A stretch of DNA of 64,000 bases from an uncultured Candidatus Rokubacteria bacterium (GTDB lineage: Bacteria; Methylomirabilota; Methylomirabilia; Rokubacteriales; DASRDR01): positions 64,001 to 128,000 of the forward strand of contig CAVPSB010000013.1 in NCBI GenBank assembly GCA_963708025.1, read 5' to 3'. The notes beneath the pieces are model-generated. The model saw nothing but the letters and a program-made list of their open reading frames with translations, did no database searches and was not told the origin of the DNA. The translations under genes were made by a program, and so were the position numbers. Positions 1 to 64,000 of the stretch are shown in pieces; position 1 is the stretch's first letter, and each line of letters opens with the position of its first letter.

Positions 1-2240
1 ACGCGGTCCGGCAGCGCGCGGTCCCGGAGCCGGAACATCCGGGCCAGCAGGGCCTGCTCGAGCGCGGGGGTGACCCGCTCCCGCTCCAGCGCCAGGTCGA
101 TGCCGAGGGAGCGGGCCTCCACCACCAGCTCGTTGATCCTCTCGGCCACGTCGTCCTGCTGGATCAGTCGGGTCAGCTCCCGCTCGACATCGCGCTGGAG
201 CACGTACCGCGCCGCCAGCACCAGCGCGTCGGGCGGCCGGGCGTCCACCTCGCGCAGGTACTGCATGAGCCGGCGGGTCTGCTCGTAGAGCTGGCGGTAC
301 GTGTCCTCGAAGCGCTGGAGCACGCCGTCGGTCACGGTAGCCAGGATCTTGCGCCGCTCCTCCAGGAACAGGTCCCGGATCCCGTAGGTCCGCCCCTGGA
401 AGTGGCGATCGAGGGCGCGGACCACCTCCGAGAGGCTATGGCCGACGAAGTGCCGGAACAGCTCGTCCCGGATCGCCGCGAAGCCAGCCGGATCCGAGTA
501 GCTCCGGGTCGCGCAGTGGAAGTCGTAGCCACCGTAATGCAGGACGGCGACCCCGGCCTCCTCGCTCTCCATGGTGACGTCCGAGATCACCCGGACGTGG
601 CCCACCGTCAGCGAACTGTCGCCGGACGCTTCCCGCTGCCACTCCCGCCGGGCGACCGAGTAGGCGTAGACCTTCGCCTCCTCGCCGTAGGGCTGGTACG
701 GCGCGGCGATGGCGTAGTGGGCAATGACGCGGTGGAGGTTGACAACGGCCGGCAGGACGTACCGCCGGTAGACGGCGTCGCCGGCGCCCAGCTCGGGCAG
801 GTTCGAGGGCGCGGCCACCAGCCGGACCATGAACGCGGCTTCCAGATCGCTGCCGCCCCCCAGCTCCCCGGCGAGCTGGACGACCCGCGCCGCGTACTTG
901 AGCACCTGGACCGTCTCGATCCCCGAGATCTCGTCGAAGAACCAGCCGCACGAGGTGTACATGAGCAGGCGATGGCGCTGGAGCTCCAGGAGCTTGATCG
1001 TCTCGATCGCCTCGGGCGCCGAGAGCGGACGGAGCTGATGGCGAGCGAAGTAGGCCGCCACGCTGGCCGGCGACCGGGCCAGGATCACCTCGATGTAGTC
1101 GTCCCGGGCCGCCCACGGATCCTTCAGCAGCGTGGACGCCCGCGCCTCGAAGAGGGGGTCCACCACGTCGCGAAGCCAGTCCAGCGCTTCGCGGAGCGGC
1201 GCCCGCCAGCGCTGATGCCAGCCCTTGCGCCCGGAGTTGCAGCCGCAATCCGCGCGCCAGCGCTCCACGCCGTGCGCGCAGCTCCACGACGAGGGCGCGG
1301 TGATCTCCACCTCGTGGGCGGGTGGAGAGCCGGCCAGGAAGGCCCCGTAGTTCGTCAGCCTCGCTCTCCCGTCGCGCTCGATCCGGTCGCAGGCGGCGGC
1401 CAGCGCCATGTCGCCGAACGGGTGGTGGTGGCCGTACGACTCGCCGTCGGTCGCGATGTGGACGAGCTGGGCCCCCAACCGCCGCTCGTCGAAGCCGGCC
1501 ATGAGCCGCTCGGCGAAGGCGTCGCCGGAGGCGAGCAGGCCCTCGAACGCCACCGCGTGCGAGATCGGACCGTCGTAGAAGAAGAGGGCCAGGCTCCGCC
1601 CGTCGGTTCCGCTCCACCGATAGGCCCGGCTCGGATCGATCCCGCCGCCGACCTCCTGCCACTCCTTGTCCGGCAGCACCCGCACGCGCGCAGCCTGCTT
1701 GGGCGCCAGGATCGTGAAGGCGATGCCGTGGTCGGCCAGCACCTCCAGTGTCTCCTCGTCCACCGCCGTCTCCGGCAGCCACATCCCTTCCGGCTCGCGG
1801 CCGAACCGGTGACGGAAGTCCGCCAGGCCCCAGCGCACCTGGGTGAGCTTGTCCCGGTAGGTGCAGAGCGGCATGATCGCGTGGTTGTACGGCTGAGCGA
1901 TCGCGTTGCCGTGGCCGCCGCGGGCCACCACGCTCGTCCGGTCGGCCTCGAGGATCCGAGCGTAGACGTCGGGACGCTCGCCGGCCAGCCAGTGCATCAG
2001 GGTGGGTCCCACGTTGAAGGAGCTCCGCTCGAAGTTGTTGGTGATGTCGGTGATGCGGTTCTGGCCGTCGACCCGCCGGGCGGCGGTGTTGGGAGCGTAG
2101 CACTCGACGGTCACCCGCACGTTCCAGTCGTGGTAGGGGAAGGCCGAGTCCTGGACCTCGACCGCCTCCAGCCACGGGTTCTCGCGGGGCGGCTGATAGA
2201 AGTGCCCGTGGATGGCGATGAAGCGCGGCTCGTCGTTCAT
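1..2240 (-). CDS. GH57-family glycoside hydrolase with DUF3536 domain (3' end runs off the window)
   Basis: Manual translation from ATG at 2240: MNDEPRFIAIHGHFYQPPRENPWLEAVEVQDSAFPYHDWN...SFNVGPTL...GMWLPET...ATDGESYGHHHPFGDMALA...LMYTSCGWFFDEISGIE. It is absent from the ORF track because there is no stop inside the window. Confidence 0.9.
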   Translation of the reverse strand, partial: MNDEPRFIAIHGHFYQPPRENPWLEAVEVQDSAFPYHDWNVRVTVECYAPNTAARRVDGQNRITDITNNFERSSFNVGPTLMHWLAGERPDVYARILEADRTSVVARGGHGNAIAQPYNHAIMPLCTYRDKLTQVRWGLADFRHRFGREPEGMWLPETAVDEETLEVLADHGIAFTILAPKQAARVRVLPDKEWQEVGGGIDPSRAYRWSGTDGRSLALFFYDGPISHAVAFEGLLASGDAFAERLMAGFDERRLGAQLVHIATDGESYGHHHPFGDMALAAACDRIERDGRARLTNYGAFLAGSPPAHEVEITAPSSWSCAHGVERWRADCGCNSGRKGWHQRWRAPLREALDWLRDVVDPLFEARASTLLKDPWAARDDYIEVILARSPASVAAYFARHQLRPLSAPEAIETIKLLELQRHRLLMYTSCGWFFDEISGIETVQVLKYAARVVQLAGELGGGSDLEAAFMVRLVAAPSNLPELGAGDAVYRRYVLPAVVNLHRVIAHYAIAAPYQPYGEEAKVYAYSVARREWQREASGDSSLTVGHVRVISDVTMESEEAGVAVLHYGGYDFHCATRSYSDPAGFAAIRDELFRHFVGHSLSEVVRALDRHFQGRTYGIRDLFLEERRKILATVTDGVLQRFEDTYRQLYEQTRRLMQYLREVDARPPDALVLAARYVLQRDVERELTRLIQQDDVAERINELVVEARSLGIDLALERERVTPALEQALLARMFRLRDRALPDR

Positions 2241-2499
2241 CCGGTCAGATGTCTCGCGTGGATGGTCCGGACCGAGACCCGAGCCCCGGCCACAGGCCGA
2301 TGGCCGTCCGAAGGACGCAGGGAGGAGGCGGGCCGAGGCGTATGCCGCCGTTGACGACCTAGTCGCGACGCCTTGGGCCTCCGGCCCTCGGGACGTCGCT
2401 TCCTTGTGGGAGGCCCGCCGACGACCCCGGAGGCCGGGACGTCCTCGGCCCGGTCGGGATGAACGGACGACCCCGGGGCGACGGGTATCGGCACGGACC

Positions 2500-3738
2500 T
2501 CAGAACAGGTCCTCCAGGTTCAGGACGTGAGCCCGCCCCCCTCGCGGGATCACGACGATGCCGGAGTCATCGCGGTGCCAGCGCCGCGCGTCCTCCTCGC
2601 GGTCCTCGCCCACGATCGTGCCCTGCTCCAGCCGGTTGAACCGGTCCACGATGGCCCGGCGGAGGCGCACGCCCTTCTCGAGGCGGGTCCCGTCCATCAC
2701 GATCGAGTCCTCGACCACGCACCCTTCCTCGACCCGGACGTCGCGGCCCAGGATCGAGTTTCGCACGGTGGCGTGGCGGATCAGGCTCCCCTCGCCGACG
2801 TGCGCGTTCTCGATGTGGCCGCCCAGGATGCGGGCGGCGGGGCCGGCGTGGCGGCTGGCCAGAATGGGCCAGGCCTCGTTGTCGAGGTCGAACCGAGGGG
2901 TGTCGCCCAGGAGGTCCATGTGGGCGCGCCAGTAGCTCTCGATGGTCCCGATGTCTCGCCAGTAGCCGCGCTCCTCGTAGGGCTTCAGTCCCGGGATCTC
3001 GTTGGCCTGGAAGTCGTAGGCGAACGCCCGCCCGTGCAGGAACAGCGCGGGGATGACGCTGCGCCCGAAGTCGTGGCCGGTGGACCGGCTGGCGCCTTCC
3101 AGGAGCGTGTCCACCAGGATGTCGCGGTCGAACAGGTAGTTGCCCATCGAGGCGAAGGCGAGGTCGGGGCGATCGGGGATGGCCTGCGGCCGGGCCGGCT
3201 TTTCCTGGAAGGCCACGATGCGGCTGTCCCGGTCGACACCGATGACGCCGAACCCGGTCGCTTGCTCGACGGGGACCGAGAGTGCCGCCACCGTAACCTG
3301 GGCGCCGTGCGCGGCGTGGAAGTCCATCATCTGACGCACGTCCATCCGGTAGACGTGGTCGGCGCCGAAGACGGCCACGAGGTCCGGCCGGAAGTCCTCT
3401 ACGAGATTCAGATTCTGGAGAACGGCGTCGGCGGTGCCCCGGTACCACACCTCGCCCATCCGCATCTGGGGCGGAACCACGGTCACGAAGTGGTCAGCGA
3501 CGAGGCCACCCGACCGCCAGGCCAGCCGCAGGTGCTCGATGAGGGACTGCGACTTGTACTGCACCAGGACGTAGAGGGAGAGGACGCCCGAGTTGACGAA
3601 GTTCGAGAGGACGAAGTCGACGATGCGGTAGCGGCCGCCGAACGGCACCGCCGGCTTCGAGCGCTCGCGGGTGAGCGGACTCAGGCGCTCCCCCTTGCCG
3701 CCGGCCATGATGAAGGCGAGGACCCGCGCCGGCCTCAT
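2500..3738 (-). CDS. glgC: Glucose-1-phosphate adenylyltransferase (ADP-glucose pyrophosphorylase)
   Basis: MAGGKGERLSPLTRERSKPAVPFGGRYRIVDF, WYRGTADAV, GADHVYRMD, FQEKP, ASMGNYLF and YWRDIGT motifs. Start taken at ATG 3738. Confidence 0.95.
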   Translation of the reverse strand: MRPARVLAFIMAGGKGERLSPLTRERSKPAVPFGGRYRIVDFVLSNFVNSGVLSLYVLVQYKSQSLIEHLRLAWRSGGLVADHFVTVVPPQMRMGEVWYRGTADAVLQNLNLVEDFRPDLVAVFGADHVYRMDVRQMMDFHAAHGAQVTVAALSVPVEQATGFGVIGVDRDSRIVAFQEKPARPQAIPDRPDLAFASMGNYLFDRDILVDTLLEGASRSTGHDFGRSVIPALFLHGRAFAYDFQANEIPGLKPYEERGYWRDIGTIESYWRAHMDLLGDTPRFDLDNEAWPILASRHAGPAARILGGHIENAHVGEGSLIRHATVRNSILGRDVRVEEGCVVEDSIVMDGTRLEKGVRLRRAIVDRFNRLEQGTIVGEDREEDARRWHRDDSGIVVIPRGGRAHVLNLEDLF

Positions 3739-3787
3739 GCTCCGGGGCCGATCCCCGCCGCCGGGCGGCGCTCCCCGTCCCGTCCGC

Positions 3788-5551
3788 TCATCGCGCCGCC
3801 GGGCCCCGGATCCAGGCCGGGTCGATGTCGGCGAACAGGAAGTCTTCCCGCTCCAGCCGGCGCAGCGCCTCCTCCTCGTCGGGGCCGAGCGTGCCCGTCT
3901 GGGCGAGCTTGTCCGACAGCTCGAGCAGGTGCTTGAACTCCGCGTAGTGCTCGGCAAAGCGCCGCTCCGCGTAGTCCCGCGCCGACCGGGTGGTGATGAG
4001 GAATTGCCAGTCCGAGGCCTGGAGCAGGAGCGCCTCGCGACAGGCCTGGGCCAGCACCCGCTGGTGGAGCGCCGAGCCGTCGCCCGCGCGGCCGAGGCGC
4101 TCGACGAGCGCCTGCTCGGCGTCGTAGACGCGGTCCCAGGTCCACTCGGTTTGCGGGTTGAGCCAGACCCGGTGGTCGCCGCCCTCGCCCCACGATCCCT
4201 CCTCCAGCGTCATCACCTCGCCGGGAACGCCGGCGTCCACCACCTCGGCCAGCGTGACGGGCCGCACGCCGTCCCGGGCCAGGCGACGCGCCACCGCCTC
4301 CAGGAAGTCCGGGCCCTCGAACCACCAGTGTCCGAAGAGCTCGGCGTCGTATGGCGACACGACGACCGGCGGGTATCCGCCGCCGTCATCGGCGGCTTCC
4401 TTCAACGTGCGCTCCACCAGGTGGACGAAGTGGTCGGCGTGGCTCTGAACCCGCTCGGCCGCCACCTCCGGGGAATAGAGCTGCTTGTCGCCGAGGTCCA
4501 CGCCGGCCCCGGTGACCCGCCAGTACCGGAAGCCGCCGGGGAAGTGCTTCTTGTGGAACTCGAGGTACTGGGGCTCGCCGGGATAGCCCTGCTCGCGGCT
4601 CCAGACCTGGACGGTCGTCTTCGGATCCCGGACGAACGCCACCGCCGTGCCCGTCCCACCGCGCGAGGCCACCTGGTAGGGACGATAGGGGCTGGCCGCC
4701 TTCGCCGCGCGCGACGACCGCACCGGCGGCCGCTCCCGGGGCAGCGCGGCCAGCGCCGGGAAGAAGTCGCGGTAGGCCGAGAGCGGCGTCCCGCTCCGGA
4801 TGAGGTGCGTGTCCACGAGGAAGAACTCGATCCCGTACTCGGCCAGCAGCTCCTCGATCCCGGGCCGGAGCCCCCGCGGCGCCGCCGAGCCGCCGACGGG
4901 CGGCTTCCAGTCGTAGCGCGGGCGGTAGGCGCACTCGGGCAGCCAGATGCCGCGAGGCCGGCGGCCGAAGTGCCGCTGGTGGCTCGCGACCGCAGTCCCG
5001 AGCTGGAGGCGGATCGACTCGTCCCGGGAGAGCAGCGGGAGGTAGCCGTGGGTCGCCGCGCAGGTGATGATCTCCAGGTGACCGGCGGCGCCCAGCTCGG
5101 CGAAGGCGCCCAGGAGGTCACCGCCCACCCCCCGCAGCAGCGCCCACATCCGCTCGAAGTACTCTTCCCAGTACCGCGTCAGCGCGACCAGCTCGTCCTG
5201 TCCGGTCCGGCGGAAATACGCCCGGTTGTCCTCGACGTAGCGCAGGCGCGTCCCGATGAAGAACTCGAACTCCTTCTGGAAGGCGCCGGAGGCGAGCTGC
5301 TCGGCCAGGACCGGCGAGATGTTGATCGTCCACCGGGGGGAGATCCCGGACGCGACCAGCCGGCGGGCTACGTCGAGGAGCGGGAGGTAGCACTCGGTCG
5401 CGGCCTCGCTGAGCCAGTCGGAGCCGTGAGGCCACCGGCCGTGGTTCAGGACGAACGGCAGGTGCGTGTGGAGAACGAGGGCGAAGCCGGCGACGGAGGG
5501 ACCCGCCGCGGGACCCGAGGACGACGCCCGGCTGGACTCGCGCTTTTTCAC
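3788..5551 (-). CDS. GH57 1,4-alpha-glucan branching enzyme (DUF1957 C-terminus)
   Basis: HTHLP, ATHGYLPL, GIWLPEC (nucleophile Glu), PYDAELFGHWWFEG (acid/base Asp) and LQASDWQF motifs. Confidence 0.9.
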   Translation of the reverse strand: MKKRESSRASSSGPAAGPSVAGFALVLHTHLPFVLNHGRWPHGSDWLSEAATECYLPLLDVARRLVASGISPRWTINISPVLAEQLASGAFQKEFEFFIGTRLRYVEDNRAYFRRTGQDELVALTRYWEEYFERMWALLRGVGGDLLGAFAELGAAGHLEIITCAATHGYLPLLSRDESIRLQLGTAVASHQRHFGRRPRGIWLPECAYRPRYDWKPPVGGSAAPRGLRPGIEELLAEYGIEFFLVDTHLIRSGTPLSAYRDFFPALAALPRERPPVRSSRAAKAASPYRPYQVASRGGTGTAVAFVRDPKTTVQVWSREQGYPGEPQYLEFHKKHFPGGFRYWRVTGAGVDLGDKQLYSPEVAAERVQSHADHFVHLVERTLKEAADDGGGYPPVVVSPYDAELFGHWWFEGPDFLEAVARRLARDGVRPVTLAEVVDAGVPGEVMTLEEGSWGEGGDHRVWLNPQTEWTWDRVYDAEQALVERLGRAGDGSALHQRVLAQACREALLLQASDWQFLITTRSARDYAERRFAEHYAEFKHLLELSDKLAQTGTLGPDEEEALRRLEREDFLFADIDPAWIRGPAAR

Positions 5552-5841
5552 GGCTCTCGCCTCCCGTGCCTGGAATCGGGGGCCCCGGGGACACCCCCGG
5601 TCGGGCGAGCCACCCGAGGCCCGGCAGGGATGCGCGTCCGGCCAGCCAACGACACCGGTTCGGTTACGAATACGGGAACTTACGCAACAAGGCTAGGGTT
5701 GCAGAAGGCCACCGGGGTGTCAAGCCGAAAGCCCGGACGCCCGGAGTGATGCGGCACGCCCGGGGGCGGCTCACCCGCGGGCCGAAGACGAGCAGGGGAG
5801 ACCAGCGCGCCCAGGATCAGGACCTCGAGGTGCGGGCGCGG

Positions 5842-6030
5842 TCTCAGTTCGGGACCTCCCGCCCACCCCCCCAGCCCCCCTCCCCCACCCACCGGGGGGA
5901 GGGGGGAGTCGGAGAACCCCATTCCTTCACACGCTCTCAGTTCGGGACCTCCCGCCCACCCCCCAACCCCCCTCCCCCACCCACCGGGGGGAGGGGGGAG
6001 CCGGAGCGTCCATTCCTTCACGCGCTCTCA
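5842..6030 (-). repeat. Two tandem copies (~93 and ~91 bp) of a G-rich dispersed intergenic repeat
   Basis: TCTCAGTTCGGGACCTCCCGCCCACCCCC...CCCACCCACCGGGGGGAGGGGGGAG(T/C)CGGAG...CATTCCTTCAC occurs at 5842 and again at 5935. Confidence 0.9.
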
Positions 6031-7884
6031 TCGGGTGGCGACGTCCTCGTGGAGGTAGACCAGCGTCCGGTAGGGCGAGAGCGCGAGCGCGGCGCGTCCG
6101 CCCTCGAGGCCGGCCGGCGCCGCGGCCGGCCCCGGCCCGCCGAACTCCCGCGCCTCGCTGTCGAGATGGAGCCGCCAGCGACCCTCCGGCACCACGACCT
6201 CGACGTCGCCGGGCGCCGCACCGTAGCCGAGGACCACCCACGCCGCCTCGCCGGTCGCGGCCCACCGGTGGAGCGCGAGGGTCGACCCGCCGCGCGTCAG
6301 GCGGGTCCGCTCCCGGTCCGGCGCCCGGAGCGCCGGATGGGTGGCGCGCAGGCGCAGCAGCTCCCGGTACCAGGCGAGGACGTGCGCCTGGGGCGGCTCC
6401 GCCCGGCGGCGCCGGTCGAGCCGGCAGGCGGCGAAGGTCGCCTCGGCCTGAGGATCGGGAACCTCGACGTCCCAGGCGAACTTCGCGAACTCACGGCGAC
6501 GACCGTGGCGCACGGCCTCCCCGAGTGCCGGATCGCCGAAGCTCGTGAAGAAGGCGAAGGGCGCCGTCTCGCCGTACTCCTCGCCCATGAACACGAGGGG
6601 CAGGTAGGGGGCGCAGAGTACCGTGGCGGCCGCGAGCTTCACCGCGGCCAGCGGCACCTCGGTGATCAGGCGCCGGCCGCACCCGCCATTCCCCACCTGG
6701 TCGTGGTTCTGGGCGAAGACGACGAAGGCCTCCCCGGGCAGCCCGACGCTCGGGGTGCCGAGCACGAAGCCCCTGAAAGGCGAGAGCCGGCCCTGGTACA
6801 CCCAGGCGTCCCGGAGGGCGACCTCGAGGTCGTCCAGGCCGCCCGTGAAGTCGTCGTAGTAGCCGCCACGGGCCCCGGTGAGCGTGACCCGGAGCGCGTG
6901 GTGCAGGTCGTCGCTCCACTGCGAGGCGAGCCCGTAGCCGCCCCGGCTCCGCGGCAGGACGATCCGGCACTCGTTCCGGTTCGATTCCGCGATCACGTGG
7001 ACCGCGCGACCGAGCTCCTGGGCCTGCCTCTCGACCGCCTCCCCCAGCTCGGCCAGGATGTGGGTCCGGCCCGTGTCCCGGATGGCGTGGACGGCGTCGA
7101 GCCGCAACCCGTCCAGGTGATACTCCCGGATCCAGTAGCAGGCGTTTCCCAGGACGTGGCGCCGGACCCCGGCCGACTCCTCGCCGTCCCAGTTCAGGCC
7201 CTCGCCCCACGGCGTCCGGGACTCCGCGAAGTAGGGCCCGAACTCGGCCAGGTAGTTCCCCTCCGGGCCCAGGTGGTTGTAGACGACGTCGAGGATGACC
7301 GCGAGGCCCGTCCGATGGGCGGCGTCCACCAGGCGCCGCAAGCCCTCCGGCCCACCGTAGCTCGACTGGGGCGCGAAGAGGTGCACGCCGTCGTAGCCCC
7401 AGTTCCGGGGACCGGGGAACTCCGCCAGCGGCATCAGCTCGACCGCCGTGAGGCCGAGGTCCCGCAGCTCCGGGAGGTGCGGGATCACGGCCTCGAAGGT
7501 GCCGGCTTGCGTGAAGGTGCCGACGTGCAGCTCGTAGAGGCGCAGGTCGGCCAGCGGCACGCCTCGCCAGTCGGCGTCCGTCCAGCGAAAGGCGGCGGGA
7601 TCCACGACGGCCGACGGACCGTGGACGCCATCCGGCTGGGAGCGGGAGACAGGATCGGGCCGACCGGCCCGGCCGTCGGGGCGATAGTGATAGCGGGCCC
7701 CGACCTCGAGATCCGGCACCAGGGCCTCGAAGATGCCGGCCGGCCGGGGCGCCAGCGCCAGGCGCCGGGCCGGCCCCGGACCCACGATCTCCACCTCGAC
7801 CCGGCGGCAGCGCGGCGCCCAGACGCGGAAGCGCACGCCGCGTGGGTCGGGGCGGGCGCCGAGGTCGGACCCGCCGGAGGCCAG
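6028..7884 (-). CDS. treZ: Malto-oligosyltrehalose trehalohydrolase (GH13)
   Basis: FRVWAP, DPVSRSQPDGVHGPS, YELHVGTFT, RNWGYDGV, DVVYNHLGPEGNYL, GLRLDAVHAI, QNHDQVGN and FMGEEYGE motifs. The start is uncertain (CTG at 7884 after GGAG). Confidence 0.92.
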   Translation of the reverse strand: MASGGSDLGARPDPRGVRFRVWAPRCRRVEVEIVGPGPARRLALAPRPAGIFEALVPDLEVGARYHYRPDGRAGRPDPVSRSQPDGVHGPSAVVDPAAFRWTDADWRGVPLADLRLYELHVGTFTQAGTFEAVIPHLPELRDLGLTAVELMPLAEFPGPRNWGYDGVHLFAPQSSYGGPEGLRRLVDAAHRTGLAVILDVVYNHLGPEGNYLAEFGPYFAESRTPWGEGLNWDGEESAGVRRHVLGNACYWIREYHLDGLRLDAVHAIRDTGRTHILAELGEAVERQAQELGRAVHVIAESNRNECRIVLPRSRGGYGLASQWSDDLHHALRVTLTGARGGYYDDFTGGLDDLEVALRDAWVYQGRLSPFRGFVLGTPSVGLPGEAFVVFAQNHDQVGNGGCGRRLITEVPLAAVKLAAATVLCAPYLPLVFMGEEYGETAPFAFFTSFGDPALGEAVRHGRRREFAKFAWDVEVPDPQAEATFAACRLDRRRRAEPPQAHVLAWYRELLRLRATHPALRAPDRERTRLTRGGSTLALHRWAATGEAAWVVLGYGAAPGDVEVVVPEGRWRLHLDSEAREFGGPGPAAAPAGLEGGRAALALSPYRTLVYLHEDVATR

Positions 7885-7901
7885 GTCTCCGCCGGCGGTT
7901 G

Positions 7902-8213
7902 CTACCAGCGGGGCGATCGGCGCGGACCCCCGCCGCCGCGGCCGCCACCACCGCCCGGGCGCGCCCCCTGGGGGTTGGCGATCTGGACCGTGATCGGACG
8001 GCCGTCGAGGTTCTGCCCGTTCAGCGTGCTGATCGCGGCCTGCGCCTCCTCGTTGGTGGACATCTCCACGAAGCCGAAGCCGCGCGACTGGCCCGAGTCT
8101 CGATCGGTGATGACGGTGGCGGACTCGACGGTCCCGCACCGGGCGAACTGCTCCCGCAGCGTCTCGGACGTCGTCGAGTAGGAAAGTCCTCCCACGTACA
8201 GCTTGACTGCCAT
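7902..8213 (-). CDS. RRM (RNP-1) RNA-binding protein with Gly/Arg-rich tail
   Basis: KLYVGGL (RNP2), SRGFGFVEM (RNP1), GGGGGRGGGG tail, and AGGAGG RBS upstream. Confidence 0.95.
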   Translation of the reverse strand: MAVKLYVGGLSYSTTSETLREQFARCGTVESATVITDRDSGQSRGFGFVEMSTNEEAQAAISTLNGQNLDGRPITVQIANPQGARPGGGGGRGGGGPRRSPRW

Positions 8214-8388
8214 GCTGCCTCCTTTGTGAGGGCCCGGACGAACCCAGGGGCGTACGCGGTTCGAGCATATCGGCTAGCCGGCGGTGCCGTCAAATCACCA
8301 CGGCGGTTCGTCTATAATACCGGGGCATCGGGGCCCCATCGGCGCCCTTCGATTCCCCGCGAGACCGAGGCACCAAGGAGGCGAGACG

Positions 8389-9549
8389 ATGAGACGGACA
8401 CTCCTGCTCGTGGCGTGCGCGATCGCGCTGGCGGCGACTCCGGCGGCGGCCGCCGAGAAGGTCAAGATCGGGTTCATCGCCACCTTCTCCGGCCCGATCG
8501 GGGTCATCGGGCAGCACATGATCGACGCGTTCACGCTCGGCATCGAGCACGCGGGCGGGAAGCTCGGCGGGCTCCCGGTCGAGGTCGTCAAGGAAGACGA
8601 CCAGCTCAAGCCCGACGTCGGCCTCCAGGTGGCGAAGAAGCTGCTCGAGCGCGATCGCGTCAACTTCGTGGTCGGCACCGTGTTCTCCAACGTCATGATG
8701 GCCATCTACAGGCCGATCGTCAACGCCCGGATCTTCCTCATCGGCTCGAACGCCGGGCCGTCGCCCATCGCCGGGGCCCAGTGCTCGCCCTGGTTCTTCT
8801 CGGTCTCCTGGCAGAACGACCAGCCCCACGAGGCGATGGGCAAGCACGTCCAGGACAAGGGCGTGAAGCGCGTCTACCTGATGGCCCCGAACTACCAGGC
8901 CGGCAAGGACGCCCTGGCCGGGTTCAAGCGCTACTTCAAGGGGGAGGTCGTCGGCGAGGTCTACACCCAGATCAACCAGACCGACTACTCGGCCGAGCTG
9001 GCCCAGCTCCGGGCCGCCAAGCCCGACGCGCTCTACACCTTCCACCCCGGCGGGCTGGGCGTCAACTTCGTCAAGCAGTACGCGCAGGCCGGGCTGATGT
9101 CCGAGGTGCCGTTCTTCTCGGCCTTCACCATCGACGAGACGACGCTCAAGGCCCAGGGCGACGCGGCCGTCGGCACTTTCGGCACCGCCTTCTGGAGCGC
9201 GGACCTCAAGAACCCGGCCAACGAGCGCTTCGTGGCCGAGTTCCGGAAGAAGTTCGGCTACGAGCCGTCAACCTATTCGGCGCAGTCCTACGACGCCGCT
9301 CTCCTGCTGGACGCCGGCATCAAGGCCGTCGGGGGCAAGATCGAGGACAAGGAGTCGCTGCGGGCGGCCTTCCGCAAGGCCGACTTCCGGTCGGTGCGCG
9401 GGGCCTTCAAGTACAACACCAACCACTTCCCGATCCAGAACTTCTACCTGCGCCAGGTCGTGAAGGAGGGGGCTGACCTCAAGCTCGTGAGCCGCGGCCT
9501 CGTCTTCAGCGAGCACGCCGACGTGTATGCGAAGGACTGCAAGATGTGA
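8389..9549 (+). CDS. livK: Branched-chain amino acid (LIV)-family ABC transporter substrate-binding protein
   Basis: Signal peptide MRRTLLLVACAIALAATPAAA, KIGFI, EDDQLKPD, NYQAGKD; AAGGAGG RBS; first gene of an ABC operon. The symbol is family-level. Confidence 0.88.
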   Translation: MRRTLLLVACAIALAATPAAAAEKVKIGFIATFSGPIGVIGQHMIDAFTLGIEHAGGKLGGLPVEVVKEDDQLKPDVGLQVAKKLLERDRVNFVVGTVFSNVMMAIYRPIVNARIFLIGSNAGPSPIAGAQCSPWFFSVSWQNDQPHEAMGKHVQDKGVKRVYLMAPNYQAGKDALAGFKRYFKGEVVGEVYTQINQTDYSAELAQLRAAKPDALYTFHPGGLGVNFVKQYAQAGLMSEVPFFSAFTIDETTLKAQGDAAVGTFGTAFWSADLKNPANERFVAEFRKKFGYEPSTYSAQSYDAALLLDAGIKAVGGKIEDKESLRAAFRKADFRSVRGAFKYNTNHFPIQNFYLRQVVKEGADLKLVSRGLVFSEHADVYAKDCKM

Positions 9550-9578
9550 GGTAGGGCGGGAAGCGCCGCTCCCACCCC

Positions 9579-10493
9579 ATGCTGCTGCTCATCCAGGCCC
9601 TGAACGGGCTCCAGCTCGGGGTCATGCTCTTCCTGATGGCGGCCGGGCTCACCCTCGTCTTCGGGATCATGAACCTGGTCAACCTCGCCCACGGCTCTCT
9701 CTACATGGTCGGCGCCTACTTCGCGGCCGTCTTTCAGCAGTGGACGGGCTCGTTCCTGCTCGCGGTCCTCCTCGCCCTGCCCGCCACCGCGCTGGTGGGG
9801 GTCGCCGTCGAGGTCGTGGTCCTGCGCACCCTCTACGCTCGCGATCACCTCGACCAGGTGCTGGCCACGTTCGGGCTCATCCTGTTCTTCAACGAGATGG
9901 TACGGATCCTGGGCGGCAAGGCGGCCCGCTACATGGCGCTGCCGGCCGGCCTCGAGGGCCACGTGACCCTCCTGCCCGGCGTTCGCTACCCGGCCTACCG
10001 GCTGGCGATCGTCTCGGTGGGGCTCGCGGTCGCCCTCTTCCTCTACCTCCTCATCACGCGCACCCGGCTCGGCATGCTGATCCGGGCGGGGGCGAGCAAC
10101 CGGACGATGGTGGGCGCGCTGGGGGTGAACATCCGCCTGCTCTACACGCTGGTCTTCGGGCTCGGCGCGGCGCTGGCCGGCCTGGCCGGCCTCATGGCGG
10201 GCCCCACCGTGTCCATCGAGTCCGGGATGGGCGAGCCGGTGCTGATCCTCACCTTCGTGGTCATCGTGATCGGGGGCATCGGATCGATCCGGGGCGCCCT
10301 GGTGGCCGCACTCCTGGTGGGCCTGGTGGACACCGTCGGGCGCGCCTTCCTGCCGCCGCTCCTGGGCACGGTCCTGCCGCCCCAGGCGGCGAACCAGGCC
10401 GGCCCGGCCCTGGCCTCCATGCTCATCTACGTCCTCATGGCCGCCGTCCTCGCGTTCCGGCCCGAGGGGCTCTTCCCGGCCCGCGCCGGCTGA
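9579..10493 (+). CDS. livH: LIV-family ABC transporter permease
   Basis: QALNGLQLG...GLTLVFGIMNLVNLAHG, TRLGMLIRA, VIGGIGSIRGA and RPEGLF motifs. Confidence 0.9.
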   Translation: MLLLIQALNGLQLGVMLFLMAAGLTLVFGIMNLVNLAHGSLYMVGAYFAAVFQQWTGSFLLAVLLALPATALVGVAVEVVVLRTLYARDHLDQVLATFGLILFFNEMVRILGGKAARYMALPAGLEGHVTLLPGVRYPAYRLAIVSVGLAVALFLYLLITRTRLGMLIRAGASNRTMVGALGVNIRLLYTLVFGLGAALAGLAGLMAGPTVSIESGMGEPVLILTFVVIVIGGIGSIRGALVAALLVGLVDTVGRAFLPPLLGTVLPPQAANQAGPALASMLIYVLMAAVLAFRPEGLFPARAG

Positions 10494-11437
10494 TGCGTCA
10501 CCGGCTGGGCGTCCTCACGCTGGCGGTGGGGTTGGTGGTGCTGGCCCTCGTGCCCCCGGCCGCCCGGGCGCTCGACGAGCCCTTCTACCTCACGCTGTTC
10601 GGTCGGATCATGATCTTCGCGATCGCCGCCCTGAGCCTGGACCTCATCCTGGGCTACGGAGGGCTGGTCAGCTTCGGGCACGCCGCCTACCTGGGCGTCG
10701 GCGTCTACACGGTGGGCATCCTCTCCGCCCACGGCGTCGGCAGCGGCTTCGTCCAGTGGCCGGTCGCCGTCCTGGCCTCGGCCCTGATCGCCGCGGCGAT
10801 CGGCGCCGTGTCGCTCCGGACGAGCGGCGTGTCCTTCATCATGATCACCCTCGCCTTCGCCCAGATGCTCTACTTCCTGGGCGTCAGCCTGAAGGCGTAC
10901 GGCGGCGACGACGGCATGACGATCGCGAGCCGCAGCCGGTTCGGGGGCCTCCTCGATCTCGAGGAGGCCTCGGTCTTCTACTACCTGGTCCTGGTGCTCC
11001 TGCTCGGGTTCCACTACCTCGCCTGGCGGCTCGTCCACTCGCGGTTCGGCATGGTGGTCCGCGGCTGCCGCTCCAACGAGCGGCGGATGCGCGCGATCGG
11101 CTTCCCGACCTACCGCTACAAGCTCACCGCCTTCGTCATCGCCGGCACGATGTGCGGGGTGGCCGGCGTGCTGCTCGCGAACTTCACCAAGTACATGAGC
11201 CCGGCTTTCATGCACTGGACGCGCTCGGGGGAGATCATGGTCATGGTGATCCTGGGCGGGATGGGCACCGTCTTCGGCCCGGCCCTCGGCGCCTTCGCCT
11301 TCCTGCTCCTCGAGGAGCTGCTCGCCGGGTACACCGAGTACTGGCCGGTTTTCCTGGGCCCGATCCTCGTCTTCATCGTGCTGTTCGCCAAGCGGGGGTT
11401 GTTCGGCCTCCTCTTTCCCGCCGTGCGCCGTGGCTGA
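10493..11437 (+). CDS. livM: LIV-family ABC transporter permease
   Basis: ATG overlaps the upstream TGA. SLDLILGYGGLVSFGHAAY, MITLAFAQM, SRFG and VILGGMGT motifs. Confidence 0.9.
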   Translation: MRHRLGVLTLAVGLVVLALVPPAARALDEPFYLTLFGRIMIFAIAALSLDLILGYGGLVSFGHAAYLGVGVYTVGILSAHGVGSGFVQWPVAVLASALIAAAIGAVSLRTSGVSFIMITLAFAQMLYFLGVSLKAYGGDDGMTIASRSRFGGLLDLEEASVFYYLVLVLLLGFHYLAWRLVHSRFGMVVRGCRSNERRMRAIGFPTYRYKLTAFVIAGTMCGVAGVLLANFTKYMSPAFMHWTRSGEIMVMVILGGMGTVFGPALGAFAFLLLEELLAGYTEYWPVFLGPILVFIVLFAKRGLFGLLFPAVRRG

Positions 11438-12194
11438 AGCGCTCCTCGAGACCCGGGGCCTCACCAAGCGGTTCGGCGGCGTCGTGGCCACCGACCAGGT
11501 GAGCCTGGCCGTCCAGTCCGGGGAGATCCACGCGGTGATCGGGCCAAACGGCGCCGGCAAGACCACCCTCATCGCCCAGCTCGCCGGCGAGCTGGCCCCC
11601 GACGCCGGGGCCATCCGCTTCGCGGGTGCCGACGTGACCGCCCTGCCCGTCCACGCCCGCTCGGCCCTCGGGCTCGCGCGCTCCTTCCAGATCACCAGCA
11701 TCTTCCGCGACTTCCCGGTGCTCGAGAACGTCGCCCTCGCCGTGCAGGCGCACGCCGGGCACAGCTTCCGCTTCTGGCGCGACACCCGGCGCCAGGCGGC
11801 CCTCCGCGACCCGGCCCGCGCCGTCCTGCGCGACGTCGGCCTGCTCGACCGGGCCGACGTCGTGGCCGCCGACCTCGCCCACGGCGAGCAGCGCCAGCTC
11901 GAGATCGCGATGGCCCTGGCGACGCGGCCGCGCCTCCTGCTCCTGGACGAGCCGACCGCGGGGATGGGTCCCGAGGAGTCGGCGCGGATGGTCGCGCTCC
12001 TCCGGACGCTGAGAGGCCAGCAGACCCTGGTCCTGGTCGAGCACGACATGGACGCCGTCTTCGCGCTCGCCGACCGTATCACGGTGCTGGTCTACGGGCG
12101 GGTCATCGCGACCGGACCGCCCGATGCCATCGCCGCCAGCCCGGTCGTCCGCGAGGCCTATCTCGGCGACTGGGCCGAGGGAGGGGGCGCGTAG
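11430..12194 (+). CDS. livG: LIV-family ABC transporter ATP-binding protein
   Basis: Walker A GPNGAGKT, ARSFQ, LLLDEPTAG, VEHDM and EAYLG. Confidence 0.92.
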   Translation: MAEALLETRGLTKRFGGVVATDQVSLAVQSGEIHAVIGPNGAGKTTLIAQLAGELAPDAGAIRFAGADVTALPVHARSALGLARSFQITSIFRDFPVLENVALAVQAHAGHSFRFWRDTRRQAALRDPARAVLRDVGLLDRADVVAADLAHGEQRQLEIAMALATRPRLLLLDEPTAGMGPEESARMVALLRTLRGQQTLVLVEHDMDAVFALADRITVLVYGRVIATGPPDAIAASPVVREAYLGDWAEGGGA

Positions 12195-12916
12195 TGCTGG
12201 AGGTGGAGGGCGTCGAGACCTGTTACGGGGAGAGCCAGGTGCTCTTCGGCATGAGCCTCGCCGTCGGCGCCGGCGAGGTCATCACCCTGCTCGGCCGGAA
12301 CGGCATGGGCAAGACCACCACCGTGCGAACGATCATGGGGCTGACGCCGCCGCGGGCCGGGGTGATCCGCTTCGAGGGCCGGGCCATCCACCGGTGGCCC
12401 GACTACCGGATCGCCCAGGCCGGGCTCGGGCTGGTGCCCGAGGGCCGGCAGGTCTTCCCGAACCTCACCGTGCGCGAGAACCTGGTCGCCACCGCCGCCA
12501 ACCGGCGCCGGGTGGTCGAGCCGTGGACGCTCGAGCGCGTCCTCGCGTTCTTCCCCGCGCTGGCCGCCCGGCAGCGCGGGCTGGGGAGCGCCCTCTCCGG
12601 CGGCGAGCAGCAGATGCTCGCCATCGGGCGGGCGCTGATGACCAACCCCCGGCTCCTGATCCTCGACGAGGCGACCGAGGGCCTGGCGCCGCTCGTCCGG
12701 GCGGAGATCTGGCGGTGCCTGGGAACGCTCAAGGCCGCCGGGCAGGCCATCCTCGTCATCGACAAGAACGTCGAGGCGCTGACCCGCATCGCCGACCGGC
12801 ACTACGTCATCGAGAAGGGCCGGGTCGTGTGGACCGGCGACTCCGCCGCGCTGCGGTCGGCGGCCGACGTCCAGCTCCGCCACCTCGGCGTCGCGCGAAG
12901 GGGAGGAACACCGTGA
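12194..12916 (+). CDS. livF: LIV-family ABC transporter ATP-binding protein
   Basis: GRNGMGKT, VPEGRQVF, LSGGEQQMLAIGRAL and LILDE. Confidence 0.92.
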   Translation: MLEVEGVETCYGESQVLFGMSLAVGAGEVITLLGRNGMGKTTTVRTIMGLTPPRAGVIRFEGRAIHRWPDYRIAQAGLGLVPEGRQVFPNLTVRENLVATAANRRRVVEPWTLERVLAFFPALAARQRGLGSALSGGEQQMLAIGRALMTNPRLLILDEATEGLAPLVRAEIWRCLGTLKAAGQAILVIDKNVEALTRIADRHYVIEKGRVVWTGDSAALRSAADVQLRHLGVARRGGTP

Positions 12917-14142
12917 GGATCGCGCCGTTCCGCGGCTACCGCCACGGCGGTACCGCGCGGGACCTGACCTCCGTCGTGGCGCCGCCCTACGACCAGATCA
13001 GCCCGCCCATGCAGGAGGCGCTCTACGCCATGAGCCCGGACAACATCGTCCGGGTCTCCTTCCCGCGAGACACGGCGGACGACAAGTACCGCCGGGCCCG
13101 GGAGACGCTCGATCGCTGGCTGGCGGAGGGGGTGTGGGTGCGCGAGGAGGTGCCCGCGATCTATCCCTACCAGCAGACCTACGGTGTGGGCGACGCCACC
13201 ATCACCCGGGCCGGCCTGGTCGTCCTCGGGGAGGTGACGCCGTACGCGCAGGGCACCGTCCTGCCCCACGAGCGGACCCACGCCGGCCCCAAGCGTGACC
13301 GCATGCGGCTCCTCGAGGCGACCGGCGCGGACATCGGCCTCCTCTTCATGCTGGCCAGCGACCCGACGGGCGAGATCCGGCGGGCCAGCACCCTGGCGAC
13401 CGACCCGATCGCCGAGGCCCGGGACCTGCGTGGCGAGACGCACCGGCTCTGGCGGGTGACCGACCCGGAGGCGATCCGGCGCGTCCAGGCGGCCACGGCG
13501 GAGGCCCGGGTGATCATCGCCGACGGCCATCATCGCTACGAGACGGCCGTCGAGTACGCGGGGCGACACCCCGAGGGCCGCTACAAGCTGATGGCCCTGT
13601 TCGCCCTCGAGGCGCCGGGCTTGACCATCCTGCCGAACCACCGGCTGGTCCACGGGGTCGAGGGCTTCGCCTGGCCGCGCTTCCTCGCGGCGGCCGCGCC
13701 CTGGTTCGACGCGGCGCCCCTCCCCGACCCCCTCGCGTTCCGGCCGACCAACCGGTCCCTCGGGGTGGTCGCGGGCGTGGAGTCGGCCGTCCTCACGCTG
13801 CGCGACGACGCGTTCGACCGCCTCCCCTGGCCGCCCGGCACCTCCGCGGCCTGGCGCGCGCTGGCGGTGTCGATCCTCCACGAGGGCCTCCTCCGCCCGC
13901 TGCTGGACATCACGGACGCCCGGCTGGATGCCCGGACCCACGTCAACTACACCGCGGACCAGGCGGAGGCGGTGAGCCTGGCCCGCGCCGGCCGCTACCA
14001 GGCGGCGTTCCTGATCGCCCCGACCACGCCGCCCGAGCTGCAGGCGGTCGTGCGGGGCGGCGAGCTCCTGCCCCAGAAGTCGACGCACTTCTACCCGAAG
14101 CTGCTCGACGGGCTGGTGTTCAACAGGCTGGGAGATTCGTAG
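12913..14142 (+). CDS. DUF1015 family protein
   Basis: GTG overlaps the livF stop. IAPFRG, VVAPPYDQIS, PHERT, IADGHHRYETA and LPQKSTHFYPKLLDGLVF motifs. Confidence 0.88.
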   Translation: MRIAPFRGYRHGGTARDLTSVVAPPYDQISPPMQEALYAMSPDNIVRVSFPRDTADDKYRRARETLDRWLAEGVWVREEVPAIYPYQQTYGVGDATITRAGLVVLGEVTPYAQGTVLPHERTHAGPKRDRMRLLEATGADIGLLFMLASDPTGEIRRASTLATDPIAEARDLRGETHRLWRVTDPEAIRRVQAATAEARVIIADGHHRYETAVEYAGRHPEGRYKLMALFALEAPGLTILPNHRLVHGVEGFAWPRFLAAAAPWFDAAPLPDPLAFRPTNRSLGVVAGVESAVLTLRDDAFDRLPWPPGTSAAWRALAVSILHEGLLRPLLDITDARLDARTHVNYTADQAEAVSLARAGRYQAAFLIAPTTPPELQAVVRGGELLPQKSTHFYPKLLDGLVFNRLGDS

Positions 14143-14149
14143 GAAGGGT

Positions 14150-14186
14150 TCGGAGGGGACTCCCGTTCGCTGGGAGCCCCCTCCGA
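14150..14186. terminator. GC-rich hairpin between convergent genes (terminator or REP-like)
   Basis: TCGGAGGGGACTCCC-GTTCGCT-GGGAGCCCCCTCCGA inverted repeat. A related CGGAGGGGGC...GCCCCCCCG hairpin lies at 22685-22712. Confidence 0.55.
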
Positions 14187-14200
14187 TGATCTACTGGTCG

Positions 14201-15218
14201 CTACTGGAGCTGGAACGGCTGCATGAACTGCGCGGCGAGATCCAGCGCGACGAACGCCGGCGCCAGCAGGAGCGGCTCGTTGCTGGGATCCCAGACGAAG
14301 CACTCTCCCGCCCAGGCGACGGAGCGGGCCTGGACGGAACTCGGGAGTCCGGCCGGATCCTCGACCCAGACCCGCCCGCCGTTGTCCACCGCGGCGGCAC
14401 GGAACGCCGTCATGGACGGCAGGACGAAGGCGGTACCCGTCTGGCTGCTACAGTTGTCGCCGTCAAAGTACACGGCACCTCCGACCAGCGCGCCGAATTC
14501 GAGTCTCAAGCCAAAGACCGCCCCTTGGCTCTTGAAGCCGACGAGCGGGAACCCAGCGTCGAATGTCACGACGGGCCCGACGACGAGCGGAGTAGTACTG
14601 GAGTCCACAACTTCGACGAATGCCGAGCCCCCGGTGCCCGGGTCACCCTTCGGACCTTGCAGACCCTGCAGCCCTTGCAGACCCTGCAGCCCTTGCAGAC
14701 CCTGCAGCCCTTGCAGACCCTGGGCGCCCTGTGGGCCAGCGGGACCAGCGGGACCAGCCGGGCCGACGGCACCAGCCGGACCGGTCGCGCCTTGCGGACC
14801 AGCCGGGCCCATGGCACCGGCCGGACCGGCCGGACCGGTCAAGCCAGCCGGACCAGCGGGACCAGCCGGCCCGGTCGCGCCCTTGGCACCGGCCGGACCG
14901 GCGACGCCGGCGGGACCAGCCGGGCCCACGGCCCCGGCGGCACCAGTCGCGCCCTTGGGACCGGCCGGAGCCGGCCGGGCCGGTAAGCCCCTGCGCGCCG
15001 ACCGGACCTCTCGGTCCCATCCGATTCCACTCCAGACGCCCCTCGTGTCGCGAGCACCGCTCGCGCGGCCCCACGACGCGCACGTGGCCGTTGGAGTACT
15101 GCACGCACGCGTGAATCACGTCCGAGGACCCGCCGCTGTTGGCCACGGCGACAGCCCCAGCGGCGGCGAGCACAAGCAGGATGACGACGGGACCTCCGCG
15201 ACGGGCCAGCTTGAGCAT
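14201..15218 (-). CDS. Secreted collagen-like (Gly-X-Y) protein, split by one frameshift near 14965
   Basis: N-terminus [26 protein letters not shown]...[15 protein letters not shown]...C...[13 protein letters not shown] is in one frame. The GPA/GLQ repeats and the C-terminal globular domain are in the frame of ORF 14201..14929. Confidence 0.8.
14655..14722. repeat. 18-bp tandem repeat (~3.75 copies) encoding (GLQ)7 in the collagen gene
   Basis: CCTTGCAGACCCTGCAGC repeated head to tail. Confidence 0.9.
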
Positions 15219-15449
15219 TGCCTCGCTCCTCCCTCCCCCTCTAGGGGTTTCCATGTAGAAGAGCAAGTTTCGGACCACGGCTGGAATGGCCCGGTTGGCT
15301 TCTCAGACGGGCACTTGTCGTAGGGGGATTCCCGTATGAGCCGAGGACGTCGCGGCCCGCTTGACGATTTGCGCACCAGCGGTGCCGGATTGACCAGGGT
15401 TCCAATTAGGATCCCCGGGAGTGGAAGCGCCGGGGCCGCCCGGCGAGAC

Positions 15450-15731
15450 TCAGCGCGCCGCGCGAGACCGCCGGGAGGACGGTGGGCGGGGCGTCCGGCC
15501 GAGGCGCCCCGGCTCGACCTCGGGGATCAGGCCGTTCACCTCGCCCAGCGCCCACAGGGCGAGGTGGCACTCGGTCTCGATGATCTGGGCGACCCGCTCC
15601 ACCGCGGGCGCCGTCGCCTCCCGGCGCAGCGCGTGAGCCAGGCGCCGCAGCGTCTGGAGGCGACGCACGGCTCGCGCCCGGTCGCCGGCGCGCGGGCCAG
15701 GCTTTGGTCCGGACCGGGCGCGCCGGCTCAT
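15450..15731 (-). CDS. Small hypothetical protein (93 aa), translationally coupled to the CoA ligase
   Basis: The ATG overlaps the ligase stop (ATGA). The core RLQTLRRLAHALRREATAPAVERVAQIIETECHLALWALGEVNGLIPEVEP looks protein-like. Confidence 0.55.
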   Translation of the reverse strand: MSRRARSGPKPGPRAGDRARAVRRLQTLRRLAHALRREATAPAVERVAQIIETECHLALWALGEVNGLIPEVEPGRLGRTPRPPSSRRSRAAR

Positions 15732-17116
15732 GTCGAGAGCTGCCAGCGATGCCCGGCCGGTCGATGGTCGAAGAACCGCTTCGCCTTCAGCTCGTAGCGC
15801 GGCAGGCTCCCCGACCGCAGCACCTCGACGGCGATCGTCACGCCGATCGTCGCCTTGAGCAACCCCTCCGCCTGGCCGCGGAGCCCCGCGTATCCGGTCT
15901 CCGGCACGTCGGCCCCGGCCTCGACCTTGACGAGGACCACGTCGTTCGACCCTTCCCGGCTCACGTGCAGCTCGTGGTGCTCCGACAGGCCCGCTACACG
16001 GTGGAGGAGGGCCTCGACTGCCGTCGGATACACGTTCACGCCCTTGGCGATGATCATGTGGTCGGTGCGGCCGAGGACGCCGCCCGGATAGCCGAGCCAG
16101 GTGGTGCCGCAGCCGCACCGGGCGTGGGTCCACCGCACCAGGTCGTGGGTGCGGTACTTGATGAGCGGCTGCCCGTGCTGGATGTAGGAGGTGACGAGGT
16201 GCTCGCCGACCTCGCCGTCGCGCACCCGCCGCCCCGTTTCGTCCACCACGAGCGCGTGGTACCAGTCCTCGCAGAGGTGGACCCGGTCGCCGAGCCGGCA
16301 GCCCGGGTTGGTCGGGCCCAGCTCGGCGATCCCGTACAGCTCGTACACCCGCGCGTCCCACAGCTCCGCGATGGCGTCGCGCGTCGTCGGGATCGAGCCG
16401 CCCGGCTCCCCCGACACGATGACGACGGACACCGACGTCTTCCGGAGGTCCACGTTCATCTCGCGCGCCACCTCGCCGAGGTACAGCGCGTACGTCGGCG
16501 TCGCCACCACGACGTCCGGGCGGTAGGCCAGGATCTGCTGGATCCGCGCCCGCGAGTCGAGACCCCCGCCCGACACCACGGTGCCGCCGAGCCGGCGCAC
16601 GCCCATGTAGGCGCTCCAGAACGCGGCGAAGATCCCCCAGTGGAACGGGAAGTAGAAGGTGTGCCGGGGACGGAGGCCGACGGTCCAGTAGAGGTAGACC
16701 CAGGACTCGCCCCACAGGAGCGAGGAGTGGTAGGTCAGCGGGATGTGGAGCGGCGCGCCGGTCGAGCCCGACGTCTGGAACCGATGGAGGAAGAAATCCT
16801 CCGGCACCGCCAGCGCCTCGCCGAACGGCGGGCTGACCGCCTGAGCGTCGAGGATCTCCTTCTTGTCGATCACCGGCAGCCGCTGCTCGAAGTCGTCCAT
16901 CGAGCGGATCTGCGCGGGCTTCACGCGGGCCCGGTCCAGGAGGCGCCGGTACATCGGGCTCCGCTGGTAGGCGTAGTTGACGAGCGCGCGGAGCTTGGCC
17001 AGGTGGAGCCGGTCCAGCTCGGCCCGGGGAAGGGTCTGTGTCCAGGGGTTCCAGAAGCGCGCCCGCAGGGTGCGGGGCTTGAAGAGCCGGGGGGACGGGG
17101 GCGTCGGAGCACCCAT
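15728..17116 (-). CDS. Phenylacetate-CoA ligase family (PaaK-like) adenylate-forming enzyme
   Basis: FQTSGSTG, ATPTYALYL, SGEPGGS, ELYGIAE, KYRTHD and GRTDHMIIAKGVNVYP motifs. Confidence 0.88.
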   Translation of the reverse strand: MGAPTPPSPRLFKPRTLRARFWNPWTQTLPRAELDRLHLAKLRALVNYAYQRSPMYRRLLDRARVKPAQIRSMDDFEQRLPVIDKKEILDAQAVSPPFGEALAVPEDFFLHRFQTSGSTGAPLHIPLTYHSSLLWGESWVYLYWTVGLRPRHTFYFPFHWGIFAAFWSAYMGVRRLGGTVVSGGGLDSRARIQQILAYRPDVVVATPTYALYLGEVAREMNVDLRKTSVSVVIVSGEPGGSIPTTRDAIAELWDARVYELYGIAELGPTNPGCRLGDRVHLCEDWYHALVVDETGRRVRDGEVGEHLVTSYIQHGQPLIKYRTHDLVRWTHARCGCGTTWLGYPGGVLGRTDHMIIAKGVNVYPTAVEALLHRVAGLSEHHELHVSREGSNDVVLVKVEAGADVPETGYAGLRGQAEGLLKATIGVTIAVEVLRSGSLPRYELKAKRFFDHRPAGHRWQLST

Positions 17117-17130
17117 TCCGTCGCGCGCGC

Positions 17131-18099
17131 TCAGAGCGAGATCCCCCACAAGGCCCGGGCGACGCTCCCGATCGCGTACGTCACGCCGACGGCGGCCGCG
17201 ATGATGACCAGGTTCGTCAGGACGCGGCGCCGGACGTCCATGCCGGACAGGAACGCCAGCAGCACCGAGACCAGGATGATCAGGGTCCCGGCAGCGAGCA
17301 TGGAGGCGAGGGCCGTCCGGGCCCCGAGGACGACCGGGAGCACCGGCACCAGGGCGCCCGCCAGGTAGCTGGCCCCGACCACGAGCGCCGAGGCCGCCGG
17401 GCTCTCCGCCGGCTCGGCCGGCGGCACGTCGTCCTCCCCGCTCAGGAAGCGGGCCCGCCGCTGCTCCATCTGCTGCACCTCGGACTCGGAGCCGACCGCC
17501 ACGTAGGCGCCGGCCGCCATCGAGAGCGAGCCGGCGACGGCGACGGTGGAGCCGGCGACCAGGACGGTCGCGGCGTCCGAGAATGCGGCGAAGAAGCCGC
17601 TGACCGCGCCGAGGATCTCGACGAGGCCGTCGTTCAGCCCGAGGAAGATGTCACGGACCCGCTGCGGGTTGATCCGTCGCTCGGCCAGACCGGTGACCAC
17701 GGTGTCCTCGTGCTCGAGCTCGTCCTCGAGGATGCCGCGGACCGCCGTCCCCAGCGGCCCGCCGCGGTAGGCATCCCACAGCGCGAGGTACTTGCGCACC
17801 CCGTACACCTCGATCGCCTCCAGCGCGAGGTGGATCGCGGGGTCGCCGACCACGCGACAGAGGAGGAGGAGCATCCGGAGCTTCACGCGGCGACCCCGGT
17901 CGAGCGCGGTGACCCGGATGTCGTAGAAGTCCTGCCAGAAGGCGAAGTGCCGGGTCTCGACCTCGATCAGCTCGTCCAGCGTCTTCCGGAGCTCGCCGTC
18001 CGTGATGTCGCGGAGGGCGCGGTAGAGCGAGAGGTCGAACAGCTCGTCGAGGACCAGGCGGGCGGCCAGCTTCGGGTCGACGGGAACCGGCGTCGCCAT
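17131..18099 (-). CDS. Ferritin/rubrerythrin-like domain fused to a VIT1/CCC1 metal transporter
   Basis: The N-terminus has DE..., ETRH, EAIE and EDELEHE di-iron-type motifs. The C-terminus has RDIFLGLNDGLV, GSLSMAAGAY and several TM helices. Confidence 0.85.
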   Translation of the reverse strand: MATPVPVDPKLAARLVLDELFDLSLYRALRDITDGELRKTLDELIEVETRHFAFWQDFYDIRVTALDRGRRVKLRMLLLLCRVVGDPAIHLALEAIEVYGVRKYLALWDAYRGGPLGTAVRGILEDELEHEDTVVTGLAERRINPQRVRDIFLGLNDGLVEILGAVSGFFAAFSDAATVLVAGSTVAVAGSLSMAAGAYVAVGSESEVQQMEQRRARFLSGEDDVPPAEPAESPAASALVVGASYLAGALVPVLPVVLGARTALASMLAAGTLIILVSVLLAFLSGMDVRRRVLTNLVIIAAAVGVTYAIGSVARALWGISL

Positions 18100-18163
18100 C
18101 CCCCCGATCTTACCCCGAACGGCGCGAGCCCCGCCGGCCCGCCCGCGGCCCGGCGCCTCGTGG

Positions 18164-19747
18164 TCAGGAACTCCAGGGGCGCGGGGCCGAGCGCAGCGCG
18201 GCCCCGAGCGCGCCGAGGCCGAGGCACAGGACGGCGACGTGGAGCGCGGGGCCGACCAGCGGGAGCTCGAAGCCGACGAGCAGGATCGCGACCCCGAGCA
18301 CGAGCGCCGGGAGCCAGCCGCGCGGCCCGGTGCCCCGCGAGCCGAGCAGCGCGCGACCGAGCGAGGCCCCCACGACGATCTTGGCGGCGTAGAGGCCGAG
18401 CAGGTAGAGGCCGAGCGCGATCAAGGCCAGGGGCAGCCCGACCAGGGTGAGCGCGGCCAGGAGCGCGGCGACCGGCACGCCGACGAGCAGCGCCGCGCCG
18501 AGCCCCAGGCTCGGCGCCCAGGCCCGGACCGAGCGGACGCCGCGCTCGAAGAACGTCGGGACGAGCGCCCGGGCCACGCCGCCGAGCAGCAGCGCCCCGA
18601 ACAGCTGGACCCCGAGCCAGAAGTAGAACGCGGGCTCCGCGTAGACCGCGCTCCCCGGGGGCGCCACCGCCGTGTCCCGGGCCCCGGCGATGGTCGCCCC
18701 GGGCTGGATGTCGAGGTCACCGACCCGCTCGTCGCGAGGGCCGTAGAAGGAATGGGATGCTCCGACGCGCGCGAACAGGCTCCCACCGATGCGGGCCGGG
18801 GCTTGCACGGCGAGCCGATGCGCGCGGACGGTCAGGTCTCCGGTGACCGTGCCGCCCACGGTCGCGGTCGCGCCGAAGATCCACACGCCCCGGCCGACGG
18901 CGCCCGCGAGGTCCAGGCCGCGGCCGATCGCGCTCAGGTCCCCGGCGATCCGCCCGGCGGGCTCGAGACGCGTAGCGCGGTCGAGCGCGTAGACGTTGCG
19001 GGCGATCCGGCCCCGGATCACCAGCGCGCCGGTGACCGCGTAGACGTTCCCTTCGACGACGCCGGCGATCTCGGCGGTGCCGGCCACGACGATCAGGTCG
19101 CCCCGGACCGTGCCCCCGATGGCCACCGTGCGCGCGGCGACCACCAGGTCGCCGTCGACCGTCCCCGCGATCTCCACGGCGTCGCCGCTGGCTACGAGCG
19201 TGCCGCTCACCGTCTCGCCGGCGGCGACGGCCACGGTGCGCCCCGTCCGCGTCTCCAGCGCGGAGGCCGGCGAGGGGCCGATCAGCAGGGCGAGGACCAG
19301 CAGGCCGATCGCCGCCGAAGGCCGGCGGACGAGGTAGGTGGCGGCGGCGACCGTGAGCGCCAGCATGGTGAGGAGGGCCAGCGCGCTGGCGAGCGAGGCC
19401 AGGGCGCTCGCGTTCAGGACCAGGAAGAGGACCGCCTCCAGCGCGAGGCCCGGCCAGTCCACGCCGGACGGGGCGCCGGCGCCCGCCCCCCAGGCCAGGG
19501 CGCCGGCGATCGCGGCCAGACCGATCCCGGCAGCGATCCACCGCCAGACCGGGGTCGCCGCCCCCGCCGCCTCGCGCTCGGCGTCGGCCAGCACCGCTCC
19601 CAGGACGTGGTTCTCCTCGCGCAGGGCGGCCACGGTCCCCCGGCAGCGTGCACAGTCCGGGAGGTGCCGCTCGACCGCCGCCCGCTCCTCCGCGGGCAGC
19701 TCGTCGTCCGCGTACAGCGCGCAGGTCAGCTCACTGAAGCAGCTCAT
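18164..19747 (-). CDS. Zinc-binding (zf-HC2) anti-sigma factor with beta-helical/bactofilin-like extracytoplasmic repeats and a C-terminal multi-TM domain
   Basis: ERHLPDCARC (HxxxCxxC), TM segments, repeated xxIxGTVxGDLxV units and a hydrophobic C-terminus. It overlaps the sigma stop codon. Confidence 0.82.
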   Translation of the reverse strand: MSCFSELTCALYADDELPAEERAAVERHLPDCARCRGTVAALREENHVLGAVLADAEREAAGAATPVWRWIAAGIGLAAIAGALAWGAGAGAPSGVDWPGLALEAVLFLVLNASALASLASALALLTMLALTVAAATYLVRRPSAAIGLLVLALLIGPSPASALETRTGRTVAVAAGETVSGTLVASGDAVEIAGTVDGDLVVAARTVAIGGTVRGDLIVVAGTAEIAGVVEGNVYAVTGALVIRGRIARNVYALDRATRLEPAGRIAGDLSAIGRGLDLAGAVGRGVWIFGATATVGGTVTGDLTVRAHRLAVQAPARIGGSLFARVGASHSFYGPRDERVGDLDIQPGATIAGARDTAVAPPGSAVYAEPAFYFWLGVQLFGALLLGGVARALVPTFFERGVRSVRAWAPSLGLGAALLVGVPVAALLAALTLVGLPLALIALGLYLLGLYAAKIVVGASLGRALLGSRGTGPRGWLPALVLGVAILLVGFELPLVGPALHVAVLCLGLGALGAALRSAPRPWSS

Positions 19748-20319
19748 CCCGTCGTCCTCTCCGCCGTGCCGAGCCGCCGGCGCAGCTCGTGCTTGGCGCG
19801 GAAGATCAGCGTCGCCACGTGGTTGCGCTTGAGCTGAAGCTCCGCCGCGATCTGCTCGTAGCTCAGCTCGCCGTAGTACCGGAGCGCCAGGGGCACGCGG
19901 TACTGGTCCGGCAGGGCCGCCAGCGCCTCGCGCAGCGCCTCGCGCCGCTCGTCCAGCAGGAGCCGCCCGAGCGGCGACGGGGTCGGGCCCGCGGTGTCGG
20001 GGTCCGGGACCGCCTCCGCCTCGTCGCCGAGGAAGAGGCGGGGCTCGAGCCGGCGGCGCCGCAGCAGGTCCAGGCAGTAGTGGCTGACCACGGTGAGGAG
20101 CCAGCGCGGGAACGGCAGCGACGGGTCATAGGTGCGGAGCGCGCGGGGGAGCCGCAAGAACAGCTCGCCCCGGGCGTCCTCCGCGGCCTCCGGGGAGCCG
20201 AGCATGTGCCGGCAGAGGCCGTAGACCCGGCGCCCGAACTGACGGTAGAGCTCCGTCAGGGCATCCGGATCCCCCTGGCCGGCGCGGGCCACGACCCCCT
20301 CGACCTCCGTCGGTGCCAT
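19744..20319 (-). CDS. ECF RNA polymerase sigma factor (SigW-like)
   Basis: Region 2 (GDPDALTELY...AEDARGELF...FPRWLLTVVSHYCLDLLRRRR) and region 4 (LPDQYRVPLALRYYGELSYEQIA...VATLIFRAK). Confidence 0.92.
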   Translation of the reverse strand: MAPTEVEGVVARAGQGDPDALTELYRQFGRRVYGLCRHMLGSPEAAEDARGELFLRLPRALRTYDPSLPFPRWLLTVVSHYCLDLLRRRRLEPRLFLGDEAEAVPDPDTAGPTPSPLGRLLLDERREALREALAALPDQYRVPLALRYYGELSYEQIAAELQLKRNHVATLIFRAKHELRRRLGTAERTTG

Positions 20320-20347
20320 TCCCCGTCCCGGGACCCCCGCCGGGTAT

Positions 20348-20373
20348 TACGGCCGGGTGACGCCGGAGTTTCA
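20348..20373 (-). promoter_or_regulatory. ECF (SigW-type) promoter of the sigma/anti-sigma operon
   Basis: Minus strand reads TGAAAC-TCCGGCGTCACCCGGC(16)-CGTA, matching the B. subtilis SigW consensus TGAAAC-N16-CGTA. Confidence 0.75.
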
Positions 20374-20383
20374 AGCCACCGCC

Positions 20384-20409
20384 TGAAACTCCTCAGCCGG
20401 CGGGCCGTA
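20384..20409 (+). promoter_or_regulatory. ECF (SigW-type) promoter of the divergent ICMT/cyclase operon
   Basis: Plus strand reads TGAAAC-TCCTCAGCCGGCGGGC(16)-CGTA. Confidence 0.75.
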
Positions 20410-20449
20410 TACCGGAGTGAGGCCCCTCGAGGGCCCGAGGAGAACCGCC

Positions 20450-20965
20450 ATGCGCTGCCTGACGCATCCGATCCCCCGGCTCCTGGCCGCGGATCCCGGA
20501 GACCAGCCGGGCGTCATCGCCCGGCCGCCGCGCCTCTACCTCGCGTTCCTGGCCGGCGGCGTCGTCCTGGACCTCCTCTGGCCGACATCCATCCGCCCGG
20601 GCGGCGCTCCGGCCACCGCGTGGTACGGCGGCGCCGGCGCGCTGGTCGCCCTGGGTGTCGGGCTCATGGCGGCCGCCGTGCGGGCATTCGGTCGGGCGGC
20701 CACGCCGGTCGAGACGTACCGGCCCACCGCCGCCCTCGTCAGCGACGGCGTGTTCCGGCGCTCCCGCAACCCGATGTACGTCGCGCTGACCCTGATGTAT
20801 GTGGGCCTGGCGGTCGCCGCGAACAACCTCTGGCTGCTGGGGCTGCTCGTTCCCCTCCTCGCCCTGATCCGCTACGGCGTGGTCGCGCGCGAGGAGCGCT
20901 ACCTGGAGGCGAGGTTCGGCGAGCGGTACCGGACCTACCGGGCGAGGGTCCGGCGATGGCTGTGA
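20450..20965 (+). CDS. Isoprenylcysteine carboxyl methyltransferase / PEMT-family membrane protein
   Basis: PPRLY, LVSDGVFRRSRNPMYV and REERYLEARFGERYRTYRARVRRWL; GAGGAG RBS. Confidence 0.9.
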   Translation: MRCLTHPIPRLLAADPGDQPGVIARPPRLYLAFLAGGVVLDLLWPTSIRPGGAPATAWYGGAGALVALGVGLMAAAVRAFGRAATPVETYRPTAALVSDGVFRRSRNPMYVALTLMYVGLAVAANNLWLLGLLVPLLALIRYGVVAREERYLEARFGERYRTYRARVRRWL

Positions 20966-22682
20966 GCGGGGCCGAGGCGCGCGTGGACCCCGACGCGGTG
21001 GACCGCCGGCTGGCCGCCATCCTGAGCGCGGATGCCGTCGGTTACGGCGGCCTCATGGCCCGGGACGACGTGGCGACGCTCCGCACTCTCACCGCCTACC
21101 GCGAGCAGATCACGGTGCTGGTCCGCCAGCACCGGGGCCGGCTCGTCGACGCCCCGGGCGACAACCTGCTGGCCGAGTTCCCGAGCGCGCTCGAGGCGAC
21201 CCGCTGCGCCCTCGAGATCCAGCGCGTCCTGGCGGCGCGGAACGCCGGGCTCCCCGCCGAGCGCCGCATGGCGTTCCGGGTGGGCGTGCATCTCGGCGAC
21301 GTGCTCGTCGAGGGAGACCGGATCTACGGAGACGGCGTCAACCTGGCGGCGCGGCTTCAGGCCCTGGCCGAGCCGGGTGGCGTCTCGATCTCCGGCGCCG
21401 TCCACGAGCAGGTGCGCGACAAGCTGCCGGTCGGAGTCGAGGATCTCGGCGATCAGCCGATCAAGAACAGCCCCCACCCGGTGCGGGTGTACCGGCTGCC
21501 GGTGGCCTCCGACGGGCTGGCCCGGCCCGAGGGGCTTCCCGGCCTCGCCGGCCGGACCGACGTGGCGGTGCTGGTCATCCCGGCCGCCTGGGCGGCCTAC
21601 GTCGCGATCGTCTTCGAGATCCTCTTCATGATCAGCCCCTTCGCCCTCCACTACTACGCGGCCTACGGGCCGTCGCTGAACGTCCTCCACCGCTGGCGGG
21701 GGACCGCCTGGCTCACCGACTTCTTCCTGCCCCACTTCTCCCAGACCGGCAGCCCCTGGCTCGACGGGCTGCACGGGGCCGCCGCGATCCTCATCGTCAC
21801 GGGCGCGGTGGTGTTCGGTGTCGCGTTCCTCCAGGTCTACGGGGCGAAGCTCGGGAGCCGGGGCCCGGTCACCGGCGGGCTCTACGGCGTCATTCGCCAT
21901 CCCCAGTACCTGGGCCTCGCCGTCCTGGGGCTGGGCACGCTGCTGCTCTGGCCCCGGGTGCTGGTGCTGATCGCCTACCTGACGATGCTCTTCCTCTACG
22001 GCGCGCTCGCCCGCCGGGAGGAGGCCCGCTGTCTCGCCCGCTTCGGGGAGGCGTACCGGCGCTACGCTGAGCGGACGGGCCGGTTCCTCCCCGGCCGGCT
22101 CGGCGCCGGCTGGCCGCGCCTCCTGCCGGCGGCGGGTCGCCCGCGCCTGGTGGCCGCCCTCGCGCTCCAGACCGCCACGCTCGTGGCCGGTGTCGGCCTG
22201 GCCTACACGCTGCGCGACTACTCGCTGGCGCGGGTGAGCGCGCTCTACACCGAGGAGGCCGCGGTGCTCTCGCCGGCCCGCCTCGCCCCGGTGGAGCTGC
22301 GGGCGGCCCTCGAGGTCGCCCGGGCCGACGACCGGGTCCGGCAGGTGCTCGAGGCGCCCGGCGCGGGTCCGGCGGGAAGCTCCTCGTCTACGTCGTTCCG
22401 CTCGGCTGGGCGCTGCCCGACCTCCCGCTCGACGGAGCGCCGGCCGGCGGTCACGGGGGTCACGCCCACCCCGCCGACTTCGAGCGGGGGCGCTACCGGG
22501 TGCTGTTCACCCGGACCCGGACCCACCACCCGGAGAGCGCCGGACCGGCGATCGTGCGAACGGCCTACGGCCGCGAGCCGCTCGTGGTGGCGACCGTGAA
22601 CACCGAGACGCGGCAGGTGACGGGCATCGCCACGCCGCCACCCCACGTGCGCTGGGGCGACATCCCGACGCCGCTCTTTTAG
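20956..22682 (+). CDS. Class III nucleotide cyclase fused to an ICMT/PEMT-type membrane domain and a C-terminal soluble domain (one frameshift near 22370)
   Basis: Cyclase motifs RRLAAILSADAVGY, PGDNLLAEF, FRVGVHLGDV and YGDGVNLAARLQ. Then TM helices and GGLYGVIRHPQYLG...REEARCLARFGEAYRRY. After the shift: KLLVYVVP...HVRWGDIPTPLF*. Confidence 0.82.
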
Positions 22683-22795
22683 ACCGGAGGGGGCGCCTCG
22701 ACGGCCCCCCCGTCCCAGCAGTCGCCCGGGCGCCCTGGCCGGCCCGCTACGATGTTGACCCGCTCCCCCGTCCCGGCCTTCGAGCGCAACGACTC

Positions 22796-25700
22796 TCATG
22801 TCAACTCCCGCATCTCCGCCTCCGCCTGCGTCAGCCAGAAGCCCATGTCCATCTCGCGGTACATCGTGATCGCGGTTGCCAGGTGCTCGTCGCCCGTCGT
22901 GCGCTCGTCGATGCGGCGGTAGAGCTTGCCGAGGCCGAGGTGGCAGTGGGCCACGAGCGGCCGCATCCCGAGCTCGGTGGCGAGGGCGAGAGCCTGGCGG
23001 TAGTGGCCCTCGGCGGTCTCGGCGTCGAGCGGATCGCCTCGGGAGGCGATCTCGCCCAGGAGCCGGAGGGCATAGGCCTCGTGGCCCCGTTGACCCCGTT
23101 CGCGCGTCAGTGCCAGGGCCCGCCCGGCCATGGCCCGTGCCTCCTCCAGCCGCCCGGCGACGATGTACGCCTCGCCGAGATCCACGAGAAATTTCGAGAG
23201 ATAGATGCCCGTCCCAAAGGGTTCGCGAGCCTCCTGGGCCCATCGCAGCAGGTCGAGGCCCTCCGCCACTCGCCCCGACCGCACGAGGACATCGCCCAGG
23301 ACCCCCGCGTTATGCACCGACAGATTGAGGATGTGGGCCTCGCGCGACACCGCGAGCCCGCGTTCGAGCAGGCGGACGGCCTGGCTGAAGTCCCCCTTGA
23401 GCCCGTGCAGGTACCCAAGCAGCCAGGTCGCCATGCCCAGGCTGCCCGCGTGACCGAGCGCTTCGGCGAGGCGGATTGCGTCCTGCCCGTACGCGAGACC
23501 GTGGGCGAAGGCGCCGCGTTCGGCCAGGGCTCGCGTCAGCCAGGCCCGGGACAGCACGGCGGGGAACCCGTGCAGACCGCAGCGCTCGCGAGCCAGATCG
23601 CCGTCGAGTGACCGCACGACCTCCCCGAGCAGGTCCTCGGCCCGCCGATAGTCCCCGACGTCGATGCAGGCCGTGCCCAGCAGGAATGTCGCCGCGACCT
23701 GGAGGGGGACATCCGCCAGCGTCTGGCCGATCGCCCGCGCCTGCTCGGCGCACGTCCGCTGGGGCGTGGCTTCATCCATGGAAAAGAAATTCTGGCTCAT
23801 GTGGAGGTGGACCCAGCCGAGCCGCCGGAGATCATCGAGCGTCCGGACCAGGCGTTCGGCCTGGCGAAGCAACTCCGCGCACCGCCCGACTTCTCCAAGC
23901 AGGAAGAGCACATTGCGAAGATCGAACCGCAGATCGATGCCCTGCTCGGCCGTCTCGCGCGTCTCCGGCAGATGCGCCAACGCGTTCAGCGCCTGCTCGA
24001 AGCAGGTGGCCGATTCCCGGTTGGCCGATGCCGCGAACGCCTTGGCCCCCGCCTGGCGGAGGTAGCGCACGGCCTTCTCCCACACCTCACCCCGGGTCGC
24101 GTGGTGGGCCAGCCGCTCCACGTGCTCGGCCAGACGGCCGGCGTAGAGCGCTTCGCTGGCCTCGACGATCCGGGCGTGGAGGGCGCGCCGCCGCTCCTGG
24201 AGCAGGCTGCCGTACGCCACCTCGTGGGTCAGGGCGTGCTTGAAGGTGTACTCGAGGTCGGGAAACAGGCGAGCCTCGTAGAGAAACTCGCCGGCCTGGA
24301 GGGTGGCGAGACTGTGCCGCAGGACGTCCTCGGGAACCTCCGCGATCGCCTGGAGGACGGCAAAGGGCACATCCTTGCCGATGACCGCGGCCGCCTGGAG
24401 GAGGCGCTTCTCCTCGGCCGCGAGCCGGTCGATCCGCGCGGCCAGGACCGCCTGGACCGTCGCCGGGACCTGGATGCTCGGGAGCGCGTGGGCGAGGCGA
24501 TAGGCGCCGCGCTCCCCGGTCAGCACCTTGGTCTCCACGAGCGTGCGGACGCTCTCCTCCAGGAAGAACGGGTTCCCCTCGGTGCGCGCGATCAGGAGCT
24601 GCTTGAGCGGCCGAAGGGCGGGGTCCGCGCCCACGAGCGCATCCAGCAGGGCCTCGGCGCTCTCGGGCGGCAGGGGGTCGAGCCGGAGCTGGGTGTAGTA
24701 CGTCTTGCTGCCCCAGCGATGCGTGTACTCGGGGCGGTAGTTCACGAGGAGGAGCATCCGGGCCGCCGGCAGGCTCTCGACCAGACTGTCCAGGACCGCC
24801 TGGGTCTCGCCGTCGACCCAGTGGAGGTCCTCGAGGACGACGAGCAGCGGCTGGACCTGGCTCTCGCGCAGGAGCAGACGCTTGACCGCGTCCAGGGTCC
24901 GCTGGCGGCGCTGCGGCGGGTCGAGCGCCGACCATGCGGCGTCGTCCACCGGCACGTCCAGCAGCGCCAGGAACGCCGGCACCGTGGGCTTGAGGGCCTC
25001 GTCCAGCGTCAGGAGCTTGCCGGTGACCTTCTCGCGGACGGCCCGCGGATCGTCCTGGTCTTGAATCTTCAAGTAGCCCTTGAGCAGGTCGATCACGGGT
25101 AGATACGGCGTGGCCTTGCCGTAGGAGACCGAGCTGGCCTGCACGCTGAGCCAGCCGTGGGTCCGGTGGGAGTGGGTGACCTCCCACACCAGCCGCGACT
25201 TGCCCACGCCGGGCTCCCCGACCAGGGCCACGAGCTGGCCATGCCCCGCGGCGGCGCGGCCGAGCGCCTGGCGGAGCTGCTCGACCTCGGTCTCCCGCCC
25301 GACGAAGCGCGTGAGCCCGCGCGCGGCGGCGGCCTGGAGGCGCGACCGCACGGGGCCCGCTCCCAGCATCTCGTAGACCTCGACGGGCGCCTCCAGGCCC
25401 TTGATCGGCACCGGTCCGACGGGCTTGACGGCGACGAAGCCTTCGGCGAGGCGCAGCGTGTCCGCGGTCAGGAGGGTGGTGCCGGCGCTGGCGAGTTGCT
25501 CCATGCGGGCCGCGAGGTGGGTGGTCTGTCCCACCGCCGTGTAGTCCATCCGGAGGTCGCTCCCGATGGCCCGCACGACGACCTCCCCCGAGTTCAGCCC
25601 GACGCGAATCTCCGTCAGGATTCCGTGGGTGCGCCGAACCTCCTCGGCGTACCGCCGGATCGCCGCCTGCATGTCGAGCGCGGCATAGCAGGCGCGCACC

Positions 25701-26160
25701 GCATGGTCCTCGTGGGCGAGGGGGCGCCGAAGAGCGCCATGATCCCGTCGCCCATGACCTGGTTGACGGTGCCCTCGTAGCGGTGGACCGCCTCCATCAT
25801 GCGTTCGAGCACGGGATCGAGGAGCTTCCGGGCCTCCTCGGGGTCGCGGTCGGCCAGCAACTCCATGGAGCCCTTGAGGTCGGCGAAGAGCACGGTGACC
25901 TGCTTGCGCTCGCCTTCGAGGGCGCTCTTCGAGGTGAGGATCTTCTCGGCGAGGTGCTGGGGGGTGTAGGACTGCGGAGAGGCGAACCGTGCCGGCTCGG
26001 TCCCGTGACTGTCGGTCGGCTTCCCGCAATCAAGGCAGAACTTGGCGCCAGCAGGCAACGGGGTGCCGCACTGGGCGCAGGCGACGGCGAACCGGACTCC
26101 GCACTCCAGACAGAACTTCGCTTGCGGCGGGTTCTCGTGCTGGCACCGGGGACACTGCAT
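22796..26160 (-). CDS. Double zinc ribbon + class III cyclase + STAND/AAA ATPase + TPR protein (one frameshift near 25722)
   Basis: CPRC...CLEC...CAQC...CLDC; ERKQVTVLFADLKGS, MGDGIMALFG; GEPGVGKS (Walker A), VLEDLHWVD; GNPFFLEE; TPR-like helical C-terminus. The indel lies in a G/C homopolymer. Confidence 0.9.
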
Positions 26161-26224
26161 GCCGGGGCCTCCAATTGGGGGGCAGCCGGGCCGGTTTGCT
26201 ACGCGGGACGAGTGGGCCGAGCTT

Positions 26225-26480
26225 AGCCGGAGGCTCTCCGGGGGTCAAGGATCGCCGATCCGGCGTGGAACGAGACAGCGGGTTCACGAGCCGTGGTGCA
26301 GGACGCCTCCTCGGTCGCTCGTGCCTTGGGTCGGCCACGCGCTGGTCGCCCATGCCGTAGTGCACGGCACGGGCGTCCTGGATCGAGCCGAGGCGCTCGG
26401 GGAAGGCCGGCCGGTACTTCAGCGTCCTGAACTGCGCCTCGGAGAAGGGGTTGTCGTCGGGGGACAGAGGCGAGCCGAGG
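26225..26480 (-). pseudogene. Internally deleted C-terminal fragment of an IS3-type DDE transposase
   Basis: Minus frame gives DDNPFSEAQFRTLKYRPAFPERLGSIQDARA-VHYG. The usual F..WYN..H.HS segment between DARA and VHYG is missing. Confidence 0.7.
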
Positions 26481-26484
26481 TGGG

Positions 26485-27120
26485 TTACGAGGCTCCCGGG
26501 CGGGCCCGCGGGGCGGTCTCCTCCTGCGCCTTGATCACCGCGTCGGCGAGCGCGACGAGCGACACCCGGCGGTCCATGGCGGTCTTCTGCAGGACTCGGA
26601 AGGCCTCCGCCTCCGTGACCCCGAGGCGGGTCATGAGGAGTCCCTTGGCCCGCTCGATGCGCTTCCGCTCCGCCAGCGCCTGGCGGAGCGACGCCGCCTC
26701 GCGGCTGGCCTCGTCGATCTCGGCGAAGCGCGCGATCGCCAGCTCGATGGCCGGCTCCAGCTCCTCGGGCCGGAGCGGCTTGAGGAGGTACGCCATGGCC
26801 CCCGAGCTGCGCGCTCGCCGCGCGACGTCGGCCCCGGCCCGGCTGGTCAGCAGCACGATGGGACACGGCGCGCGCCGCATGATCTCGGCCGCCACCTCCA
26901 CCCCATCCCGATCCGGCAGCCCGACGGCCAGCACGACGTCGTCGGGGCGGAGGCCCTCGACCAGCTCGATGCCGGCCGCGGCGGTGTCCGCCTCGGCGAT
27001 GACCGCGCCCCCCAGGGACGCCACCGTCTTCACCACCAGCGCACGCGACCGCGCGTGGTCGTCGATGACGGCGATCCGCCACCGGACGCCGGGCTGCCGG
27101 ACGCCCCCCCGCTTCGGCAT
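26485..27120 (-). CDS. ANTAR-domain antitermination regulator with a pseudo-receiver domain (AmiR/NasT-like)
   Basis: Receiver-like IAVIDD...RPDDVVLAVGLP...LLTS...YLLKP, followed by ANTAR ERKRIERAKGLLM...EAEAFRVLQKTAMDRR. The ATG overlaps the upstream TGA. Confidence 0.9.
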   Translation of the reverse strand: MPKRGGVRQPGVRWRIAVIDDHARSRALVVKTVASLGGAVIAEADTAAAGIELVEGLRPDDVVLAVGLPDRDGVEVAAEIMRRAPCPIVLLTSRAGADVARRARSSGAMAYLLKPLRPEELEPAIELAIARFAEIDEASREAASLRQALAERKRIERAKGLLMTRLGVTEAEAFRVLQKTAMDRRVSLVALADAVIKAQEETAPRARPGAS

Positions 27121-27275
27121 CACGGTCTGCATCTGTTCTCCACGTAGGCGAACCACGTGATCTCCTCCCACAGCGTCTTCGGCTTCTCCTCTGTCTTCTT
27201 CTCCTGGGCGGCGGCGATCCCCACCGCCGCCAGCACCAGCGCCAGCCGGGCCATCCACCGTCCCCGTCGCCGCAT
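27120..27275 (-). pseudogene. 51-aa signal-peptide ORF, probably the truncated N-terminus of an exported/outer-membrane protein
   Basis: GGAGG RBS; MRRRGRWMARLALVLAAVGIAAAQEKKTEEKPKTLWEEITWFAYVEN followed by an abrupt stop. Confidence 0.55.
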
Positions 27276-27354
27276 GAGTCCTCCGGCTGTGGTGAACGTG
27301 ATGAGCCGCTTGCCGCTCATCGGCTCTGCTCGGCCGCCATCCCGCCGACCCGGC

Positions 27355-27418
27355 AAAAGAAAAACGGCGCCACCCGGGTGGCGCCGTTGCCACGACCTTC
27401 CGCGACGTCGGCGTCGCG
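27355..27418 (-). promoter_or_regulatory. ANTAR-type dual-hairpin leader overlapping an intrinsic terminator
   Basis: Minus strand: P1 CGCGAC-GCCGAC-GTCGCG; P2 GTGGC-AACGGC-GCCAC; terminator AACGGCGCCACC-CG-GGTGGCGCCGTT followed by TTTCTTTT. Confidence 0.78.
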
Positions 27419-27435
27419 CGCTCGCCGGTCACCGG

Positions 27436-27451
27436 TGCAACGGTCGTGCCC
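27436..27451 (-). promoter_or_regulatory. Sigma54 (-24/-12) promoter
   Basis: Minus strand GGGCACGACCGTTGCA has the GG-N10-GC spacing and matches TGGCAC-N5-TTGC. Confidence 0.75.
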
Positions 27452-27524
27452 GCAACCGCCCGGACGTAACCGTGCGACGGTGTGGACGCGCGCGCCCGCC
27501 TGGCCCCGCGCGGCGCTCGGGACG

Positions 27525-27562
27525 TGCCGCATTCGTGGGCAGCCCTGCCCACGGCCTGGGCA
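27525..27562. promoter_or_regulatory. Two NtrC-like enhancer boxes
   Basis: 17-bp sites TGCCGC-N5-TGGGCA (27525-27541) and TGCCCA-N5-TGGGCA (27546-27562). Their centres are 21 bp apart, about 75-110 bp upstream of the sigma54 site. Confidence 0.65.
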
Positions 27563-27623
27563 GCGCGCCCGTACCGTCCCGGCCATTGCGACCGCAAAAC
27601 CGCTTCGGCTACGATGGGGCGCC

Positions 27624-28631
27624 GTGCGCTTCAGTGTTCGGGTCAACAACGACTTGACGCTCGCCGAGCACGTCGCGCTGGCGCGGACGGCCGAGGCGGC
27701 CGGGTTCGATCAGTTCTGGGTGAGCGACGACCTCTTCTTCCGGAGCGCGCCGGTCATCGTCTCCGCCATCGTCACCGCGACCCAACGGATCGAGGTCGGC
27801 ACCGGCATCCTCAACCCGTACACGATCCATCCCGCCGAGCTGGCGATGCTGGCCGCCACCCTCGACGAGCTGAGCGGCGGTCGCTTCAACCTCGGCCTCG
27901 CCGCCGGCGCTCCCAGCTTCCTGGCCTGGGTGGGCCTGGCCCAGGAGCGCCCGCTGGCGGCCGTGCGCGAGACGATCGAGGCGGTGCGCGGGCTCCTGGC
28001 CGGCGAGCGGGTGCCCCGGCAGGGCCGGTTCCTGCGCTGGACCGGCGACGCCTACCTGCGGTTCCAGGCGCCGCGGCGCACGCCGATCTACGTCGGCGCG
28101 ATGAGCCCGAACATGCTGCGCCTGGCCGGTGAGGCGGGGGACGGCGCGCTGCCGCTCCTGATGCCGCCCGAGCACTACTTCGGCGTGCGGCCGTACCTGG
28201 AGGCGGGAGCGCAGCGCCGGGACCCCGGACTGGGACCGCTCGATCTGGCCGCCTGTGTGTGGGTCTCCCTCGACGAGGACCCCGCCGCGGCGCGGCGGGC
28301 CCTGGCCGAGAAGGTCGCCTACTACGGCCACGCGCTGGGCCCGCTCATCCTGGAGCGCCTCGGGCTGACCGCGGAGGACTTCGCCCCGGTGACGCGGGCC
28401 ATGATCCACGAGCGGGACGTGGACCGGGCGTGCCGCCTCGTGGACGAGCGCATGCTCCGGATCGGCGTCGTGGGCGGGCCGGCGGAGGTCATCGCCCGCC
28501 TGGAGCCCCTGGTGGAGGCCGGGGTCCGGCACCTCTCCTTCGGTCCCCCGCTGGGGCCGGATCCGCGGCGCGCGGTGGAGCTGCTGGGACGGACCGTGCT
28601 GCCTCACTTCCGGTCCCGGACGCGCGATTGA
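27624..28631 (+). CDS. LLM-class (luciferase-like) flavin/F420-dependent oxidoreductase
   Basis: AEAAGFDQFWVSDD, VGTGILNPYTIHPAELAM..ATLDELSGGRFNLGL and PIYVGAMSPNMLRLAGE motifs. Confidence 0.9.
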   Translation: MRFSVRVNNDLTLAEHVALARTAEAAGFDQFWVSDDLFFRSAPVIVSAIVTATQRIEVGTGILNPYTIHPAELAMLAATLDELSGGRFNLGLAAGAPSFLAWVGLAQERPLAAVRETIEAVRGLLAGERVPRQGRFLRWTGDAYLRFQAPRRTPIYVGAMSPNMLRLAGEAGDGALPLLMPPEHYFGVRPYLEAGAQRRDPGLGPLDLAACVWVSLDEDPAAARRALAEKVAYYGHALGPLILERLGLTAEDFAPVTRAMIHERDVDRACRLVDERMLRIGVVGGPAEVIARLEPLVEAGVRHLSFGPPLGPDPRRAVELLGRTVLPHFRSRTRD

Positions 28632-28681
28632 GAGCGCGGGAAGGAAGGGGGGCGCCGGGCGGTGGGCCGGAGGTCCCGAAC
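28629..28681 (+). repeat. Internally shortened copy of the G-rich intergenic repeat
   Basis: Begins TGAGAGCGCGGGAAGGAA (containing the LLM stop) and ends GGAGGTCCCGAAC directly before a GTG start. Confidence 0.75.
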
Positions 28682-29442
28682 GTGCTCGAGGTCCGCAACC
28701 TGGCCAAGTCCTTCGGCAGCCTCGCCGCGCTCGACGACGTCACGTTCGGCGTCGGCGCCCGCACCATCACCGGGCTGATCGGGCCCAACGGCGCCGGCAA
28801 GACCACGCTGTTCGACACGGTGGCCGGGATGCAGCGCGCCGATCGCGGCGAGATCCGCCTCCGGGGCGAGCGCATCGACGGCGAGCGCCCGGACCGGATC
28901 TTCCGGCGCGGGCTGGCCCGCACCTTTCAGATCCCGCGCCCGTTCGGCGGCATGACGGTGCTGGAGAACGTGATGCTGGCGCCGGGCGGCCAGGCCGGCG
29001 AGCGCTTCTGGAACAGCTGGATCCGGTATCAGCCGGGTGGCCCGCGAGGAGCACGCCATCCGCCGGCGCGCGCTGGAGCTGCTGCGGTTCTGCGAGCTGG
29101 ACGGTCAGGCCGGCGCGCTGGCGCGGACGCTCTCGGGGGGCCAGCAGAAGCTCCTGGAGCTGGCCCGCGTCCTCATGGCGGACGCCGAGCCTGATCCTGC
29201 TCGACGAGCCGGCGGCCGGGGTGAACCCGGCGCTGATGGGGACCCTGGTCGAGAAGATCCGCGAGCTCCACCGGAGCGGGATCACGTTCCTGGTCATCGA
29301 GCACAACATGGACCTGGTGATGTCGATCTGCCACCCGATCGTCGTGATGGCCCGCGGGCGGATCATCTATCAGGGCGACGCCGCCGGCGCCCGCGCCGAT
29401 CCCCAGGTGCTCGACGCGTACCTGGGCGACGTCCCGGGGTGA
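28682..29442 (+). CDS. livG: LIV-family ABC ATP-binding protein (frameshifts near 29030 and 29184)
   Basis: GPNGAGKT, ARTFQIPR, LSGGQQKLLELAR, LLDEPAAGVNP, IEHNM and DAYLG are spread over three frames. Confidence 0.85.
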
Positions 29443-29449
29443 CGGGCCC

Positions 29450-30163
29450 GTGCTCGAAGCCGAGAGCCTCGTCGCCGGCTACGTGCCCGGCCTGCCGATC
29501 CTGCACGGCGTCTCCCTCCGGGTGGCGGCCGGCGAGATCGTCTGCGTCATCGGGCCGAACGGCGCCGGCAAGTCGACGCTGGTCAAGGCCATCGCGGGCC
29601 TGATCCCCGTCGAGGCCGGCTCGGTGCGCCTCGGCGACCGGGACATCACCGGCGTGGCCACCCACGAGCTGGCGGGCGCCGGCGTCGGCTATGTCCCCCA
29701 GACGGCCAACGTCTTCACCACGCTCACCGTCCACGAGAACCTGCTCGTGGCCGGGCACCGGCTGGGACCCGACCGCGCGGGACGGATCGAGCGCGTGTAC
29801 GGGCTCTTCCCCGACCTGGCCGCCCGCCGCCGGGACCGCGGCCGGGTGCTGTCCGGCGGACAGCGCCAGCTCCTCGCGCTCGCGCGCGCCCTGGTGATCG
29901 AGCCGGTGGCGATGATGCTCGACGAGGCGACGGCCGGGCTGGCCCCGCGCGCGGCGGCCGACGTGTTCGCCCGCATGCGGGAGCTGGCCGGCCAGGGCGT
30001 GGCGATCCTGATGGTGGAGCAGAACGCCCGGGCCGCCCTCTCCGTCTCCGATCGGGGCTACGTCCTCACCGAGGGCCGGAACCGGCTGAGCGGGGCGGCG
30101 CGCGACCTACTGGCCGATCCCGCGATCGGCGAGATCTACCTGGGCGGCGGGCGCAGTCGATGA
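29450..30163 (+). CDS. livF: LIV-family ABC ATP-binding protein
   Basis: GPNGAGKS, YVPQ, LSGGQRQ, MLDE and VEQN. Confidence 0.9.
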   Translation: MLEAESLVAGYVPGLPILHGVSLRVAAGEIVCVIGPNGAGKSTLVKAIAGLIPVEAGSVRLGDRDITGVATHELAGAGVGYVPQTANVFTTLTVHENLLVAGHRLGPDRAGRIERVYGLFPDLAARRRDRGRVLSGGQRQLLALARALVIEPVAMMLDEATAGLAPRAAADVFARMRELAGQGVAILMVEQNARAALSVSDRGYVLTEGRNRLSGAARDLLADPAIGEIYLGGGRSR

Positions 30164-31056
30164 TCGGGCAGCTGGTGGCCGACGGCCTCTCCGCCGGCGC
30201 GATCCTCGCGCTGGCGGCGGTCGGGCTCAGCCTCGGCATGCAGATCCTCCGCTTCGCCAACTTTGCCCACGCGGAGTTCGCGACCTGGGGGGCGTACCTG
30301 GCGCTCACCTTCGTGTGGCTCGGCGCCGGCGCCGCCCCCATCGCGCCCTTCTCGTTCGGCTGGCCGCTGCTGGTCGCCATGGTCCTGGCCGGCGCCGGCA
30401 CCGCCGCCCTGGCGCTCCTCACCGACCGCCTGATGTTCCGCCCGCTGCGCGCCCGGGGCGCGGCGCCGGTCACGCTGATCTTCGCCTCGTTCGGCGTCGC
30501 GCTGGTGCTCCGCAACCTGCTGCTCCTGGCGTGGGGGCCGCACGCGCACTACTACAGCCGGGAGCTGCCGATGGCGGTGGAGGTCCTGCCCGGCGTGCGG
30601 CTCCTGCCCGACCAGGTCCTCGTCCTCGGGCTCGCCGTCCTGCTGGTCCTCGCTCTCCACGGATTTCTCCGGTACACGCGGCTCGGGCTGGCCATGCGGG
30701 CCACCGCCGAGAGCCCGACGCTCGCCCGCGTGAGCGGGATCGAGGTGGAGGGCGTCATCCGCTGGACCTTCGGCCTGGCCGGCGCCCTCGCCGCCATGGG
30801 CGGCGTCTTCTTCGGCGTGACGGTCCAGATCCGACCCGAGATGGGCTTCTCCCTGCTGCTGCCGATCTTCGCGGCGGCGATCCTCGGCGGCATGGAGAGC
30901 CTGGTGGGGGCGGTGGTCGGCGGCCTGGTGGTCGGGCTCGCCGAGAGCCTCTCCCTCCTCGTCGTCCCGCCCGGCTACAAGCCCGCCGTGCCGTTCGTGC
31001 TCCTGATCGTGATCCTGTTCTTCAAACCGACGGGTCTGTTCGGCCGCGCGCGCTGA
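30160..31056 (+). CDS. livH: LIV-family ABC permease
   Basis: FANFAHAE, TRLGLAMRA, AAILGG and KPTGLFG. Confidence 0.9.
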   Translation: MIGQLVADGLSAGAILALAAVGLSLGMQILRFANFAHAEFATWGAYLALTFVWLGAGAAPIAPFSFGWPLLVAMVLAGAGTAALALLTDRLMFRPLRARGAAPVTLIFASFGVALVLRNLLLLAWGPHAHYYSRELPMAVEVLPGVRLLPDQVLVLGLAVLLVLALHGFLRYTRLGLAMRATAESPTLARVSGIEVEGVIRWTFGLAGALAAMGGVFFGVTVQIRPEMGFSLLLPIFAAAILGGMESLVGAVVGGLVVGLAESLSLLVVPPGYKPAVPFVLLIVILFFKPTGLFGRAR

Positions 31057-31086
31057 CGGGCCCGCCACCTGGAAAGGACGACCTCC

Positions 31087-31575
31087 ATGGCGAGAACGCT
31101 CATCTCCACCGGCACCCGGTTCGAGACGCTGGCCAGCTACTCCCGGGCCGTCGTCAACGGCGACATGATCTACATGGCAGGGAGCGTGGGGTACGACTAC
31201 GCGACGGGACGGATCCCCCCGGACGCCGTCGAGCAGACGGAGCAGATCTTCCGCAACGTCGTGGCGGTCCTTCGCGAGGTCCGGGCCACGCTGGCCGACG
31301 TCCTTCGCCTCCGGGTTTTCCTGGCCGACCGCGCCGACCTGATCCCGGTGTGCGAGGTCATCGGGCGGCACTTCCGGGACATCCGGCCGGCCAACACCAC
31401 GGTCGTCACCTCGCTCGCCACCGAGGAGATGAAGGTGGAGATCGAGTTCACCGCCCGCCGGGGCTCGGCCCGGATCGCGCGGTCCCGGGCCCTGGGCGAC
31501 ACCGCGCGGGCCAGACGGCCCGCCGGCGGAGGCCGGCCCGGACCCCGGCGTTCGGGACCGCGGCGCGGGAAATAG
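31087..31575 (+). CDS. Rid (YjgF/YER057c/UK114) family protein
   Basis: ISTGTRFE...YSRAVV.GD.IYMAGSVG...EQTEQIF.N...RPANT...MKVEIE. Confidence 0.88.
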   Translation: MARTLISTGTRFETLASYSRAVVNGDMIYMAGSVGYDYATGRIPPDAVEQTEQIFRNVVAVLREVRATLADVLRLRVFLADRADLIPVCEVIGRHFRDIRPANTTVVTSLATEEMKVEIEFTARRGSARIARSRALGDTARARRPAGGGRPGPRRSGPRRGK

Positions 31576-31650
31576 GGGATGGTTCCGGCTCCCCCCTCCC
31601 CCCAGTGGGTGGGGGAGGGGGGCTGGGGGGGTGGGCGGGAGGTCCCGAAC
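31550..31650 (+). repeat. Full copy of the G-rich intergenic repeat, with 10-bp inverted ends
   Basis: CCGGCTCCCCCCTCCCCCCAGTGGGTGGGGGAGGGGGGCTGGGGGGGTGGGCGGGAGGTCCCGAAC then ATG. GTTCGGGACC at 31550 pairs with GGTCCCGAAC at 31641. Confidence 0.88.
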
Positions 31651-32607
31651 ATGCCGAACATGCTGGGTCTGGTCTCCTACGCGGTCTTCTTCTTCATCAT
31701 CGTCCTGGTGTTCGCGATCGCGGCGCTGGGGCTCAACCTCCAGTGGGGATCCACCGGCCTGTTCAACGCCGGCGTCGTCGGCTTCTTCGCCGTCGGCGGC
31801 TACGCGCTGGCCATCCTGACCGGCCCCGATCGCCCGGAGCTCATCGGGGGCTTCGGCCTTCCATTCGTCGTCGGGCTGGCCGGGGCCATGGCCGCCTCCG
31901 CCCTGGCGGCGCTGGTCGTGGGCCTCGCGACCATCCGGCTCCGCGAGGACTACCTCGCCATCGCCACCTTCGGGACCGCGGTGACGATCCAGCTCGTCGC
32001 GCTGAACTGGGAAGGCCTGACCGGCGGCAACCTGGGGATCTCGGCCATTCCCCGCCCGCTGGCCGGCGTGTTCGCGCCTCCGCTCCGCTACAACGTCTTC
32101 TACCTGGGCCTGGTGGGGGTCGCGGTCGGGGGGGTCTACTGGGCGCTGGAGCGCATCGTCCGCTCCCCGTGGGGTCGGGTCCTCAAGGCCATCCGCGAGG
32201 ACGAGACCGCCACCGTCTCGCTCGGAAAGGACGTCCGCCTCTTCCGGCTGCAGGCCTTCGTCCTCGGCTCGGCCGCCATCGGGCTGGCCGGCGCCCTCTA
32301 CGTCGGCTTCGTCGGGTACGTCAGCCCCTTCGATTTCCTGCCGATCGTCACCTTCCAGGTGTGGACCATGCTGATCGTCGGCGGCAGCGGCAACAACCGG
32401 GGCGCCGTCGTCGGGGCCCTGGTCGTGTGGGCGCTGTGGAGCGGCAGCGGCTCGCTCGTCGCCAGCTGGCTCCCCTCGGAGCTGCAGACGCAGGGCGGCG
32501 CGGTGCAGGTCATCCTGATCGGCCTGGTGCTGTGCCTCACGCTCCGGTTCCGGCCGCGGGGCCTGATCGGCGAGGAGCCCCGGGTCTCCCGCCACCTCGC
32601 CGAGTGA
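31651..32607 (+). CDS. livM: LIV-family ABC permease
   Basis: LGLNLQWGSTGLFNAG, RLREDYLAIAT, SPWGRVLKAIREDE, IVGGSGNNRGA and RPRGL. Confidence 0.9.
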   Translation: MPNMLGLVSYAVFFFIIVLVFAIAALGLNLQWGSTGLFNAGVVGFFAVGGYALAILTGPDRPELIGGFGLPFVVGLAGAMAASALAALVVGLATIRLREDYLAIATFGTAVTIQLVALNWEGLTGGNLGISAIPRPLAGVFAPPLRYNVFYLGLVGVAVGGVYWALERIVRSPWGRVLKAIREDETATVSLGKDVRLFRLQAFVLGSAAIGLAGALYVGFVGYVSPFDFLPIVTFQVWTMLIVGGSGNNRGAVVGALVVWALWSGSGSLVASWLPSELQTQGGAVQVILIGLVLCLTLRFRPRGLIGEEPRVSRHLAE

Positions 32608-32635
32608 GGCCCCGCGCCCCTGGATTCCCCGCCGA

Positions 32636-32728
32636 CTAGTGCCGTTCCAACTTGTTCGAGGAATGCGGCGAGTCCGTGCTTCAAGAATCGCTTGCCCATT
32701 TTGGCTCATGTAGTTGGAACGGCACTAG
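32636..32728. mobile_element. 93-bp miniature inverted-repeat element (MITE) with CTAG ends
   Basis: Perfect 17-bp inverted repeats CTAGTGCCGTTCCAACT (32636-32652) and AGTTGGAACGGCACTAG (32712-32728) around an AT-richer core. Confidence 0.75.
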
Positions 32729-32787
32729 GCAAGGGCCCCCGGATGCTCTACTATCGCGACACCGAACGCACCAGGGAGGAGACTGCA

Positions 32788-34057
32788 ATGCGGCTCCAGC
32801 GAATGGTCGTGCTCATCGTCGCGACGGTCAGCGTCGCCGTCGCGCCGGCGGCCTCCGCCCAGCCGTCGTGTCCGATCAAGCTCGGGGGCATCCTGTCGCT
32901 GACCGGGTCGCTCGGCGCGGTGGGGAAACCCATCGCCGACACGGCCCGGATGGCCGTCGAGCACGTCAACGCCGCCGGAGGCGTCAAGGGCTGCCCGGTC
33001 GAGTTCATCCTCCGGGACGACCAGGGCCAGTCCACCGTCGGCGTGGACGCCGCCAAGAATTTGGTGGACGTCCAGGGGGTCCCGGCCCTGATCGGCGCCA
33101 TCAGCAGCGGGGTGAGCCTGCCGATCCTGAGCTCGGTCGCGGTCCCGGCGAAGGTCGTCATGGTGTCGTGCTGCTCCACGTCGCCGACCTTCACCACGCT
33201 GGCCCAGGAGGGGAAGACGGGCGGCTACTGGTTCCGGACCATCCCGACCACCAAGACGATGGCCTACGCGGCCGCCCAGCTGGCCGCCCAGCGGGGCTAC
33301 CGGAAGGTCGCGGTGATCTACGTCAACACCGACTTCGGGGTGAACCTGGGCAAGGATTTCGCCCGGGCCATGCAGAAGCTCGGCGGCTCGGTGGTCGTCT
33401 CGATCCCCTACCAGGAGAACCAGCCCTCGTACCGGGCCGAGGTGAGCCGCGCGCTCGCCGCCAGCCCCGACTCGGCCTACCTCATCGCCTTCCCCCAGGA
33501 TGGCGCCACCCTGGCCCGCGAATGGCTCTCGTTCGGCGGCACCCAGAGCCTCCTCCTCAACAACGCCCTCCGCGCCGACCAGTTCGTCAAGGCGGTGGGC
33601 GCCCGGTTCCTCCAGAACGCCTACGGCATGGATTCCGCCCAGGTCTCCGGGCCCTCGGTCGAACGCCTTCAACCAGGCCTTCCAGGCCAAGTTCGGCGCG
33701 GCCCCCAACGGCCCCGGGCTCCACAGCGTCTACGACGCCGTCGTCGTGGTGGCGCTGGCCATGCAGGCGTCGAAGACGATCAGCGGAACCGAGATTCGCG
33801 ACAACATCCGGCGCGTGACGGCCCCGGGCGGCGCCCCGGTCTCGACCGGTGTGGAGAGTATCCGGCGGGGCCTCGAGCTGCTCAGGAGCGGCCAGGCCGT
33901 CCGTTACGCCGGCGCCACCGGACCCGTCCAGTTCGACGAGCACGGCGACGTGTCCGGGCCGGCCCTGATCTGGCGGATCAAGGATGAGCAGATCGTGACC
34001 GACCGGCAGATCCCCCTCGAGGAGATGCAAGCGCTCTTCAAGCAGATCGACGGATAG
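32788..34057 (+). CDS. LIV-family ABC substrate-binding protein (frameshift near 33663)
   Basis: Signal peptide, IKLGGILSLTG, VNAAGGV and GAISSGV. The C-terminus YDAVV...YAGATGPVQFDEHGDV is in a second frame. Confidence 0.88.
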
Positions 34058-34181
34058 TCCCGACCAGGACCGCGGTCGGAACGCGAAATTTCGGGCCTGA
34101 CCGCCCCGGAAAGGGTGTGCTAGAGTCTGGTTCGGCAACCGATGGCCGTCCCACCCGCGGACGCTCAGGAGAGGTGACGCC

Positions 34182-35777
34182 ATGGACAACCTCGCGATGT
34201 GGAAACGCTTCAAGAACTACCTGTGCGTCTCCGATTCGGTCGGAGTCACGGTGGACATCAGCCGGATGAAGTTCAGCGACACCTTCCTGCAGGAGAAGGA
34301 CGCGGACATCCGCCGGGCCTTCGCGGAGATGGACAAGCTGGAAGCCGGCGAGATCGTGAACCCCGACGAGAAGCGGATGGTCGGCCACTACTGGCTCCGC
34401 GACTCCGCGAAGGCGCCGACGCCGGAGCTGCGCAAGGAGATCGACTCCACCCTGGCCCGCATCAAGAAGTTCGCCAAGGCGGTCCATGAAGGCCGCATCA
34501 AGCCGCAGAAGGCCAAGCGCTTCACCAACGTGCTCGTCGTCGGCATCGGCGGCTCCGCGCTCGGCCCCGAGTTCGTGGCCAAGGCGCTCGGCTCCCCGAG
34601 CCGGGACAAGATGAAGCCCTACTTCTTCGACAACACCGACCCCGACGGGATGGACCTGGTCCTGGAGCAGATCGGGGCGGGGCTCAAGGAGACCCTCACG
34701 CTGGTCATCTCCAAGTCGGGGGGCACCAAGGAGACCCGCAACGGGATGCTCGAGGCCGAGGCCGCCTACACCCGGGCCGGCCTCAAGTTCCCGGCCCACG
34801 CGGTCGCGGTCACCGGCGACGACAGTGACCTGGACCACTACGCCGTCCAGCACAAGTGGCTGGACCGCTTCCCGATGTGGGACTGGGTGGGCGGCCGCAC
34901 CTCCGAGATGTCGGCGGTCGGGCTGCTGCCGGCGGCCCTCCAGGGTATCGACATCCAGGGGATCCTCAACGGCGCCAAGGCCATGGATGAGGTGACCCGG
35001 AGCAAGGACCCGATGCGGAACCCCGCCGCCCTGGTGGCGCTCATGTGGTACCACGCCGGCGGTGGCCGGGGCGCCAAGGACATGGTGATCCTGCCCTACA
35101 AGGACCGGCTGGAGCTGTTCAGCCGCTACCTCCAGCAGCTCGTGATGGAGTCGCTGGGCAAGGAGCACGACCTCAACAACAAGGTCGTCAATCAGGGGAT
35201 CGCGGTCTACGGCAACAAGGGCTCCACGGACCAGCACGCCTACGTGCAGCAGCTCCGCGACGGCGTCAACAACTTCTTCGTGACGTTCATCGAGGTGCTG
35301 AAGGACCGGAACGGGAAGTCGATGGCGGTCGAGCCCGGGGCGACCAGCGGCGACTTCCTGAGCGGCTTCCACCAGGGCACCCGGCGAGCGCTGTTCGAGA
35401 AGGACCGGGAGAGCATCACGGTCACCGTCAACGAGGTGAGCCCCCAGACCGTCGGCAAGCTCATCGCCCTGTACGACCGCGCGGTCGGCTACTACGGCAC
35501 GCTGGTGAACATCAACGCCTACCACCAGCCGGGCGTCGAGGCCGGCAAGAAGGCGGCGGCCGGCGTGCTGGAGCTGCAGGCCCGGATCGTGGCGGGGCTC
35601 AAGGCCAACAAGAAGAAGGCCTTCACCGTCGAGCAGCTCGCCGACGAGATCGGGGCCCGGGACGAGGTGGAGACCGTGTTCAAGATCCTGCAGCACCTCT
35701 CCGCCAACAAGGACCACGGGGTCAAGCAGAGCCGGGCGGCCGGCGCCTCGATCTTCGCCGCCACCTACTCGGCGTAG
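34182..35777 (+). CDS. pgi: Glucose-6-phosphate isomerase
   Basis: [58 protein letters not shown] and [10 protein letters not shown] motifs. Confidence 0.95.
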
Positions 35778-35842
35778 CTTCGCCGGCGGGGCGGTCACCG
35801 GGCGACGGTGACCGCCGGGGGGGCCGGGCGGACAGGAGGAGC

Positions 35843-36646
35843 ATGCGGTACTCGCGAGCGAGACGGGCGGTCCTCGTCCTGGCCGCCGCCGGCCTCGCCG
35901 CCTGTGCCGTCGGCCCGCCCGACCCTCCCCCGCCCGGTCTCCCGGGCGAGATCCGGGTCGGCGTCACGTCGAGCTATGCCCCGATCATCTTCCGGCTCGG
36001 AGGGCCCACGACAGGCACGATCGCCGGGGTGGAGGCCGACCTGGCCCGCCGCCTCGGCGAGGCGCTGGGGCGCCCGGTCCGGTTCATCGAGGTGCGCTGG
36101 GAGGAGCAGATCGACATGCTCCTGTCCCGGCGGACCGACATCATCATGTCCGGGATGTCCATCACCCAGGCCCGGCAGGTCCGCATCGCCTTCACCGAGC
36201 CCTACCTCGAGACCGGCCAGGCCGTCGCGATGCGGGTCGAGGACGCCGCCCGGTACAACTCGCGCGAGAAGCTGGTGGCCGCCCCGGTGACCATCGGCGT
36301 GATCGAGGGGACGACCGGGGAGGTCTTCGTCCAGCGGAGCCTGCCCAACGCCCGCCGGGTGCAGCTGATCCGGGCCAGCGACGGCGCGCTCGCGCTCAAG
36401 CGCCGGACCGTCAACGTCTTCATCCACGACGCCCCGTCCATCATGTGGCTCGTCTCCGAGAACGAGGCCGACCTCGCCGGCGCCTGGACGCCGCTCACCA
36501 AGGAGAGCCTGGCCTGGGGGCTCCGCCGCGAGGACACCGAGTTCCTGGCGCGCGTCAACGACCTCCTGCGGGCCTGGAAGGCGGACGGCTCCCTGGAAGC
36601 GGTGCTGAACAAGTGGCTCCCCTACCGGAGGCCCGCCGGCTCGTAG
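35843..36646 (+). CDS. Family 3 (polar amino acid) solute-binding lipoprotein
   Basis: Lipobox LAAC, IRVGVTSSYAP, DIIMSGMSITQAR..IAFTEPY and WKADGSLEAVLNKWL. Confidence 0.85.
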   Translation: MRYSRARRAVLVLAAAGLAACAVGPPDPPPPGLPGEIRVGVTSSYAPIIFRLGGPTTGTIAGVEADLARRLGEALGRPVRFIEVRWEEQIDMLLSRRTDIIMSGMSITQARQVRIAFTEPYLETGQAVAMRVEDAARYNSREKLVAAPVTIGVIEGTTGEVFVQRSLPNARRVQLIRASDGALALKRRTVNVFIHDAPSIMWLVSENEADLAGAWTPLTKESLAWGLRREDTEFLARVNDLLRAWKADGSLEAVLNKWLPYRRPAGS

Positions 36647-36684
36647 CCCGCCAAGCCCCTCTGCAGGGGTGAGCGCGGCGGCTC

Positions 36685-37551
36685 CTACGGCTTGCGCAGC
36701 GCGAGAGGGGCGGCGCCCAGAAGGCGTCGGGCCGCCGCCCAGATCCCCTCGATTGCCTCCGTCAGGGCCGGGGCGTCGAGGGCCAGGCCGCGCAGCAGGT
36801 AGCCGCCGCGCGGCAGCGCCTCGCCGCCGATCTTCACGTCCGGCCGCCCCGTCGCCAGGGCCGCCACCTCCGACTCGAACCGCGCGTCGGCGACGACGCC
36901 GATCAGGGCCACCGTGGCGAAGTAGGGGTGTGATTCGGTCCCGCCGAGGCCGCCCCAGGCGGGATTTCCCCGCAGGACGAACCGGTCGCGGAGGAGCCAG
37001 CCGCCGGCGTCCCGGATCAGCAGCGCGCTCTCGAGCCGGTCGAAGCGCCACGCCTCACCCCGGCCGACGCGCCCCGCGGCGAAGGCGTCGACGAGGACCA
37101 GCCTCGCCCCCTCCCCGACCTCGACGCCGATCGTCTGCCGGAGCGCCGACCCGGCGAAGGGGATCGTGTGGTCCGGCACGTACTCCACGGTCGCGCCCGG
37201 CTCCAGCCGGATGAGCACGTCCTGGACGGCCGGCTCGCCCTCGGTCCGGTAGACCTTCGTCGCCGAGGGCGTCGTGAGGACGGCGTGGGCCCCCGGCCCG
37301 GCCACGACCTCGATCGCCAGCCGGTCGCCGCCGACCAGGCCGCCGGTCGGGTTGAGGACCGACACCACCGCCGCGGGATCGTCCAGCCCGACCGGGGCCA
37401 GGACCTGCAGCGGCAGCGTGGACCGGCACCCGGTCAGCACGGTGGCGGCGCCACGGCGCTCGAACCGGAGGCGCAGCGCGCCGTCCCGGCCGATCCGGTC
37501 AGGCGGGGAGCAGAAGGTCGTGATGAATCCAGCCGACGACACGGTCCACAC
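36685..37551 (-). CDS. ureD: Urease accessory protein UreD
   Basis: [30 protein letters not shown] and [13 protein letters not shown]; last gene of the urease operon. The start is approximate. Confidence 0.92.
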
Positions 37552-38110
37552 CGGTCCCGTCGCGGAGGTTGGTGAACACGAACGGGCGGTCGCCGCGCAT
37601 CCGGCGCGAGTCCCGCGCCATCACGTCGAGGTCCGCGCCGACGTGGGGGGCGAGGTCGATCTTGTTGATCACGAGGAGGTCGGACCGGGTGATCCCCGGC
37701 CCGCCCTTGCGCGGGATCTTGTCCCCCTCGGCGACGTCGATGACGTAGATGGTGGCGTCGACCAGCTCCGGGCTGAAGGTCGCCGCCAGGTTGTCTCCCC
37801 CGCTCTCGACGAGCAGCAGGTCCAGCGCGGGGAACCGCTCGACCAGCCCTCGGACGGCCTCGAGGTTCACCGATGCGTCTTCGCGGATCGCCGTGTGGGG
37901 GCAGCCGCCGGTCTCGACCGCCACCACCCGGTCCGGCGGGAGCGCGCCCCGGCGGACGAGGAACTCGGCGTCCTCCTTCGTGTAGATGTCGTTGGTGATC
38001 ACCGCCATGTCAACCGCGGCTCGCAGGCGGACGCACAGGGCCTCCACGAGGGCGGTCTTGCCGGAGCCCACGGGGCCCCCGATGCCGATCTTGAGGGGCT
38101 TCGGGATCAC
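37499..38110 (-). CDS. ureG: Urease accessory GTPase UreG
   Basis: [38 protein letters not shown] and NKIDLA motifs. Confidence 0.97.
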
Positions 38111-38796
38111 GAGCGGAACAGCCTCAGGTCGAGCCGCGCGTGCTCCCACCCGGCCAGCTCCAGCCCCGGCGTGAAGCTCCACATGTCCTCCGGCCGCGCG
38201 CGGGCGGCCTCGGTCGCCAGGCGGTGGATCCGAGGCCGCATGGCGGCCAGCGCATGCTGCCCCTCGAGCTGGCCGAGCGGCATCAGCCTGAGCGCGGCGC
38301 CCACCAGCATGGCGGCGGTGGCGTAGAGGTAGGCGGCCGCGATGGCCTCGGCCGGGGCACCGCCCCGCCCGGTCACGGCGCCGAACACGACCGCGTGGTG
38401 ACCCGGCGTCCGGCCCTCGGCCACGGCCCGGGCGACGGCGCCGACGAACGGGTCGTCCTCGAGCGCGGCGGCGACCCGCGCGGTCTGACGGCCCATCTGC
38501 TGGCTCGCGTCCCGGAACTCCCGGACGCACTTCGTGGCGTGGAGCGCCGCGTCGAGGGCCATCCAGCCGGCGAGGTCGTCGCGCACGGCGGCCTGCGCGG
38601 CGGCGGCGGCCGCGACCGCGTCGCCGGGCCCCGCGCTGCCCTCGAGGTGAGCGGCGAGAAACGCCTCGAGGCCGGCGCGGTCGCGGACGAGGCCGGCCTG
38701 GGCGTAGGTCTCGAGCCCGAACGAGTGGGCGAACCCCCCGGCCGGGAAGAGCCCGTCCGTGAACTGGAGCAGGCCGAGGAGCCCGTCAGTCACCAT
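38107..38796 (-). CDS. ureF: Urease accessory protein UreF
   Basis: [33 protein letters not shown] and [11 protein letters not shown] motifs. Confidence 0.95.
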
Positions 38797-39232
38797 GCCG
38801 GTGTCCTTTTCCGATCGGCGTGAACGCCGTCCGCTCGCGCTGCCAGGTCACGCCGAGCCGGGTCAGGAGCCGCTCCATGGCCGGATCGTCCGGCACCAGG
38901 AGCCGCTGAGCGTCGATGGCGAGCGTGAAGTGGCGGTTTCCGACCTCGAATGCGAGGCGTAGCGCCTCCTCGGGGGAGCGCGGGGTGGCGGCCAGCACCG
39001 GCTCCGGCGCCGCCTCGACGACCACGTACCACCCGGGACCGACGTGGAGCACGTCGCCCGGAACCAGCGCGCTGCCGGTGGGCAGCGCCAGCGCCAGCTC
39101 GCGGCCGCCGCGCGTGGCGACGCGACGCCGGCCCCAGCGGCGCTCCTCCGCCGTCAGCACCAGCGCGTCGCGCTCGAGCCCCGCCAGGTCGGCTCCATCC
39201 GTCTCCACCCGCGCCTGCGTGATCACGATCAT
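38786..39232 (-). CDS. ureE: Urease accessory nickel chaperone UreG partner UreE
   Basis: RRWGRRRVATRGGRELALAL, LAFEVGNRH and a short His tail GHRHGD. Confidence 0.9.
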   Translation of the reverse strand: MIVITQARVETDGADLAGLERDALVLTAEERRWGRRRVATRGGRELALALPTGSALVPGDVLHVGPGWYVVVEAAPEPVLAATPRSPEEALRLAFEVGNRHFTLAIDAQRLLVPDDPAMERLLTRLGVTWQRERTAFTPIGKGHRHGD

Positions 39233-39298
39233 TCGGACCTCCCCCACCCCCACCCCTCCCGGCACCCTCCGGGGGGAGGGGCGCCGGCCCCTTCGAAC
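39232..39298 (-). repeat. Diverged copy of the G-rich intergenic repeat, supplying the ureE Shine-Dalgarno
   Basis: Minus strand ...CCCTCCCCCCGGAGGGTGCCGGGAGGGGTGGGGGTGGGGGAGGTCCGA-ATG. Confidence 0.7.
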
Positions 39299-39334
39299 TC
39301 CACGCTGCCCACGGGCGGGGCGTCCTTGACGTTG

Positions 39335-41053
39335 TCAGAAGAGGAAGTAGCGCTGCGCCATCGGTAGGACCCGGGCCGGCTCGCAGGTGAGTAGCTCGCC
39401 GTCCGCCCGGACCTCGTAGGTCTCGGGATCGACCTCGATCCGCGGCAGGGCGTCGTTGTGGACCATGTCGCGCTTGCCGAGGCCGCGACAGCGCCGCACC
39501 GCCACCGCCCGTCGCTGGAGGCGCAGCCGTCCCGCCACGTCGGCGGCCAGGGCGGCGGCCGAGACGAACGTCACCGCCGTGCTCGCGACCGCCCGGCCGA
39601 AGGCGCCGAACATCGGCCGGTACAGCACCGGCTGGGGGGTCGGGATGGACGCGTTGGGATCGCCCATGGCCGCCCAGGCGATGGCGCCGCCCTTGACCAC
39701 CAGCTCCGGCTTGACGCCGAAGAACGCCGGCTTCCAGAGCACGAGGTCGGCCAGCTTGCCGGCCTCCACCGAGCCCACGTGGTCGGCCAGGCCGTGGGCG
39801 ATGGCCGGGTTGATCGTGTACTTCGCCACGTACCGCTTCACCCGGCGGTTGTCGTCGCCCGGCGTCTCGCCGGGGAGCGCGCCCCGCTGGCGCTTCATCT
39901 TGTCGGCGGTCTGCCAGGTGCGGATGATCACCTCGCCGATCCGCCCCATCGCCTGGGAATCGGACGACATCATGCTGATCGCCCCGAGGTCGTGGAGGAT
40001 GTCCTCGGCGGCGATCGTCTCCGCCCGGATCCGGGACTCCGCGAACGCCAGGTCCTCGGGGATGCGCGGGTTCAGGTGGTGACACACCATGAGCATGTCG
40101 AGGTGCTCGTCCATGGTGTTCACCGTGAACGGCATCGTCGGGTTGGTCGACGAGGGCAGGCAGTTGGGCTCGCCGCAGACCCGGATGATGTCGGGGGCGT
40201 GCCCGCCCCCCGCCCCTTCCGTGTGGTAGGTGTGGATCGTGCGGCCCCGGAAGGCGCGGATCGAGTCCTCGACGAAGCCCGCCTCGTTCAGGGTGTCGGT
40301 GTGGATCGCCACCTGGACGTCGTGCTCCTCGGCGACGCCCAGGGCGCAGTCGATGGCCGCCGGCGTCGTCCCCCAGTCCTCGTGGAGCTTGAGCCCGATG
40401 GCGCCGGCGGCGATCTGCTCGCGGAGCGGCTCGGGGGTCGAGGCGTTCCCCTTGCCCAGGAAGCCGAGGTTCACCGGGAAGGCCTCGCTCGCCTCCAGCA
40501 TCCGGTGGAGATGCCACTCGCCCGGGGTGCAGGTCGTCGCGTTCGTCCCGGTGGCCGGCCCGGTGCCGCCCCCGAGCAGGGTCGTGAGCCCGGCGCTGAT
40601 CGCCTCGGTCACGAGCTGCGGGCAGATGAAGTGGATGTGCGCGTCGAGCCCGCCGGCGGTGACCAGGCGACCCTCGCCGGCGATCACCTCGGTCCCGGCG
40701 CCGACGACCATGCCCTCCGAGACGCCGGCCATGAGGTCGGGGTTCCCGGCCTTGCCGACGCCGGCGATGCGACCGTCGCGGATGCCGATGTCCGCCTTCA
40801 CGATCCCCCAGTGGTCCACGATCACCGCGTTCGTGATCACGGTGTCCAGGGCCCCGGCGGCGCGGGTGGCCCGCGCCGACTGCCCCATGCCGTCCCGGAG
40901 CACCTTGCCGCCGCCGAACTTGGCCTCCTCGCCGGGGGTCGTGAGGTCCCGCTCGACCCGGATGAACAGCTCGGTGTCGGCGAGGCGCACGCGGTCCCCC
41001 ACCGTCGGCCCGTACAGGTCGGCGTACTGCCGGCGCGTCAGGCGCAGCGTCAT
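39335..41053 (-). CDS. ureC: Urease alpha subunit
   Basis: [52 protein letters not shown] and SSDSQAMGR (all Ni ligands present). Confidence 0.99.
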
Positions 41054-41400
41054 GGCCGGCGCTCCCACTCGGCCAGCCGGCCGAGCGCCGCGTCCCGGTC
41101 GCCGCCCTGGGTGAGGGCGTTGAGCCCGAACAGCCGGCGGGCGCCGGCCACCTCGACGAGGGTGACGCGTTTGGCGTCACCCGGCTCGAACCGGACCGCG
41201 GTGCCGGCCGGGACGTTCAGCCGCATGCCGAACGCCCGCGCGCGATCGAAGGACAGGGCCCGGTTGACCTCGAAGAAGTGGAAGTGGGAGCCGACCTGGA
41301 TCGGCCGGTCGCCGGTGTTGGTCACGACCAGCTCGACCGTCTGGCGACCCGCATTGGCGACGATGTCGCCGTCGCCGAGCACGTACTCCCCGGGAATCAT
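41050..41400 (-). CDS. ureB: Urease beta subunit
   Basis: [24 protein letters not shown] and [11 protein letters not shown]. Confidence 0.98.
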
Positions 41401-41411
41401 GAGGTGGGCTC

Positions 41412-41714
41412 CTATCGGATCGGCGAGTGGATGGTCACCAGCTTGGTGCCGTCGGGAAAGGTGCCCTCGACCTGCACCTCTTCCAGCATCTCCGGCACGC
41501 CCTCCATCACGTCGTCCCGGCCGAGGATGGTCAGCCCGGCCGCCATCAGCTCGGAGACCGACCGGCCGTCGCGGATGCCTTCGAGGATCTCGGCGGTGAT
41601 GAGCGCCAGCGCCTCGGGGTGGTTGAGCTTCAGGCCCCGGGTCCGGCGCCGCCGGGCCAGCTCGGCGGCGGTGAAGATGAGGAGCTTCTCCTGCTCCCGC
41701 GGGGTGAGGTGCAT
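41412..41714 (-). CDS. ureA: Urease gamma subunit
   Basis: [19 protein letters not shown] and [16 protein letters not shown]. Confidence 0.98.
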
Positions 41715-41730
41715 CGTTGGACCTCCCTCG

Positions 41731-42003
41731 TCACACGGACAGAAAGCGCTTCATTTCCTCGACGTCGAAGCCGGCCTTCTCGCCCTCCCAGGCGATGGCT
41801 CCTTTCTCCATCACGTAGAAGCGATCGCAGAGCGCGTGGGCGAACTCGAGGTACTGCTCGACCACGACGATGGCGCGGCGCCCCTCGACCTTGATGCGGC
41901 CGAGCGCGTCGGCGATCTCCTCCACGAGCGAGGGCTGGATGCCCTCGGTCGGCTCGTCGAGGAGGAGCAGTCGGGGATCGGCGATGAGGGTGACCAGGGC
42001 GGC
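41731..42003 (-). pseudogene. urtE: 3' remnant of urea ABC transporter ATPase UrtE
   Basis: DPRLLLLDEPTEGIQPSLVEEI...VVVEQYLEFA...FYVMEKG...RFLSV. An in-frame TGA at 42004-42006 lies upstream, and there is no Walker A or signature motif. Confidence 0.75.
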
Positions 42004-42193
42004 TCAGCCGTCATGCCGCCCGCGGCCCCAATGAAGCAAGGGTCGTGCCCGGGAGAGGTCGGACGACGCCGGCCGCCGAATGGCATGACGGGCGGAGGCT
42101 TACACCGACAGACCTTCCGGCGGGCTCGCCCGCGGGTGCCGCATCCGCAGGCACCGGTGCCCAAGGTCGAGGCAGGCGCCGGGTCGGTGGGCT

Positions 42194-43457
42194 TCAGGTC
42201 GCCAGCGAGGGGAGGTCGGCCTCGGGGGGCGCGGCGCGGAGCACCTCGACGTAGGATGCGACGGCGCGCTTCAAGCCGACGTCGCGCCGCTGGGACTCGG
42301 AGAGGAACCGAGCGGTGCTCGAGGAGCTGGTGGAAGAGCTCGGCCGGCTCCAGCGTCCCGCGCAGCTCGAGCGGGATCGCCTTCAGAACCGGCTCGTACA
42401 CCTCGACGAGCCACCGCCCCGCGACCTCGGCCTCCACCTCCGGTCCGGCATGTCCGCGCCGGGCGCCGAAGCCGGCAATGTCGTGGAGGAGCCGGCGAGC
42501 CTGGTTTTCCTGGGCCGTGATCCCCGTCAGCAGCAAGAGGCGGCGGCTGTGGTGGCCCGGCTCGACGACCTGCGGGTTGACCCGGAGCCGGTACCCCCCC
42601 ACGGCCGCGATCAGCTCGACCTCCTCGACGTCGAAGCCGAGCTCGGCGAGCCCGCGCAGGCGGGCGTCGATCCGGAACCGCTCCTCGGGACCGAAGATCT
42701 CCTCCCGGGTCAGCTCGGACCAGAGCTGCTCGTATCGTCGCGGGATCTCCGCCGCCGTGTTGACCGGATCGAGCTCCTCCGGGAGGCCGGCGGCGGCGGC
42801 GAGGTCCATCAGCTCGCCCGCCACGTTCTCCTCGGCGATGGCGACATCGTGGCCACGCTGGCCATCGCTCAGGCGCGCATGCAACTCGCCCGTCTCGGAG
42901 TCCACGAGGTAGGCGGCGAGGGCGCCCGCGTCACGGCGGAAGAGAGTGTTGGAGAGCGAGCAGTCGCCCCAGAAGAAGCCGGCCAGGTGCAAGCGCACGA
43001 GCAGGCCGGTCAGGGCATCGAGTAGCCGGTTGCGCAGGTCACCGACCGGCGGCCGAGCGAACAGCGCCCGGTACGGCACCGAGAACTCGAGATGCCGCGT
43101 GAGGAGCACCGCTTCCGGCTCCGGACGCCCCCCGGCGCGTGCCGACCCCGCCGCGCCCGAGCGGCTGACCACACCCACCGCCTCGACCACCGGAACCGAC
43201 TTCTCGGCCAGCGTGCGCAGCAGCCGGTACTCGCGCTCGGCAAGCCGGCGGGGCAGCTCCTTGAGGGCGTACAGCCGGTCGCCGTATTCGACGAAGCGCA
43301 CCACGTGCCGGTGGATTCCCCGCTCGACGTTGACCACGCGCTCCGAGCGCCAGCGCTCGAGCGGCTCCTCCCACGGCAAATCGAGGAAGTCGGGGTGGCC
43401 CGGCCGCACGAGCATCGAGAAGGCTCCGTCGGGCGGCGTTCGGCTCCTGGTGTCCAC
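42194..43457 (-). CDS. DUF4032 / kinase-like domain protein (frameshift near 42311)
   Basis: FLDLPWEEPL, RGIHRHVVRFV, YALKEL, GFFWGDCSLSNTLFRRDAGALAAYLVDSET and LGFDVEEVE. Correcting one base restores LEHRWFLSE...DVG. Confidence 0.85.
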
Positions 43458-43630
43458 GATCCCGCGTCTCCCTCTCGTTAGAGGGAGCGGAGAGCCGGTG
43501 AGGATTCCGGGCCGGCCGGGTGGCGCATTCCGAAGGCACGTGCCCAATCCGGAGGCAGCCGCCATGGTCCTTGCCACCCCCGAGGGCTCTCATCTATGCT
43601 GCGACCCGGGCGAGCGAAAGGATTCGACTG

Positions 43631-44482
43631 ATGAGGCTTCACGTCAACGGCACGACGCTCGATTGCGAGACGGTCGGGGAGGGGGCGCCCTGTCTCTGCC
43701 TGCACGGCGGACCCGGCACCGACTCCTCGGGCCTGCGACGGAGCCTGGGGCCCCTCGCCGAGGCCCTCGGCCTCCGCCTGATCTTCTATGACCACCGCGG
43801 GCACGGGGGGTCGGAGTGGGTGCCGGTCGAGCAGTGCACGCAGGACCAGCTCGTCGCCGACGTCAACGGGGTGCGCCAGGCGCTCGGGCTGGGACGGGTC
43901 CACGTGCTCGGCATCAGCTGGGGCGGATTCCTCGGCCTGATGTACGCGGCCCGCTACCCGGAGTCGATGCAGACCCTCGCCGTCGTCGGGGCGTCGGCCA
44001 GCCGCGCGTTCATGCCCCGGGCGGAGGAGAACGCCCGGCGGCAGGCGACCCCCGAGCAGTGGGCGGCCTACCGCTCGCTGTGGGACGGGTCGCTGGCGGA
44101 CGACGAAAGCTACCGGCGCGCGTTCGAGACGATCCGCCCCCTCTACTTCTTCGACAGGACGCTGGCGGCCGTCGCCAACGCGGCGCGGGCCGACACGCGC
44201 TACCGGCTGGCCGTCCGCAAGTTCGTGATCGATCACGAGTACGCGCGGTACGACTGCCGCGCCGAGCTCTCCGGCATCCGCTGTCCGACGCTGGTCGCGG
44301 TCGGGCGTCACGACTGGATCTGCCCGGTCGACCAGGCGGAGGAGATCCACCGGCTGATCCCCCACTCCGAGCTGGCCGTCTTCGAGAGGAGCGGACACTC
44401 CCCCCAGGTCGAGGAGCGCGACGCGTTCACCCGGCGACTGGCGAGCTTTCTCGGCGCCGGGACGCCGGCCGGCTCGCACTGA
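43631..44482 (+). CDS. Alpha/beta hydrolase (proline iminopeptidase-like)
   Basis: LHGGPG, YDHRGHG, GISWGG (nucleophile Ser), GRHD and SGHSP. Confidence 0.9.
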   Translation: MRLHVNGTTLDCETVGEGAPCLCLHGGPGTDSSGLRRSLGPLAEALGLRLIFYDHRGHGGSEWVPVEQCTQDQLVADVNGVRQALGLGRVHVLGISWGGFLGLMYAARYPESMQTLAVVGASASRAFMPRAEENARRQATPEQWAAYRSLWDGSLADDESYRRAFETIRPLYFFDRTLAAVANAARADTRYRLAVRKFVIDHEYARYDCRAELSGIRCPTLVAVGRHDWICPVDQAEEIHRLIPHSELAVFERSGHSPQVEERDAFTRRLASFLGAGTPAGSH

Positions 44483-44550
44483 CCCCCCGCGACCGGCGCT
44501 GCCGCCGATCCCCGGCGCCCCGGGAGGGCTGACACGGTTCCCCGGGGCGA

Positions 44551-45030
44551 CTACGTCCGCCGGAACGCGCTGCGGTTGCTCCGGATCTGCTCGGCGTGCT
44601 CGTGGGCGTGCGGCCCGTAGCTCTCCAGCCAGCGGGCGGTCGAGTACTCGCCGGTCGGCGTCGGCATGCCGGCCTTGGCCCAGTCGGCCTCGGTCATCCG
44701 GTCGAGCAGCTCGGCCGTGTAGCCACGGACCGCCTGGAACATCGCCAGCGCGGCCTCCAGCGGTCGCTCGGCGTAGGCGAACCGCGCCGCCAGCTCGTCC
44801 GGGTCGTAACGCCAGAGCTGCGCGTCGTCCGTGATCAGGATCCGGCGGAGCCGCACGGAGGCGATCATCTCGCTGTCGGCGAGGTGATGCACCACCTCCC
44901 GGGCGCTCCACTCGGACTTGGCGGGCTTCCAGTCCAGCTCGTCCGGCGCGATGCCGGCGAGGGCGGCGACCACCTCGGCGTACCCCTTCTTGTAGCGATC
45001 GATCAGCTCGGCCCGTTCAGCAGCGGTCAT
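44551..45030 (-). CDS. DinB/YfiT-family metal-binding protein
   Basis: WSAREVVHHLADSE and HAHEHAEQI. Confidence 0.88.
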   Translation of the reverse strand: MTAAERAELIDRYKKGYAEVVAALAGIAPDELDWKPAKSEWSAREVVHHLADSEMIASVRLRRILITDDAQLWRYDPDELAARFAYAERPLEAALAMFQAVRGYTAELLDRMTEADWAKAGMPTPTGEYSTARWLESYGPHAHEHAEQIRSNRSAFRRT

Positions 45031-47136
45031 CGGTTCTCCTTTTGAACCTCCCTCCTACCCCCCCACCCCCTCCGTTTGACCGGATCGCCGGGACGGCTCG
45101 GGCCTACGGCCCTCGCGACGTCCCACCCTCCGGCGGCCACGGGGGGAGGCGGGGTCGGAGTCGGAGGCCCCGATTGCTTCACATGCTGGGGCAGCCTCTC
45201 GGCGCCTCGCGGGATCCAGACGCGCATCGCACCCGGCTCGCGATTGGCCCAGGCGTAGTAAGGGATGGCGGTCAGCTCGACCCGCTGGCGGTCCGGCGCC
45301 GGCCCGGAGCGCGCCGGACGATAGAGCTGGTGGTGCCACGAGGCCGTATCCACGCGGAAGCCGGACGCGCGGACGACCGCGACGCCACCGAGCAGGTCGC
45401 CCTCCCACCGTGAGGTCAGCGGCGCCGCCGGGTCGATCTCGAGGTCGGCGACGGGCGCTCCGGGATGGTCCGCCTGCTCCAGGCAGTACACGAGAGGTCC
45501 CCGCTCGATCGCCACGCGCCCGCGCGTCGAACTCGATCCACGGATGCGCCTCGACGAGCCGGGGCTCCATGGCCAGGTCGAGCTCGACCGCGTCGCCGCG
45601 CGCCCAGCCCCGCTCGAGCCGCAGGTAGCCGTTCGCGTCCGGCGTGACCTCCACCTCGCGGTCGTTGACGCGGACGGCGACCCCCCGGCACCAGCCGGGC
45701 GCGCGCAGGCCGAGCGTCCACGGGCCGCCGCCCCCCTCCTCGATCGCGAGCCGGATCCGGCCCTCCCACGGATAGGCGCTGTCCATCCGGAGGACGACGG
45801 TCGAGCCCGACCCGAGCTCGGTGACGAACCGCGCGGACCCGTACTGGTGGATCTGCAGTCCCGAGGCATCGCGGGTCGCGACGTAGTGGCCGAGCGACGC
45901 CACCAGCCGCATGACGTTCGGCGGACAGCAGGCGACCAGGTGCCACTCCTTCCGCCGGCACCCGCCCCGGGAGAGCCGCTCGTCGGCGCCGTTGCTGGCC
46001 AGCGGGTTGACGTAGAAGTAGCGCTGGCCGTCCAGCGACACGCCGCCCAGCACCGCGTTGTAGAGCGTCCGCTCGATGAGGTCGGCGAACCGGGACTCGC
46101 CGGTCGCCAGCAGCATGCGCCAGCTCCACATGATGCTCCCGATCGCCGCGCACGTCTCCGAGTAGGCCAGGTCGCTCGGCAGCTCGTACGGCTGGCCGAG
46201 CGACTCGGCGTGATGGCGGGCGCCGATGCCGCCGGTGACGTAGAGCTTGTGGTGGACCAGGTCGTCCCACTGGCGGGTCAACGCCGCCAGCAGCGCCGGG
46301 TCGCCAGTCTCGAGGTACAGGTCCGTGACGCCCGCGGCCAGGTAGGTGGCCCGGACGGCGTGGCCCTCGACCTCGCTCGCCTCCCGGACGGGCACGCGGT
46401 CCTGGTAGTACGCCGAGCTGTTGAATCGCCCCGGCCCCAGGAAGCCGCGGCCGCGCTGGTCGACGAAGAACCTCGCGAGGTCGAGGTAGCGTCGCTCGCC
46501 GGTCTCCCGGTACAGCTCCACCAGCCCCATCTCGATCTCCGGATGGCCCGGGGTGGCGGCGCGCCGGCCCGGTCCGAAGACGGCGTCGATGCAGTCGGCG
46601 AAGCGCCGGGCGATCCGCAGCAGGCCATCGTCCCCGGTGGCGCGGTGATGGGCCACCGCCGCCTGGAACAGGTGGCCCGCGCAGTACAGCTCGTGGCCGT
46701 GAGAGAAGTCGGTCCAGCGCCGGCTCGGCTCGGCCACCTGATAGTGGGTGTTGAGATACCCGTCGGCCCCCTGGGCGGCGCCGACCAGCTCGGTCGTCGT
46801 GTCGATCGTCGATCGCAGCGCGTCGCCGGGCACTCGCGCGACCTCGTACGCCGCGGCCTCCAGCCACTTGTAGACGTCCGAGTCCATGAACACCGGCCCC
46901 CGGTACCGTCCCGTCGAGCGGCCGGCGGCGATCCGGAGGTTGTCGAGATTCCCGGCCGCCTCGAGCATCCGGAGGCCGTGCGGCAGGGCAAGCTGCCGGT
47001 TACTCGCCTGCCGGGCCGCCCAGAGGCCGCCCTCGAGCGTCACCGCCCGTGATCCGAGCGTCTTCCACGCGGCCCGAGGGCTCTGGCCCGTGTCAACGGG
47101 GCCGGCGCCCGGGATCCCTGTCCCCGTTCCCGTCAT
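45027..47136 (-). CDS. GH127 beta-L-arabinofuranosidase-family glycoside hydrolase (frameshift near 45530)
   Basis: FMDSDVYKWLEA, HELYCAGHL, GHPEIE, EGHAVRA, YSETCAAIG and ACCPPN. The C-terminus RGPLVYCLE...IPYYAWANR...MRVWIP is in a second frame. Confidence 0.9.
45045..45167 (-). repeat. Diverged copy of the G-rich repeat with an internal insertion
   Basis: ACCTCCCTCCTACCCCCCCACCCCCTCC...GGGCCTACGGCCC...CACGGGGGGAGGCGGGGTCGGAG, just upstream of the DinB RBS. Confidence 0.55.
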
Positions 47137-47180
47137 CCTGGCTCCCTGCCTGCTCGGCCAAGGGTTGACTTGATATATGA

Positions 47181-47194
47181 TGTGACCGGTCACG
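47181..47194. promoter_or_regulatory. LacI-type operator between divergent GH127 and GH31
   Basis: Palindrome (T)GTGACCGGTCAC; the same site recurs upstream of the LacI gene. Confidence 0.72.
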
Positions 47195-47218
47195 AAGGCC
47201 GTCTTACCTTCTCAGCAC

Positions 47219-49706
47219 ATGCCCGGGCTGTCAACGGTCGAGGCGCCGCAGGCGCCGGGATCGGGAGACGGCCCGCGGTACCGCAGCACACCCGGGGCGC
47301 GTCTCGACGAGGAGAGCGGATTGGGCAGCCAGGCCACGCCGTCACGATACGAGCGCGACGGTTCGACCCTGCGATTCGGGGGGGACCGCTCGCAGGTCGC
47401 GATCACGGTCTGCAGCCCGCGCATCGTCCGGGTCGAGCTGGCCGGCGAAGGCGAGGTGACCGGTCCCTCGTACGTCGAGCCCCGCGACTGGCCCGCCGCG
47501 CCCGTCGAGATCGTCGACGGCGAGCCGCTGCGCCTGGCGACGACCGACCTGCGGCTCGAGGTGACCACCACGCCGCTGCGCCTGACGTTCCTCGATCCCA
47601 CCGGCGCCTGGCTGCTCCGCGAGCCCGCGGACGGTGGCATGTTCGACGGAGCGGGTCGACGACGGCTCCCCGCGTCTCCGCCTCCAGGCCCGCTTCGCGT
47701 TCGCGGGCGAGCAGCACTTCTACGGCCTGGGCCAGGGCGGCCTCGCGCTCGACCGGCTCGGCGTGGCCCGCCAGCTCTGGAACACGCAGCTGGGCCACGG
47801 GCCCGGCTCGGACATGGGCATCCCGCTGCTCGTCTCCAACCGGGGCTACGCGCTGTTCTTCGACAATCCGGGCGACGCCGTGCTGACGGTGGGGCGGTCG
47901 GACAACGGCGTCCGCATCGTCTACACCGCCGAGGCGGGGCGGCTTCAGTGGTACTTCCTGATGGGCCCGGACCTGCGCGGGGTGATGGGCGAGGTGGCGG
48001 AGCTGCTCGGGCGGCCACCGCTTCCGCCGCGATGGGCCCTGGGGTTCCTCCAGTCTACCCGCCACTTCGACGACACCGCGGAGCTGCGCCGGCTGCCCCG
48101 GACGATCCGCGAGAAGCGGATTCCGTGCGACGGGCTGATCTACCTCTCGACGTACGGGGAGGCGCGCGGCTGGAACCGTGGCGTCGGGCATCTGGAGTTC
48201 CAGCCCGAGCTGTGGCCGGATCCGCCGGCCCTGCTCGAGGAGGTGCGGCGACAGCACTTCGAGGTCATCACCCACGAGTACCCGGTGCTCCACGAGGCCT
48301 CGCCGCTCTCCGCCGAGGCCGAGGCGCGTGGCTACCTGCTGGACGCGGGCTACGAGCGGGTGACCGCGGCGGACCGGCCGAGCGCGACCTACCGGGAGGG
48401 CCAGCGCTACCTCGACTTCTCGAACCCGGCCGCGCGCGCCTGGTGGTGGGCGGCCCACCGGGAGCTGGCGCGGCTCGGCGTGGCGGGCTGGTGGCTCGAC
48501 GGGGGGGAGGGCCCGCCGGCGACCTCGAAGCTCCACGCCGGCGACGGCACGCTCCTCCACAACATCTACGACCGGCTCCGCCACCAGGCGTTCGCCGAGG
48601 GCGAGGCGGCCGATCGCCCCGGACAGCGCGTGTTCCTGCTGTGCCGGTCGGGCGGGGCCGGGATGCAGCGGTTCGGGGCGGCCTGCTGGTCCGGCGACAT
48701 CAACAACGACTTCGCGACGCTGGAGGCCCAGGTCCCGCTGGGGCTGAACACCGGCCTGTCGGGGGTCCCGTACTGGGGGACCGACGTCGGCGGCTTCTTC
48801 CATCCGATCCCGGAGAGCGGGGAGCTGTACGCCCGGTGGTTCCAGCTCGGGGCCTTCAGCCCGATCTTCCGCTCGCACGGGTGGGTCTGGCGGGACCACG
48901 TGCCGTGGGCCCACGGCGCCGAGGTCGAGGCGATCTGCCGGCGCTACGCCGAGCTCCGCTATCGCCTGCTCCCCTACACGTACACCCTCGCCTGGCAGGC
49001 CCACACGCGGGGCCTCCCGCTCATGCGGCCGCTGGTCCTGAACTACCCCGACGATCCGCGGGTCTGGGGGCTCGGCCACGAATTCCTGTGGGGCGACGAC
49101 CTGCTGGTGGCCCCGGTGACGCGGGAGGGCGCCACCGCCTGGCCCGTCTACCTGCCGCCGGGCGGCTGGTACGACTTCTGGACCGGCGCCCGTCACGACG
49201 GCCCCGCCGGCGTCACGCTGGCGGCGCCGCTCGACCGGCTGCCGCTCCTCGTGCGGGCCGGCGCCATCCTGCCGCTGGGTCCGGTCGTCCAGCACACCGC
49301 CGAGCGGCCGCTGGACGAGATCACCCTGCTGATCTACCCGGACGGCGCCTCACGCTTCGAGCTGTACGAGGACGACGGGCGGACCAACGCCTACCGCCAG
49401 GGCCACCACGCGCTGACGCCCTTCGAGTGCGTGGCCGGGCCCGCCGGGGTCACCGTGCGGATCGGCGAGCCGGCGGGCGACCGGTCGGTGGTCCCGGCCG
49501 GCCGCCGCTACCTGCTCCGGCTCCGGATCGACCGGCCGTCCGCGGTGATGCTGGACGGCCACGGAGCGCTGCCGCGACTGGCGGGGCCGAGCCCGGAAGA
49601 CGCCGGCTGGTGGGTGGACGGCTCGGGATTCGTCTGGATCCGCCTCCCCCGCCAGCCCACCGCCACCGTCACGATCCGAACCGACGGCGCACGCCAAGTG
49701 TCCTGA
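47219..49706 (+). CDS. GH31 alpha-glucosidase/alpha-xylosidase family (frameshift near 47645)
   Basis: HFYGLGQ, LPPRWALG, GWWLDGGE (nucleophile), WSGDI (acid/base), WGTDVGGF, ELYARWFQ, RYRLLPYTYT and LYEDDG. The start is approximate. Confidence 0.9.
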
Positions 49707-50063
49707 CGCCTCTAGCGATCGGTCGAAGCATCGAGGCAACGCTGCGAGGGACGGTGCCGGCACCGCCCAGGGAGGAAACGATCGGGTAGTCTTTCGAGCT
49801 CCGCGCAACGCACGAGTGATGGGAGGCGGCTCGCCGAATTTCGGGCCAGCATCCTCATGGCGGGGCTCAGGCATTGCCGAGCTTGCCGCCAGGGTGCGCC
49901 GGATGGCGGAGATTACAGGTGCGTCGTGGCGCTCAACCCCGTGCGGGAGGCATCCCGCGACTTCCTGGACCGCACCCGGGGTACTCGGCGTGACGGAGAC
50001 GCTCCGGGGGCTGTCCTCGCGGAGTTGCGACGGATCGCGGCCTTTGCTACGGTGGAGCCCGTC

Positions 50064-50294
50064 ATGAATGCGAAGGCCGATCCTGTGGTGGCGGAGGTCG
50101 ACCGCCTCGTGGACGAGTACCGGGATCGCTGTCTCTGGTTCCTTCGCGAGGACTACTATCCCGATACGGACGCAGGACGGCTCCGCGTCCTGACTTACAT
50201 CCAGCGGCACGGCGATCGGGCGGCCTTCAGGAAGGCGGCGAACCTGCGACGATGGCTCTCACGTCGTTCCAGCGAGAGGTCTGCCGCACCATAG
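50064..50294 (+). CDS. Small helical hypothetical protein (76 aa), candidate antitoxin
   Basis: GGAG RBS; MNAKADPVVAEVDRLVDEYRDRCLWFLREDYYP...IQRHGDRAAF; overlaps the next gene by 43 nt. Confidence 0.7.
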   Translation: MNAKADPVVAEVDRLVDEYRDRCLWFLREDYYPDTDAGRLRVLTYIQRHGDRAAFRKAANLRRWLSRRSSERSAAP

Positions 50295-51076
50295 CGGAGA
50301 ACCGGATCGCATCCGGTGAGAGCTACGTCGCCGGCGCGGTCGCCCTCAACGAGCTGATCGCGGCGCCGCGGATCTCCCGCGACATCGACCTCTTCCACGA
50401 TACCGACGACGCGCTCCAGATCACGTGGGAGGCAGATCGCCGCCTCCTGGAAGGGCGAGGGTTCGACGTCCGGGTTCTTCGCGAGCGAAGAGCGTTCGTC
50501 GAGGCTCGGGTCAGCGGCAGGCAGGACACCGTCCTCATGCAATGGGCACGGGACAGCGCCTTCCGCTTCTTCCCCCTGGTCGAGCACGCCGATCTGGGCC
50601 TGACTCTCCACCCATTCGATCTCGCGACGAACAAGGTGCTGGCCCTCGTCGGCCGGCTGGAAGTGCGCGACTGGGTCGATGTGATGGAGTGCCACGATCG
50701 GATCCAGCCGCTCGGCTACCTCGCCTGGGCTGCGTGCGGCAAGGACCCGGGCTTCGGCCCGGACGGAATCCTGGAGCACGCGGCGCGCTCGACTCACTAC
50801 TCCGCGGACGAGGTGCGAGAGCTCTCGTTCGGCGGGGACCCGCCTGACGCGGCGATCCTCTCCCGCCGATGGCACGCCATGCTGGGCGAGGCACGCGAGA
50901 TCGTCGCCGCGCTACCGCCCGACGAAGTCGGCACGTGCGTGCTCGCCCCCGCTGGCACGCTGTTCAGGGGCGACCCGACGGAGCTGCGACGTGCGCTGGA
51001 CGGCACGGGTCTCGTCTTTCATCGAGGCCGCCTTCGGGGCGCGTTCCCCCAGCTCATCGACAGTCCCCCGAGGTAG
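50252..51076 (+). CDS. AbiEii/MenT-like (Pol-beta superfamily) nucleotidyltransferase, candidate toxin
   Basis: YVAGAVAL...RISRDIDLF (GG..AL..R.S.D.D motif) and NKVLALVGR...RDWVD (K..A...R...RD..D). Confidence 0.78.
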   Translation: MALTSFQREVCRTIAENRIASGESYVAGAVALNELIAAPRISRDIDLFHDTDDALQITWEADRRLLEGRGFDVRVLRERRAFVEARVSGRQDTVLMQWARDSAFRFFPLVEHADLGLTLHPFDLATNKVLALVGRLEVRDWVDVMECHDRIQPLGYLAWAACGKDPGFGPDGILEHAARSTHYSADEVRELSFGGDPPDAAILSRRWHAMLGEAREIVAALPPDEVGTCVLAPAGTLFRGDPTELRRALDGTGLVFHRGRLRGAFPQLIDSPPR

Positions 51077-51095
51077 GGTTTCCGCGTCCAGGCCG

Positions 51096-51131
51096 GGCGC
51101 GTCACGACCGGGACGAGCGTCGTGACGCGCC
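51096..51131. terminator. Hairpin between convergent genes
   Basis: GGCGCGTCACGAC-N10-GTCGTGACGCGCC, a 13-bp inverted repeat with no U-tract. Confidence 0.45.
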
Positions 51132-51270
51132 TCGGCCCCGGCCGGCGCCGCGGCCGAGGACCGAGCAGCCCAAGGACGCAGGCCCGCGCCCACCGGAGGC
51201 GTACGCCCTGGTACGCCGAGGATGGGCGCGGGCCGAGGACGCCGGGATGCGAAGGTCATCGGCCGCGGCG

Positions 51271-53337
51271 CTACGACTTGAAGTACCAGGTCTCCGTGTG
51301 GGCGATGTGTGGGTTGTCGCTCACCGCGCTGTTCCAGAGCCGCTCGGGGATGTTCCCCATGTTCGTCTTGATGACCCGCACCCCCTGGGACGCGGGCGAG
51401 TTCGAGACGACCGGGATGATCCACACCTCGTCCAGCACGATCTTCCAGACGTCCTTGGCGAGCTGCGTCCGCTCCTGCTCCGGCACGCCGAACGCCTTGC
51501 GGTACTTGTCCATCACCTCCCGCATCCGCGGAGGCGGCGTCTTCCCCTTCGCTCCCGCGCTGGCGTACCAGGTCCCGTACAGCGGCCCGACCGGAATCTG
51601 GGGGTTGACCGGGAAGAACCACGGCGCGTGCCCGAACATGTTGTCGGCGCCCCACTGCGTCTCGAAGTAGATCTGGTGCTCGTTGGCATAGAGCCGGGCG
51701 GTCGCCAGCCCCCGCTCGAGCTCCTGCACCTCGCCCCGGATGCCGATCTTCTTCCACTGCTCGACGACCATCTCGGCAATCCTGGTGAACGGGAGGAAGC
51801 CGAGATAGGTCGTGAGGGCCAGGCGGAGCCTGCCGCCGCCGTCGGCCCGCAGGCGGTAGCCCTCGCCGTCCTTCTTGTCCAGCCCCAGCTTGTCGAGCAT
51901 CTCGTTCGCCTTCTTGACGTCGTACGCTGTGTGCAGTGTCTTGTACTCCGGGCCCGGGAAGTAGAGCGTGCGCTCCCCGGGCGCCGCCGAGCCCGTCTGC
52001 GCGAGCCCGAGCACGAAGGTCTCGTTGATCTGCTGGCGGTCGATGCCGTGGGAGAGTGCGATCCGGAACTCTCGGGTGGAGAGCCACTTGGCGACCTCGG
52101 GGTCCTTCTCGTAGCTCTGGTTACACATCAGGCCGACGTCGGCCCCCTGGTCCGAGGGATCGAGATAGACTCGGTAGCCGCCCTTCTGCTGGTTCGCGAG
52201 CAGGACCGGGAGCTTGCCGATGTCGATGTGCCGGGCCTGCGAGTCGTACTCGCCGGCGATCGCCCGCAGGTTGATCACCTCCAGGTTCTCGCCCAGCGTC
52301 ATCTGGACCCGGTCGATGTAGGGGAGCTGGTTGCCGGCGGTGTCGACCCAGATGCTGTACGGGTTCCGCTCCAGGACGAAGCGCGGCGTGTTGATCGGGG
52401 ACGTCGTCTTCCAGGGGGTCACCACCGGCAGGTCGGGGTTGAGGGAGGCGTTGTTGCGATCCTTGAGCATCGTCACCCAGCTGTCGACCTTCAGGTCCGC
52501 GACCTTCCGGTCGAGGTCGGTCTTCGAGAGGTACTTGGGGTGGAACTGCTTCAGGTAGTGGGCGGGGGCGAAGCCGCCCAGGCCGAACCGGCCGTACCGG
52601 GCGTGGTGTCCGACGCCCCACACCGAGGCCAGCACGATCGGCAGCGCGTGGTAAGGGTCCGGCGCCACGAACTGGACCGTGCTGGCATCCACCTTCCGGA
52701 CGGCGATCGGCTTGCCGTTGATGGTCATGACCGGGAGCGGGGTTGGGACCAGCTCCTTGTTCTGGTAGATGTCTTCGAACCAGAACACGAAGTCGTCCGC
52801 GGTGAACGGCTGCCCGTCGCTCCACTTCATCCCGCGCCGCAGGAGCAGCGTCGTGATCCTCCCGTCCGGGCTGACCTCCCAGCCGCGGGCGATGTTGGGC
52901 ACGATCTTCGTGCCGGTGTAGTCGAAGAAGAGCAGCTTGTCGTTCTGGGCGACGCGGTTGCCGTTCGAGTAGTCGAAGGGGCCGGTGAAGCCGCGGCGCC
53001 AGGTCCCGCCGTACTTGCCGACCTCGCGCAGGGGCTTGATGACCAGCGGGTCCTGGCCGATGCGCTCCTCGACCGGCGGCAGCTTGCCGGCCTTGACCAG
53101 CTCGGCGAGCTGCGGGGCCTCCTTGAACCGCTTCGGGAACTGGGCGGGATCGGTGATCACCTCCGGTCCTTCCAGCTTGCCGATGAGGTGCGCGCCCGGC
53201 TTGGTGTCCTGCGCCCGGGCCGCCGGGGCCGGCGCCGTGGAGGCGACGGCCAGCAGACCGAGCCGCAGCATGGTCCGTCGAGACAGGCGAGGGCTCTCCC
53301 GCCGCGGACTTTCTCCGGATCCCTTTTGCTCGCTCAT
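51271..53337 (-). CDS. Family 5 (peptide/oligosaccharide) ABC substrate-binding protein with Tat signal
   Basis: LSRRTMLRLG (twin-Arg), EAPQLAELVKAGKLPPVEER, GKYGG, KWSDGQPFTADDF and ERNPY...DTAGNQLPYID. Confidence 0.9.
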   Translation of the reverse strand: MSEQKGSGESPRRESPRLSRRTMLRLGLLAVASTAPAPAARAQDTKPGAHLIGKLEGPEVITDPAQFPKRFKEAPQLAELVKAGKLPPVEERIGQDPLVIKPLREVGKYGGTWRRGFTGPFDYSNGNRVAQNDKLLFFDYTGTKIVPNIARGWEVSPDGRITTLLLRRGMKWSDGQPFTADDFVFWFEDIYQNKELVPTPLPVMTINGKPIAVRKVDASTVQFVAPDPYHALPIVLASVWGVGHHARYGRFGLGGFAPAHYLKQFHPKYLSKTDLDRKVADLKVDSWVTMLKDRNNASLNPDLPVVTPWKTTSPINTPRFVLERNPYSIWVDTAGNQLPYIDRVQMTLGENLEVINLRAIAGEYDSQARHIDIGKLPVLLANQQKGGYRVYLDPSDQGADVGLMCNQSYEKDPEVAKWLSTREFRIALSHGIDRQQINETFVLGLAQTGSAAPGERTLYFPGPEYKTLHTAYDVKKANEMLDKLGLDKKDGEGYRLRADGGGRLRLALTTYLGFLPFTRIAEMVVEQWKKIGIRGEVQELERGLATARLYANEHQIYFETQWGADNMFGHAPWFFPVNPQIPVGPLYGTWYASAGAKGKTPPPRMREVMDKYRKAFGVPEQERTQLAKDVWKIVLDEVWIIPVVSNSPASQGVRVIKTNMGNIPERLWNSAVSDNPHIAHTETWYFKS

Positions 53338-53389
53338 GGAATCTCCCCTTTCGTTCGCATCGACCCCGTGAGACCTGCTCCGGCGAGGA

Positions 53390-54469
53390 TCACGACGACC
53401 GTCGTCGCTGACGGGTGCGGACTCTCCCCTCCTCGTTCGACTCTCCGATGCGCTGGCAGCTCTGGCGATGGACGAGCTGGAGGGGCAGCGGGGCCCCGGC
53501 GGCGGGGACCAGCCGGCCGGCCACCAGCTCCAGCAGCTTGCGGGCCGCGGTCAGACCGAGCTCGTAGCGGGGGACGCGCACCGTGGTGAGGGCCGGCGTC
53601 ACCAGGCTGGCGTAGGGCACGTCGTCCCAGCCGACGACCGAGAGATCGCGGGGGATGCGGACCCCGGCCTCGGCACAGGCCTGCAGCAGCCCGATCGCCA
53701 TCACGTCGCTGTGGCAGATCGCGGCGGTGGGGCGGCTGGCCTGGGCGAGCAGCCGCTGGCCGGCGCGATAGCCGCCTTCGATCGAGATGCTCTCCCGGAA
53801 GATGAGGGACGGGTCGGGACCGAGCCCCGCTCGACCGAGGGCGGGGCGATACCAGTCCTCGCGGTTCCCGACCCGGGCCTCGTCCCGCGAGGGGACGACC
53901 AGCCCGATGCGGCGGTGGCCGAGGCCGGACAGGTGGGCCACCACCTCGGAGGTGGCGGTCTTCCAGTCCACCCAGACCGCCGCCACCCGGGCCCCGTGGA
54001 CGTCCCGGTTGAGGAACACCATCGGGATGCCCGTGCGCTGGGCCAGCTCGGCCAGCGTGTCGACCTCGACCTGGGGGGCGCCCAGGATCAGGCCGTCGGT
54101 GCTTCGCTCGAGCAGGTGCTTCACGTTCTTCAGCTCGCGCTCGGGGTCGCGGCGACTGCTGGAGAGGATCAGGCTGTAGCCGGCCGGCGCCAGGACGTCC
54201 TCGACCCCCCGCACGACGTCCGGGAAGAACGGGCTCGCCACGTCCCCCATCACGAGGCCGACGGTGTTGGTCCGGCGGCTGACCAGGCTCCGGGCGATGT
54301 GGCTGGGACGGAATCCCAGATCGGCGATCGCCTGCTCGACCCGGGCCCGGGTCCCGGGGGCGATGCGGTTCTCACCGTTGATCACCCGGGACACCGTCTG
54401 GTGGGACACCGCGGCGAAGCGCGCGACGTCCCGGATGGTCGCCTTCTTCCCCGGTGGTGGCAGGGCCAT
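53390..54469 (-). CDS. LacI-family transcriptional regulator
   Basis: ATIRDVARFAAVSHQTVSRVING, LGFRPSHIARSL and DLSVVGWDD...PALTTV. Confidence 0.95.
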   Translation of the reverse strand: MALPPPGKKATIRDVARFAAVSHQTVSRVINGENRIAPGTRARVEQAIADLGFRPSHIARSLVSRRTNTVGLVMGDVASPFFPDVVRGVEDVLAPAGYSLILSSSRRDPERELKNVKHLLERSTDGLILGAPQVEVDTLAELAQRTGIPMVFLNRDVHGARVAAVWVDWKTATSEVVAHLSGLGHRRIGLVVPSRDEARVGNREDWYRPALGRAGLGPDPSLIFRESISIEGGYRAGQRLLAQASRPTAAICHSDVMAIGLLQACAEAGVRIPRDLSVVGWDDVPYASLVTPALTTVRVPRYELGLTAARKLLELVAGRLVPAAGAPLPLQLVHRQSCQRIGESNEEGRVRTRQRRRSS

Positions 54470-54524
54470 CGCGATTCTCCCAGCCCGAGCGAGCCCCGGA
54501 ACGCGAAAGGGCGGCCGCTGACGA

Positions 54525-54567
54525 TGTGACCGGTCACACGCTAGCAGGAGCGCGGGCGGGCTGTCAA
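54525..54567 (-). promoter_or_regulatory. Sigma70-type promoter with a LacI operator at the transcription start
   Basis: Minus strand TTGACA (54562-54567)-N18-TAGCGT (54538-54543), followed by the perfect palindrome TGTGACCGGTCACA (54525-54538). Confidence 0.72.
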
Positions 54568-54835
54568 CGGCCCGGAGGCTGCTCGAGCCCGCGCCGCGCC
54601 GACCGGTCACGCGGAGACGGACGGGAGTCGCGCACCGGGCTGCGACGGCGACCCCGGACGCCAGCGCGAGAGCCGCGTGAGCGTGCCCGGCCAGTCCGCG
54701 ATGAGGCCGGCGAGCAGCGTGCCCACGACATGGCCGAGGCCCCGCCCGAGGTCCTACCGATCTACCCGTTGGCGGCCTTGACCCATTCTCCGCGGGTGCC
54801 CTACACTCACGGAAAGCGTGGTGAGAGGAGGCCCG

Positions 54836-55088
54836 ATGCCGCTCTACCTGGACGTTCACAACAAGATCGACGGGCCTGACCGGCGCCGCGGTGGGCGACG
54901 CGCACGAGAAGGACCTCCGGGTTCAGCACAAGTACGGCGTCAACTACCTGCGCTACTGGTACGACGAGGGCACGGGCAAGGTCTTCTGTCTCGTCGAGGC
55001 TCCCAGCAAGGAGGCGGCGGCCGCTGTCCACCGGGAGGCCCACGGGCTGGTCGCCGACGAGATCATCGAGGTGAAGGAAGGCGCGTAG
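54836..55088 (+). CDS. DUF4242 (SCO4226-like) protein (frameshift near 54875)
   Basis: MPLYLDVH...AHEKDL.VQ.KYGVNYLRYWYDE..GKVFCLVEAPSKEAAAAVHREAHGLVADEIIEV; GAGGAGG RBS. Confidence 0.88.
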
Positions 55089-55113
55089 CGCCGCCGCCCC
55101 GACGCCGGGTCCG

Positions 55114-58100
55114 ATGTCGTGCCCGCGCTGCCGACACCCGAACCCGCCGACGGCCAGGTTCTGCAGCAACTGCGGGACGTCGTTCGAAGGGGGGTGTCCG
55201 GGCTGTGGGCACCACAACGCGCCCGGCAGCCGCTACTGCAACGAGTGCGGTGAGGCGCTGAGCCCGGCGCCGACCTCGCCGGCGGTCGCCCCCGAGGCCT
55301 ACACCCCCCAGCACCTCGCCGCGCGTATCCTCACGTCTCGCGGGTTGCGCTCCAAGGCGAGCGCAAGCAGGTCACCGTCCTCCTGGCCGACCTCAAGGGC
55401 TCGATGGAGCTGCTGGCCGACCGCGACCCCGAGGAGGCGCGGCAGCTCCTCGACCCGGTCCTCGAGCGCATGATGGAGGCGGTCCACCACTACGAGGGCA
55501 CCGTCAACCAGGTCATGGGCGACGGGATCATGGCCCTGTTCGGGGCGCCGCTCGCCCACGAAGACCATGCGGTGCGCGCCTGCTACGCGGCCCTGCGGAT
55601 GCAGGAGCGGGTGGGCCGGTACGCCGACGAGGTCCAGCGCACGCATGGCGTTCCCGTGCAGATGCGGGTCGGGTTGAACTCCGGCGACGTGGTGGTCCGC
55701 TCGATCGGGAACGATCTCCACATGGACTACACCGCCGTCGGTCAGACCACGCACCTCGCCGCGCGGATGGAGCAGATGGCCAGGCCCGGCTCGACCCTCC
55801 TGACGCCGGCGACCCTCCGGCTCGTGGAGGGATTCGTGCGGGTGAGCGTCGCTCGGGACCGGTGCCGATCAAGGGACTCGCGCGAGCCGGTCGAGGTCTT
55901 CGAGCTGCTCGGCCGCCGCTTCCAGCCGGACGCGACTCCAGGTGTCGGCCACCCGGGGCCTGACGCGCTTCATCGGGCGGGACGCCGAGCTCGGAGCAGC
56001 TGCGCGGCGCGCTCGAGCGCGCGCGGCGCCGGCGCACGGCCAGGTCGTCGCCGTCGTCGGCGAGCCCGGCGTCGGCAAGTCCCGCCTGGTGCTGGGAGCT
56101 CGCGCATTCGCACCGGACGCAGGGGTGGCTCGTCCTCGAGTCCAGCGCCGTCTCCTACGGCAAGGCGACGACGTTCCTGCCGGTCGGGAGCTGATGCGAG
56201 GCGTACCTCGGGATCGAGGATCGGGACGACGCGCGGCGCGTGCGCGAGAAGCTGACCGGCAAGCTCCTGACGCTCGACGAGGCGCTCCAGCCCGTGCTGC
56301 CGGCCCTCCAGGCCCTCCTCGACCTCCCGGTGGAGGATGCCGGCTGGCGCGGCCTCGGGACCGATCAGCAGCGGTCGCGGGTGCTCGACGCGGTCAAGCG
56401 CCTGTCTGCTGCGCGAGAGCCAGGTGCAGCCGCTGCTCCTCGTCTTCGAGGACCTGCACTGGGCCGACGCCGACACCCAGGCGCTGCTGGAGGGCCTGGT
56501 GGAGAGCTTGCCGTCGCACCGCCTGCTCCTCCTCGTGAACTACCGGTCCCGAGTACCAGCACGGCTGGGGGAGCAAGACCTACTACGGGCAGATCCGCCT
56601 CGACCCGCTGGCGTCGGAGACGGCCGAGACGCTTCTCGCGGACCTCCTGGGCCCCGATGCGGGGCTGGCGCCGCTGCCGTCCCTCCTGATCGAGCGGGCC
56701 CAGGGCAACCCCTTCTTCCTCGAGGAGAGCGTGCGCAGCGCTGGCGGAGACCGGGGTGCTCGCCGGCGAGCGCGGCGCGTACCGCCTCGCCAAGGCCGTC
56801 CAGGTCGTCCAGGTGCCGGCGACGGTCCAGGCGATCCTGGCCGCGCGGATCGACCGCCTGTCGCCGGAGGACAAGAGCCTGCTGCAGTCGGCGTCGGTCG
56901 TCGGCCAGGACGTGCCGCTCGCCCTGCTCCAGGCGATCGCCGACCTCGCCGAGGACGACCTGGCGCGCGGGCTGGGGCGGCTGCAGTCGGCGGAGTTCGT
57001 CTACGAGACGCGGCTCTTCCCCGACGTCGAGTACACGTTCAAGCACGCGCTCACCCACGAGGTCGCCTACGCGAGCCTGCTCCACGAGCGGCGGCGGGCC
57101 CTGCACGCGAGGGTCGTCGCCGCGATCGAGGGCCTCTATCCGACCGGCCTGGCCGAGCACCGCGAGCGGCTCGTCCACCACGCCTTCCGGAGCGAGGTCT
57201 GGGCGAAGGCGCTCGCGTACCTGAAGGACATGGGCGACGTGGCGTCGGCGAGCGGAGATCGACGAGGTGGTGGGCAAGGGCCCGGAGAGCCCGGGGCAGC
57301 TGTGGTGGACGGGCGAGCACGAGCGCGCTGTCCGGGTGGCCGAGCGCGACCTGGCGGTCGCGGTTTCCTTCGGGAACCCCGCCATGCGCATCGTGGCGAG
57401 CTGCCGGCTCGGGCAGGCCCACCACGCGCTCGGCAACTACGGGCGCGCGGCGGACCTGTTCCGGCAGATCGGCGCCTCGCTGCCAGGGCGACCTGGTCCA
57501 CGAGCGTTTCGGTATGGCCGCCTTCCCGTCGGTGTGGGCGCGCTCCTGGCTCGCCTGGTGCCTGGCGGAGGTGGGCGAGTTCGTGGAGGGGGTGACCGTC
57601 GGCGAGGAAGCGGCGGCGATCGCCGAGTCCGGCGATCATCCGTACAGCCGGGTCCAGGCCGCCTTCGGGCTGGGGACCCTCTACGTGATCCAGGGGCGCC
57701 CGGACCAGGCGATCCCGGTCCTGGAGCAAGGGCTGGTCGTGGCGCGGCTCGCGAACATCCCGTTTCTCGTGCCCTTCATGACGGGCCCGCTCGGCGCCGC
57801 CTACGCGCTCGACGGTCGGAGCGACCGCGCGGTGGCGCTGCTGGAGCAAACGGTCGAGCAGGCCGTCTCGATGCGGCTGGTGGCGAACCAGTCGCTCCGG
57901 CTCGCCTGGCTGGGGGAGGCGTTCCTCCTCGCGGGACGGTTCGACGCCGCCTTCGAGCAGGCTCGGCGCGCGCTCGACCTCGCCGAGGACCGGCGCGAGC
58001 GCGGCCACCACGCCGATGCCCAGCGCCTCCTCGGCGCCGTCAGTGCCGGGCGCGACGAACCTGACTTCCCGGCCGCGGAGGCGGCGTACGGCCAGGCGCT

Positions 58101-58290
58101 CGCCGAGGCCGAGGCGCTCGGGATGCGGCCGCTGACCGCCCGCTGCCGTCTCGGCCTCGGCCGGCTCCACTCGCGGGCCGGCCGGCCCGAGCTGGCCGGC
58201 GAGCAGCTGGCCGCCGCCACGGCGATGTTCGAGGCGATGGGCATGACCCGCTGGCTCGCCGAGGCGCGGGCGGAGGCGGGGGCGGAGTGA
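55114..58290 (+). CDS. Second double zinc ribbon + cyclase + STAND ATPase + TPR protein, broken by about 10 frameshifts (assembly error or pseudogene)
   Basis: CPRC..CSNC..CPGC..CNEC; ERKQVTV..ADLKGS; MGDGIMALFG; GEPGVGKS; EDLHW; GNPFFLEE; YTFKHALTHEVAY. It is collinear with the 22796-26160 paralog but spread across many frames. Confidence 0.85.
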
Positions 58291-58305
58291 CGCCCCCGGC
58301 GCGGG

Positions 58306-58806
58306 TCACTCCTTGATCTGGGGGAACAGGTCCCGGCTCGGCGCGTGGGCCCGCTTCCACACCATCACGCTCCGGGTGTAGTCGATGACGACCTTGCCGT
58401 CCTGGTTCACGCCGCGCGTTCGCACCTTGACGATGCCCCACTTGGGCTTCGACTTGGACTCGCGCTTGTCCACGACCTCCGACTGCGAGTAGAGGGTGTC
58501 GCCGGCGAACACCGGGTTGGGCAGCTTGATCTCGTCCCAGCCGAGCGCGAAGCCGTTCTCGCTGACGTCGGCCACGCCCATCCCGGCGACGATGGCCAGC
58601 GTCAGCACGCTGTTGACCAGGCACTGGCCGAACTCGGTGCGCTTGCCGTACTCGGCGTTGAAGTGGATCTGGTTCGTGTTGTTGGTGAGCAGCGTGAACC
58701 AGGTGTTGTCGACCTCGGTCACGGTCCGCCCGAGGCGGCACCGGTAGGTGTCGCCGACCTCGAAATCCTCGAAGTACCGCCCTTCCCACCCGGCCACGAC
58801 TGGCAT
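58306..58806 (-). CDS. MaoC-like (hot-dog fold) dehydratase
   Basis: GRYFEDFEVG, RTVTEVDN.WF...N.NQIH and PVFAGDTL. Confidence 0.9.
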   Translation of the reverse strand: MPVVAGWEGRYFEDFEVGDTYRCRLGRTVTEVDNTWFTLLTNNTNQIHFNAEYGKRTEFGQCLVNSVLTLAIVAGMGVADVSENGFALGWDEIKLPNPVFAGDTLYSQSEVVDKRESKSKPKWGIVKVRTRGVNQDGKVVIDYTRSVMVWKRAHAPSRDLFPQIKE

Positions 58807-58818
58807 GGCGATTCTCCT

Positions 58819-58897
58819 TTCGGGACCTCTGTTCGGGACCTCCCGCCCACCCCCCAGCCCCCTCCCCCACCCACCGGGGGAGAGGGGGAGCCGGAGT
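58819..58897 (-). repeat. Full copy of the G-rich intergenic repeat, with a duplicated end
   Basis: TTCGGGACCTCT-GTTCGGGACCTCCCGCCCACCCCCCAGCCCCCTCCCCCACCCACCGGGGGAGAGGGGGAGCCGGAG. Confidence 0.9.
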
Positions 58898-58935
58898 CGC
58901 TCGCGCCAGCGACCCGGCGCTCCGGAGCGGGCGCG

Positions 58936-61260
58936 CTACGTTCGGGCCCCGGGCTGGCTCGCGACGATCGCCATGGCGATCCGCTCCGGCGTGAGGGGCG
59001 CCTCGGTGATCCGCACCCCGATCGCGTCCCGGACCGCGTTGGCGATGGCGGCCGGCGCCGGCACGATCGGCGGCTCGCCGACACCGCGGGCCCCGAAGGG
59101 GCCGGCGGGCGCGGGGACCTCCACGATGATCGTCTCGATGGGGGGGACGTCGGCCGCCGTCAGCTTGCGGTAGTCGAGCAGGCTCGGGTTCGTGAGGTGA
59201 CCGCTCTCGTCGAACTGGAGCTGCTCCGTCAGGGCGAAGCCGAGGCTCTGGACGGCGCCTCCCTGCATCTGGCCCTCCACGCCGAGGGGGTTGATCGCCC
59301 GGCCGGCATCCTGGGCGACCACGAAGCCGTGCAGGGTGACCTCGCCCGTCTCCGGGTCCACCTCGATCCGCGCCAGCTCGGCCGCGAAGGCGGGCGCCTG
59401 GATCGAGAAGGCCAGGTGGCTCACGCCGAGCACCGGCGGAACCTTCGACATGTAGAGGTTGCCCTTCTTGCCGATCTGGGCCAGCGTGATGAAGCGGCTG
59501 GGCACGCCCCGGACCGCCACCCGCCCGTCCTCGATCTCGAGGTCGTGCACCGACGCCTCGAGCTCGCCGGCGGCGATCTCCAGCGTCTGACGGCGAGCGT
59601 CCTCGGCCGCCCCCAGCACCGCGGCGCCGACCGTGTAGATGGTCTTGCTCCCCGCCGAGAGCCCGGTGACCGGGGCGCTGTCGGTGTCGCCGGTGGTGAT
59701 CCGGACCTGGTCGACGTCGACGCCGTAGGCGGAGGCGGCGATCTGGGCCAGCGCGATGTTGGTGCCGGCGATGTCCACCTGCCCCGTGAGCACGCTGAGC
59801 GAGCCGTCGGGATTGAGGCGGACCGTGGCGCCGGTCGGCTGGAGCCCCGGGATCCAGCCACCCAGGGCCAGGCCGGTCCCGCGCCGCCCGCGCCCGTTGC
59901 CGCCGCTGGCCGCCCACTCCGCACGGGTCTTCCAGAAGGGATGCTCGGCGAGGCGCTGCAGCACCTCCCGCGCCCCGTTGCTCTGCCAGGGCTGGCCGTT
60001 GGCCATCGGGTCGCCTTCCTGCACCAGGTGGCGCAGGCGGAACTCGACGGGATCGAGGCCCAGCCCGCGGGCGATCTCCTCCATCTGCGAGTCCAGGGCG
60101 AAGAAGGTCTGGGGGGCGGTCGGCGCCCGGTAGGCGGCGACGCTCGGCTTGTGCGTGAGCACCTCGAAGCCGTGGATGTCGAAGCTCGGCCACTTGTACA
60201 GGCTGCCGAGGAACACGGCGCTCATCGTGAGGACGGTGCCCGAGATGGCGCCCGAGTCCAGGATCGTCTCCGCCTCCAGCGCCATGAGACTGCCGTCCCG
60301 CTTGACGCCGGTCTTGAGCCGGATGATGACCTGGGGGGCCGGCATGCCCGCCTGGAGCTCCTCGCGCCGCGTCATCACGTAGCGGACCGGTCGGCCGGTG
60401 GCGCGGGCCAGCAGGGCGGTGATCGGCTCGCAGAGCGCCCGGATCTTGCCTCCGAAGCCGCCACCGCACTCCACCGGGATCACCCGGATCCGGTTCTCCG
60501 GGATCCCGAGGACGTCGGCGACCTCCGAGCGCGTGTTGAACGAGCCCTGCGTGCTGGCCCAGAGGGTGAGCAGCCCGCTGCTGTCCCACTGGGCGAGGAC
60601 GGCGTGCGGCTCGAGGTAGCCCTGGTGGACCATGGGGACGCGGTAGGTGCGCTCGATCACCAGGTCGGACTCGGCGAAGCCTTTCGCCACGTCGCCCCGG
60701 GAGAGGTGTGATTGCTGGGCCACGTTGACGGCGCGGGCGGGGCCGGCCTCGGTCTTGGCGGCCGCCACCCCCGAGTGAGCGAGCGCCTCGCTCGTGTCCG
60801 CCTCGGTCCCGGCGTCGGCCACCGGCGGGGCGCCGGGCCGCATCGACAGGAGCGGATCGACGGCGACCGGCAGCACCTCGTACTGGACCTCGATGAGATC
60901 CAGCGCCTCCTCGGCGATCGCCGGCTCGTCGGCGGCGACGGCCGCCACCGGCTGCCCGGCGAAGACGGCGCGGTCGATGGCCAGCACGGCGTGGGCGCGG
61001 GTCGGCGGCTTGCGCTTCAGCTCGGGGATGTCCGCCGCGGTGAGGACGGCCCGCACGCCGGGCAGGGCGCGCGCCCGGCTGGTGTCGATGCGGACGATCC
61101 GGGCGTGGGCGTGGGGGCTGCGGAGGAGCTTCGCGTGGAGCAGGCCGCGGGGCTTGATGTCCGCCACGTACTGCGTCTGGCCGGTCACCTTCTCGGGCCC
61201 GTCCGGCCGCGGGATGGACAGCCCGACACCCTTGACCTCGCGCGTGGTCTTCATGGCCAT
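58936..61260 (-). CDS. Xanthine dehydrogenase-family molybdopterin-binding (large) subunit
   Basis: RPDGPEKVTG, LRSPHAHA, HQGYLEPH, GGGFGGK, AYRAP, GQMQGG and GARGVGEPP. Confidence 0.93.
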   Translation of the reverse strand: MAMKTTREVKGVGLSIPRPDGPEKVTGQTQYVADIKPRGLLHAKLLRSPHAHARIVRIDTSRARALPGVRAVLTAADIPELKRKPPTRAHAVLAIDRAVFAGQPVAAVAADEPAIAEEALDLIEVQYEVLPVAVDPLLSMRPGAPPVADAGTEADTSEALAHSGVAAAKTEAGPARAVNVAQQSHLSRGDVAKGFAESDLVIERTYRVPMVHQGYLEPHAVLAQWDSSGLLTLWASTQGSFNTRSEVADVLGIPENRIRVIPVECGGGFGGKIRALCEPITALLARATGRPVRYVMTRREELQAGMPAPQVIIRLKTGVKRDGSLMALEAETILDSGAISGTVLTMSAVFLGSLYKWPSFDIHGFEVLTHKPSVAAYRAPTAPQTFFALDSQMEEIARGLGLDPVEFRLRHLVQEGDPMANGQPWQSNGAREVLQRLAEHPFWKTRAEWAASGGNGRGRRGTGLALGGWIPGLQPTGATVRLNPDGSLSVLTGQVDIAGTNIALAQIAASAYGVDVDQVRITTGDTDSAPVTGLSAGSKTIYTVGAAVLGAAEDARRQTLEIAAGELEASVHDLEIEDGRVAVRGVPSRFITLAQIGKKGNLYMSKVPPVLGVSHLAFSIQAPAFAAELARIEVDPETGEVTLHGFVVAQDAGRAINPLGVEGQMQGGAVQSLGFALTEQLQFDESGHLTNPSLLDYRKLTAADVPPIETIIVEVPAPAGPFGARGVGEPPIVPAPAAIANAVRDAIGVRITEAPLTPERIAMAIVASQPGART

Positions 61261-61266
61261 GATGGC

Positions 61267-61749
61267 TCAGCTCCTCTGGATGGGCGCGGCGCCGGCGACC
61301 TCGCCGATGGCGTCCAGCATCTTGGTGTACCCGGTGCACCGGCAGAGGTTGCCGGCGATCCCGTAGCGAATCTCGTCCTGGGTGGGGCGCGGGTTCTCGG
61401 CCAGGAGGGCGGCGGCGGCCATCAGCACGCCCGGAATGCAGAAGCCGCACTGGGCCACGCCGTGGCGGACGAAGGCGTCCTGCAGCGGGTTCAGCGCGCC
61501 GGCCCGCGCCATCCCCTCGATGGTCCGGACCGAGCGGCCTCGGGCCTGGAGCGCCAGCACCAGGCAGCTCGCCACCGGCTTCCCGTCGAGGTGGATCGTG
61601 CAGGCACCGCAGTCGCCGGTGCCGCATCCTTCCTTGGGTCCGGTCAGGCCCAGCTCCTCGCGGAGGGCGTCCAGCAGGGTCTCGTAGGGCTGGACCAGCA
61701 CCTCGACCGGCTCGTCGTTCACCGTGCAGGACAAGATCCGCTTCGGCAC
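61267..61749 (-). CDS. Xanthine dehydrogenase-family [2Fe-2S] (small) subunit
   Basis: KEGCGTGDCGACT, SCL, QCGFCIPG and GNLCRCTGY; GTG start after AGGAGG. Confidence 0.95.
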   Translation of the reverse strand: MPKRILSCTVNDEPVEVLVQPYETLLDALREELGLTGPKEGCGTGDCGACTIHLDGKPVASCLVLALQARGRSVRTIEGMARAGALNPLQDAFVRHGVAQCGFCIPGVLMAAAALLAENPRPTQDEIRYGIAGNLCRCTGYTKMLDAIGEVAGAAPIQRS

Positions 61750-61770
61750 GTGGCGATTCCTCCTGTTTGT

Positions 61771-61850
61771 AACCTCCCGCCACCCCCCCAACCCCCCCTC
61801 CCCACCCATGGACGGCCTTCGGCCTGTGGCCGGGGGAGGGGGGACTTCGG
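61771..61850 (-). repeat. Copy of the G-rich repeat with an internal GGCC-TTC-GGCC hairpin insert
   Basis: ACCTCCCGCCACCCCCCCAACCCCCCCTCCCCACCCA-TGGACGGCCTTCGGCCTGTGG-CCGGGGGAGGGGGGA. Confidence 0.78.
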
Positions 61851-61890
61851 TCGGGTGTTCGGTCGTCGCTCCGTGACTGGCTCAGGGTGA

Positions 61891-62758
61891 TCAGGCGCCC
61901 GCGCGCTCGAGCGCGCGGGTCAGCGTGCGCCGAGTCAGGACCCGGACCAGGTGACGGCGGAAGTCCGCCGAGCCGCGCTGGTCGCTGATGGGCCGGGCCG
62001 CGTTCGACGGCCAGCGCCGCCGCCTGCTCGATCCGCTCCGGCGTCACGGGCTGCCCTTCCAGCGACTGCTCGGCGGCCGTCGCGCGGACCGGGGTCGGCG
62101 CCACCGCCGCCAGCGCGATCCGCGCCCTGGCGCACACGCCGTCCCGGAGCGTGAGCTGCGAGGCCACCCCGACCACGGCGATGTCGAGCTCGCGCCGCGG
62201 GGTATGGCGGAGGTAGTGCCCCCCGCTCCGCGGCCCGGGGCTGGGCACGACGATCTCGACCAGCAGCTCGTCCGGAGCGAGCACGGTGCGCCGCACGCCG
62301 GTGAAGAACGTGGCGAGCGGGACCCGACGGGTCCCCCGGGGGCCCGCGATCACCGCCTCGGCGTCCAGGGCCACGAGCGGCGGCGCCATGTCGGCCGAGG
62401 GCGCGGCATTGCAGAGGTTGCCGCCCACGGTGGCCAGGTTCCGGATCTGGACGGACCCGACCAGGGCGGCGCTCTCGGCCAGCGCCGGATACCGGGTCCG
62501 GACGCCGGGGTCCCGCTCGAGCGCCCGGGCGGTGACCGAGGCCCCGACCCTCAGGTCCCCGCCGTCGGTCTGCTGCAGGCTCTGCAGCGGAGCCACCCCG
62601 GACAGGTCGACCACACACGCCGGCTTCAGCAGGCCGTTCTTGAGCTGGGGCAGCAGGTCCGTCCCTCCCGCCACCAGCTTCGCTTCGGGTCCGCGCTCGG
62701 TCAGCACGCGGACGCACTCGTCCACGCTCCCGGGCAGCTCGAGATCGAATCGTCGCAC
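61891..62758 (-). CDS. Xanthine dehydrogenase-family FAD-binding (medium) subunit (frameshift near 62005)
   Basis: AGGTDL, GSVQIRNLATVGGNLCNAAPSAD and DIAVVGVA. The C-terminus RPISDQRGSADFRRHL...RALERAGA* is in a second frame. Confidence 0.92.
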
Positions 62759-62838
62759 GCGTCCTCCTCAGGGTTGCCGGCTTACTCGAGGCCCGCCGAC
62801 CACAGGCACGACGGCGTCGTAGCGCTTCGTTCCCGCGC

Positions 62839-63972
62839 TCATCCGCCGTCGCCCATGGCCGCGCGGTAGTACCGGGTGAAATACTGGGGGCCGGCCTCCT
62901 GCCCGACGTGCACGCCCTGGACGTGGGCCCGGGACCGGTTGCCACGCTGGGCCAGCTCGCACACGTGCCAGTCCTGGCGGTTCGTCAGGTCCCAGAACTC
63001 GACCGCGTCGCCGGGATCGAAGCCCTCGGCGGCCATCGTCTCCCGCGCGAACAGCCACTCGCAGACGATCCGCGTCCGGTCCGGTCCCGCCGGCCACAGG
63101 GTGTGGGTCAGGACGTAGTCCGGAAAGAAGCTCAGGAGGAAGTTCGGGTAGACGGTGTTGTAATAGACTCGCCGGTGGTCCTCGGGGGTCAGCCCCGGCA
63201 GCGCCGGCCGGCGCGCCGTCCCCTGGACCGTCAGCGTGGCGAAGTCGTCGGCCAGGTCCATCCAGGCGCCGCCGCGCCAGGCCCGCTCGCCCTCCAGGCG
63301 CGCGGCACCGCCGCCGAGGTAGGGCGTCCCGCGGTTCAGCGCCGGGTGGATCAGCGGACAGTGGTAGCACTCGCCGAAATTCTCGACCAGGAGCTTCCAG
63401 TTGGCGGCCACGTCGTACTCGATCCGGTGCGCGCGGCGCAACGCCGGGAGGTCGTAGCGGGCGTAGTAGGTCCAGAGCCCGCCCAGCTCCACCGCGAGGG
63501 GCGGCGGGTCCGTCGCCAGGTTGAGCCACACGAACCCGCCCCACGACGCGGTGTGGACGGGGTACAGGGGGTAGTCGGCCTTCTGGAAGTCCGGCATCCG
63601 CACCATGTACCGCGTCCCCTGGAGCCGGCCGTCGAAGCCGTAGGTCCAGCCGTGGTAGGGGCAGGTGATCCCGTGGCGGGGAAACCGGCCGCTGGCCGCT
63701 TCGCAGAGCACGGTCCCGCGGTGCCGGCACACGTTGTAGAAGGCGCGGACGTCGCCGGTCCGGTCGCGCACGACGATCACGCTCTCGCCGGCCACGTCGC
63801 GCAGCGCGTAGTCTCCCGGCTCCGGCCACTCCTCCTCGCGCCCGGCGCACAGCCACTTCGCGTAGAAGAAGCGCTCCCGCTCCCGCTCGTAGACGGCGGG
63901 GTCCACGTAGTCCCGGCTCGGGAGGCTCGGGGTCGGCCGCCCGAGCACGCGCACGGCGAGGGCCCGGGCCAC
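62839..63972 (-). CDS. Rieske non-heme iron oxygenase alpha subunit (GbcA/choline monooxygenase-like); start may lie beyond the window
   Basis: Rieske CRH...CPYH; ENFGECYHCPLIHP (Fe ligands); EFWDLTNRQDWHVCE. Confidence 0.92.
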   Translation of the reverse strand: MARALAVRVLGRPTPSLPSRDYVDPAVYERERERFFYAKWLCAGREEEWPEPGDYALRDVAGESVIVVRDRTGDVRAFYNVCRHRGTVLCEAASGRFPRHGITCPYHGWTYGFDGRLQGTRYMVRMPDFQKADYPLYPVHTASWGGFVWLNLATDPPPLAVELGGLWTYYARYDLPALRRAHRIEYDVAANWKLLVENFGECYHCPLIHPALNRGTPYLGGGAARLEGERAWRGGAWMDLADDFATLTVQGTARRPALPGLTPEDHRRVYYNTVYPNFLLSFFPDYVLTHTLWPAGPDRTRIVCEWLFARETMAAEGFDPGDAVEFWDLTNRQDWHVCELAQRGNRSRAHVQGVHVGQEAGPQYFTRYYRAAMGDGG

Positions 63973-64000
63973 CGGGGCGCCGCCCTCCGGATCGTCGACG

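Follow-up and report, generated by a model that had tools for sequence, protein, structure and literature searches.

A class III nucleotide cyclase fused to an ICMT-fold membrane methyltransferase in an operon adjoining an ECF sigma factor

From bacteria to man, cAMP and cGMP are made mainly by class III nucleotide cyclases, enzymes that must dimerize to be active. The two residues that specify the base are canonically Lys/Asp in the enzymes that use ATP and of the Glu/Cys type in those that use GTP. The role of the membrane parts of these cyclases is an open question of the field. According to the sections consulted of two reports, class III cyclases have membrane domains that serve as receptors for lipids (PMC11606603, PMC12505454), and in Rv1625c, the mammalian ACs and S. 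meliloti CyaC the activity of the dimeric cyclase is set by a membrane domain that binds a lipid or cofactor (the same two sources and sections of PMC10463352). In those proteins the anchor comes first and a conserved helical transducer forms the link, whereas in the fusion described here the cyclase comes first, the tether is floppy and the anchor has the fold of an enzyme.

The cyclase is likewise found at the N-terminus in the cyclase-TPR/TolB-like proteins, for example Xanthomonas XC_0250. The cyclase domains of these proteins are 50–68 % identical to the one in the window (the whole stretch of DNA analysed, 64 kb, from an uncultured Candidatus Rokubacteria bacterium), and most of them share its Asp/Arg base-specifying pair. 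However, the partner in the window is a polytopic ICMT-fold methyltransferase with a probable periplasmic domain, in place of the TPR of the XC_0250 type. In the part of PMC3770947 consulted, XC_0250 is described as a guanylate cyclase with TPR, indicating that non-canonical members can be active; likened by that description, it has Ala at a specifying site and Leu and Ala at transition-state sites.

Ma-ICMT (PDB 4a2n) and the eukaryotic ICMT/Ste14 enzymes (5v7p, 5vg9) have a five-helix core and a C-terminal cofactor sub-domain, as does the membrane module of the fusion, and the motif GxY..RHPxY...EE...FG..Y..Y is common to this module and Ma-ICMT. What sets the module apart from ICMT/Ste14 is an additional first helix and outward loop, both highly conserved, together with a sixth segment and the probable periplasmic domain. 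MddA and LmtA belong to the same superfamily, and illustrate that members in bacteria can methylate small thiols or lipids. Protein prenylation, which would be the source of an ICMT-type substrate, is not known to be a normal process in bacteria.

RslA of Mycobacterium tuberculosis is an anti-sigma factor of the zinc-finger type. In the portion of PMC4105308 available to us, SigL and RslA are described as an ECF sigma factor and its anti-sigma factor that control a small regulon, among whose members are a thiol-disulfide oxidoreductase and, within the Rv1139c-Rv1138c pair, a membrane protein bearing an ICMT motif. Likened by gene content to the regulon described there, the window has an ECF sigma factor, an anti-sigma factor of the zf-HC2 type and ICMT genes; unlike the window, the SigL regulon has no cyclase. 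The ICMT genes of copper clusters, as presented in the excerpt consulted of PMC8478169, are a further lead on stress-linked bacterial ICMTs. No copper-related genes were found among the window neighbours scanned.

Organization of the locus

The locus is a two-gene operon, made up of a small PEMT/ICMT gene followed by a translationally coupled gene for a three-part membrane protein. The features of the region are:

18164..19747, minus strand: anti-sigma factor with an N-terminal zinc finger (HLPDCARC), several membrane helices and bactofilin-like repeats
19744..20319, minus strand: ECF-type sigma-70 factor (Pfam, NCBIfam), divergent from the methyltransferase operon
20348..20372, minus strand: ECF-type promoter motif, GAAACTCC-N10-GGCCGTA, before the sigma gene (ATG at 20319)
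20385..20409, plus strand: second copy of the ECF-type promoter motif, 41 bases upstream of ATG 20450
20450..20965, plus strand: small PEMT/ICMT-type membrane methyltransferase, 171 aa from ATG 20450 (Pfam PEMT, E 3.6e-16)
20956..22370, plus strand: in-frame part of the fusion gene, about 470 codons, the start overlapping the stop of the small ICMT gene
21016..21465, plus strand: catalytic domain of the class III nucleotide cyclase (residues 21–170, Pfam Guanylate_cyc)
21499..21549, plus strand: tether ('junction') from the cyclase to the first membrane helix, rich in Ala, Pro, Arg and Gly and unconserved
21550..22095, plus strand: ICMT-fold membrane methyltransferase domain with the cofactor motif RHPQY...REE...FG..Y..Y (Pfam PEMT)
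22141..22212, plus strand: fifth membrane helix, where the chain crosses to the other side of the membrane (helix 394–424 of the model of the relative P0002)
22354..22371, plus strand: frameshift site, with two bases more in the window than in close relatives
22371..22682, plus strand: rest of the C-terminal alpha+beta domain in a shifted frame, ending WGDIPTPLF and a stop codon

The original prediction, made from the DNA alone, placed a stand-alone ICMT gene across the start of the fusion, and this overlap is present: the TGA of the small gene (20963-20965) overlaps the fusion ATG within ATGGCTGTGA. The mechanical open reading frame of the small gene spans 20417-20965, from GTG 20417, and ATG 20450, preceded by gaggag, is the likely start. 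Over its full length, its product shares 40 % identity with the partner protein encoded at fused metagenome loci, and both end in ...VRRWL. A second, small ICMT/PEMT gene is likewise paired with the fusion in 22 of the 47 metagenome loci in which the fusion is whole.

The sigma factor consists of regions 2 and 4 only (Sigma70_r2, E 5.1e-15; Sigma70_r4_2, E 1.8e-13) and scores 101.8 bits against the NCBIfam sigma70-ECF model, which has a cut-off of 42.9. The sigma and anti-sigma genes overlap at the end of the former, and the anti-sigma product matches zf-HC2 (E 5.5e-7) and Bactofilin (E 2.5e-7). Two matches to the ECF-type motif were found in the window, where 0.23 are expected, and these two, both in the divergent intergenic region, are the only ones in the 8.17-Mb genome; the reversed-pattern control gave none. 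At the sequence level, the arrangement has what is looked for in an ECF regulon, namely an AAC...CGT-type promoter common to the sigma gene and the operon, and an adjacent anti-sigma gene. The proposal that the operon is under ECF control is supported by this common motif and its restriction to two copies genome-wide. A scan of 19600-23000 for sigma-70 promoters gave no promoter-like site. In the same interval, a terminator scan gave one terminator-like site, which was disregarded, being located inside the gene on the other strand.

Domains of the fusion protein

As originally read, a class III cyclase and an ICMT-fold membrane methyltransferase are encoded in one open frame, which runs from ATG 20956 to about 22370. 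In Pfam, residues 21–170 match Guanylate_cyc (PF00211; 29.1 bits, cut-off 21.9) and residues 293–361 match PEMT (PF04191; 27.6 bits, cut-off 25), and the match to ICMT (PF04140) is below the cut-off (21.4 versus 24 bits). Full-length fused relatives, of about 570 aa, share 55–63 % identity with the window fusion. Members of this family consist of a cyclase followed by a flexible tether, a five-helix part that carries the RHPxY..EE SAM motif, and a probably periplasmic domain ending WGDIPTP(L/M)F.

The window cyclase was aligned with PDB 3mr7 by phmmer (E 3.9e-39). The fold of the cyclase in the P0002 model, which is that of a homologue and not of the window protein, matches 3mr7 with a target TM-score of 0.91 (rmsd 1.7, 168 columns). 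The catalytic motifs, reported earlier to be intact, were read in the window frame as ILSADAVGY, VDAPGDN and GDRIYGDGVNLAARL, with the metal-binding Asp residues in SADAVGY and PGDN and the transition-state Asn and Arg in GVNLAAR. Among the 53 fusions compared, Asp was found at both metal sites and Arg at its site in all 53, and Asn in 50. With the catalytic residues intact, the cyclase is likely to be active.

The base-specifying sites, which align to the Lys of ivKttGD and the Asp of gDifGD in 3mr7, do read Asp and Arg as first noticed, and the canonical pair is absent from the window cyclase. In the 53 fusions, the first site is Asp (42), Gly (7), Lys (2) or Glu (2), and the second is Arg (36), Gln (7), Glu (4), Lys (2), Asp (2), Cys (1) or Thr (1). 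The two positions covary, the combinations being Lys-Asp, Asp-Arg, Gly-Gln and Gly-Glu; the canonical Lys/Asp is kept by the fusions P0063 and P0065. Asp/Arg is also the commonest pair in a very large, mostly TPR-fused cyclase subfamily (85 domain matches among 147 representative relatives). The suggestion that the Asp/Arg pair denotes a specificity other than for ATP was not borne out and remains a guess, as the pair is common outside the fusions and some fusions have Lys/Asp. The product may be cAMP or another cNMP, and the Asp/Arg pair does not decide between them. The C-terminal partners of the 45 closest cyclase relatives were TPR (30), PD40 (2), and MlaC, a hydrolase, CHAT/AAA and wHTH (one each), and nine had none. 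This variety of partners suggests that the cyclase domain is a portable output module.

The methyltransferase motif that had been picked out is found in the window frame as GLYGVIRHPQY...REEARCLARFGEAYRRY. A profile of the stand-alone relatives matched Ma-ICMT (4a2n) with E 3.9e-10 and with the cofactor motif aligned. The R, H, P, Q and Y residues and the first Glu of EE are invariant in 50 stand-alone members, and are kept in the fusions. Predicted models were used for the relatives P0002 (pLDDT 81.6) and P0075 (pLDDT 87.6). The P0075 model gave Z-scores of 9.2 to 4a2n, 9.8 to 5vg9 and 11.8 to 4quv (ICMT and sterol reductase), and Foldseek assigned it the ICMT fold with a probability of 1.00 but a modest E value of 0.014. 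Scores for three described families are well below the cut-offs, and the module is not an orthologue of ICMT. Against the model for isoprenylcysteine O-methyltransferase proper (NF040696, isopcys_mtase; cut-off 160), the fusion scored 46.9 and the small gene 47.8 bits; against that for the MddA methanethiol S-methyltransferase (NF045656; cut-off 270), the window scored 15.4 and P0002 25 bits; and scores for the LmtA lipid A 1-phosphate methyltransferase were 30–40 bits, with a cut-off of 325. The methylation of membrane lipids or thiols and the sensing of SAM, both put forward in the original prediction, stay conjectural.

Lys and Arg together number 2.2–2.4 per 10 residues in the N-tail and loop 2, 1.7 in the C-helices and 0.30 in loop 1, and the C-terminal domain is net acidic. 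The Lys/Arg distribution places the domain that follows the fifth helix outside. Conservation is highest in loop 1 (0.85) and in the last 20 residues (0.83).

The C-terminal domain had been described as soluble, with GGHGGHAH following a frameshift. The motif is where it was said to be, but the domain is not simply soluble, as an extra membrane helix precedes it, and the modelled topology puts it on the far side of the membrane, probably in the periplasm. GGHGGHAH falls within a variable, lower-confidence loop. The end motif WGDIPTP(L/M)F is nearly invariant, and is kept through the fused and the stand-alone families. Searches of Pfam and NCBIfam with the C-terminal piece from the window matched no family, and an ESM Atlas search with residues 228–371 of P0075 gave no usable match. 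The fold weakly resembles the N-terminal domains of copper amine oxidases (Z 5.9, Foldseek E about 0.03), and has a Z-score of 4.8 to a designed cystatin fold. Kinship to copper amine oxidase was rejected, the weak likeness being read as a common alpha+beta arrangement.

In the window, the frame degenerates after ...RVRQVLEAPGAG, and the conserved C-terminus, GGKLLVYVVPLGW...GGHGGHAH...WGDIPTPLF*, resumes in another frame at 22371-22682. The last 103 codons are out of frame owing to two extra bases. The shifted piece is fully open and is 81 % identical to the C-terminus of P0062, an intact relative (84 % identical) with an uninterrupted frame across this site. In contigs of three other studies (X1, two contigs; X4; X7), which are about 90–99 % identical to the window, two bases are left out at 22354-22362, either together or as one and one, and the frame is restored; with two bases fewer, the window gene would have about 574 codons. 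Two further genes in the window are split by frameshifts. Since two other genes are also broken and the relatives are two bases shorter, an assembly error is the most likely source of the extra bases. At about 90–99 % identity, these contigs fall short of proving that the gene of this strain is intact.

Distribution and origin of the fusion

The fusion is not a singleton. Both domains are present in 62 of the 120 best database matches, and the fusion is whole in 47 of 80 metagenome loci and in three of 55 species genomes. The cyclase-membrane junction is genuine, being bridged by contigs from three other studies (X1 record 3, X6 record 17 and X7 record 27). The original statement that the architecture was not recognised holds in so far as no paper describing a cyclase-methyltransferase fusion was found in the literature search. 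However, automatic names given by JGI already combine the two activities ('class 3 adenylate cyclase/protein-S-isoprenylcysteine O-methyltransferase Ste14'). On sequence comparison, the fusion is recurrent and under selection. It was found in none of the 40 related genomes searched, and is thus dispensable for this lineage. Sequencing runs with related sequence were labelled soil, sediment and cave, among others; with shares of at most 0.37 and four runs compared, no habitat is claimed.

The core module, of about 371 aa, is far commoner without a cyclase. Its family is found in Methylomirabilota, Acidobacteriota, Gemmatimonadota, KSB1, Latescibacterota, Bacteroidota, Methylococcaceae and others. 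When longer forms of the core were sought, only P0034 and P0090 turned up. The core is thus rarely joined to signalling outputs other than the cyclase, and a role for it as a promiscuous sensor domain with many fused outputs was rejected.

The neighbours of the core in genome loci include MarR (9), membrane-bound AraC (8), ToxR/CadC-like (6) and thioredoxin-like (4) proteins, the last recalling the thiol-disulfide oxidoreductase of the SigL regulon as listed in the portion of PMC4105308 available. At fused loci the neighbours are MarR, PadR, MerR, GST, glyoxalase and class I methyltransferases. The neighbouring regulators fit the core being their target, as an inducible enzyme, as well as the core being a sensor. 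A Crp-type cNMP-binding regulator adjoins the operon at the fused locus L086. This is the only fused locus with a cNMP receptor next door, and most contigs are too short to show one. The genome that includes the window has 17 matches to cNMP-binding domains.

In the tree of the membrane core, P0063 and P0065 group with the stand-alone L016 (support 100) and P0088 (support 97), and a tree uniting all fusions was rejected (p-AU 5.4e-5). In the cyclase tree, P0063 and P0065 are found with unfused Lys/Asp cyclases (support 96) and P0066 is in another clade (support 98). By these trees, cyclases from at least three lineages were joined, separately, to the ICMT-fold module.

Interpretation of the fusion

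The best explanation for the locus as a whole is that the state of the ICMT-fold module, in an ECF-controlled operon, is reported as a cyclic nucleotide by the tethered cyclase. We put the probability of this at about 0.45. The membrane module would be a stress-inducible methyltransferase that acts on a lipophilic envelope or xenobiotic acceptor. In the fused form, its state, either the substrate or ligand occupancy at the conserved periplasmic face or the oligomeric state, would set the readiness of two tethered cyclase domains to pair. As class III cyclases work only as dimers, membrane chemistry would in this way be reported as a cyclic nucleotide, to be read by Crp-type receptors. In the 53 fusions the tether is 17–42 residues long, mostly 23–25, with a mean column conservation of 0.30 versus 0.74–0.76 in the flanking domains, and its pLDDT in the model is below 50. 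A tether that is short, unconserved and of such low pLDDT makes a rigid allosteric link unlikely, and the coupling of cyclase and membrane module could be no more than co-localisation.

A bolder and rather unlikely version is that the 371-aa core, that is the ICMT-fold domain, the conserved outward loop and the periplasmic domain ending WGDIPTP(L/M)F, is a new transmembrane sensor built on an enzyme fold and serving several outputs, and that the product of the Asp/Arg cyclase is not cAMP. It would respond to the SAM/SAH state or to a compound that is lipophilic or periplasmic. The outputs would vary by lineage, being a fused cyclase, acquired in at least three joinings, or an adjoining membrane-bound regulator of the ToxR/CadC-like or AraC type.

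The two activities may instead be uncoupled in a bifunctional protein, with the fusion giving co-expression and membrane localisation and the cyclic nucleotide signalling that the ECF regulon is on. This is somewhat doubtful. The disordered, unconserved tether, the promoter-level control visible in the ECF-type motif and the core that is apparently a complete enzyme alone in most lineages would all agree with it, but the length of the tether is narrowly kept, and cyclases of three lineages have all been attached to one and the same end of the module. Such repeated joining is hard to ascribe to co-expression alone, as an operon would do equally well. There is a better chance, though well short of even, that the cyclase-like domain is something other than an adenylate cyclase, with cGMP or a pyrimidine cyclic nucleotide as its product or with nucleotide binding as its sole function. 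Asp and Arg replace the adenine-reading Lys and Asp, as confirmed in the window, and the two positions covary. However, cyclases with deviant pairs, such as Rv1900c and Rv0386, can still use ATP, some fusions keep Lys/Asp, so that the module demands no special nucleotide, and no assayed member of the Asp/Arg subfamily was found in the literature searched. XC_0250, with its non-canonical residues, makes cGMP and not cAMP in the part of PMC3770947 consulted, and speaks for a product other than cAMP.

The gene could also be a true pseudogene in this organism, the extra bases being real and the protein lacking the last two thirds of the periplasmic domain. The assembly does read frameshifted, the contigs that lack the two bases come from related strains and not necessarily this one, and the fusion is needed by none of the 40 relatives searched. 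Set against this, the shifted piece has stayed fully open and close to P0062, and two other frameshift-split genes within 64 kb are what assembly indels would give; we consider a pseudogene unlikely. That the protein is an anti-phage cyclase of the Pycsar kind, its membrane part being the effector, is very improbable, as the PycC model matches obtained with PADLOC are weak, at 14–26 bits, which is the score of any class III cyclase. Moreover, no cNMP-binding domain was found among the window neighbours scanned, and the neighbourhoods are of stress and detoxification genes and not defence islands. An assembly chimera, for which nothing speaks beyond the evident indel errors of the assembly, has a negligible chance and is refuted by the contigs from three other studies that span the junction and by the same arrangement in 47 metagenome loci and three species genomes.

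The locus brings into view a very large Asp/Arg cyclase subfamily, the product of which has seemingly never been measured, and an as yet unnamed but widespread family, about 371 aa in length, that has a conserved outward face and is found beside membrane-bound regulators. ICMT-type genes are here tightly linked to an ECF sigma factor at the level of the promoter, which is reminiscent of the mycobacterial SigL regulon. In this fusion, the membrane part of a class III cyclase can be recognised as an enzyme by its fold and retains an intact cofactor site, and a cyclase has been attached to it at least three separate times. This makes the fusion a testable case in which a membrane reaction or its substrate would be reported as a second messenger. 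If the core is a sensor, it would provide a 'methyltransferase-receptor' route into bacterial cyclic-nucleotide signalling, and the design of the fusion may serve to convert the chemical state of the membrane to a second-messenger signal.

The fusion gene and its interrupted frame

The fused frame, frameshifted C-terminal piece and overlapping stand-alone ICMT gene listed in the original prediction are all present in the sequence (window G+C approximately 73 %).

20450–20965, forward strand: small PEMT/ICMT-type membrane protein gene, 5′ of the fusion; likely start ATG 20450 after gaggag, mechanical ORF from GTG 20417 (Pfam E 3.6e-16)
20956 to approximately 22370, forward strand, with the rest in another frame at 22371–22682: fusion gene, start ATG 20956, inside mechanical ORF 19789–22599 (ORF call and translation)
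Fusion residues 21–170: Guanylate_cyc domain (Pfam 29.1 bits, cut-off 21.9)
Fusion residues 293–361: PEMT domain (Pfam 27.6 bits, cut-off 25)

The stop of the small gene and the start codon of the fusion overlap within ATGGCTGTGA. Assembled contigs from four public runs, representing four studies, were aligned to 20300–22800, and most pieces were 90–99 % identical. The cyclase–membrane junction (approximately 21500–21550), which had been marked for checking near 21500–21560, is spanned by contigs from three of these runs, namely X1 record 3 (20726–21953), X6 record 17 (20300–22363) and X7 record 27 (20687–22682).

After ...RVRQVLEAPGAG the frame of the fusion becomes low-complexity text; its conserved continuation, GGKLLVYVVPLGW...WGDIPTPLF, is read in the 22371–22682 frame. 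Relatives of full length (approximately 565–575 residues) run unbroken into ...WGDIPTP(L/M)F, and a partial relative that is 84 % identical, P0062, crosses the site in one frame (...LEARG..GGKLLVYVVPLGW...). The contigs that cross 22354–22362 (two from X1 and one each from X4 and X7) are two bases shorter there than the window, which places 22371 in the frame of 20956; their source is relatives, not necessarily the same strain. The long X6 contig stops at 22363 and is outside this count. Two further genes in the window are broken.

22796–26160, reverse strand: frameshift-split cyclase gene, convergent with the fusion (double zinc ribbon, class III cyclase, AAA_16 ATPase and TPR)
32692–34057, forward strand: periplasmic binding protein gene, split into two overlapping frames; the third frameshifted gene of the window

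The first of these is split inside its cyclase domain, with Guanylate_cyc profile positions 6–72 in ORF 25618–26160 and 72–179 in ORF 22799–26029, and its product is TOMM_kin_cyc-like (NCBIfam, 318 bits, below the cut-off of 705). As three broken genes within 64 kb look like assembly indels, the frameshift in the fusion is probably an assembly artefact. A 217 aa database protein, P0161, is 95 % identical to residues 4–126 of the window cyclase and diverges after GDRIY, and its N-terminus is a zinc ribbon resembling that of the large downstream cyclase. It may have arisen by recombination between neighbouring cyclase genes, or come from a close relative's contig that is broken or chimeric.

Fold, topology and catalytic residues

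A full-length relative (P0002, 63 % identical) was modelled from an alignment of 53 fusions (mean pLDDT 81.6). The model contains a confident cyclase domain (residues 6–173), helices at 200–224, 266–298, 315–330, 334–362 and 394–424, and a confident alpha+beta domain (427–571), with pLDDT <50 at 176–225. The tether is 17–42 residues long, rich in Ala, Pro, Arg and Gly, and has a conservation of 0.30. The cyclase part matches PDB 3mr7 with a target TM-score of 0.91. For the stand-alone form of the core, which consists of the membrane methyltransferase and C-terminal domain, the model of the 371 aa P0075 (pLDDT 87.6, pTM 0.84) has a membrane part that matches sterol reductase 4quv (Z 11.8), eukaryotic ICMT 5vg9 (Z 9.8) and Ma-ICMT 4a2n (Z 9.2), and the stand-alone family sequence profile matches 4a2n (E 3.9e-10) over the GxY..RHPxY...EE...FG..Y motif. 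Motif and fold thus place the fusion in the ICMT/PEMT superfamily. By NCBIfam scores it is not orthologous to protein-S-isoprenylcysteine methyltransferase, MddA or LmtA. No Pfam or NCBIfam family covers the C-terminal domain, which resembles known folds only weakly (Z ≤5.9). An invariant Cys lies directly behind the EE motif (EE.RC) in the cytoplasmic cofactor sub-domain of the core family (alignment A2); Ma-ICMT has Leu there.

Lys and Arg amount to 1.7–2.4 per 10 residues in the N-terminus, the RHPxY loop and the helices following the EE motif, and to 0.30 in loop 1. Together with ICMT homology, this composition fits a topology with the former regions inside and loop 1 and the C-terminal domain outside, and the cyclase, being attached to the N-terminus, would then also be inside. 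The highest conservation in the whole protein is found in loop 1 (0.85) and the last 20 residues (0.83).

Both metal-binding Asp residues and the Arg are invariant in the 53 fusions, and the Asn is retained in 50, which argues for catalysis. The fusion is a class III cyclase, but with a non-canonical specificity pair: the claim of Asp and Arg at the base-specifying sites was borne out, whereas 3mr7 has Lys and Asp. These sites co-vary across fusions, with Asp-Arg in most, then Gly-Gln and Gly-Glu, and Lys-Asp in P0063 and P0065. The Asp/Arg pair is not special to the fusion. A representative-protein search with the cyclase domain recovered 6306 proteins at E ≤1e-30, and the best 147 cluster representatives contained 85 Asp/Arg domain matches, mostly in proteins with an N-terminal cyclase plus TPR. 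Partners of 45 scanned cyclases were TPR (30), PD40 (2), and MlaC, alpha/beta hydrolase, CHAT+AAA_16 and Trans_reg_C (1 each); nine had no other domain. Literature searches found no assay of an Asp/Arg member. Among cyclase-TPR proteins, XC_0250, whose deviant residues are different ones, produces cGMP (PMC3770947).

Recurrence and repeated joining

The domain architecture is recurrent, with a cyclase Pfam family and PEMT, ICMT or DUF1295 together in 62 of the best 120 matches listed from a large protein collection (the window's product included). A one-genome-per-species scan found 55 loci. Three of these carry the whole fusion, two in MAGs with the label Deltaproteobacteria and the third in one with the label uncultured. 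A metagenome scan found 47 fusions among the 80 loci kept of 252 confirmed. The window's genome (8.17 Mb, 49 contigs, completeness 99.67, contamination 8.18) has a single copy. None of 40 related genomes, including the unpublished G038, had a match across both halves, and three (G012, G020 and G039) matched the membrane part alone. From these counts, the distribution of the fusion is patchy, yet far from that of a singleton. The core seldom occurs in longer fusions, of which two were found: P0034 (850 aa), with a short-chain dehydrogenase ahead of the entire fusion, and P0090 (753 aa), with an unrelated and unannotated N-terminal domain of approximately 370 residues on the same core.

The original prediction did not recognise the architecture. 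Within the literature library searched, no paper was found on the fusion, the 371 aa core family or the Asp/Arg subfamily; however, several database matches have been named automatically by JGI as 'class 3 adenylate cyclase/protein-S-isoprenylcysteine O-methyltransferase Ste14'. The names in databases are automatic ones only.

For the membrane core, a quick IQ-TREE run on 45 rows chosen out of 123 placed P0063 and P0065 far from the main fused clade; they group with the L016 gene (support 100), confirmed as stand-alone (a 379 aa ORF behind an unrelated upstream gene); the next nearest row is the stand-alone P0088 (support 97). The best tree with all 19 fused rows together was 397 log-likelihood units worse (p-AU 5.4e-5), for a constraint group that was named after a first tree had been seen, and this rejection is partly due to stand-alone rows nested in the fused clade, which may be losses. 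A cyclase-domain tree was built on 111 rows, for which approximately one-quarter of the unfused Asp/Arg domains were kept. Here P0063 and P0065 join unfused Lys/Asp cyclases (support 96). P0066 belongs to a different clade (support 98), even though it is close to P0032 in its membrane core. TPR-type Asp/Arg cyclases are interspersed with the main fused group. From the placements on both trees, the module has therefore received an N-terminal cyclase from at least three cyclase lineages.

Gene neighbourhoods, control and proposed working

The 97-base region between the ECF sigma gene (19744–20319, reverse strand, ATG 20319) and the small ICMT gene contains two copies of GAAACTCC-N10-GGCCGTA in opposite directions.

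20348–20372, reverse strand: promoter motif copy facing the sigma gene
20385–20409, forward strand: promoter motif copy facing the small ICMT gene

These are the only matches to GAAAC-N15-18-CGTA in the window (expected 0.23; two reached in 2 of 100 shuffles) and to GAAACTC-N10-13-GCCGTA in the 8.17 Mb genome (reversed control 0). The spacing of the −35 AAC and −10 CGT is that of ECF promoters, and an autoregulated sigma operon sharing its promoter region with a divergent target is a classic pattern. The anti-sigma factor (18164–19747, reverse strand) has a zf-HC2 domain; it is unusually large and polytopic, with a bactofilin-like repeat domain between groups of membrane helices. According to a review (PMC4105308), a membrane protein with an ICMT motif and a thiol-disulfide oxidoreductase belong to the Mycobacterium tuberculosis SigL regulon. 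Other fused loci have PadR, MarR or MerR instead, with one ECF fragment (in L074). The predicted ECF control is thus supported for the window locus and is a trait of its lineage, not of the family.

The core-family loci in genomes include nine with MarR-like genes, eight with AraC regulators whose N-terminus is a multi-helix membrane domain, six with ToxR/CadC-like winged-helix proteins (a single membrane helix plus a short, outward-facing tail that has a conserved Cys), and four each with secreted thioredoxin-like proteins and with the small PEMT gene, the latter in addition to the window. The membrane AraC-type gene is immediately 5′ of the core gene in L021, L031, L032, L035, L042, L043 and L049, and a TlpA-like thioredoxin gene is 3′ in L021, L035, L042 and also L037. 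ToxR/CadC-like regulators adjoin stand-alone core genes in L007, L009, L028, L039 and L040, where the outward tail is approximately 40 residues with a conserved Asp/Glu-Cys; such regulators could be partners of the periplasmic domain of the core. In the metagenome loci, a same-strand small PEMT gene accompanies 22 of the 47 fusions and four stand-alone genes, downstream at 30–258 bases in 11, upstream at 46–255 in five, and upstream with a class I methyltransferase between in six. One such partner is 40 % identical to the window's small gene over its full length. MarR neighbours occur in 15 metagenome loci, and further neighbours, recurrent or single, are class I SAM methyltransferases, GST, CYTH, PadR, MerR, glyoxalase, MerC and a C13-peptidase/PDZ protein. 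A cyclic-nucleotide receptor was seen beside the fusion in one locus only.

L086, 1672–6420: Crp-type regulator (cNMP_binding and HTH_Crp_2) and MarR gene, divergent from an operon of PEMT, class I methyltransferase and fusion

The overall picture of the neighbours suits a stress or detoxification setting; they do not by themselves separate a sensor from a regulated enzyme.

The reading we prefer, at a probability of roughly 0.4–0.5, is that the state of the membrane module sets cyclase output. The module would be an inducible SAM-dependent methyltransferase with a lipophilic acceptor, and its conserved outward face (loop 1, C-terminal domain and tail) would bind substrate, ligand or partner. 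A simple bifunctional protein, with methyltransferase and cyclase uncoupled, is somewhat less likely; its main argument is the floppy tether, and the strongest sign that cyclase and membrane module work together is their repeated joining. Receptor-type cyclase behaviour is suggested only by analogy. Under coupling, two tethered cyclase domains would be brought together by the state of two membrane modules or by their pairing, and cyclic nucleotide would be produced as long as the membrane chemistry runs. Readers for such a signal exist in the genome, which has 17 cNMP-binding matches next to 19 cyclase-domain matches.
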